Source: an uncultured Coriobacteriia bacterium (lineage in GTDB: Bacteria > Actinomycetota > Coriobacteriia > Coriobacteriales > QAMH01). From it: a stretch of DNA of 35,676 bases. Each line of letters starts with the position of its first letter. Position 1 is the first letter of the stretch. The position numbers and the translations under genes are program-made. Under the pieces are notes generated by a model, which was given only the letters and a program-made list of their open reading frames with translations, searched no databases and was not told the DNA's origin. The DNA lies in NCBI GenBank assembly GCA_949879855.1, contig CATLBX010000004.1, forward strand, positions 1-35,676. The letters are read 5' to 3'. Below are positions 1 to 35,676 of the stretch, piece by piece.

Positions 1-1086
<1,086 letters not shown>

Positions 1087-1191
1087 ACGCGGAAGCCTCC
1101 TCGAAAAGAGAGCGATGGTCTTCCCAGTATAGACATGGAGTCAAGAATAGCGATGACAAGACGATGACGAGTATCCAACGCCCGAGCGACG

Positions 1192-1428
1192 CTACAGCAG
1201 CCCCTTCAGGTACGCGATGATGTCGGCGGACTCGAGCATAGGCTTGCCATCGATGACCAAGCACGGCGATTGCGTCGTGCCGTTCATGTCCAGGAGCTCC
1301 TGGCGATGCTGCGGCTCTGTGGAGTTGACAGTCTCGATCTGGATGTCGTTGGCTTCCATGAAGTCGAGCACCCGATAGCAGAACGGGCAGCCAGGCTTGC
1401 AATAGAGAATCATGTTGTCGAACTTCAT
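1192..1428 (-). CDS. Glutaredoxin-like protein
   Basis: CPFC active site, TQSP cis-Pro motif and ESADII. RBS AAGGAGG overlaps the lysS stop. Confidence 0.88.
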   Translation of the reverse strand: MKFDNMILYCKPGCPFCYRVLDFMEANDIQIETVNSTEPQHRQELLDMNGTTQSPCLVIDGKPMLESADIIAYLKGLL

Positions 1429-1438
1429 GGAAGCCTCC

Positions 1439-2932
1439 TTAGAGTGCCTCATCCCTCATGTGGGGGAAGAGCAGCACGTCGCGGATGGTGGGCGCGTCGG
1501 TGAGCAACATGGTGAGCCTGTCGATGCCGATGCCGATGCCACCGGCGGGCGGCATGCCGTACTCGAGCGCGCGAATGTAATCCGCATCAAAGCCCATGGC
1601 CTCGTCATCACCCATGTCCTTCGCCTTGACCTGCGCCATGAAACGCTCGGCCTGGTCGACCGGGTCATTGAGCTCGGTGAAGGCGTTGGCATACTCGTGA
1701 CCCAGGATGAACAGCTCGAAGCGCTGGGTGAGCTCGGGGTTGTCCGGATGCTTCTTCGCGAGCGGCGAGACCTCGAGCGGATGGTCGATGACGAAGGTGG
1801 GCTGGACGATCTTCTCCTCGGCGACGGCCTCGAAGATCTCGGCGATGAGCTTGCCCTTGCCCCAAGCAGCCTCGGCGTGGCCACCGTTTTTCTCGAGGAT
1901 GGCCACCAGCTCTTCGCGCGTGCGATCGAAGGAGACATCCTCGCCCGCATGCTCGCTGGCAAGCTCCATCATGGAAGCACGGCGCCAGTCGCCCGAAAGG
2001 TCGAGGGCGGTGCCCTGGTATTCGACCTGCAGGCTACCGCAGGCAGCCATGGCCGCGGCCTGGAAGCAACCTTGCGCCAAGTCCATCATGGACTCGAGAT
2101 CGCCAAAGGCCTCGTAGGCCTCCATCGTGGTGAATTCGGGATTGTGGTACGGGTCCATGCCCTCGTTACGGAAGATGCGATCCAGCTCGAACACCTTGGG
2201 AAATCCACCCACGAGCAGGCGCTTCAGGGGAAGCTCCGTAGCGATGCGCAGGTAGTAGTCGCGGTCGAGCGCGTTGAAGTGCGTGATGAAGGGCTTGGCG
2301 TTAGCGCCGCCGATGATCGGGTTGAGAAACGGCGTCTCGACCTCGTAGTAGCCCTCGTCCTCCATGAAACGACGGATGGCGGAGATGATGCGCGAGCGCT
2401 TCTTGAACGTCTCGCGAACCTCGGGATTCACGACCAAGTCGACGTAGCGCTGACGATAGCGCGTCTCCTTGTCCTGCAGGCCGTGGAACTTCTCGGGAAG
2501 CGGGCGCAGGCTCTTGGACATGAGCTCGAACGACGTGACCGCCACGGAAAGCTGGCCGCGGCGCGTGCGCATCATGGTGCCCTGCACGGCGATCCAGTCG
2601 CCCACGTCCAGATCCTTCAGCTCCTCGAAGGCATCTTCGCCCAGGGCGTTGATGCGGCAGAAGAGCTGGATGGTGCCCGTGTGGTCCATGAGCTCGAGGA
2701 AGGCGACCTTGCCCTGTGCGCGCTTGGCCATGACGCGGCCGGCGATGGCGACCTCGTCTTCGGTGTCCTGCCCGTCTTCGAGATGGGCGTACTGCTCGTC
2801 AAGCTGCTCGACCGTATGGGAGCTGGTGAAGGCGTGGCCGTACGGATCGCGACCGGCGTCGATGAGTGCCTGACGCTTGTTGTGACGAACCTCTACGGGG
2901 TCGTCGACGATCTCCCCTTGCATGTCGGTCAT
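1439..2932 (-). CDS. lysS: Lysine--tRNA ligase (class II)
   Basis: OB anticodon domain, RYRQRYVDL, YLRIATELPLKRL, FRNEG, HNPEFT, GIGIDRL, RDVLLFP. Confidence 0.98.
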   Translation of the reverse strand: MTDMQGEIVDDPVEVRHNKRQALIDAGRDPYGHAFTSSHTVEQLDEQYAHLEDGQDTEDEVAIAGRVMAKRAQGKVAFLELMDHTGTIQLFCRINALGEDAFEELKDLDVGDWIAVQGTMMRTRRGQLSVAVTSFELMSKSLRPLPEKFHGLQDKETRYRQRYVDLVVNPEVRETFKKRSRIISAIRRFMEDEGYYEVETPFLNPIIGGANAKPFITHFNALDRDYYLRIATELPLKRLLVGGFPKVFELDRIFRNEGMDPYHNPEFTTMEAYEAFGDLESMMDLAQGCFQAAAMAACGSLQVEYQGTALDLSGDWRRASMMELASEHAGEDVSFDRTREELVAILEKNGGHAEAAWGKGKLIAEIFEAVAEEKIVQPTFVIDHPLEVSPLAKKHPDNPELTQRFELFILGHEYANAFTELNDPVDQAERFMAQVKAKDMGDDEAMGFDADYIRALEYGMPPAGGIGIGIDRLTMLLTDAPTIRDVLLFPHMRDEAL

Positions 2933-2934
2933 GA

Positions 2935-3414
2935 CTAGTGGCCGACCTTCGTGAGCGTGAACTTCATCTTGCGGCCCGTGGGACCCTCATATTCGATGAC
3001 GTCGCCCTTCTTGTGGCCGAGCACGGCGGCACCCACGGGGGACTCGTTCGAGATCTTGCCCTGGGCGCTATCGGCCTCGGCGCCGCCGACGATGGTGAAG
3101 ACGCGCTCGCGGCCATCGTCGTCGGTCAACGTGACGGTCGAGCCGATGACGACGCGGTTGCCCTTCTTGGGCGCGTCCACGACCTGGGCGTTCGCGAGAA
3201 CGTCGTTGATCTCGGCAATGCGCTGCTCGAGAATGGCCTGCTCGTTCTTGGCGTCGTCGTACTCGGAGTTCTCGGAGATGTCACCGAATTCGCGGGCGAT
3301 GCGAATGCGCTCGCCGACCTCGTCGCGCTTCTCGGTCTCGAGATAGTGCAGCTCCTCCTCGAGCTTTGCCTTGCCGTCTGCGGTCAGGACCACGTCGTTT
3401 GCGTTGTTCGCCAT
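2935..3414 (-). CDS. greA: Transcription elongation factor GreA
   Basis: GDISENSEYDDAK and ISNESPVG motifs. Probable ATG at 3414 after GGAG. Confidence 0.97.
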   Translation of the reverse strand: MANNANDVVLTADGKAKLEEELHYLETEKRDEVGERIRIAREFGDISENSEYDDAKNEQAILEQRIAEINDVLANAQVVDAPKKGNRVVIGSTVTLTDDDGRERVFTIVGGAEADSAQGKISNESPVGAAVLGHKKGDVIEYEGPTGRKMKFTLTKVGH

Positions 3415-3488
3415 GGGGTGTCGTCTCCGTTCATACGTATCGTCTGCCCGCATGCAGAGGCGGGCTGATTTGCCGGTCAGGTGCCGTG

Positions 3489-3788
3489 TTACTCGGCCTT
3501 GCTTGCGGGAGCCTTTTCCGTCTCGACAACGACCTCTTCGGCCGCCGCCTCCTCGACAGGCTTGGCCTGGGGCGCGGGCTCTGCCGATGCGTCCGCCTCG
3601 ACCTCGGCCGGCTTCTCGGCATCGTCCTTCTTCTTGCCGTCCATGCCGTCACGCAGGCTCTTGAACGTCCTGCCGATGGCATTGCCCAGCTTGGGCAGGT
3701 TCTTGGGGCCGAAGATGAGCAGAACCACAATCAGAATGATGATTAGCTCAGGAACGCCAATGCCTCCCAGGAAGGGAATCCTCATCAT
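3489..3788 (-). CDS. tatA: Twin-arginine translocase TatA/E subunit
   Basis: GIGVPELIIILIVVLLIFGPKNLPKLG TM helix, hinge and amphipathic helix, with an acidic tail. RBS GGAGG. Confidence 0.93.
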   Translation of the reverse strand: MMRIPFLGGIGVPELIIILIVVLLIFGPKNLPKLGNAIGRTFKSLRDGMDGKKKDDAEKPAEVEADASAEPAPQAKPVEEAAAEEVVVETEKAPASKAE

Positions 3789-3864
3789 ATCCTCCAAGCT
3801 TTGCATATGTGCACTGCGCGAAGAGCGCGTACACGACTTATCACGTATCGCACCATAATAAAAC

Positions 3865-3898
3865 AAAGGGGCTTCCGTCGAATGCAGAAACCCCTTTC
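3865..3898 (-). terminator. Intrinsic terminator downstream of tRNA-Pro
   Basis: Minus strand GAAAGGGGTTTC...GAAGCCCCTTT hairpin followed by GTTTTATT. Confidence 0.7.
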
Positions 3899-3906
3899 TG
3901 GCAATC

Positions 3907-3983
3907 TGGTCGGGATGACTGGATTTGAACCAGCGACCTCTCACTCCCGAAGCGAGCGCTCTACCAAGCTGAGCCACATCCCG
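3907..3983 (-). tRNA. tRNA-Pro(CGG)
   Basis: 77-nt cloverleaf CGGGATG...CATCCCG-A-CCA, anticodon loop TTCGGGA, T-loop GGTTCAAATCC. Confidence 0.97.
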
Positions 3984-3998
3984 AATGCGCGGTGATAG

Positions 3999-4007
3999 AT
4001 TCTAGCA
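3999..4007 (-). promoter_or_regulatory. Extended -10 element for tRNA-Pro
   Basis: TGCTAGAAT (TGn-TAnnnT) about 15 nt upstream of the tRNA. Confidence 0.5.
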
Positions 4008-4049
4008 GATTATGCGTGCGGTGCGAGGGATTTTTGTATCAACTCTCCC

Positions 4050-6731
4050 CTACCTCACCCCGTACCAGCCGAAGTCCTCGTAACGCCAGCCGATGCTCAC
4101 CAGATGGTCGCGCTCGACGTCGCTCGTGGTGTAGTGGTGGCTGCCGGAGTTGTTCCTCCATGCGGTGGGGTCGACGGTGGGGTTGAACAGGCGGTGCAGT
4201 CCCACTCCCTGATTGTCGTCGGAGTACCAGCCGATGCCCTCGTCGGACCAGCCCACGGAGATGAGGTGGTCGCGCTCCACGACACTCGTGGTGTAGTGGT
4301 GGTCGGTGCCCGAGTAGAGACGATAGACCGGGGTGGCCGAGATGACCGGGGCGGTCCAGGCCTCGCCCTCGTAGAGCCAGCCGGCGGCCACGATGTTCTC
4401 GATTTCCGAATAGTGGGCGGTGTAGAAGTGCTCGCCGGAGTTGGAGTTGTAGGCGCGGTACATCACCTGGGTGGCCACGGGATCGGGCGTGGCGGCGCCG
4501 GGATCGTCGGGAGCGCCGGGTTTGTCGATGGCGAAGGACACCGTGCGCGTGCCCTGGTAGTTCCCGATTCCCGTCACGGTCGCGGTGGCGGTTCCCGCAT
4601 CCACGTTGTTCGCGTAAGCAACCTCATAATCGGCGCCTTGTGCAAGCACGCCCCCATCCAACATGACCGTCAGCACAGGCATGATGGGCTGGCCCGTCCA
4701 CACCTGCGTTGCAACAGGCTCGATAATCGCATCGCCGATGTCGGCCCTCGTGATGTCGAACGTGCAGCCGATGCTCGTCTGCGCCTTGAAAATCCCATCG
4801 CTTGCAGCCGCAACGGTCACGTGCGCCGTGCCGACGGACGTGTTATCGGCATAGGAAAGCGAGAGGCCCAGGTCCTCGGCGGAATCGGTGCCGAACGTCC
4901 AAGTCTCCCCCGTCACCGGATACGTGAGAGTGACGTACGGCCTGCAGCCGTTGACTCGGTAGGCCTGGTTAGACGCAACGGAGAGCTTGCACGTGCCGAG
5001 GTCGATGAAGTCGACATCGTTCGTGAACGCCTTAATGCGAGCAACGGAGGGCGCTTCGTCATTTTCCATGTACGCGGTGTTTCCCGCGAGGTCGAACCAC
5101 GTCGCGGCGTCGTTGGAACGAACGAAGCTCTGGTTGGGTGACGACGCACTCGTGAAATGCACGAACGTCGTCGTGTCGCCGTACTTGTCACCGGCACCGT
5201 AGGTCGAATCGACGGTGTAGTACACGTCGTCGCCATTGGCATGGGAGAGGGTGAAGACGACGGAGTACTTCGAGCCTTGCGCCACGCGCACGGGTTCGGG
5301 CAGTTCGACCATGTAATAGCCCTGGTACGTCATCTTGCCCGTCACGGGCATGGCAAGGGCGGGGGCGCCGCTCGTGGGATTGGCGGCGTCCTTCACGTCC
5401 GTGTAGATCTGGACGCTGTAGTCGACGTTGACATCGACCAGTTGCGACAGGGACACGGCTGTGACCTCCTCCGCACCGTCCTCGTTGGCGTTGGCGGTGA
5501 AGACGTTGGCGATGCTCCCGCCGGAGACGACCCTGTTGGCGCAGTTTCCGGAAGTGCCGTCGTACTGGTAGTTGTGATCGTATGCATCGACAGGACCGGC
5601 GAAAAACGCGGTGACGAACGAATCCGTCATGGACAGGTCCTCGTAGGACATCCAGAAATACCCGCCATCGCCCCATTCCTCGCCCCAGCTATTGCGCATG
5701 AGCCACGCGCCGTTCTTGGGCAGGGGCTCGCCATAGGTAACGAAGTTGCTCGCGGGATAGTCATCATCCCATCCGACGATGACGACATCGTGGTTGATGC
5801 CGGGCTTCTCATAGTTGTAATAGACGTTCGTGGTCTCGTTGAAGTAATTGAGGTCATCCATGTACATGCTGTGCAGGACGGCTCCGTAGTCGTAAATCGC
5901 CTGCTTGACGTCGTTTTGATCCTCATTGGAAATCATGCGCGTGCCCTCGAGGAGATAGGAATTCTCCGTGTACGCCATGCCGGCCTCCAGCGCGGTGGCG
6001 TCGGTGAAGGCGTCACGGGCCTCGAAGAACTCCGGGGTGAAGTCCTGACCGGTCGAGGGATAGTACTCATATTCGAACTCGTCGTAGGCGTCGAGCAGCT
6101 CCTTCATAGGCGCCACGGCCTCGTCGACGGCGCCCGCCCACTTCGCGAGCGTGCCGGTAGCCAACATCGCATTGCCGCCGACCCCCAGGTACGGATCGCC
6201 GGTGCCGTCAAACCACGCCCCCGAAAACGCGGACCCCCTGGGCGTGTTGTAGTCGCCTACCGTGCCGCCCAGGGGATCGACCGCCTCGTGGTACGAAAAG
6301 TACCCGAGGTGGCGCTCGGAGAGATCGAGCTTGGCGGCGTCAGCGCCATCCCTCTTGATGAGCGACGATTCCATGCAGGCGATGGTGGCATAGGCCCAGC
6401 AGAATCCGGAAGCACCCTGGTCCTTGACGGGAGTCACGTAACCTCGCGCACGAGAGCTGTAGGAACGCGGCAGCGCCGCCTGGGCCGTGAGGGAATCGTC
6501 GTTGGCGTCGTGGATGCTGAGCGCGGGAAGACCGTCGTCGATATGCCCGAGTCCGCGGGGACCGACCGTGGTCGCAATGGACGTCACAGCCGTGTTCGCC
6601 TGCACAGGTTGATCTGGCAGGGCGGCGAAGGCGGATGCCGGCGAGAACGCGAAGGCCAGCGCAAAGGCGAGCAGAGCGCTCATCGCAAGTCGTGACAAAC
6701 GGGGGCGTTTGGTGCCAGAAGCGCTGTGCAT
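4050..6731 (-). CDS. Secreted papain-family (C1A) cysteine protease with lectin-like domain, Ig-like repeats and C-terminal DUF5648-like repeat module
   Basis: Signal peptide (…ASAFA). Catalytic motifs VKDQGASGFCWA, NHDVVIVGWDD and MRNSWG. Y..N...GTAT repeats. C-terminal MYRAYN..SGEHFYT repeats. RBS AGGAGG before ATG 6731. Confidence 0.88.
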   Translation of the reverse strand: MHSASGTKRPRLSRLAMSALLAFALAFAFSPASAFAALPDQPVQANTAVTSIATTVGPRGLGHIDDGLPALSIHDANDDSLTAQAALPRSYSSRARGYVTPVKDQGASGFCWAYATIACMESSLIKRDGADAAKLDLSERHLGYFSYHEAVDPLGGTVGDYNTPRGSAFSGAWFDGTGDPYLGVGGNAMLATGTLAKWAGAVDEAVAPMKELLDAYDEFEYEYYPSTGQDFTPEFFEARDAFTDATALEAGMAYTENSYLLEGTRMISNEDQNDVKQAIYDYGAVLHSMYMDDLNYFNETTNVYYNYEKPGINHDVVIVGWDDDYPASNFVTYGEPLPKNGAWLMRNSWGEEWGDGGYFWMSYEDLSMTDSFVTAFFAGPVDAYDHNYQYDGTSGNCANRVVSGGSIANVFTANANEDGAEEVTAVSLSQLVDVNVDYSVQIYTDVKDAANPTSGAPALAMPVTGKMTYQGYYMVELPEPVRVAQGSKYSVVFTLSHANGDDVYYTVDSTYGAGDKYGDTTTFVHFTSASSPNQSFVRSNDAATWFDLAGNTAYMENDEAPSVARIKAFTNDVDFIDLGTCKLSVASNQAYRVNGCRPYVTLTYPVTGETWTFGTDSAEDLGLSLSYADNTSVGTAHVTVAAASDGIFKAQTSIGCTFDITRADIGDAIIEPVATQVWTGQPIMPVLTVMLDGGVLAQGADYEVAYANNVDAGTATATVTGIGNYQGTRTVSFAIDKPGAPDDPGAATPDPVATQVMYRAYNSNSGEHFYTAHYSEIENIVAAGWLYEGEAWTAPVISATPVYRLYSGTDHHYTTSVVERDHLISVGWSDEGIGWYSDDNQGVGLHRLFNPTVDPTAWRNNSGSHHYTTSDVERDHLVSIGWRYEDFGWYGVR

Positions 6732-6899
6732 GGGTTCCTCCTGCAGGTCGTGCCGGGGGCATGGACGCGTAGGAGCATATTTTGGCAGAGAGCAGGAGAG
6801 AAGAACGGGCACGTAAGGTCCCTTTCGCGCCGAGGGTGCGAAGGATGTCGCATGAGGGAGGGTCTATACGCCTCGAGCCTCCTGCCCCACGTCGCATGG

Positions 6900-6929
6900 G
6901 CCGAAGTCCTCGTAGCGCCAGCCGATGGA
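6900..6929. repeat. 30-bp exact direct repeat of 9082-9111 (3' end of the DUF5648-like module)
   Basis: GCCGAAGTCCTCGTAGCGCCAGCCGATGGA at both positions. A near-copy lies at about 4068-4095. Confidence 0.9.
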
Positions 6930-6933
6930 CCCG

Positions 6934-7809
6934 CTAGTTACCCGCGAGGTCCTTCCATTTGGCGCCATCCCCGACGCTGTCGGCAAGTTCGCGCAGATGC
7001 TCGTTGTTCGCAGCAGCAGCGCCGCGCAGGTCGACCTTGGCTCCCCTGTCCCTATACCAATCCGTGCCCTCGAAGTAATCCTGAAGGTCGGGATTGCTGA
7101 AATGGTGCCCCTCGCGCGCAAAGGGCTCGTTCCAGGCGATGCAAATCTCGGCCGGGGTCAGGCCCATGGCCTTGAGCTCGCCCATCCCGTATTCACGCGT
7201 GCTCGAGTCCGGCAGCACGTAGCCATCGGAATCGCGCCGCACGGTGCCCGTGAGCTTTTCGCCCGAAGCCGTGTAGACCACGAGCGTAACGGTGTCGGGA
7301 CTAGAAGGCGCATCCATAATGGAGGCCGAGGGATACGACGATGAGGAGGACGGCGCGCTGTTTTGCGGGACGAGCTGGGAGAACGCGTTCACGCCCCCTG
7401 CCGCACAGCCGCCGACGCCGAGGGTCGTGCATCCTCCGACCACCAGTACGAGCAGGAGGATCACGTCGACGAAGGAGATGACCGTGCCCGCGATGGCAAG
7501 ACCCTTCGGGGTCTTGGTCAGGCCAATGAGGGACAGGACGGCACCCAGAATCCAGAGCAGCCAGCCCGCCACCGGCACCCACGAAAGGAACAGCCCGAGC
7601 AAAGCGCACACAAAACCGGCTATGCCAATTCCGTTGCCTCCCGGCTGGGAAGCCTGTTGGTCTGGGGCGACCGGCTCGAACGGCTTGGTGGCATCGGGAC
7701 GCCGTGGCATGAAGGCTGGATCGTCAGCCGGCCTGTCGACCTTGGTTCCGCAGTGCTGGCAAAAGGCAGCGTCATCTGGAATATGCTTGCCGCAACGCGT
7801 GCAGTACAT
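6934..7809 (-). CDS. Zinc-ribbon / two-TM / YARHG-like domain membrane protein
   Basis: CTRC...CQHC zinc ribbon, hydrophobic helices (DUF4190-like), Ser-rich linker, NEPFAREGHHF..DLQDYF..TDWY (YARHG variant). RBS GGAGG. Confidence 0.75.
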   Translation of the reverse strand: MYCTRCGKHIPDDAAFCQHCGTKVDRPADDPAFMPRRPDATKPFEPVAPDQQASQPGGNGIGIAGFVCALLGLFLSWVPVAGWLLWILGAVLSLIGLTKTPKGLAIAGTVISFVDVILLLVLVVGGCTTLGVGGCAAGGVNAFSQLVPQNSAPSSSSSYPSASIMDAPSSPDTVTLVVYTASGEKLTGTVRRDSDGYVLPDSSTREYGMGELKAMGLTPAEICIAWNEPFAREGHHFSNPDLQDYFEGTDWYRDRGAKVDLRGAAAANNEHLRELADSVGDGAKWKDLAGN

Positions 7810-7865
7810 GATGGTTCCTCCCCGATGAAAAGTTGCTGGTATCAAAATACCATGCAAGGGTGGGA

Positions 7866-8282
7866 CTAGGAGAGGTGAGGGACGGCTTCCCGCGCCGTCA
7901 TCTTGGGAACGAACGACTTGCGAAACGCTTTTTTGTCATAGCTGATGATGGCGTCGACCTGCAACGCCTCGGCTACGCTGCGGATAAGGCCGTCCTCGTA
8001 GTCGGGCTCGTCGGAATCGAGCGCGGCAAACACCTGCAAACTCGTCAGGTCGACCAAGTCGAACGTCTCGGCAATGTCGCGGATCGACGCGCGCGCCTCC
8101 CCCTCGCGCATGCAATGGGAGTGAAGGGCATAGTAGATTTCGTTCAACGAAGAAGAGAGCGCATAGCACGATGCCTCCTGCTCAAACGCAGCGTGAAGCA
8201 AGTTCGACACATCATCATGAAATGGGGATGAGGGATACACCCAATACAAAAGGGCGTTGGCGTCAAAGAGAAGCGATTTCAC
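7866..8282 (-). CDS. PIN-domain (VapC-like) toxin
   Basis: LLFDAN, SLNE, DYED and SYD acidic residues. Overlaps the upstream antitoxin. Confidence 0.85.
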   Translation of the reverse strand: MKSLLFDANALLYWVYPSSPFHDDVSNLLHAAFEQEASCYALSSSLNEIYYALHSHCMREGEARASIRDIAETFDLVDLTSLQVFAALDSDEPDYEDGLIRSVAEALQVDAIISYDKKAFRKSFVPKMTAREAVPHLS

Positions 8283-8562
8283 GGGCCCCGCGCTCCTTCC
8301 CCTCGCGCAGCAAGTCGTCCGCCGTCTTGCCCCGCGGCCACGGAGCCCGCGTCTTGCGAGAGGCGATTCGCTCCTCGGCCTCGCGCAGACGCGTCAGACG
8401 ATCCGCCGAATCATCGTAGACGGCGGTGATGACGACGACGCCCTTCCTGGGCGAATCGAGACGCAGGGAGGCGTCCGGCTCGATGCAGGCTTCCTGGCGC
8501 AGCGTCTTGGGCAGCAGCACGGCCATGCTGTTGCCAACTTTTGTGAGCGTGGACACGGTCAT
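8263..8562 (-). CDS. AbrB/MazE-type (VapB-like) antitoxin
   Basis: N-terminal LTKVGNSMAVLLPK swapped-hairpin signature. RBS GGAG. Confidence 0.85.
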   Translation of the reverse strand: MTVSTLTKVGNSMAVLLPKTLRQEACIEPDASLRLDSPRKGVVVITAVYDDSADRLTRLREAEERIASRKTRAPWPRGKTADDLLREGKERGAREIASL

Positions 8563-8584
8563 AATCACTCCAATCGTCGGGAGT

Positions 8585-8602
8585 ATTATGACGCGTTATA
8601 AT
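8585..8602. promoter_or_regulatory. Palindromic operator / promoter of the AbrB-PIN operon
   Basis: ATTATGACG-CGTTATAAT, an 18-bp palindrome with one mismatch, overlapping -10-like hexamers just upstream of the antitoxin. Confidence 0.55.
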
Positions 8603-8648
8603 TACGATAACCCTATGGGAACTGCCGCCTATGCGCAATGGGGCAACC

Positions 8649-8911
8649 ATGACCAACCTTGAGTCGTATCTGAAAAAACGCGGGATTACCGAAAAGCAGA
8701 TGGAAGAGGCACGCGGGCAAACAGAAGCCCCGCAAGTGATGACGCGTGCTGCGAGACACATCAAGAAATAGATGAAGAGCTGTTGAAGGCCGAAATGGAA
8801 ACCTATCACGGTATCATGCGAGGTTACGAACAGTATCTCAATGGTGAAGCGACCCCTGCTGAGGAAATGTTCGCGAAAATACGAGCTGATCGCGGATGGG
8901 ATGAAGAGTGA
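8649..8911 (+). pseudogene. Antitoxin-like gene remnants (two frames)
   Basis: 8649-8771 MTNLESYLKKRGITEKQMEEAR… resembles an XRE/HigA-type N-terminus. 8753-8911 has no start and reads …IMRGYEQYLNGEATPAEEMFAKIR…, resembling an antitoxin C-terminus. AT-richer than the host. Confidence 0.4.
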
Positions 8912-9009
8912 GGCGACGAATCATGATTCATGAAATCCAAACCGGCATGATGCAGCACAAACTAATACAAGCGTAGTGTTTTTAGCAGTATTCCAGCGAA
9001 ACAAACCTG

Positions 9010-9034
9010 AGGCCGCCCATACGGACGGCCTTTT
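9010..9034. terminator. Hairpin terminator between converging units
   Basis: AGGCCGCCC-ATAC-GGACGGCCT followed by TTT on +, and by a GTTTGTTT tract on -. Confidence 0.55.
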
Positions 9035-9063
9035 CGTTGAGTTTCGCGGGCCAGCAAGCCTCG

Positions 9064-12000
9064 CTACTTCACGCCGTACCAGCCGAAGTCCTCGTAGCGC
9101 CAGCCGATGGAGACCAGATGGTCGCGCTCCACGTCGGAGGTGGTGTAGTGATGCGAGCCGGAGTTGTTGGTGGGGGCGCTCGGGTCGACGTTGGGGTTGA
9201 ACAGGCGGTGAAGCCCGATGCCCTGGGCGTCGTCGGAGTACCAGCCGATTCCCTCGTCGGACCAGCCCACGGATATGAGGTGGTCGCGCTCCACGACACT
9301 CGTGGTGTAGTGGTGGTCGGTGCCCGAGTACAGGCGGTAGACCGGGGTGGCAGAGGTCACCGGCGCCGTCCAGGCCTCGCCCTCGTAGAGCCAGCCGGCG
9401 GCCACGATGCTCTCTATCTCGGCGTAGTGCGCCGTGTAGAAGTGCTCGCCGGAGTTGGGGTTGTAGGCGCGGTACATCACCTGGGTGGCCACGGGTCGGG
9501 CGTGGCGGCGTCGGGATCGTCAGTACCAGGCTTATCCGTGCTCGGCTTGTCGGTGGTGCCGGGGTCGTCGGTGCCGGGGGTGTCCGGCTTCGGGTCGTTG
9601 GGCTTGGGCGTTGCAGCCTTCTTAATCTGGAACGTTACATTCTTCTCGCCCGTGTAGTTGCCCTTGCCCGTCACAATACAGGTTGCCGTTCCCTCGTTCA
9701 CGTTATTCTCATACGAAAGGGTGTAGTCGGTGCCCTTCGTCAGCGTCTGGGAATTGTATTTGACAACCGGCTCGGGAGTGAGCGCGGAGCCGGTATACGT
9801 TTGCTGAGCAATGGCGTCAATTGTTGCGTTCGCAATATCGGCCGGCTGCCCTTCCTCTGCAGGAGGGGCAACGATATCGAACTCGACTTCCTTCTGCCCA
9901 GAATACGCGCCCTTGCCTTTGACGATAGCCTTCGCCTTTCCAATAGCGCCGTTATTGAAGTATTCGACTGTATAGTCGTCACCATAAACGAGCAGATCAT
10001 CGCCCAGCCAGACCATAATGCCCGGCTCGACGGGCTTCCCATAATAGAAGGGAGCTTCCGAAACGCCCGCCTCCGCATTCGCAAGATTGTTCGTAGCGGT
10101 GGCATTTACGTCAATCTCCGAAATGGAGCTATCGTTCATGTCCGCCGCACAGGCAATCGCACGAATCTTCGTGGGCTGCATAACCGTTATGCCCTCGTCA
10201 GGATTGTATGCAGCGGTTGTATCCTGTGCGGGTTCCTCGCTTTCCTCATCGCTTGCTTGCGGCATAAAGAAATTCGCGAACGCCTCAAACGGGGCCAGAA
10301 ACGAAACGGGCTCTGCAACGGGAGCGATGGGGTCGCTTCCATCCGTTGTGTAGTAAATCTTTGCGCCCTCGGTCGGCGTCTCGAGAAAGACCTTAGTGCC
10401 TCCCTTGGCAACATAACCCTCTGCCAGTTCCACCGAAACATACGGTGAAGTCACTGTCCCCTCATAGGCAAACAGCGGCTTGACGACCAGATCACTCGTT
10501 ACGGACCACCATGGCGTTTCGCTCGTCGTACCCCAGCTTACAAACTCCATGCCATCAGCCGCCGGATTCGTTTCGGGAAGCTGCGCAGCCTTGCCATGCT
10601 CAACTTGTACGGTCTTGAAAGCCGCGCCCTTTGCGTCAACAAACATGACCGTGTGCATCTTGGGTTCGTATACCGCGGTCACCACCATGTTTCCAGTCAC
10701 CGTCGTAGTTCCGTCCAGGAGGGCATCCCAACCCTTGAAGGTGTAGCCAAAGTCGTCACCCCTGTCGGCTTGCTCCATTGGGGGCGTGAGAGTCTGCCCA
10801 TAAGCGCATGTTTCCAGAAATATTTCCTCTCCCTCATGGTCTACCCATGCCACAGTACACGTGCGCGGAGAGAAGAGTGCATTGATAACCAAGTTATTGT
10901 TCACGCCCGAAGACGTTCTGCTCCACCCCAAGAACGTGCTTCCCTGTCGCTCGGGGGCAGCCGGAACAACAGCATCCTCACCCTCGTTGACAAGCTGCTC
11001 GCTCACAGCCACGATGGAGCCATCCGCGTCCTCATACTGGTACGTCACCTTGTACTGCGGGGTCGGAGCCTTGATAGTGGCAACGTTGACGAGCCCCGTT
11101 GAGCCCTTGACGCCAAGGGCAACGATGAAGTCGCCACTCTCCACGCTCGGGTCCTGTCTCGGAATGAACTCGAAGGAATAGGTATTGTCGGCACCAATAA
11201 TGGTCTGACCGATGAACTGAACCTGGTCTTCGTTGGGGTCGGAGTTGGTCACGTTGTAGACCATGATAGTGGCTTCTTTGCCACTGAGGTCCGCTCCCGC
11301 AGCGAGCTTGCCGGAGATGCTTTGCTTCGTGCCGGACTTGTCCTCCTCGCCCTGAATCTGACCGGGCCGCTTTGTGCGATACCGATACGCGGTACGATTC
11401 TCGACCTCGCGATCAGGTGATGCAGATGCCTCCTCAAAGGCCCAATCAGTCCAATCTCCCCATTTCTGATAACCGTAGGTAATCGTTTTATCGCGCGTTT
11501 GATAGGTGTAGGTCGTGACGATAGATTTTGTCCACCAGTAGGACTGACCTTCACGCCTATGCGAACATGAGCTGTACGGTCCGTGCAAATCCCATGCCTT
11601 ACCGCCCTTATCGGCGAACTTGTTGGGGCAGGCCGCCATGGGAGAATTGAGCGTTATCTCATGATATGTACAGTTAGAACCATAGGCTTTTGAATCCTGA
11701 TTCTGGCATCGGTCGTAGTAATTGCACCAGCGATAGTACGTATACTTGGTCGACTGCCCAACAATCTGCAACGTATCATTCGTTCCCGGTTTGCTCGTCG
11801 TGTACTTATAGCCACTCCAAGCGCCGTACGATGTCGTGTCCTTGCTGTTGCGATCCCAACCCGCGAGAGAGGGCGCGGTGCTCGTCGTGAATTGCCTATC
11901 GCGATACCTGTACTGCACGGCCTCTTCTACCTCGACCGTATCCGACGCAGCGGGCTTCTCGGTCGACCACTCGGACCAGTCGGTGAAGTAGAAGTTATCC

Positions 12001-12165
12001 ATCGTGACAATTTCCTTTTGTACCGCGGCAGAATATGCGCCGCCGGTACGGTAATTGCCATCGAGACCAACCACTTCTACCTCTGCGATAGAGGCAACGT
12101 AGTTTCCGTTGTATTTCAAGGTCACCGACTTTTCGATTTCACTGTCAGTACCGATTTCGATAGAG
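9064..12165 (-). pseudogene. 5'-truncated, frameshifted multidomain surface protein (WSEW-type repeats, InlB B/Flg_new-like repeats, CHB_HEX_C/Fn3-like domain, Ig-like repeats, DUF5648-like tail)
   Basis: Domain-like sequence begins abruptly at the REP boundary (~12165), with no signal peptide or start. Motifs P..EG.TF.GW and TPTEGAKIYYTTDGSDP. One base is missing at ~9493-9496 relative to the paralogous junction at ~4478-4484, which splits off ORF 9064-9492. Confidence 0.75.
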
Positions 12166-12280
12166 TGGAGAGATTTCTCGACTCCGGCGCTGCGCGCCTT
12201 CGCTCGAAATGACAAGGGGAAGTGTACCTGCGGCGCTTCGCTCGAAATGACAGGAAGGAGTGTACCTACGGCCGCTTCGG
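12166..12280 (-). repeat. REP-like hairpin cluster 1 (full unit 12166-12222, half unit ~12229-12254, degenerate unit to ~12280)
   Basis: Minus strand TGTCATTTCGAGCGAAGGCGCGCAGCGCCGGAGTCGAGAAATCTC. 54/57 nt identical to 13927-13983. Confidence 0.88.
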
Positions 12281-12291
12281 TCAGGACGTCC

Positions 12292-12639
12292 TTACTCCTC
12301 GAAATGCTCCTCGCAGAAGGATCTGAGCGCGGGAAGGTAGTTCTCCATGGCATCCCAGGCAATCTCGGGGTCGAAGTTATCATAGCCGTGGACCAGATGG
12401 CAGCGCATGCCATAGATGGCGCGCCAGTCGATTTGTGGATGCATATCCCTGAACTCTTCGGAAATCCGACCAACCGCCTCGCCAATCTGGATGAGACACA
12501 GCGAGCAGCTATCCTGGTACGGAACGCTACCCGCAAACACCCCGTAGTCTGCCCCAAAATAGCCACGGGTTTCGTCGAGACGCGCGCAGTAGCGCAGAAT
12601 CACGCCAAGCTGCTCGTTATCGCGCTCGGGTTGCCGCAT
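12292..12639 (-). CDS. HepT-like HEPN ribonuclease toxin (DUF86)
   Basis: IQIGEA, W..I.GMRCHLVHGY (R-x4-H-x-Y). Overlaps the upstream MNT gene. Confidence 0.9.
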   Translation of the reverse strand: MRQPERDNEQLGVILRYCARLDETRGYFGADYGVFAGSVPYQDSCSLCLIQIGEAVGRISEEFRDMHPQIDWRAIYGMRCHLVHGYDNFDPEIAWDAMENYLPALRSFCEEHFEE

Positions 12640-13084
12640 AGAGCAGCACCTCATCTTGCTTGATCTTGTCGAGGAAGCGTTTGCTGGCTCCTGCCGTCGT
12701 AACCACATCGACCTTACGCCCCAGGCGCTGTGCCAGCTTTTCCTGGAAGTCGAGGACCTGCATGCCCCTAATCTCTCCCTTGTCCAGCAGGATATCGACA
12801 TCGCTCGTCGCCGTGGCCTCGTCACGCGCATAGGAACCGAACAGTGAGACCTGCTGGGCACCGAACTCCTCGGCAAGGGAGATCACGTGATATTCGATGG
12901 TCTCGCGCGATAGCGGGGATTTATCGTCCAAAGCCCGCACCAGAAGCCCCTCGATGTAGCTCGACCGCGTCGTCACCGCGCGTCCCGCGAGTCCAGCCGC
13001 CTTATCGGCTGCGGCCGCTCGTGCAACCTCGGCATCAATGCGGTTTAGCGTCTCGTCCTTGAGATAGAGGGAAATCGTGGGCAT
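12617..13084 (-). CDS. MntA-like nucleotidyltransferase antitoxin with N-terminal RHH domain
   Basis: FGSYAR…SDVDIL (GS-x10-DxD) and LGRKVDVV. N-terminus TISLYL..ETLNRID…TRSSYI. RBS AAAGGAGG. Confidence 0.88.
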   Translation of the reverse strand: MPTISLYLKDETLNRIDAEVARAAAADKAAGLAGRAVTTRSSYIEGLLVRALDDKSPLSRETIEYHVISLAEEFGAQQVSLFGSYARDEATATSDVDILLDKGEIRGMQVLDFQEKLAQRLGRKVDVVTTAGASKRFLDKIKQDEVLLYAATRAR

Positions 13085-13126
13085 GGGGCCTCCTTTCTAT
13101 TGCATTATATAATAGATATAGAGGGC

Positions 13127-13174
13127 GAGATTTCTCCACTTCGGCGCTTCGCGCCTACGGTCGAAATGACAGGG
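13127..13174 (-). repeat. REP-like hairpin, unit 2
   Basis: Minus strand TGTCATTTCGACCGTAGGCGCGAAGCGCCGAAGTGGAGAAATCTC, immediately after the LytTR stop. Confidence 0.88.
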
Positions 13175-13176
13175 AG

Positions 13177-13608
13177 CTACACCCCGAGCTCTCGTAGCCT
13201 TGCGCGGACTTCCTTCGCGTAGCGCTTGCTCACGGGAACCTTCGCACCCGACCCGAGCGCCAGTTCGAGCGAACTCACGGTCGCGATACGCGCCGAGTTC
13301 ACGAGAAAGCTGTTATGACAGCGAATGAAGCTTGCCGGAAGCTTGGCGATGATGTCCTTCATGGTCGAGTACATCTGGAACACGCCGGCATCTGCGTGGA
13401 CGAACACCTTGCGCTTCACGCTCTCGACGTAATCGATGGTATCCACGGGCACGAGATGCATCTCGCGACCGAATTTGATGATGAGCTTGGAAGGTATAGG
13501 CGCTTCATCGGGATTACCCGCACGTTGAGTGCGCTGCGTGGCGCCCTGTTTGAGTGTCTGCGTCTTCCGCGACCTTGTTGAATTGTCGCGGATTGTTTCT
13601 GATTTCAT
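13177..13608 (-). CDS. Stand-alone LytTR DNA-binding domain protein
   Basis: IDYVES.KRKV, FIRCHNSFLVN and VPVSKRY LytTR motifs. No receiver domain. Start uncertain. Confidence 0.85.
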   Translation of the reverse strand: MKSETIRDNSTRSRKTQTLKQGATQRTQRAGNPDEAPIPSKLIIKFGREMHLVPVDTIDYVESVKRKVFVHADAGVFQMYSTMKDIIAKLPASFIRCHNSFLVNSARIATVSSLELALGSGAKVPVSKRYAKEVRARLRELGV

Positions 13609-13642
13609 ACATTCAAAATAGCACAGTCAATAGCATGCACTC

Positions 13643-13861
13643 ATGCAGAAGTCTGAAATTAGAAACAAAATCGGTTTGCGAATCAAGGACCTTCGTAAGC
13701 AACACGGACTTACGCAAGACCGGTTTGCCCTCATGACGGGAATCAACCGCAGCTATCTCGCAGACATCGAGAAGGGCAATCGTAATTTCGGCTTCGACAC
13801 ACTCGAGAAGATCGTCGAAGGGTTTGGGATATCGTACTCGGAGTTCTTCCACGGGTTGTGA
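13643..13861 (+). CDS. XRE-family HTH regulator
   Basis: IGLRIKDLRKQHGLTQ…RSYLADIEKGNRN, 72 aa. Confidence 0.9.
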   Translation: MQKSEIRNKIGLRIKDLRKQHGLTQDRFALMTGINRSYLADIEKGNRNFGFDTLEKIVEGFGISYSEFFHGL

Positions 13862-13886
13862 CTGGCGAAGCGACTGGGACAACGAA

Positions 13887-13919
13887 AAGAGCGGAGCGAG
13901 ATTACTCGACTCCGCTCTT
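13887..13919 (+). terminator. Hairpin downstream of the XRE gene
   Basis: AAGAGCGGAGCGAG-ATTA-CTCGACTCCGCTCTT followed by a T-rich tail. Its right arm resembles the REP end. Confidence 0.55.
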
Positions 13920-13926
13920 CTTGTGT

Positions 13927-14014
13927 TGGAGAGATTTCTCGACTTCGGCGCTTCGCGCCTCCGCTCGAAATGACAAGGGGAAGGCCCTGCGCGCCTCCGC
14001 TCGAAATAACAGGG
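13927..14014 (-). repeat. REP-like hairpin cluster 3 (full unit 13927-13983 plus half unit ~13987-14014)
   Basis: Minus strand TGTCATTTCGAGCGGAGGCGCGAAGCGCCGAAGTCGAGAAATCTC. The half unit abuts the NlpC/P60 stop at 14016. Confidence 0.88.
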
Positions 14015-14015
14015 C

Positions 14016-14561
14016 TTACGGCCTGACGATCTTGCCGCGGATGGCCTCGACACGCACGCGCTCACCGGATTGCGGCGCATGAATCATCTGACCGTTGCCG
14101 ATGTAGAGACCGCAATGACCGGGGCTGCATGCCACGACATCGCCAGGGCGCGGGTCGCCCACCGCGGGCATGCCCCAGAACGAATACGACGTGTACGCAT
14201 GGCCGTACCTGCCGGTAAGCGCGTAGCTCACCAGGCCAGAGCAATCAAAGCCACTGGGGCTCGACCCACCCGACCTGTACGGCACGCCCAGCATGGACTC
14301 GGCACGGCGGACGGATTCGGGCTTGGCGGCCTCGATGGCCGCGATGCGCTCTTCCTCGATCTGGGCGGCGGTCTCGTCGATCTGCACGCGGCAGGTCGCA
14401 ATCAGCTCGAGCTGATCAGACTCGTCGACATGGGCCGCCTCGGACCCGTCGGGCGAGAAGGACTGTTGCAGGGGAACGGCGAATGCCGCGGGGCAAAGGG
14501 CGAGGACGAACAGAGTGGACAGCGCAATGCCAAGGACCGACTTACGGTTATGTGAATGCAT
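14016..14561 (-). CDS. Secreted NlpC/P60 (C40) peptidase, short form
   Basis: Signal peptide, GVPY, FDCSGLV, GHCGLY and MIHA. Confidence 0.88.
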   Translation of the reverse strand: MHSHNRKSVLGIALSTLFVLALCPAAFAVPLQQSFSPDGSEAAHVDESDQLELIATCRVQIDETAAQIEEERIAAIEAAKPESVRRAESMLGVPYRSGGSSPSGFDCSGLVSYALTGRYGHAYTSYSFWGMPAVGDPRPGDVVACSPGHCGLYIGNGQMIHAPQSGERVRVEAIRGKIVRP

Positions 14562-14725
14562 GAGAAAAAAGATTCCTAGCGCCCGCAATACACATGGTGC
14601 TCAATTTGTAGACAGTAATTGCAGCAGGCAAGGAGCCATACTACCCTAAGATTCGCGGCCTCCATAATCTGCGCACATTTCGCGCATATAGGCCCATGTG
14701 AACGGCATCATCCCCGCTAGATGGC

Positions 14726-15883
14726 CTAGAAGCGCAATGCTGCAGTCCATCCTCCACGACAGCTCTCGACGACGCCCCACCGCGTTCCCATGGCCTCGAT
14801 GCAGCTGATGCCGCCCGTGGAAATACCCACGTGACCGGGCTTGTAGAGCACGTCGCCGGGCTGGGCCTCGCTCGGGCTGAACCGTGCCGAGGCGACCGCG
14901 TAAAGCGATTCGGTATAGGACGGCAGTGAAATGCCGATCTGGCGATAGCACCAGGCCACGAATCCCGAGCAGTCGAACGCGTCGGGGCCCTTCGCGCCCC
15001 AGACGTACGGATGCCCCAGCTTCGAGTACGCGTAATCGAGCACGCCACCGTTCGTGGGGGTGCTCGGTGCTGCCCCCGACCCGGACGAGACCTCCGTGAT
15101 GGAGCTGGAGCCACCCGAAGCGCTGGGAGACCCGCCCACGTCGCCGTCGGTCGTGATGCCCGACCCGCCCGTATCGGGAGAGGGGGCCGGGGTGCTGGGC
15201 ACCACCTGCACCGCGCTCGGGACGAACTCCTGCGGCGCGCGGGCGCTCGCCTGGGCCTCGGCGGCCTCCTGCTCGGCAAGGATCTGGCGGTACTCCGCGC
15301 TCAGGTTGTTGTAGATCCTGTCGTACTCGCTTTGCTTGGCGAGCACCTGGTTCATGTAGGCCTCCGCCGAGGAGAGCTGGTCGGCCGCGCGCTGCTGCTG
15401 CGCGATAAGCTCGCCTTGCGCGGACTCGAGCGTCGCCTTCGTGACCTTGGTGCTGGCGACGAGGTCGGCGTCTTCGGCATTGAGGGCGTTAAGGGTGTCC
15501 CACACGGTCGCGAAGTCCTCGAAGGTGCTAACGCCCAGGAGCACGTCGAGATACGAGGTCGAACCCGAGCGGTACATGGCCGTCGCGCGCACGTCGAGGC
15601 GTTCCTGCAAGCTGCCGATGCGCTCCGACATCTCGGTGATGGTCGCCTGCGCCTCCTCGACACGTGCCGTGGCGTCATCGTAGGCATCCATGGCCTGGTG
15701 GTAGCGGTCGCCGGCGGCGGAGACGTCCTCGGCCATGGCCTCGAGTTGGGCCTTGACGGTACGGACCTCGGCCTGCTTCTGCGCGGCCGTGACACCGAGT
15801 GCCTGCGTGGGATTGATGGTGCATAACGCGCCCAGGGCGACGAACGAGCCGACAAGTGCCCTGCGATTGAGAATAGTAGACAT
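14726..15883 (-). CDS. Coiled-coil (PcsB/CwlO/RipC-like) NlpC/P60 peptidoglycan hydrolase
   Basis: Signal peptide, coiled coil with MYRSG…YLDVLLG…FEDF, S/G linker, GHPYVWGA, FDCSGFV, GHVGI. Confidence 0.9.
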   Translation of the reverse strand: MSTILNRRALVGSFVALGALCTINPTQALGVTAAQKQAEVRTVKAQLEAMAEDVSAAGDRYHQAMDAYDDATARVEEAQATITEMSERIGSLQERLDVRATAMYRSGSTSYLDVLLGVSTFEDFATVWDTLNALNAEDADLVASTKVTKATLESAQGELIAQQQRAADQLSSAEAYMNQVLAKQSEYDRIYNNLSAEYRQILAEQEAAEAQASARAPQEFVPSAVQVVPSTPAPSPDTGGSGITTDGDVGGSPSASGGSSSITEVSSGSGAAPSTPTNGGVLDYAYSKLGHPYVWGAKGPDAFDCSGFVAWCYRQIGISLPSYTESLYAVASARFSPSEAQPGDVLYKPGHVGISTGGISCIEAMGTRWGVVESCRGGWTAALRF

Positions 15884-15937
15884 AGCGCGTCCCCCAATGC
15901 AACGTTAGAAGTACATATTGGGTTCTCTGCGCAGGCT

Positions 15938-15946
15938 ATGGTACCA
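15938..15946 (-). promoter_or_regulatory. Extended -10 element (TGGTACCAT)
   Basis: TGn-TACCAT about 55 nt upstream of the ATG at 15883. Same hexamer as the promoter at 17150. Confidence 0.4.
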
Positions 15947-16021
15947 CCGTGGCGAACGCACGCCGACAAGGACGAATCGATGTCACAGACTCATCACATG
16001 TGTGGAGGGACGGTGATGGAG

Positions 16022-17077
16022 CTAGGGGCGCACGATCTTTCCACGCACGCTCGAGATGCGCACCGTCGCGCCGGTGTGCGGGGCCTCGATCATCTGACCG
16101 TTACCGATGTACAGGCCGCAGTGGCCCGCGTGGCAAGCGACGACGTCACCCGGTTGCGGGTCGCTCACCTCGGGCATGGCCCAGAAGTCCTGGGAGACGT
16201 AGGCGTGACCGAAGCTGCCCGTCAGCGCCCAGCTCACGAGACCGGAGCAGTCAAAGGCGCTGGAACTGCTCGCACCGTAGACGTAGGGCAGGCCAATGGC
16301 CGAGTAGGCACGCTCGACCGCGCTGGAGCCACCGACGTTGCCACTGGGACGCGAGGAGCTGCTGCTCTTGCTGCCACTGCCACCGCCACTGTTGCCACCG
16401 CTGGAAACCGAGGGGAAGTACGCCGCGCTTGCCGCAGCCGCGGCCTGGGCCTGGGCTGCCTGCTCTTGCTCGAGAAGTTCCTGGTACTCGGAGCTCAGGC
16501 CGTTGTAGATGGACTGGTACTGGGCGGTCTTGGATTCGATTTCGGTCCTGTAGGACGCGGCGATGTCGAGCTGGCGCTGGGCCTCGGCCTGCTTGGCGTC
16601 AAGATCTGCCTTGGCGGCATCGAGCTCGGCCTTTGCCTGCTTGCTGCTCACCACGAGGTCGGCATCTTCCGCGTTGAGCGTGTTGAGGGTGTCCCACACG
16701 GTCGCGAAGTCATCGAAGGAACCCACGCCCATGAGCACGTCGAGGTAGGTCATGGAACCTGAGCGGTACATCGAGGTCGCACGCGTCTCGATGCGCGTCT
16801 GCAGCGAGTTGATCTTTGCCTGGGCGTCGTTGATGCGTTGCTGGCATTCCTCGGCTTCGGCGACGGCCTGGTCATGATTGCGGTTTGCGAGGTTGAAGTC
16901 GTCGACGGCAAGGGAGAGCTCGTCATTGAGCGCGTTGAGCTGCGCGGAGACGCTCTGGATTTCGGCCTGCTTCTGCGCGGCCGTGACGGCACCAGCGCTC
17001 ACGGGAAAGAGCGTCAAGGCGAGTGCCGCGGACAACACGAATGCCAGGGCCGCCTTGCGCTTCATTGGGATATGCAT
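16022..17077 (-). CDS. Coiled-coil NlpC/P60 peptidoglycan hydrolase
   Basis: Signal peptide (MKRK…ASAGA-like), same coiled-coil motif, GLPYVYGA, FDCSGLV, GHCGLY. Probable start 17077. Confidence 0.9.
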   Translation of the reverse strand: MHIPMKRKAALAFVLSAALALTLFPVSAGAVTAAQKQAEIQSVSAQLNALNDELSLAVDDFNLANRNHDQAVAEAEECQQRINDAQAKINSLQTRIETRATSMYRSGSMTYLDVLMGVGSFDDFATVWDTLNTLNAEDADLVVSSKQAKAELDAAKADLDAKQAEAQRQLDIAASYRTEIESKTAQYQSIYNGLSSEYQELLEQEQAAQAQAAAAASAAYFPSVSSGGNSGGGSGSKSSSSSRPSGNVGGSSAVERAYSAIGLPYVYGASSSSAFDCSGLVSWALTGSFGHAYVSQDFWAMPEVSDPQPGDVVACHAGHCGLYIGNGQMIEAPHTGATVRISSVRGKIVRP

Positions 17078-17149
17078 AGTTAAGAATCCTAACTGCCCGC
17101 TCACACCCGGACCCCGGAGCAGACGGTTTGCTTCGCTCGTTGAGCGTCT

Positions 17150-17178
17150 ATGGTAACACCCGCGCGTGCTCCTGTCTA
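17150..17178 (-). promoter_or_regulatory. Sigma-70-type promoter
   Basis: TAGACA-17 bp-TACCAT with a TG extension. Confidence 0.6.
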
Positions 17179-17258
17179 AAAACGCAGTTCCGCACCACAA
17201 TATCTTGATATGCGCAGGCTCGAAAACACTACGCACCCCTGTCGATACAACAGTGGCG

Positions 17259-18161
17259 CTACGAGAAGGAGAGGCAGAAGGCGTCGAGCAGGAGGACGGC
17301 GAGGTGTTGCTCCCAACGCTCGCCCGAAACCACGCCGACGACCTCCGAATAGCCCTGGGTGGGAATCTCGATGATGACGCGTCGCGGCGTCGTCTTTGCC
17401 GATGACAGGGCGATGCCGATGCGACGCGCAAACATGAAGTCATCGGAGAACTCGATGAGCGGAATACCGTCCTGGCCATCGACCTCGTTCGAGGTGATGC
17501 CAACCATGAGCATGTTGGAAGGAGGAAACGCCTCGAGCGCATCGGCGCTCATGACATGCGCGTCTTCGGAAGTGGCGCGGGCGAGGTTCGCCACGCGCGA
17601 GGCGACCCCGCGGCCGATTTCGTCCAGCCCGTAGAAGCACGCCTCCATCTTCTCAAGCGCCTCGGCCGCACGCGCGAAGCCCATCTGGGCACCTTCGGCA
17701 CTCGTCGGCTCCTTGCCCTCCCAGGCATGGCGCAGGCGCTCGATTGCATCGTAGGTGGTGGTACCCGCGATGCCATCGTCCATGATTCCCACGCTCAGCT
17801 GGAAGTCACGCAGGGCACGCTCGGTGTGCGCCCCGAAGATGCCGTCGGACTTACCGACGACGAAGCCGAGCACTTCGAGAATCTTCTGCAGCGATCGCAC
17901 GTCGGCGCCGTGGAAATGGGGCATGCGCAGGTAGAGCATGCGGTCGCCGAGTGCGAAGCTCGCGTCGACCAGCGCCGACCAGGCCTGCTGGTCGACGAAG
18001 TCGCCCGGCGGTAGCCCCTCAGATTGCCTAAACTTCCTGACCGCATCGCACGTGCGCTGGAGATACGCGCCATCGACGGCAAGCTCGTAGCCCATGACGC
18101 GCAGGCGTCGTTGCACGTCCTCCACGGCGGCACCGTGATCGTTGCGGCCAATCGTCCTCAT
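17259..18161 (-). CDS. Peptidoglycan-binding domain protein (CwlM-like N-terminus, two PG_binding_1 domains)
   Basis: G..GAAV..VQ.RL..G…AVRKF and G.DV..LQ..L..LGF….DGIFG..T.RALRDFQ…DGIAG repeats. Confidence 0.8.
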   Translation of the reverse strand: MRTIGRNDHGAAVEDVQRRLRVMGYELAVDGAYLQRTCDAVRKFRQSEGLPPGDFVDQQAWSALVDASFALGDRMLYLRMPHFHGADVRSLQKILEVLGFVVGKSDGIFGAHTERALRDFQLSVGIMDDGIAGTTTYDAIERLRHAWEGKEPTSAEGAQMGFARAAEALEKMEACFYGLDEIGRGVASRVANLARATSEDAHVMSADALEAFPPSNMLMVGITSNEVDGQDGIPLIEFSDDFMFARRIGIALSSAKTTPRRVIIEIPTQGYSEVVGVVSGERWEQHLAVLLLDAFCLSFS

Positions 18162-18168
18162 GGGCGCC

Positions 18169-19188
18169 TCAGCTCAACCGGCTCACGAAGAAGTCGCCCA
18201 TCGAGACGAGCAGCTTGCGTACGGGGCTTGCGGGCAGGACCTCTTTGATCTCGTCCTGATGGTCGTGGGCGAGCTTGATGGCGTACGACCGGGCAAAATC
18301 GATCGAGCCGGCCTCCTGCATGATCTGCACGGCACGCTCGAGGCGTGCCGGGTCGGTCTCCTTCGAGGAGAGGATGTCGATGAGCTCGTCGTGTACGGCG
18401 CCGTCCGTGTGCTCGAGCGCGTGCACGACGACAAGCGTGCGCTTGCCCTCGGTGATGTCGCCGCGGAAGTCCTTGCGCGTGGCCTCCTCGGTACCGACGA
18501 GGTTGAGCAGATCGTCCTGGATCTGGAAGGCCAGTCCGGTCGACATGCCGTAGGCGCGCAGGGCCTCGACCTGCTCCTCGCTGCCACCGCCGATGATGGC
18601 GCCGACGGCGAGCGGCACGCCACCCGAATAGAACGCGGTCTTGTGGGCCGCCATGGTCAGGTAGTCCTCAACGGTGATGTCGAAGCGCTCGTCGCGCGCC
18701 CAACCGATGTCGAGCGCCTGGCCCTCGATGGTGCGCGTCGTCATGTCGACGAGCTCCTTGAGCACGCGCAGCTTGACCGCATCGGAAAGCGAGTCGTCCA
18801 CGAGCACGGTGCCCGTGACGAGCGACAGCGCCAGGTCGCCCGCGTTGATGGCGAGGCCTTCGCCAATCTGATGATGCAGGCAGGGCTTGCCGCGCCTGAG
18901 CTGAGACTCGTCGGCGATGTCGTCGTGGATGAGCGCGGCGGTATGGAAGTGCTCGATGGCCGCGCCGGCGGCACGAGCCCTGTCGTCGTCACCGCCCACC
19001 GCCCGACACGCGAGCATGCAGATGAGCGGGCGATGACGCTTGCCCGCGTTGTTCGAGAACTCGGAGAGCGGCCCGTAGAGATAGCGCCACATGTCGGGAT
19101 GCGTGCCCTCTCCGAAGAACCCGGCCATGTATTCGTCGAAGCTTGCCGTCTTCTCGTTCAGAAACTTCTCGAAGATATGATTGACCAT
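18169..19188 (-). CDS. Polyprenyl diphosphate synthase
   Basis: GKRHRP, LIHDDIAD…RRG, GQALD, KT, FQIQDDLL, DITEGK. Confidence 0.95.
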   Translation of the reverse strand: MVNHIFEKFLNEKTASFDEYMAGFFGEGTHPDMWRYLYGPLSEFSNNAGKRHRPLICMLACRAVGGDDDRARAAGAAIEHFHTAALIHDDIADESQLRRGKPCLHHQIGEGLAINAGDLALSLVTGTVLVDDSLSDAVKLRVLKELVDMTTRTIEGQALDIGWARDERFDITVEDYLTMAAHKTAFYSGGVPLAVGAIIGGGSEEQVEALRAYGMSTGLAFQIQDDLLNLVGTEEATRKDFRGDITEGKRTLVVVHALEHTDGAVHDELIDILSSKETDPARLERAVQIMQEAGSIDFARSYAIKLAHDHQDEIKEVLPASPVRKLLVSMGDFFVSRLS

Positions 19189-19240
19189 GCTATTGCGCGT
19201 ACCTCCGCAACGAAAAGGCGCTGGGTGCCGTAATCGCCAA

Positions 19241-19624
19241 CTAGCCCTTCATGTTCTTGCGATAACGCACGAACGTCTCGGCCTGGGCCTTGGTGACGTC
19301 AAGACCGTAGTTCTTGTCGTGCAGCTCCTCTTCACCGACGCGACGGTCGAACTTGCGCTTGCCGTTGACGATGACGCGCTCGATCTCTGGGTCTGCGCCT
19401 TCCTCGGCGGGAGGGGCAAAGACGATGTTGACGGGAACCCTGATGGCGCCGTGAGCGGTGAGGTAGCCGTCCTCATCCTCGGTAACCATCCACTCGATGT
19501 GACCGGGACGGTCGAGAACGAGCGGGCTGTCCTTCATGTGCTCTTCGAGATCGAGTGACGCAAGCGCTGCGACGCGGTATTCCGGCAGCCTGTGGGCCGT
19601 CGTGGAGTTTCCAAACAATGCCAT
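19241..19624 (-). CDS. Hypothetical protein (127 aa)
   Basis: ATG after AAGGGG, host-like codon usage. No family recognised. Confidence 0.7.
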   Translation of the reverse strand: MALFGNSTTAHRLPEYRVAALASLDLEEHMKDSPLVLDRPGHIEWMVTEDEDGYLTAHGAIRVPVNIVFAPPAEEGADPEIERVIVNGKRKFDRRVGEEELHDKNYGLDVTKAQAETFVRYRKNMKG

Positions 19625-19698
19625 ATTTTCCCCCTTGGTCGTGCGTTCCCTCTTGTGCAACCATTGTATATCTTCGCGCGGCGCAAATGAGCGCGATT

Positions 19699-19784
<86 letters not shown>

Positions 19785-19818
19785 ACATGCGGGCTCCTAA
19801 TGCTATCACTGCATGGGG

Positions 19819-20286
19819 TTATTCGTGAACAAAGAATATCGTATCGAGAATGGTGTAGTACCAGGTTTGCGGCGCGGTGATGCTCTTCTCGTCAAGATGG
19901 TCGGGAAGTCTCGAGGCATTGTCGACCGTGCCCTGCTCGTTCGTGACCACGGCCGAGCTCTCCCCTTCCCTGACCCAGCCCAGATCCGAACGCGCCTGGT
20001 TCTCGATGCCCTCCTCGGTCTGCAGGGCGTCGTTCTCGGCCTGGACCGCCTCGTTGCGCTCGGTCACGGCGTCAAGCTGGGCCTGAAGGCGCTGCTCGGT
20101 GCGCATCGTCTTGTAGTAATCGCGGCCAACGGGATAGAGGACGACGATGGCGAGGATGATGACGCAGCCGACGATGGCCAGCGTGCGCCATGAGCGCTCG
20201 CGCTTGCGCACCCTGGGGGCGTCCGTGCGCTGCGAGGGCTTGCGTCTCTTGCCGTCCTTCGTCTTCTTGTCCGACTTTGCGCCCAT
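19819..20286 (-). CDS. Septum formation initiator (FtsB/DivIC family)
   Basis: Basic N-terminus, single TM, coiled coil, IENQARSDLGWVREGE motif. Confidence 0.85.
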   Translation of the reverse strand: MGAKSDKKTKDGKRRKPSQRTDAPRVRKRERSWRTLAIVGCVIILAIVVLYPVGRDYYKTMRTEQRLQAQLDAVTERNEAVQAENDALQTEEGIENQARSDLGWVREGESSAVVTNEQGTVDNASRLPDHLDEKSITAPQTWYYTILDTIFFVHE

Positions 20287-20292
20287 ACCGTC

Positions 20293-20709
20293 CTACTCGA
20301 AGTCGCCCGACGTGGTCTCGAGCTCCGTCTTCGCGCGTTGCCAGAGCTCGACGAGTTGTGCCGTCGTCATGTCGTGCAGCGGGCCTTCCCCAGCTTGCGA
20401 GGCGAGGCGTTCCATCATGCCCCAGCGGCGCCGGAACTTGTCACAGGCACGGTCAAGCGCGTCCTCGGCATCGATGCCCTCCTTGCGGGCCACGTTGACG
20501 AGCGTGAACAGCACGTCGCCAAGCTCCTCGACCTGGTTGTCGCTTCCGGGCACAGCGTCCTTGAATTCGCCGACCTCCTCGCGCACCTTGTCCCAGACCT
20601 GCTCGACGCTCTCCCACTCGAAGCCTGCGGCGACGGCCCGCTCGGATATGAGCTGCGCCTGTCTCAGGGCGGGCAGGTCGCGGGGGATGTCGGCAAACGC
20701 CTGCGGCAT
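20293..20709 (-). CDS. Single-domain MazG-like NTP pyrophosphohydrolase
   Basis: LPAL…GFEW…KVREEVGE…EELGDVLF…KFRRR, matching the C-terminal MazG domain. Confidence 0.85.
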   Translation of the reverse strand: MPQAFADIPRDLPALRQAQLISERAVAAGFEWESVEQVWDKVREEVGEFKDAVPGSDNQVEELGDVLFTLVNVARKEGIDAEDALDRACDKFRRRWGMMERLASQAGEGPLHDMTTAQLVELWQRAKTELETTSGDFE

Positions 20710-21633
20710 CTAGACCTTGAGGTAGCGGCGCATCGCGATGGCCGAGCCCAACATGCCGATGAACACGCCGGCCACGATGAGCACGAGATAGATGGCGGAG
20801 TACACGCCCGGGTCGACCGACAGCGGCAGGAAGCTCACCATGTTCTCGAGGGCGGGGAACACCGTCACGCGCACGAGCGATAAGACGATGATCGCGAACA
20901 GGGCGCCCACCAGCGCCTGTAGCGCGCCTTCCGTCACGAACGGTCCACGAATGAAGCCGTTGGTGGCACCCACCAGACGCATGATCGAGATCTCGCGCCT
21001 GCGTGCCAGAATCGCGAGGCGGATCGTGTTGTTAAGGAAGACGAGCGAGATGAACACGAGCAGCACGACCGCCACGATGCACGCATAGCGGATGACGTTG
21101 GTGACGGCGAAGAGGCGCTCGACCGTGCCCTGCCCGTACTTGATGGAGTCGGACGGGTCCTCGGGATTGTCGGCGATCGCCGTGAAGGTCTCGCTTCCGA
21201 GAATCGCGCTCACCGTGTCTTGCACCTTGTGCGTGTCACGCAGCGTGATGACGTAGGTGCGCGGCAGCGGGTTGCCATCGAGCTGGTTGACGATGTCGGG
21301 GTTGTTCGCGGTCTGGCGCTGGAAGTCCTCCAGGACCTGGTCCTTGTTGCGGAAATCGACCGAGGCAATGTTGCCCGCGTCGTTCTCGAGCGTCTTGAGA
21401 TAGTTGTCGAGGCTCGTTATCTGCTCGTCGGTGGCCTCGTCCGAGATGTAGAGGCGCACGTTGACCTCGTCCTCGAACGAGGAGGCGAGGTTGCCGATCA
21501 TGATCGAGATGATGATGGTCACGCCGATCATGAGAAGGGACAGGAAGATGGTGACGATGCCACCGATGGTCGTGCCGAGATTGCGGCGCGAGCTGATGAT
21601 GGACTCTTTGAGGAAGTAGATGATCTTAGACAT
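20710..21633 (-). CDS. ftsX: Cell division permease FtsX
   Basis: Four-TM layout, NPLP, NTIRLAI.ARRREI.IM.LVGA…I.GPF..EG. Overlaps ftsE. Confidence 0.95.
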   Translation of the reverse strand: MSKIIYFLKESIISSRRNLGTTIGGIVTIFLSLLMIGVTIIISIMIGNLASSFEDEVNVRLYISDEATDEQITSLDNYLKTLENDAGNIASVDFRNKDQVLEDFQRQTANNPDIVNQLDGNPLPRTYVITLRDTHKVQDTVSAILGSETFTAIADNPEDPSDSIKYGQGTVERLFAVTNVIRYACIVAVVLLVFISLVFLNNTIRLAILARRREISIMRLVGATNGFIRGPFVTEGALQALVGALFAIIVLSLVRVTVFPALENMVSFLPLSVDPGVYSAIYLVLIVAGVFIGMLGSAIAMRRYLKV

Positions 21634-22672
21634 CGTATCCGTACACTCCCTTCTTCTGATCGCGGACGAGCGTGCCGTTCTCGAGGGCGAGCACGCGACG
21701 GCGCATCTGGTCGACCATCTCGCGGTCGTGCGTGGCGACGAGAATGGTCGTGCCCGTGCGGTTAATGCGCTCGAGCAGACGCATGATGCCCAGGGAGGTC
21801 TGGGGATCGAGGTTACCAGTCGGCTCGTCGCAGATGAGGATGGGCGGACGGTTGACGATGGAACGCGCGATGGACACGCGCTGCTGCTCGCCGCCGGAAA
21901 GCTGGTCGGGAAGCTTGTCCATCTTGTCCTCGAGGCCGACGAGGCGCAGGACCTCGGGGACCTGGGTGCGGATGACATGGCGTGACTTGCCGATTACCTC
22001 AAGCGCGAAGGCGACGTTCTCGAACGCCGTCTTGTTGGGAAGGAGCTTGAAGTCCTGAAACACGCAGCCGACGCTGCGACGCAGGTACGGGATGCGCCAG
22101 TTCTTGATGGTGCGCAGGTTCTCGCCAGCGACGACGAGCTCGCCGCTCGTGGGAACGATTTCGCGGTTGAGCATGCGGATGAAGGTCGACTTGCCCGAGC
22201 CGGAGTGGCCGACGAGGAACAGGAACTCGCCCGAGCGGATGTCGAGCGTGATGTTGGCGAGCGCGGGCCTGTTGGGCTGCGCCGGGTACACCTTGGTGAC
22301 GTTTCGCATCGAGATGACGACCGGGCCGAGGTTCTGTTTCGCGTTCTCGTCGAGCGCGAGGTCGGCATAGGAGCCAACGGCCTCGGTGGCTGCCGGCATG
22401 CTGGAAGTGGACAGCGGATTCATCTGTCCCGTCTGGTTGGGCTGGGCCGCCTGACGCTGACGCCCGGTGGCACCCGCGACGTTGCGACGAACATCGACGT
22501 TGCTCTCGGCGTCGATACGCGGAAGGCGCGCATCCATCTGCCTGGTCACGCGCGGGTCGTTTGCCGGACGTTGTTCGTTTGCTTGGGGCGCGTGGGCCGA
22601 TTGCCCGCGCGACTTTGACGAGCGGCCGCCCGCTGCATGGGCGCCACGCGACGATTTGCCGAATATTGCCAC
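21626..22672 (-). CDS. ftsE: Cell division ATPase FtsE with long N-terminal extension
   Basis: GHSGSGKST, VFQDFKLL, LSGGEQQR, DEPTGNLD, ATHD. GTG start after GGAG. Confidence 0.95.
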   Translation of the reverse strand: MAIFGKSSRGAHAAGGRSSKSRGQSAHAPQANEQRPANDPRVTRQMDARLPRIDAESNVDVRRNVAGATGRQRQAAQPNQTGQMNPLSTSSMPAATEAVGSYADLALDENAKQNLGPVVISMRNVTKVYPAQPNRPALANITLDIRSGEFLFLVGHSGSGKSTFIRMLNREIVPTSGELVVAGENLRTIKNWRIPYLRRSVGCVFQDFKLLPNKTAFENVAFALEVIGKSRHVIRTQVPEVLRLVGLEDKMDKLPDQLSGGEQQRVSIARSIVNRPPILICDEPTGNLDPQTSLGIMRLLERINRTGTTILVATHDREMVDQMRRRVLALENGTLVRDQKKGVYGYDV

Positions 22673-22782
22673 GTTTCAACTCCGATCTCATTCAGCTTAA
22701 TCGGCTTAGTATTTTAGACCACCGCCCCTGAAGTCCCAACTAAATATTCCGAACATCACAAAGCGTACACGTAGCGAGTCCT

Positions 22783-22813
22783 ATGAGACAAATACCCTGT
22801 GTATTTGTCTCAT
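22783..22813. terminator. 13-bp perfect inverted repeat at the transketolase 3' end
   Basis: ATGAGACAAATAC-CCTGT-GTATTTGTCTCAT, overlapping the TGA stop. Confidence 0.55.
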
Positions 22814-23748
22814 TTGCGGGCGATGGCGGCGCGGGCCTTGGAGGCGATACCGGCGGCGTCCAGGCCGTACTCGGCAAGGAGCTCGTCGGGCTCGCCACTC
22901 GTGCCGAACATGTCGCGTACGCCGACGCGCTCGAGTGGCACGGGATGGTTCTCGCCGATGATGTCGGCGACGGCCGAACCCAGGCCACCGACCGTGGAAT
23001 GCTCTTCGCAGGTGACGACGCAACCGGTTTTCTGGACGCTGGCGAGCAGCGTGGGCTTGTCGAAGGGCTTGACGCTGAACACGTCGATGACCTCGGCCGA
23101 GATGCCCTCCTTCGCAAGCTCGTCGGCGGCAATGAGCGCCTGGGCGACCTCGATGCCGCCGGCCACGAGCGTGACGTCGGTGCCCTCGCGCAGCACGTAG
23201 GACTTGCCGAGCTCGAGCACGGTGCCCTCTTCGTAGACGGTGGGAACCTTGGCGCGGCCCAGGCGGATGTAGAAGGGACCGGGCGTGGTGGCCGCAATGC
23301 GCACGGCCTGCTTGGCGGCCCAGTAGTCGGCCGGGACGAGAACGTTCATGCCCGGCAGACCGCGCATGAGGCTCACGTCCTCGAGCATCTGGTGGCTGCC
23401 GCCATCGGGGCCGACGGAAATGCCCGCGTGGGTGGGCGCGACCTTGACGTCGAGGTCTGCATAGCAGACGGTGTTGCGGATCTGGTCGTAGCAGCGGCCC
23501 GTACCGAAGGCGGCAAAGCTGCCGGTGAAGACCGTCTTGCCGGCAAGCGAGAGGCCGGCGGCGACGCCAATCATGTTCTGCTCGGCGATACCGACGTTGA
23601 CGAAGCGGTCCGGGTCGAGGTCCTGGAGTTTCTTGGTGGTGGTGGAGCCCGACAGGTCGGCCTCGACGGCCATGATGTCGTAGCCCTCCTTGACGAGCTC
23701 GACGAGCGTTTCGCCATAGCCCTCACGGGTTGCGATGGTCTGCGTCAT
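22810..23748 (-). CDS. Transketolase, C-terminal subunit
   Basis: GIAEQNM, GPDGGSHQ, SVKPFD, EEH..GGLG. Confidence 0.93.
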   Translation of the reverse strand: MTQTIATREGYGETLVELVKEGYDIMAVEADLSGSTTTKKLQDLDPDRFVNVGIAEQNMIGVAAGLSLAGKTVFTGSFAAFGTGRCYDQIRNTVCYADLDVKVAPTHAGISVGPDGGSHQMLEDVSLMRGLPGMNVLVPADYWAAKQAVRIAATTPGPFYIRLGRAKVPTVYEEGTVLELGKSYVLREGTDVTLVAGGIEVAQALIAADELAKEGISAEVIDVFSVKPFDKPTLLASVQKTGCVVTCEEHSTVGGLGSAVADIIGENHPVPLERVGVRDMFGTSGEPDELLAEYGLDAAGIASKARAAIARK

Positions 23749-23750
23749 GA

Positions 23751-24596
23751 CTACTCCCCTCCCCCGAGCTCGGCAAGCGCGTCGCGGGCCTGCTCCTCAT
23801 TGGGGGCCTTGCCGTGCCAGCCCGCCTGGTTTTCCATAAACGAGACGCCCTTGCCCTTGACGGTATGAGCGACGATGCAGACGGGCGACCCGTCAAGGAG
23901 CGTTGCCGTCTTGAGGGCGGTGACGATGGCGCTGACATCATGGCCGTCGACTTCGATCGTGCGCCAACCGAAGGACTGGAACTTCGAGCTGATGCCGTCG
24001 AGGCCAGCGACGTCGCGCACGTCGCCGTCTATCTGCAAGTTGTTGTTGTCGACGATGGCGATGAGGTTGTCGAGGCCCTGGTGTGCGGCGAACATGGCCG
24101 CCTCCCACACCTGGCCCTCCTCGATCTCTCCGTCGCCGAGCAGGGTGAAGACGCGGCGCTTGGGACCGCCATCACGCTGCTGGTTGAGGCGTGCGCCCAG
24201 GGCGACGCCCGCGGCGATGGAGAGGCCCTGACCGAGCGAACCGGTCGAGACCTCGACGCCGGGAAGCTTCTTGGAATCGGGATGACCCTGCAGGCGGCTG
24301 TGCAGCTTGCGCAGCGTGAGCAGCTCGTCTTCGGGGATGAGGCCGAGTTCCGCGAGAACGGCATAGAGCACCGGCGCGGCATGACCCTTCGAGAGGATGA
24401 AATAGTCGCGTTCTGGGTGCTGAGGGTCGTCCTCGGAATAGTTCATCACGCCGCCAAAGTAGAGCGACGCCACGATGTCCGCGGCCGAAAGTGATCCACC
24501 GGGATGGCCGCTACCGGCCTCTTTGAGCATCTTGATGATGTTTATGCGCATGCTCTTCGCACGCGCCTCGATCTTGTCTACGGATTCCTCGATCAC
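23751..24596 (-). CDS. Transketolase, N-terminal (TPP-binding) subunit
   Basis: SGHPGGSLS, LSKGH, LQGHP, TGSLGQG, GDGE…N. Start uncertain (GTG 24596 preferred). Confidence 0.93.
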   Translation of the reverse strand: MIEESVDKIEARAKSMRINIIKMLKEAGSGHPGGSLSAADIVASLYFGGVMNYSEDDPQHPERDYFILSKGHAAPVLYAVLAELGLIPEDELLTLRKLHSRLQGHPDSKKLPGVEVSTGSLGQGLSIAAGVALGARLNQQRDGGPKRRVFTLLGDGEIEEGQVWEAAMFAAHQGLDNLIAIVDNNNLQIDGDVRDVAGLDGISSKFQSFGWRTIEVDGHDVSAIVTALKTATLLDGSPVCIVAHTVKGKGVSFMENQAGWHGKAPNEEQARDALAELGGGE

Positions 24597-24700
24597 GCGA
24601 AGACCTCGATTTCTCACAGCCGTCTTTTGGGGCACAGCCCATGATACCCGCTGCGCGAGACATGACGACGAGAAAATCGAGGATTAGGCGGTGACGTGCT

Positions 24701-25804
24701 CTAACCCGCCTCGCTGACGCGCCATTGGTGATAGCCCACGACGAACTCGTCGATGTCGCCATCGAACACCGCATCGACGTTGCCCGTCTCCACACCGCTG
24801 CGCAGGTCCTTCACCATCTGGTAGGGATAGAGCACGTAGTTGCGAATCTGGTTTCCGAACGAGATCTCGTGCTTGGGGCCGCGTAGCTCGTCGAGGGCGC
24901 TGGCGCGCTTCTCCTGCTCGAGCTCGTAGAGCTTGGAGCGCAGGATGCCCATGGCCGTCGCCTTGTTCTGGAGCTGCGAGCGCTCGTTTTGGCAGGTGAC
25001 GACGATGCCGGTGGGCAGATGCGTGATGCGGACGGCGGAATCGGTCGTGTTGACGCCCTGGCCTCCGTGGCCCGACGAGTGGTAGACGTCGATGCGCAGG
25101 TCACCCTCGTCGATTTCGACCTCGATGTCATCGGGCAGCACGGGCAGCACCTCGACGCCGCCAAAGGTGGTCTGGCGGCGCTTCTTCGCGTCCGTGGGGC
25201 TGATGCGCACGAGGCGGTGCACACCCTGTTCGCTCTTGAGCATGCCGTAGGCGTTGTGCCCACTCACCGTGAAGGTCGCACGGTCCAGGCCGATGGCCTC
25301 GCCGGCAGGGGCATCGTTGACGGTGACCTTCCAGTTCTTGCGCTCGGCATAGCGCGTATACATGCGAAACAGCATTTCGGTCCAGTCCTGGGCCTCGAGG
25401 CCACCCTGACCGGGGTTGATGGTCACGATGCAGTCGCCGGAATCGAGCTCGTCGTCGAACCAGGATGCAAGCTCGAGCGCGTCGGCATTGGCCGTGAGCG
25501 CTCGAATCGAGTCGATGACCTCATCCTCGAGCTCGTCGTCACCTTCCATGGCAAGCTCGTTTGCGGTCTCGGCATCTTCGAGAAGCGAGACCGCCCGATC
25601 GTATTCGCCGATTTCATCGCGCAGGGCGGCCGCCTTGCTCATGATCGACTGGGCGTGCTCCTGGTCATCCCAGAATCCTGCCTGCGCCGACTGGTCCTCG
25701 AGCTCGGCCAGCTGCGCGCGCTTGTCATCGATGTGCAGGTACGAGCCCATCTTCTCGATGCGATCGCGCAGGGAGGCAAGCTCCTGTGCGTGGTTTTCCG
25801 CCAT
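24701..25804 (-). CDS. prfB: Peptide chain release factor 2 (SPT variant, no programmed frameshift)
   Basis: GGLEAQDW, GVHRLVRISPT, GGQGVNTTDSAVR, QIRNYV. Directly downstream of secA. Confidence 0.97.
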   Translation of the reverse strand: MAENHAQELASLRDRIEKMGSYLHIDDKRAQLAELEDQSAQAGFWDDQEHAQSIMSKAAALRDEIGEYDRAVSLLEDAETANELAMEGDDELEDEVIDSIRALTANADALELASWFDDELDSGDCIVTINPGQGGLEAQDWTEMLFRMYTRYAERKNWKVTVNDAPAGEAIGLDRATFTVSGHNAYGMLKSEQGVHRLVRISPTDAKKRRQTTFGGVEVLPVLPDDIEVEIDEGDLRIDVYHSSGHGGQGVNTTDSAVRITHLPTGIVVTCQNERSQLQNKATAMGILRSKLYELEQEKRASALDELRGPKHEISFGNQIRNYVLYPYQMVKDLRSGVETGNVDAVFDGDIDEFVVGYHQWRVSEAG

Positions 25805-25815
25805 GACACGCTACC

Positions 25816-28572
<2,757 letters not shown>

Positions 28573-28718
28573 GATTCATGCCTTTATTTTCTGAAACGAT
28601 ATTGGCGTCTGCACTACTTTATCACAGGTCAATGGCGCCCTTTCCTCACGAGTGGGGAACAAATGCATGCCCATAGAAGCCACACATCACGTCCGTGCCA
28701 CTTTCGCCTTTCCGTACG

Positions 28719-31385
28719 TCAGCCCATCTTCTGCGTAAGCGCCACCTCCAGCCGCAGCAGCTCGGGGTCGGTGGTGACGAGCGCGTTGTAGAGCTCCCGC
28801 GTCTCGATGGACGGATCGAGCCCGAGGGTGCTTTGCAGGTAGTCACGGCACGAGAGAAACGTCTTGATGGCCGGGCAGCGCTGGCCCGAGGCGATCTGCG
28901 CCTTCATGAGCACGCGGTACACGTCCTCGCGACCCTGGTCCTCCTCCATGGCCTTGCGTGCGAACCACAGGGCGATGCGCGTGTCGTGTACCCGCAAGGC
29001 GCATTCCGTCGCCGCGACCATGGCATCGACGTACAGCGCACGGTAGCGGTCGCGCTGGGCGTTGACGGCGCGTATGCCCCTTTCGCTGGGTATGAGCTCT
29101 CCCCGGTAGAGGACCTCGATCTTCGCGTAGGTGTCGAGCAGGTAGTTCGCGTCGTGGTCCGAGACGAGCAGATGCCGCGTGAGCTGCTCGAATTCGGCGA
29201 CATCGGAGCGCACGAACCGCGGGTCCACGCGGCAGTACTCGCCATTGCGCTCGAGATAGGGCGCCTCGCCGACTATCGAGACGCAATTGGCCCAGACGGT
29301 ATAGAAATTATCGAGCGCATGGGTGCGTGATAACCCCGGCCACAGCTGCTTGAAGAGGTCTTCACGGGGTACGTCGCGACCGTGGTTGAGCACGAGCAGG
29401 GCAAAGAGCGCGCGGGCCTTCTTGCGCCACTTGCCCTCGCTGAGAAACGCGTCGCCGATGGTGACCTCGAAGCCACCGAACAGGCGCACGTACATCTCGT
29501 CGGCTCTCGTGGCGGCAACGTCGGGACCCGGGGTCTTGACGGCATCCTGGGAGGACAACCCCCGCAGCTCCCAGGGAATCGAGGCGGATTCCCGTCCGCA
29601 ACAGGCGGCGAGCATTCCGAGCATGTGGGCGGCGCCGTCGAGGACCTTGGCATCGCGCCGGTCGACGACCGGGCCAACCAACCCGAAGTACCCCGTTTGC
29701 CACATGTCACGCACGAGCAGGGCCTCCGAGAAGGTCGACACCCCGCAGCGGCGCATCCTGAGCACGGCATCGCATCCCAGCTCCTGGACAAGACGACGCA
29801 AGCCGGGATTGTCCACATGGGCGAGCACGTGCAGGCCAAGCCTGAATGCCCGGGTGTCGCCAATGGACTCGGCGTTCTGGGTGAACAGCGCGCCGAGCTG
29901 TCGCACCCGCTGCTTGCCCGGACCGCGCCGCACCTTTTCGTACCTGAGGTCATCGTCGGGCCCGGCAGGGCAGAACGCCCGCGCAAGCTCGGCGTTCGTG
30001 CACGAGTCGAGCACGTTGGCGACAAAGGCCAGGGCACTTGGCGCAGTATCTTCTGACGAGAGCGCGTATTGCTCGTTGTCGACGATCGCGTTCTCGTCGA
30101 ACTGGGCGAGGACGATGCGCGCCGCGACGCTCGCGGCATCGGGCTTCTCGGCTGAGCCCTGCATAACGAGGACGCGTCGTGCGATATGGCAGGCCTCGCG
30201 CGCGTCTCCGGACAGGCCGGCTACCCAGGCGTGAATCGCCTGCAACGTGCCACTTGCCGCGTACGTCGCCTCGGGGCAGCGGTCGAGCAACGTGGAGACA
30301 AGATGCACCTCGCCCGCATCGAGGAAATCCCAACCGTGCTCGACGAGCCAGGCCGCGCAACGCTCGTCATTGCAGAAAGCGTCGATGATGGCGGAGCCAC
30401 GACGCAGGTCACCGCGCCTGAACAACGCGCCGAGCACACGTTCGGAAAGCGCATGGCTACCCTCGAGCACGACCGGCTCGAGCTTGTTGGCAAGAATCGC
30501 CCACCTCAGGTCGGCCAGCTCGAAGCCGGCGACCCCGAACGCTCCCGAAACCGTGTCGATGCCAAAGATCGGATAATCGCGCACGAGCAGGGACAGGTCC
30601 TCGTTCCTGAGAGTGACGCCAACGCCCCCGAGGTCATGCATCGTCCCCGTCTTGAACAAGAGCATGGCGAACATGCCGCGCACGAGCTCGAGAGGCAGCT
30701 TCTCGGAGAACAGCTCCTTGAGGCACTGGCGCTGCGCCATCGTGCTTTCGCCCCAGATGACCGCCGGGGCATGGCCGAACAGCAGCTTGCCGGCATCGAC
30801 CCAGCGCTTCTTGCCAAACGCCCGACTACCGCCATCTTGCTCCGTCACCTGGCGGGGAGCGCACTCCTGCTCGGAGACGAGCAGGTCGGCTGCGTGTATG
30901 CAGAGGCAATCGGATTGCAGGGCACTGAGGGAGTCGCAGGTTGGCGTCGTGGTCATGACGACCTCGATGCCGACATAGAGGGCGGCCTCGATGTGCCGCG
31001 AGAGCATGTTGGCGCGTTGCTCGCGCAGCCAGGGCACGTCATCGAGAACGACCAGGCTCGCAGGGGCGCCTCGCCGCAAGATCGCGTTGTCGTTCCCGTC
31101 AAGCGAGAGCAGGAAGTCGGGACTCGAGGCATCGACCCAGTTGACGGCGTCGGTGCGAAAGAGGCGTTGCGCGTATTCGCGGGCGAGCTCCGTCTTCCCA
31201 AAACCATGTGGGGCCGTGATGACCCGCAGGACATTGCGCTCCTGGAGCATCGTCGATATGAGCTCGTCTCGCTTTACGTGTCCTGCCGACAGCGCCTGCG
31301 TGCACGCGTCCTTCGCGAAACCGTGCCGTTGACTCCCGCCCGCGTCCTCCAATGCCCCGAAATCGAGCTTCAGTTCCTCGTCCAT
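28719..31385 (-). CDS. Large regulator: degenerate MalT-like NTPase N-terminus with C-terminal winged helix and BTAD (SARP-type)
   Basis: TAPHGFGKT and VVLDD. C-terminal RLFGGF…KARAL..LL…LWP…LYRG…E..YR.LM…LGLDPS.ET. RBS GGAGG before ATG 31385. Confidence 0.82.
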   Translation of the reverse strand: MDEELKLDFGALEDAGGSQRHGFAKDACTQALSAGHVKRDELISTMLQERNVLRVITAPHGFGKTELAREYAQRLFRTDAVNWVDASSPDFLLSLDGNDNAILRRGAPASLVVLDDVPWLREQRANMLSRHIEAALYVGIEVVMTTTPTCDSLSALQSDCLCIHAADLLVSEQECAPRQVTEQDGGSRAFGKKRWVDAGKLLFGHAPAVIWGESTMAQRQCLKELFSEKLPLELVRGMFAMLLFKTGTMHDLGGVGVTLRNEDLSLLVRDYPIFGIDTVSGAFGVAGFELADLRWAILANKLEPVVLEGSHALSERVLGALFRRGDLRRGSAIIDAFCNDERCAAWLVEHGWDFLDAGEVHLVSTLLDRCPEATYAASGTLQAIHAWVAGLSGDAREACHIARRVLVMQGSAEKPDAASVAARIVLAQFDENAIVDNEQYALSSEDTAPSALAFVANVLDSCTNAELARAFCPAGPDDDLRYEKVRRGPGKQRVRQLGALFTQNAESIGDTRAFRLGLHVLAHVDNPGLRRLVQELGCDAVLRMRRCGVSTFSEALLVRDMWQTGYFGLVGPVVDRRDAKVLDGAAHMLGMLAACCGRESASIPWELRGLSSQDAVKTPGPDVAATRADEMYVRLFGGFEVTIGDAFLSEGKWRKKARALFALLVLNHGRDVPREDLFKQLWPGLSRTHALDNFYTVWANCVSIVGEAPYLERNGEYCRVDPRFVRSDVAEFEQLTRHLLVSDHDANYLLDTYAKIEVLYRGELIPSERGIRAVNAQRDRYRALYVDAMVAATECALRVHDTRIALWFARKAMEEDQGREDVYRVLMKAQIASGQRCPAIKTFLSCRDYLQSTLGLDPSIETRELYNALVTTDPELLRLEVALTQKMG

Positions 31386-31398
31386 GACCGTACCTCCC

Positions 31399-31656
31399 TC
31401 AGAGCAGCGTTTCGCACACGAGGAAGACGACCTGGGATAGCGCCGCATGCGGCGTGCACGTGACTGCGATCGCGCAGATGAGCAGGAGCATGCCGCCTGC
31501 AGAGAGCAGGCATGACACGATGAGCAACGCGCGTGGCTGGCGCACCTCGCGCGCCCCTTGGCCCTCGGGGGCCTCGTCTCGTGAAAACCGGGCGAGACGC
31601 TCCATTATGGCCGGGGCGCTTTCCTGCGAAGGTGCAGGTGGAACCACAATGCTCAT
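31399..31656 (-). CDS. Small putative membrane protein
   Basis: RBS GAGGAG and a hydrophobic C-terminal half. Ends 13 bp before the BTAD gene. Confidence 0.5.
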   Translation of the reverse strand: MSIVVPPAPSQESAPAIMERLARFSRDEAPEGQGAREVRQPRALLIVSCLLSAGGMLLLICAIAVTCTPHAALSQVVFLVCETLL

Positions 31657-31718
31657 CTTGACTCCTCGCTATCGCTCTTGCGAGAAGGCAGGGTACCCGC
31701 ACCGATTATCGCGCTCGT

Positions 31719-31781
31719 GAAAAATCATCTCCACAAGATATGATTTTTCGCAAACCATGGTTTGAATTAGCGTTACGTAAC
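31719..31781. promoter_or_regulatory. Cluster of palindromes in an AT-rich intergenic region
   Basis: GAAAAATCAT-N11-ATGATTTTTC, AAACCATGGTTT and GTTACGTAAC. Confidence 0.5.
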
Positions 31782-31787
31782 TCGCAT

Positions 31788-32417
31788 CTATTCCACCACG
31801 GCGCTGATGTCTATGTGGACCTTCAGAAGGCGCACGCCCTTGACGTCAATGAGTACGTCGCGACATATCCGCTTGAAACCGCTTCTCTCGAGGGCACCGT
31901 GCCCGACAAGGTCACCATAGGGCATGTCGCTCGTGACAATCTGGGGCTCAGCGGGCCTGGTCGCATGCCAGCGACCCGACTCCGCGAGATGCAGCACATC
32001 GGCACGCGAGTTGTCATGCTCGACGAGCCTGCTCAGGTCGATGCTGACATCGACACCCGATTTTCCGTAGATGATGTTATAGATGCCGCAGTACATGACG
32101 AGAAAGGCAAGGAGCACATCGCCCGCCTCGCGGTGGGTGCACACGATGATGAGCTTGAGGCGTTCGGGGTGGCTTTCCTTCCGGAAGAAGCTCTCGAGCC
32201 CCATGGCCATGTCGTCGGCGTCCATGAAATACGCCTCGTCGATGATCGCGAGGCTTCCGCCTGCCGCGATGGTGTTGTGGAGCACGTTTTCGAGCGCTCC
32301 TTCGTGAGGTGGATTGAAACGCAAGTCGATGTCATCCCCTAGCACCGACGTGAAGTAACCGCTTCTCTCGTGCGTCGTCAGAACGACCGCACCCTTGGAA
32401 TCGCATGGAGTCTTCAT
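31788..32417 (-). CDS. Hypothetical protein, possible degenerate receiver-like fold
   Basis: Alternating beta/alpha pattern (LAIIDE, LIIVC, GD.LL..LV…GIYNII). Start at 32417 is tentative. Confidence 0.6.
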   Translation of the reverse strand: MKTPCDSKGAVVLTTHERSGYFTSVLGDDIDLRFNPPHEGALENVLHNTIAAGGSLAIIDEAYFMDADDMAMGLESFFRKESHPERLKLIIVCTHREAGDVLLAFLVMYCGIYNIIYGKSGVDVSIDLSRLVEHDNSRADVLHLAESGRWHATRPAEPQIVTSDMPYGDLVGHGALERSGFKRICRDVLIDVKGVRLLKVHIDISAVVE

Positions 32418-32515
32418 CTGCCCAATCCCCCCTATGATGATATGTCCCTGCCCGTGCACGCACCTCCTTGCCCTATAATCCCTTGTGGTCATGACTATAT
32501 GACGGGCCCTAGTAG

Positions 32516-32998
32516 ATGGGAAGGCAAATGACCGGTAAACCGCAGCGGGACATGCCCAAGGAGACGATTCGGGTCGCCGTCGGCGAAGACGTCTACGCTT
32601 CGGTACTGCCGTTGCTCAAGAACGACGCCCTGACCTTTGCGAGCGTAAGCCAGCTCGTCGAGACCATCGTCTTTCTATCCGAACACATCTATGTCGCGGA
32701 AATCGATGACAGCTTCGTCATCGGACTCGTGAAGCTACGGGCGAACAGGACCATCGCCCAAATCAGAGATCCGCGGCTTACGGCATCGCGCTACATACAC
32801 GTCACGCTCGACGTGGGCGCGGTCGAATTCCTCGATTTGCTCGTGCGCAAGTATCACACGCTCTTCAGGAACCGCAGTGACGTCATGGAACTCCTGCTCC
32901 TCAACATCGGGCAGGAATGCGATACGCCAAGCGGGATTCGCTATTACGCAAACAGGCTTGCCGAGGTGCTCAGCTTGCACCCCACCCGCAAACGATAG
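32516..32998 (+). CDS. Hypothetical protein with two RHH-like repeats
   Basis: IHVTLD..AVEFLDLLV….FRNRSDVMELLL and a weaker copy IRVAVG…FASVSQLVE. TATAAT at 32474-32479. Confidence 0.6.
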   Translation: MGRQMTGKPQRDMPKETIRVAVGEDVYASVLPLLKNDALTFASVSQLVETIVFLSEHIYVAEIDDSFVIGLVKLRANRTIAQIRDPRLTASRYIHVTLDVGAVEFLDLLVRKYHTLFRNRSDVMELLLLNIGQECDTPSGIRYYANRLAEVLSLHPTRKR

Positions 32999-33001
32999 GC
33001 C

Positions 33002-33640
33002 CTATTTCTCGCGTTCGAGGCGCTTCTTGTGCGCGGCGACGATCTGCTCGGAGCGCATGCGCAGGGTGCCGGAGGCGTTCTCGGAATCGAACTTCATGCG
33101 CTGCGCGAGTGCGGAGCTCGTGGCAAGCGAGATGTTCCCCTCGGCGAAGGCGACGAGCTGCATGAGCATGTCGGTGAATTCGGGATTGCCGTGATAGCAC
33201 TGGATGGCCTCGTCGATCTGCGTCCAGACCTCCTCGGAGTTATCCACCGAAGCGCTCCCGTAACCGCAGAAGAAGTGGAACGCGGCCTCGCGCACGAAGC
33301 CGTTCGTCTCGTCATAGAGCGAATCCTCCGCGGCGACGAGCACGTCCTCGTCATAGCGCTGGCCGGCCTTGCCCATCTGGTCGAGCGCGTGCAGGACCTC
33401 CCAGCGCGTCTGCGCCTCGGGCTTGGTCAGGCCGCTTGCGATGTCATCAGCGTAGGGCAGCAGCACGCTCGCGTCCTTGCTGGCGATGAGCGCCACGGTC
33501 GAGGCGGCCTTCTGGCGACGGATCCTGCTCGACCCGGCTATCTCCTGCGCGAGCGCATCGACAATGTCTTCGTCGACAAGCGCCTGCTCGGCCAGGGCCT
33601 CGCGCTCCTCCGCCGTGCCAATCTTCAGTTCCTCTGCCAT
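33002..33640 (-). CDS. HEAT/ARM-repeat-like hypothetical protein
   Basis: All-helical repeats (RQKAA, TRWEVL.AL, VREAA), host codon usage. Confidence 0.7.
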   Translation of the reverse strand: MAEELKIGTAEEREALAEQALVDEDIVDALAQEIAGSSRIRRQKAASTVALIASKDASVLLPYADDIASGLTKPEAQTRWEVLHALDQMGKAGQRYDEDVLVAAEDSLYDETNGFVREAAFHFFCGYGSASVDNSEEVWTQIDEAIQCYHGNPEFTDMLMQLVAFAEGNISLATSSALAQRMKFDSENASGTLRMRSEQIVAAHKKRLEREK

Positions 33641-33677
33641 AGGAGCACGCCCTTTCGCTTCTCGTTGCCTGTCTTGC

Positions 33678-35093
33678 CTAGTCGTTGTAGAACGTCTGCA
33701 CGTGGTCGATCTCCTGAACGACCTCTTCTTGCACCGTCTGCTCGCGCTCGTCCATGGAAACGTAGGAGCGCGTGTTGTTGATTGCCTTGTACGCGGGGCG
33801 AATGATGCGCTTGCCCTCGACGATCTCCTCGAAGCGATGCGCCGCCCAGCCAGCCATGCGGGCCGTGGCGAACAACGGCGTGTAGAGCTCTTCGGGGATG
33901 CCGAGCATCATGTACACGAGCCCGGAGTACATGTCGATGTTGGCGCAGATCGCCTTGCGAGAGCCACGAGCCTCCTGGAAGAGCTCGGGCGTGAGCCGCT
34001 CGATGGTCTCCACGAGCTCGAACTCCTGCTCGTACTGCGTGCCATGGGCGAGCTCGCGCGCGTACTTCTTGCAGATGGTCGCACGCGGATCGCTGAGCGT
34101 GTAGACGGCATGGCCCATGCCGTAGATGAGGCCGCTGTTGTCGAAGGCCTCCTTCTTGAGGACGCGGCGCAGGTAGTCGGCCACCTGCCCCTCATCGCTC
34201 GGGTCGCTCACCTGCTCCATGAGGTCGCGGCGCTGCTCGACCACCTTGATGTTGGCGCCGCCGTGCCGCGGCCCCTTGAGCGAGCATATGCCACCGGCAT
34301 AGGCCGAGTACGCATCGGTACCGCTCGAGGTGAGGACGCGCGTGGTGAAGGTCGAGTTGTTGCCTCCGCCGTGCTCGGCGTGGAGCATGAGCATGATGTC
34401 GAGCATGCGGGCTTCCTCGGCCGTGTACTGCATGTCGTGACGCAGCATGTAGAGGAAGGTCTCGGCAGTCGAGAGACCCGGCTTGGGCGGGTTTATGTAC
34501 ATGGGGCTGCCGGCAACGGTGCGCTGGCGGCTGGCCAGATAGGACAGGGCGGCGATACGCGGCAGGCGGCTCAGGAGCTGGACGGCGACCTCGATTTCAT
34601 GGCGCTTGTTGATGGCGTCGATCTCGTCGGCACCGTCGGCGGCGTAGAGCATGAGCACGCTGCGGGCCATCATGTTCATGACGTTTTCGGACGGGTAGTT
34701 CATGATGAGGTTGTTGACGAAGCCGTTCGGCAGGTCGCGAAAGCCGTCGATGGCGGCGTTGAAGCGCTCGAGTTCGGCGCGCTTGGGCAGGTCACCGGCA
34801 ATCAGGAGGTAGGCAAGTTCCTCGTAGCCGGCACGGCCCTCCGCGGCGGCGGCGTCGACGAGGTCCTCGATGTCGTAGCCGCGCAACGTAAGCCGGCCTT
34901 CGTCGGGCACGCGCACTCCCTCATCCGTAAGGTAGCCGTGCACGTTGGATATCGAGGTGATGCCGGCGACGACACCCGTGCCATCGGCATTGCGCAGACC
35001 GCGTTTGACGTTGAAGTGGCTGTAATAGCTCTGGTCGTAACCGCTATATGCACCAAAGTGCTGAAAGACCTCGGATTCCTTTGGATCTGACAC
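33678..35093 (-). CDS. gltA: Citrate synthase family protein
   Basis: GLR, G.L..RGY, HAEHGGGNNSTF, GPRHGGAN, GMGHAVY..DPR, NIDMYSG, IRP. Start uncertain. Confidence 0.92.
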   Translation of the reverse strand: MSDPKESEVFQHFGAYSGYDQSYYSHFNVKRGLRNADGTGVVAGITSISNVHGYLTDEGVRVPDEGRLTLRGYDIEDLVDAAAAEGRAGYEELAYLLIAGDLPKRAELERFNAAIDGFRDLPNGFVNNLIMNYPSENVMNMMARSVLMLYAADGADEIDAINKRHEIEVAVQLLSRLPRIAALSYLASRQRTVAGSPMYINPPKPGLSTAETFLYMLRHDMQYTAEEARMLDIMLMLHAEHGGGNNSTFTTRVLTSSGTDAYSAYAGGICSLKGPRHGGANIKVVEQRRDLMEQVSDPSDEGQVADYLRRVLKKEAFDNSGLIYGMGHAVYTLSDPRATICKKYARELAHGTQYEQEFELVETIERLTPELFQEARGSRKAICANIDMYSGLVYMMLGIPEELYTPLFATARMAGWAAHRFEEIVEGKRIIRPAYKAINNTRSYVSMDEREQTVQEEVVQEIDHVQTFYND

Positions 35094-35400
35094 GTGCTGC
35101 TCTTTCGCTTGGCATGCGCATGGGTGTTGCGCAGGGGTTTGCAATGTAAGCGGCTATTATACTCCAGCATGATGCAGTGCCCGGTAACGGGAACGTGACA
35201 GGTGGGCGAATCCGACAGGCGATTGAGGGCTTGCCCTCGCACCCGACCTGCACCTCGCGCGCTGCCGCTGCGGAACTCGCGCGCATAAATCGCGCGCTCA
35301 GACAGTCCTCGCAAAACCGCATCGCGCTCGTCGCATGTCTGCTCGAGATGCCCACAATCGCCTGTTGTATTCGCCGGTTTGAATTTGGAGGGCTCTCGTT

Positions 35401-35676
35401 CTACAGCTCCCGGCGGGATTCGATGGCACGCCCGAGCGTGACCTCGTCCGCGTACTCGAGTTCGCCACCCACGGGAAGGCCGCTGGCCAGACGCGTCACA
35501 CGAATGCCAAGCGGTTTGATGATGCGGGCCAGGTAGCTGGCCGTGGTCTCGCCCTCCACATCAGGGTTCGTGGCGACGAGAACTTCCTCGACGGGCTCGG
35601 ACCCCAGACGCGCCATGAGGTCGGAGATGTGCAGGTCCTCGGGCATCGACCCTTCCATGGGATTGATGACGCCCCC
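35401..35676 (-). CDS. recR: Recombination mediator RecR, 3' part (TOPRIM domain)
   Basis: [13 protein letters not shown]…[22 protein letters not shown]. The frame runs off the window end. Confidence 0.95.

Follow-up and report, generated by a model that had tools for sequence, protein, structure and literature searches.

The locus and its repeats

The window, that is, the whole 35.7-kb stretch of DNA that was analysed, comes from the genome of a gut bacterium, referred to here as G000, and contains a variable island between an NlpC/P60 gene and a gene at 3489-3806 whose content differs in nearly every relative. Within the island are two accessory modules, a divergent pair of XRE and LytTR genes and a toxin-antitoxin (TA) pair of the MNT and HepT type (Table 1). 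The codon usage of these cargo genes is atypical, with a GC3 of 0.66-0.79 compared with a genome median near 0.84, and an AT-rich stretch upstream of the MNT gene, TTGCATTATATA, is common to the homologue in the relative G003. The large surface protein gene has no homologue at the locus in the relatives, possibly excepting G001, whose contig ends there, and the NlpC/P60 gene is found at the locus in 10 of 11 relatives. The hairpin downstream of the XRE gene looks terminator-like by reading and is kept in G002, where the repeats are absent; the terminator scan, with a loop limit of 8 nt compared with the 13 nt of this loop, did not report it. The same loop is similar to the left arm of the repeat unit described below. 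Promoter and terminator scanning of the window gave results at chance level.

Table 1 Features of the locus in window coordinates
Feature	Position	Strand	Basis and remarks
Large surface protein gene (Flg_new + CHB_HEX_C domains), part of the variable island	9477..12125	-	Pfam
Full repeat unit	12166..12222	-	Minus-strand reading TGTCATTTCGAGCG...GTCGAGAAATCTC; reference copy of the 57-nt family D3, scored as full unit
Clear half unit to 12252, then decayed half unit 12253-12291 (by reading) reaching the HepT stop	12223..12291	-	38-nt D5 copy 12228-12265; HepT stop (12292) 39 nt from the end of the second half unit
HepT-like ribonuclease toxin gene	12292..12660	-	PF01934, E 4.3e-17
MNT-type (MNT/Polbeta) nucleotidyltransferase antitoxin gene	12617..13084	-	PF18765 + PF01909
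Full repeat unit	13123..13179	-	D3 copy, 79% identity; conserved ...ATGACA end 5 nt past the LytTR stop (13177)
LytTR DNA-binding protein gene	13177..13608	-	PF04397, E 4.1e-23
XRE-family HTH gene, divergent from the LytTR gene	13643..13861	+	PF12844 + PF01381
Hairpin GAGCGGAG / CTCCGCTC with T-rich tail, downstream of the XRE gene	13889..13927	+	By reading
Full unit + one half unit	13927..14015	-	D3 copy 13927-13983, 95% identity; 38-nt D5 copy at 13987; conserved ...ATGACA end 4 nt past the NlpC/P60 stop (14016)
NlpC/P60 gene, conserved anchor on one side of the variable island	14016..14588	-	PF00877
Decayed half unit between two conserved backbone genes	17239..17256	+	Alignment of 12 genomes

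The repeats, for which the family name REP1 is used here, were delimited by a repeat search of the window and amount to three full and two clear half units, in a single orientation throughout. A 14-mer, CGSTCGAAATGACA, occurs five times with at most one mismatch, on one strand only and always within 12201-14011 (its copy in the clear half unit behind HepT sits at 12239-12252), compared with a mean of 0.08 in shuffled windows, where none of 100 shuffles reaches five. The three elements with additional half copies in one orientation that a first-pass annotation of this DNA had described are therefore real, as is their placement close to stop codons, which on the HepT side is achieved through the decayed half unit. 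The same annotation had seen no repeats among the core genes. This holds for intact copies, in that none lies outside 12166-14015 in the window, but not for the decayed half unit at 17239-17256, at a site where relatives have one to four intact units. The window is also free of an integrase, as had been stated, all five Phage_integrase matches of the genome being on other contigs.

Structure and folding of the unit

The REP1 unit is 45-47 nt long and is composed of TGTCATTTCGA-S-CG, a GC-rich apical stem-loop and S'-GAGAAATCTC, with pairing of the arms ATTTC and GAAAT and of S with S', and with TGTCAT and AATCTC as its conserved ends. The commonest form of a locus is that of two units arranged tail to tail, with their TGTCAT ends outward and a partly palindromic linker between them. 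Such outward-facing inverted doublets are held by 40 of the 64 clusters that contain full units; extra half units stack at their outer ends, and the two units are usually of two subtypes, in which S is either C or G and the apical stems differ. As a family, REP1 lacks a GT[AG]G or CGTC tag at the hairpin foot, GTGG being found only in the S' = G subtype, where it forms part of the stem.

The earlier description of the window copies as hairpins stands as far as the repeats are concerned but not for strong hairpins formed singly. Individual window clusters have a single-stranded DNA folding energy no better than that of shuffles on either strand (z -0.49 to +0.16), and their predicted fold is limited to an apical stem of 5 bp and short stretches of pairing between the arms. 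The doublet, on the other hand, folds as one long single-strand hairpin, and each of the 16 simple doublets is more stable than shuffles as single-stranded DNA (z -2.6 to -6.8, median -5.3). Since RNAalifold returned no consensus on the mixed 107-unit alignment, base pairs were counted directly. In G000 the bracketed positions of GTCAT[Y]TCGA and GAGA[R]ATC give 84 T-A and 5 C-G pairs with no mismatch, S and S' give 48 G-C and 40 C-G pairs with 1 mismatch, and the apical stems show many compensatory variants. Rfam has no match at the hairpins within 11500-14800 or at four loci from other phyla.

Could the doublet be a miniature inverted-repeat element (MITE), with terminal inverted repeats of about 45 nt and with TGTCAT ends that serve a DDE transposase as recognition sites? 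Its termini are identical and outward, with a sharp end at ...ATGACA in 30 of the 30 ends examined, the same tail-to-tail architecture occurs in Hymenobacter, and, like MITEs, the doublet measures about 115-160 nt, carries terminal inverted repeats, is intergenic and has undergone lineage-specific bursts. Unlike MITEs, however, it has no target-site duplication, either at its flanks, where only a weak, inverted RGGG is visible, or on comparison of the filled site with the empty one in G002. The 91%-complete genome, moreover, has no match to rve, DDE_Tnp_1, IS110 or TnpB-type proteins, half units and single arms are common in REP1, and half-unit arrays and lone units would not result if a MITE moved as a whole by cut-and-paste, all of which makes this origin very unlikely.

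Distribution in the source genome

REP1 is represented genome-wide by 175 units (107 full, 68 half) in 80 intergenic clusters on many contigs; 69 of the clusters overlap no open reading frame predicted by the simple purpose-made gene caller that was used. Pfam annotation, which covered the first 40 of the 96 neighbouring genes in contig order, places clusters beside genes that include those for DnaB, a LeuA-like synthase, acetyl-CoA carboxyltransferase, a SerA-like phosphoglycerate dehydrogenase, a TPP enzyme, ribosomal protein L20, aspartate aminotransferase, an HtrA-like protease and a P-type ATPase. The codon usage of the neighbouring genes is normal, with a GC3 of 0.847 for 99 cluster-adjacent genes and 0.836 for the other 1461 (p = 0.69), and the repeats show no link to foreign genes. 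A concentration of the copies at the boundaries of variable genes is not borne out: they lie equally beside housekeeping and accessory genes, and copies are found behind conserved core genes both genome-wide and, in relatives, between the backbone genes of this same locus. A family with about 80 loci of this kind looks like an ordinary REP-type repeat and not like a gene-capture system.

The integron-like reading of the first-pass annotation, whereby the hairpin is a recombination site, a gene plus its downstream hairpin is a cassette and a site-specific enzyme acts in trans, is largely refuted by this distribution. It drew on genuine properties of the window, where three co-oriented arrays, each after a stop codon, bracket two accessory modules of deviating GC3 and where one homology breakpoint lies at the edge of the LytTR unit; the order of gene then imperfect hairpin is indeed that of integron attC arrays, with folded single strands as the likely active form in both. 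Yet the usual form of REP1 is the inverted doublet rather than the co-oriented array, and its clusters are dispersed with core genes beside them. There is no IntI, the best match to the integron integrase model TIGR02249 scoring 75.8 bits against a cut-off of 265 and all matches lying on other contigs. Units are conserved in sequence beyond their structure, those in the window being 79-95% identical, unlike attC sites, where structure is kept and sequence is variable. The modules, too, are not single promoterless open reading frames but two-gene units, one of divergent genes and the other a TA pair with its own conserved AT-rich upstream control region. When the relatives described below are added, with their repeat-free cargo, empty islands and gain and loss of repeats between conserved backbone genes, the integron-like reading becomes barely credible.

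Clusters are positioned close to the ends of genes. The adjacent stop is a median of 30 nt from the cluster edge (29 of 67 within 15 nt) and the adjacent start a median of 94 nt (3 of 52 within 15 nt), and convergent spacers are enriched, with 17 of the 67 placed clusters compared with 167 of 1538 spacers genome-wide. These preferences, along with maintenance of the stem by covariation, would suit a functional 3'-UTR element, where RNA hairpins end or stabilise transcripts or tune translation termination and where the spread reflects selection and not mobility. Such an element is nevertheless unlikely, as no strand rule exists across phyla: among 140 hairpins the GTCAT end is nearest the stop in 40 and the other end in 36 (by crude ORF calls the remaining 64 have no nearby 3' end), and the single-orientation clusters of G000 split 9 to 4. 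There is also no T tract after the stem and no Rfam match, and presence or absence at sites, with 0-5 copies in six congeneric genomes, fits a dispensable element. Clusters furthermore clump, 23 of 64 having a neighbour within 3 kb, where 1000 random placements averaged 9.4 and reached at most 25.

Comparison with related genomes

Across 13 genomes of the genus the 14-mer is present in 189, 133, 117, 115, 114, 79 and 73 copies in seven and in 5, 4, 4, 2, 0 and 0 copies in the other six; REP1 has expanded recently, within a single clade of the genus. Of 121 genomes of the order, 7, G000 among them, match the full-unit pattern, and a looser pattern is without a match in 300 other sampled genomes of the phylum.

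At the locus, repeats and cargo vary independently among relatives. The XRE and LytTR genes are present there in G002 and G011 without any repeat, the MNT-HepT homologue of the repeat-rich G003 lies elsewhere in the genome with no flanking repeat, and in G007 and G009 the island is empty and repeat-free. Repeats for their part come and go between the conserved backbone genes. Unit numbers at the backbone site differ in seven genomes, the cluster at 13927..14015 is an 88-nt indel relative to G002, which has 13 unrelated nt in its place, and behind NlpC/P60 a single unit in G001 corresponds to the full and half unit of G000. The unit behind LytTR is present also in G001, G004, G005 and G012, and it is at the edge of this unit that the homology between G000/G001 and G004/G005/G012 ends. 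The idea that breakpoints of gene content fall at the repeats therefore survives for this one edge and fails for the repeat-free cargo and the empty islands.

With one breakpoint at a repeat edge, the repeats may have a role in local rearrangement. This role could be a passive one with no dedicated enzyme, where co-oriented copies serve RecA-type recombination and lead to gain, loss and replacement of segments in the variable island. The breakpoint behind LytTR, the variable island content and the differing unit numbers at the backbone site all agree with this, and the difference between G001 and G000 behind NlpC/P60 is consistent with recombination or slippage between units. However, the island varies also in the repeat-free G002, G007, G009 and G011, in no pair of genomes do flanks that are identical on either side cleanly enclose two repeats in one genome and a single repeat in the other, and a unit length of 45-57 nt is short for efficient homologous recombination. 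As an account of the repeats, passive homology is rather improbable.

Sequencing runs were examined as Logan contigs, where joints were seen from 12221 to 13144 (X1 and X4; side 28) and from 12186 to 13124 (X2; side 20). As candidate excision products these were rejected, since their sides are short and other REP1 copies account for the joints equally well, and they provide no evidence for excision. One X1 contig covers 11799-13268 in the arrangement of the window, and X1 may be the source sample.

Candidate enzymes

The genome has two PF01797 (RAYT-like) genes, each of which is associated with a different repeat family. RAYT1 has a distinct hairpin family, REP2, on both sides, in G000 and in G005, while the DNA just upstream of RAYT2 always contains units of REP3, a family that is concentrated around this gene. 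In G000 neither gene has a REP1 unit closer than about 1.5 kb, and the arrangement is the same in relatives. Orthologues of RAYT2 (at least 70% identity) are found in six of the seven REP1-rich genomes, but as REP3 tracks nearly the same clade this co-occurrence cannot assign the enzyme to REP1. Ten genes bracketed by REP1 clusters encode reductases, a methyltransferase, transporters, an amidase, ApbE and a HicB-like protein, with no transposase among them. An HUH/RAYT-type enzyme in trans, as had been proposed at the outset, is a live but unproven candidate, and with the genome 91% complete in 226 contigs its gene could be unassembled.

REP1 as a probable REP-like family

Probably, then, the window contains a set of copies, all in one orientation, of a non-autonomous REP/BIME (REPIN)-like family that is dispersed through the genome, and not a dedicated gene-capture system. 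The initial observation that they resemble REP-type palindromic repeats was right, as is evident from the dispersed intergenic copies and the folding of the doublets, and the REP1 arrays are dynamic, in that units are added, lost or degenerate and orthologous sites can be filled or empty. The family would spread via single-stranded DNA, using an HUH/Y1 (RAYT-like) or other structure-specific enzyme in trans. New copies would preferentially appear close to existing ones, accounting for the three clusters in adjacent spacers of the variable island, and, simply as a by-product, the DNA between co-oriented copies could be deleted or replaced through their homology. Weighing against the REP-like reading are the lack of a cognate RAYT gene, the missing canonical tag, single units that fold no better than shuffles, the one gene-content breakpoint at a repeat edge, and hairpin carriers in other phyla without a linked RAYT gene (Bifidobacterium simiiventris and Hymenobacter jeollabukensis).

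As PMC6006769 and PMC3733652 describe them, the REP/BIME-RAYT system (TnpA_REP) of Escherichia coli and the REPINs of Pseudomonas have in common with REP1 short, imperfectly palindromic sequences that lie between genes in tens to hundreds of copies, a basic unit of two inverted copies able to form one long hairpin, variable-number arrays, several families per genome and Y1/HUH genes in the genome. REP1 differs in having neither GT[AG]G at the hairpin foot nor a RAYT gene flanked by its own units, in the two subtypes that usually make up its doublet, and in a core sequence common to several phyla. CGTC-tagged REPs are portrayed by Di Nocera et al. 2013 (PMC3733652) as a palindromic superfamily found in many species that apparently have no dedicated transposase; REP1 is likewise an orphan in this respect, with (T)GTCAT and not CGTC as its conserved end. 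The main text of that paper contains neither 'GTCAT' nor 'Actinobacteria'.

What looked like a new cassette-capture system is consequently a local patch of an ordinary dispersed repeat, and for annotators 'gene plus hairpin' should not be taken here as integron logic. The genus offers a clean natural experiment, with seven genomes of 73-189 copies and six of 0-5, and because three repeat families coexist with two RAYT-like genes, it can be asked which enzyme moves which repeat.

A core hairpin in distant phyla

REP families are as a rule specific to a species or genus. A scan of species-representative genomes found the core hairpin of REP1, GTCATTYCGA-S-CG ... S'-GAGRAATCTC, in at least 120 stretches. 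Its distribution is patchy, none of the 300 other sampled genomes of the phylum of G000 having it. Among the matches listed, carriers by record title include Clostridia, Bacteroidota, Verrucomicrobiota, Chloroflexota, Planctomycetota, Bdellovibrionota, candidate-phyla-radiation groups, Coriobacteriia, Bifidobacterium and others. Of 140 hairpins across phyla, 138 have a Watson-Crick Y/R pair and 136 a Watson-Crick S/S' pair, a near-perfect covariation for a hairpin that has no Rfam family and no consistently linked transposase. Tentatively, and with rather more doubt than confidence, the core hairpin may define a horizontally spread, sequence-conserved repeat superfamily across bacteria, beside the GTAG- and CGTC-tagged REPs, whose trans-acting partner is possibly not a RAYT. 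If so, the shared hairpin would point to a widespread, uncharacterised structure-specific DNA or RNA recognition system and would also explain many small spurious open reading frames called across such repeats. In the literature, among the matches listed, no main text contains the 13-mers of the REP1 arms, and the two with an 11-mer concern cancer cells; the supplements of PMC3733652 and PMC6006769, in which REP families are set out by species, may have a bearing on whether REP1 has already been catalogued.

A RAYT-like open reading frame lies within 8 kb in 2 of the 120 loci listed, one of them with the hairpin about 250 nt away. No PF01797 match was obtained for the Bifidobacterium simiiventris record, which contains 19 hairpins, and Hymenobacter jeollabukensis has a single weak Y1_Tnp match without flanking hairpins. 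In Edaphocola flava a variant doublet adjoins a Y1_Tnp gene.

REP1 arrays in the window

The repeats of the window form a local patch of a REP/BIME-like family that has recently spread in one clade of a Coriobacteriia genus, the habitat of which, from sequencing runs, is the rodent gut. The family, here termed REP1, consists of full units of 45-47 nt and of half units, with TGTCAT (ATGACA on the opposite strand) at one end. The three co-oriented clusters and half copies described in the first-pass annotation are real, being recovered as 57-nt and 38-nt copies, and the five same-strand sites of the 14-mer CGSTCGAAATGACA (at most one mismatch) compare with a mean of 0.08 in shuffled windows, none of 100 of which reached five. 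The arrays do adjoin stop codons, with 4 nt between the NlpC/P60 stop and the conserved ...ATGACA end, 5 nt in the case of LytTR, and a third, decayed half unit occupying the 39 nt between the HepT stop and the array behind it. REPs of E. coli are often found near stop codons and influence mRNA stability and translation. Pfam confirms HepT, MNT-type nucleotidyltransferase, LytTR, XRE HTH and NlpC/P60. Of the hairpin claim the repeats stand, but these clusters as single strands fold with no excess stability over shuffles (z -0.49 to +0.16). Ahead of the MNT-HepT operon there is a single promoter-like match, whose -35 hexamer TGGAGA sits within a REP1 unit; it is only a hint, as the scan was at chance level (1 found vs 0.9 expected).

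Positions of REP1 elements and other features (window coordinates unless a contig or record is named)
Feature	Position	Detail
REP1 copies, 57 nt	starts 12166, 13123, 13927	repeat search, 79-95% identity
REP1 half copies, 38 nt	starts 12228, 13987	repeat search
14-mer sites	all inside 12201-14011	same strand
Promoter-like match, MNT-HepT	13109-13138	minus strand
Conserved backbone	22810 down to 14016	ends with NlpC/P60
Conserved gene	3489-3806	
Variable island	3806-14016	different content in nearly every relative
Genes with common 300-nt repeat	4050-6683, 9064-9492	87% identity
Decayed REP1 remnant	17239-17256	at backbone site 17259/16022
DUF5648 series	source genome, C1:51-68 kb	REP1 doublets between genes
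RAYT1	within source genome, C2:61870-65202	between ComF-like gene and hypB
RAYT2	within source genome, C3:18500-24500	REP3 just upstream
Edaphocola flava doublet	record 1989-2153	variant hairpins
Uncultured Clostridia hairpins	record 1154-2350	2 minimal hairpins

REP1 across the source genome

The first-pass annotation suggested that the repeats may be sites at which XRE+LytTR and RHH-MNT+HepT cassettes are captured or shuffled in integron-like fashion by an enzyme acting in trans. This reading is rejected in favour of a REP/BIME-like patch; the repeats of the window are not an integron-like system. In the assembly of the source genome (1.87 Mb, 226 contigs, 61.8% GC, 91% completeness) the arm motif TCGAAATGACA has 134 exact sites, and simple counting rules give 175 units (107 full, 68 half) in 80 clusters. 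A doublet of two units tail to tail, TGTCAT ends outward, is found in 40 of the 64 full-unit clusters, usually combining two different subtypes and often with additional half units outside, and only 21 are of the single-orientation type seen in the window. As ssDNA, each of the 16 simple doublets folds into a long hairpin (z -2.6 to -6.8, median -5.3), ...ATGACA marks an abrupt end of conservation in 30 of 30 doublet ends examined, and no target-site duplication was seen at such ends. The clusters are clumped: another one lies within 3 kb for 23 of the 64, compared with 9.4 on average and at most 25 under random placement (1000 trials). Doublets also separate members of a series of paralogous surface proteins ending in DUF5648, and two genes of the window have a 300-nt repeat in common.

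Genes were called with the author's own codon-usage ORF caller (1764 genes, coding density 89%), and 69 of the 80 clusters are free of any overlap with an ORF. Sorted by spacer type, 43 clusters are tandem, 17 convergent, 7 divergent and 13 at contig ends, while the spacers of the whole genome number 1203, 167 and 168 for the first three classes. The median distance from cluster edge to adjacent stop is 30 nt (15 nt or less in 29/67), and to adjacent start 94 nt (15 nt or less in 3/52). Pfam, applied to the first 40 of 96 neighbouring genes in contig order, assigned 35 to a family, among them DnaB, a LeuA-like synthase, acetyl-CoA carboxyltransferase, phosphoglycerate dehydrogenase, a TPP enzyme, ribosomal L20, aspartate aminotransferase, a Cys/Met PLP enzyme, an HtrA-like protease and a P-type ATPase as housekeeping neighbours, together with eight DUF5648 surface proteins, one GmrSD-like protein and several regulators. 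Ten genes with a cluster on either side encode ordinary enzymes and transporters. The genome-wide search for copies thus went against cassette boundaries, with core genes among the neighbours of the 80 clusters and a normal GC3 in adjacent genes (0.847 vs 0.836 for the rest, p = 0.69); coding score likewise did not differ from the rest of the genome.

The locus in related genomes

Across 11 loci of the same genus a conserved backbone and one conserved gene enclose a variable island, whose changing content includes surface proteins with DUF5648 or Flg_new, a TA pair and XRE+LytTR. Two relatives (G007, G009) pass directly from NlpC/P60 to the homologue of the conserved gene, with no cargo and no repeats. 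G001, 94% identical, keeps the order of the window up to a contig end at the HepT repeat, and its NlpC/P60 array has one unit fewer; G004 and G005 have a repeat, XRE+LytTR, a repeat and then unrelated genes, without MNT-HepT. The proposed alignment of the locus gave a divided answer. One breakpoint does coincide with a repeat, homology between the source genome or G001 and G004, G005 or G012 breaking off at the border of the unit that follows LytTR, but XRE+LytTR occurs without repeats in G002 and G011, as does a 68% identical MNT-HepT homologue at another place in the repeat-rich G003, and relatives also have repeats between backbone genes. At the backbone site 17259/16022 seven genomes have from a half unit to four units and the source genome retains a decayed remnant; at 22810/21626 repeats are present in four genomes. 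Compared with G002, the array beside NlpC/P60 amounts to an indel of 88 nt, bounded by a conserved hairpin and the stop codon. The AT-rich stretch upstream of MNT-HepT is common to the source genome and the G003 homologue.

Enzymes and the other repeat families

The stated absence of an integrase from the window holds, all five tyrosine recombinases of the genome being on other contigs, and none of these approached the integron-integrase cut-off. Profile searches of the source contigs gave no match to rve, DDE_Tnp_1, IS110 or the TnpB zinc ribbon. The mobilising gene flanked by REP1 that had been anticipated was not found. There are two Y1_Tnp (RAYT-like) genes, RAYT1 and RAYT2. RAYT1 has on both sides REP2, a perfect hairpin with an 11-bp stem (GAGACAAATAC ... 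GTATTTGTCTC; arms matched at 139 places in the genome), an arrangement kept in the syntenic orthologue of G005 with a variant hairpin, and is with it a classic REPtron of a second repeat family. One REP2 copy seemingly falls within the ComF-like reading frame. REP3 (GGGTCTGTCCCC; 122 sites in the source genome) lies just upstream of RAYT2 in six genomes; of the sites listed for G005 all but one are at 243-437 kb of contig C1, with RAYT2 at 380 kb, so that among these sites the family appears regionally confined to about 200 kb around the gene. With RAYT1 tied to REP2 and RAYT2 to REP3, REP1 is therefore without a REPtron. CGTC-type REPs are described as apparently without a dedicated transposase in PMC3733652, which treats the GTAG- and CGTC-tagged superfamilies, and PMC6006769 covers TnpA_REP subclasses, some without REPs, and the equivalence of BIME and REPIN; the main text of neither mentions GTCAT or Actinobacteria.

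Distribution and the core hairpin

Counts of the 14-mer in 13 genomes of the genus are 189, 133, 117, 115, 114, 79 and 73 vs 5, 4, 4, 2, 0 and 0. RAYT2 orthologues occur in six of the seven REP1-rich genomes, but these form one clade, which REP3 tracks too. The full-unit pattern is found in 7 of 121 genomes of the order, six from the genus (source genome included) and one other with a single copy, and reversed-pattern controls gave no matches in the same search; a looser pattern had none in a sample of 300 other genomes of the phylum.

What deserves further study is that the core hairpin is conserved across phyla. A scan of species-representative genomes for GTCATTYCGASCG, a gap of 5-35 nt and then GAGRAATCTC returned at least 120 stretches from many phyla; by a rough estimate, chance would give about 67 in the whole 596-Gb collection. 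The matches are non-random: 51 of the first 97 hairpins among matches listed have a gap of 5 nt and so a total length of 28 nt, and pairing is kept at two positions in the 140 hairpins among matches listed (Y/R: C-G 68, T-A 70, other 2; S/S': G-C 101, C-G 35, other 4). Orientation to the nearest gene 3' end was 40 vs 36, with 64 of 140 unplaced by crude ORF calls. The Hymenobacter jeollabukensis genome contains 39 copies, many of them paired tail to tail at a spacing of about 92 nt, and that of Bifidobacterium simiiventris has 19, with no match to PF01797. In Edaphocola flava a tail-to-tail doublet lies immediately beside a Y1_Tnp gene, and one of its hairpins has the arms ATATC/GATAT, another compensatory stem variant. 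In an uncultured Clostridia record each of two minimal hairpins is followed 112-122 nt on by a Gut-1 RNA match, sub-threshold at 45.7 and 45.6 bits (gathering score 50), and hairpin and match may together constitute a composite repeated element.
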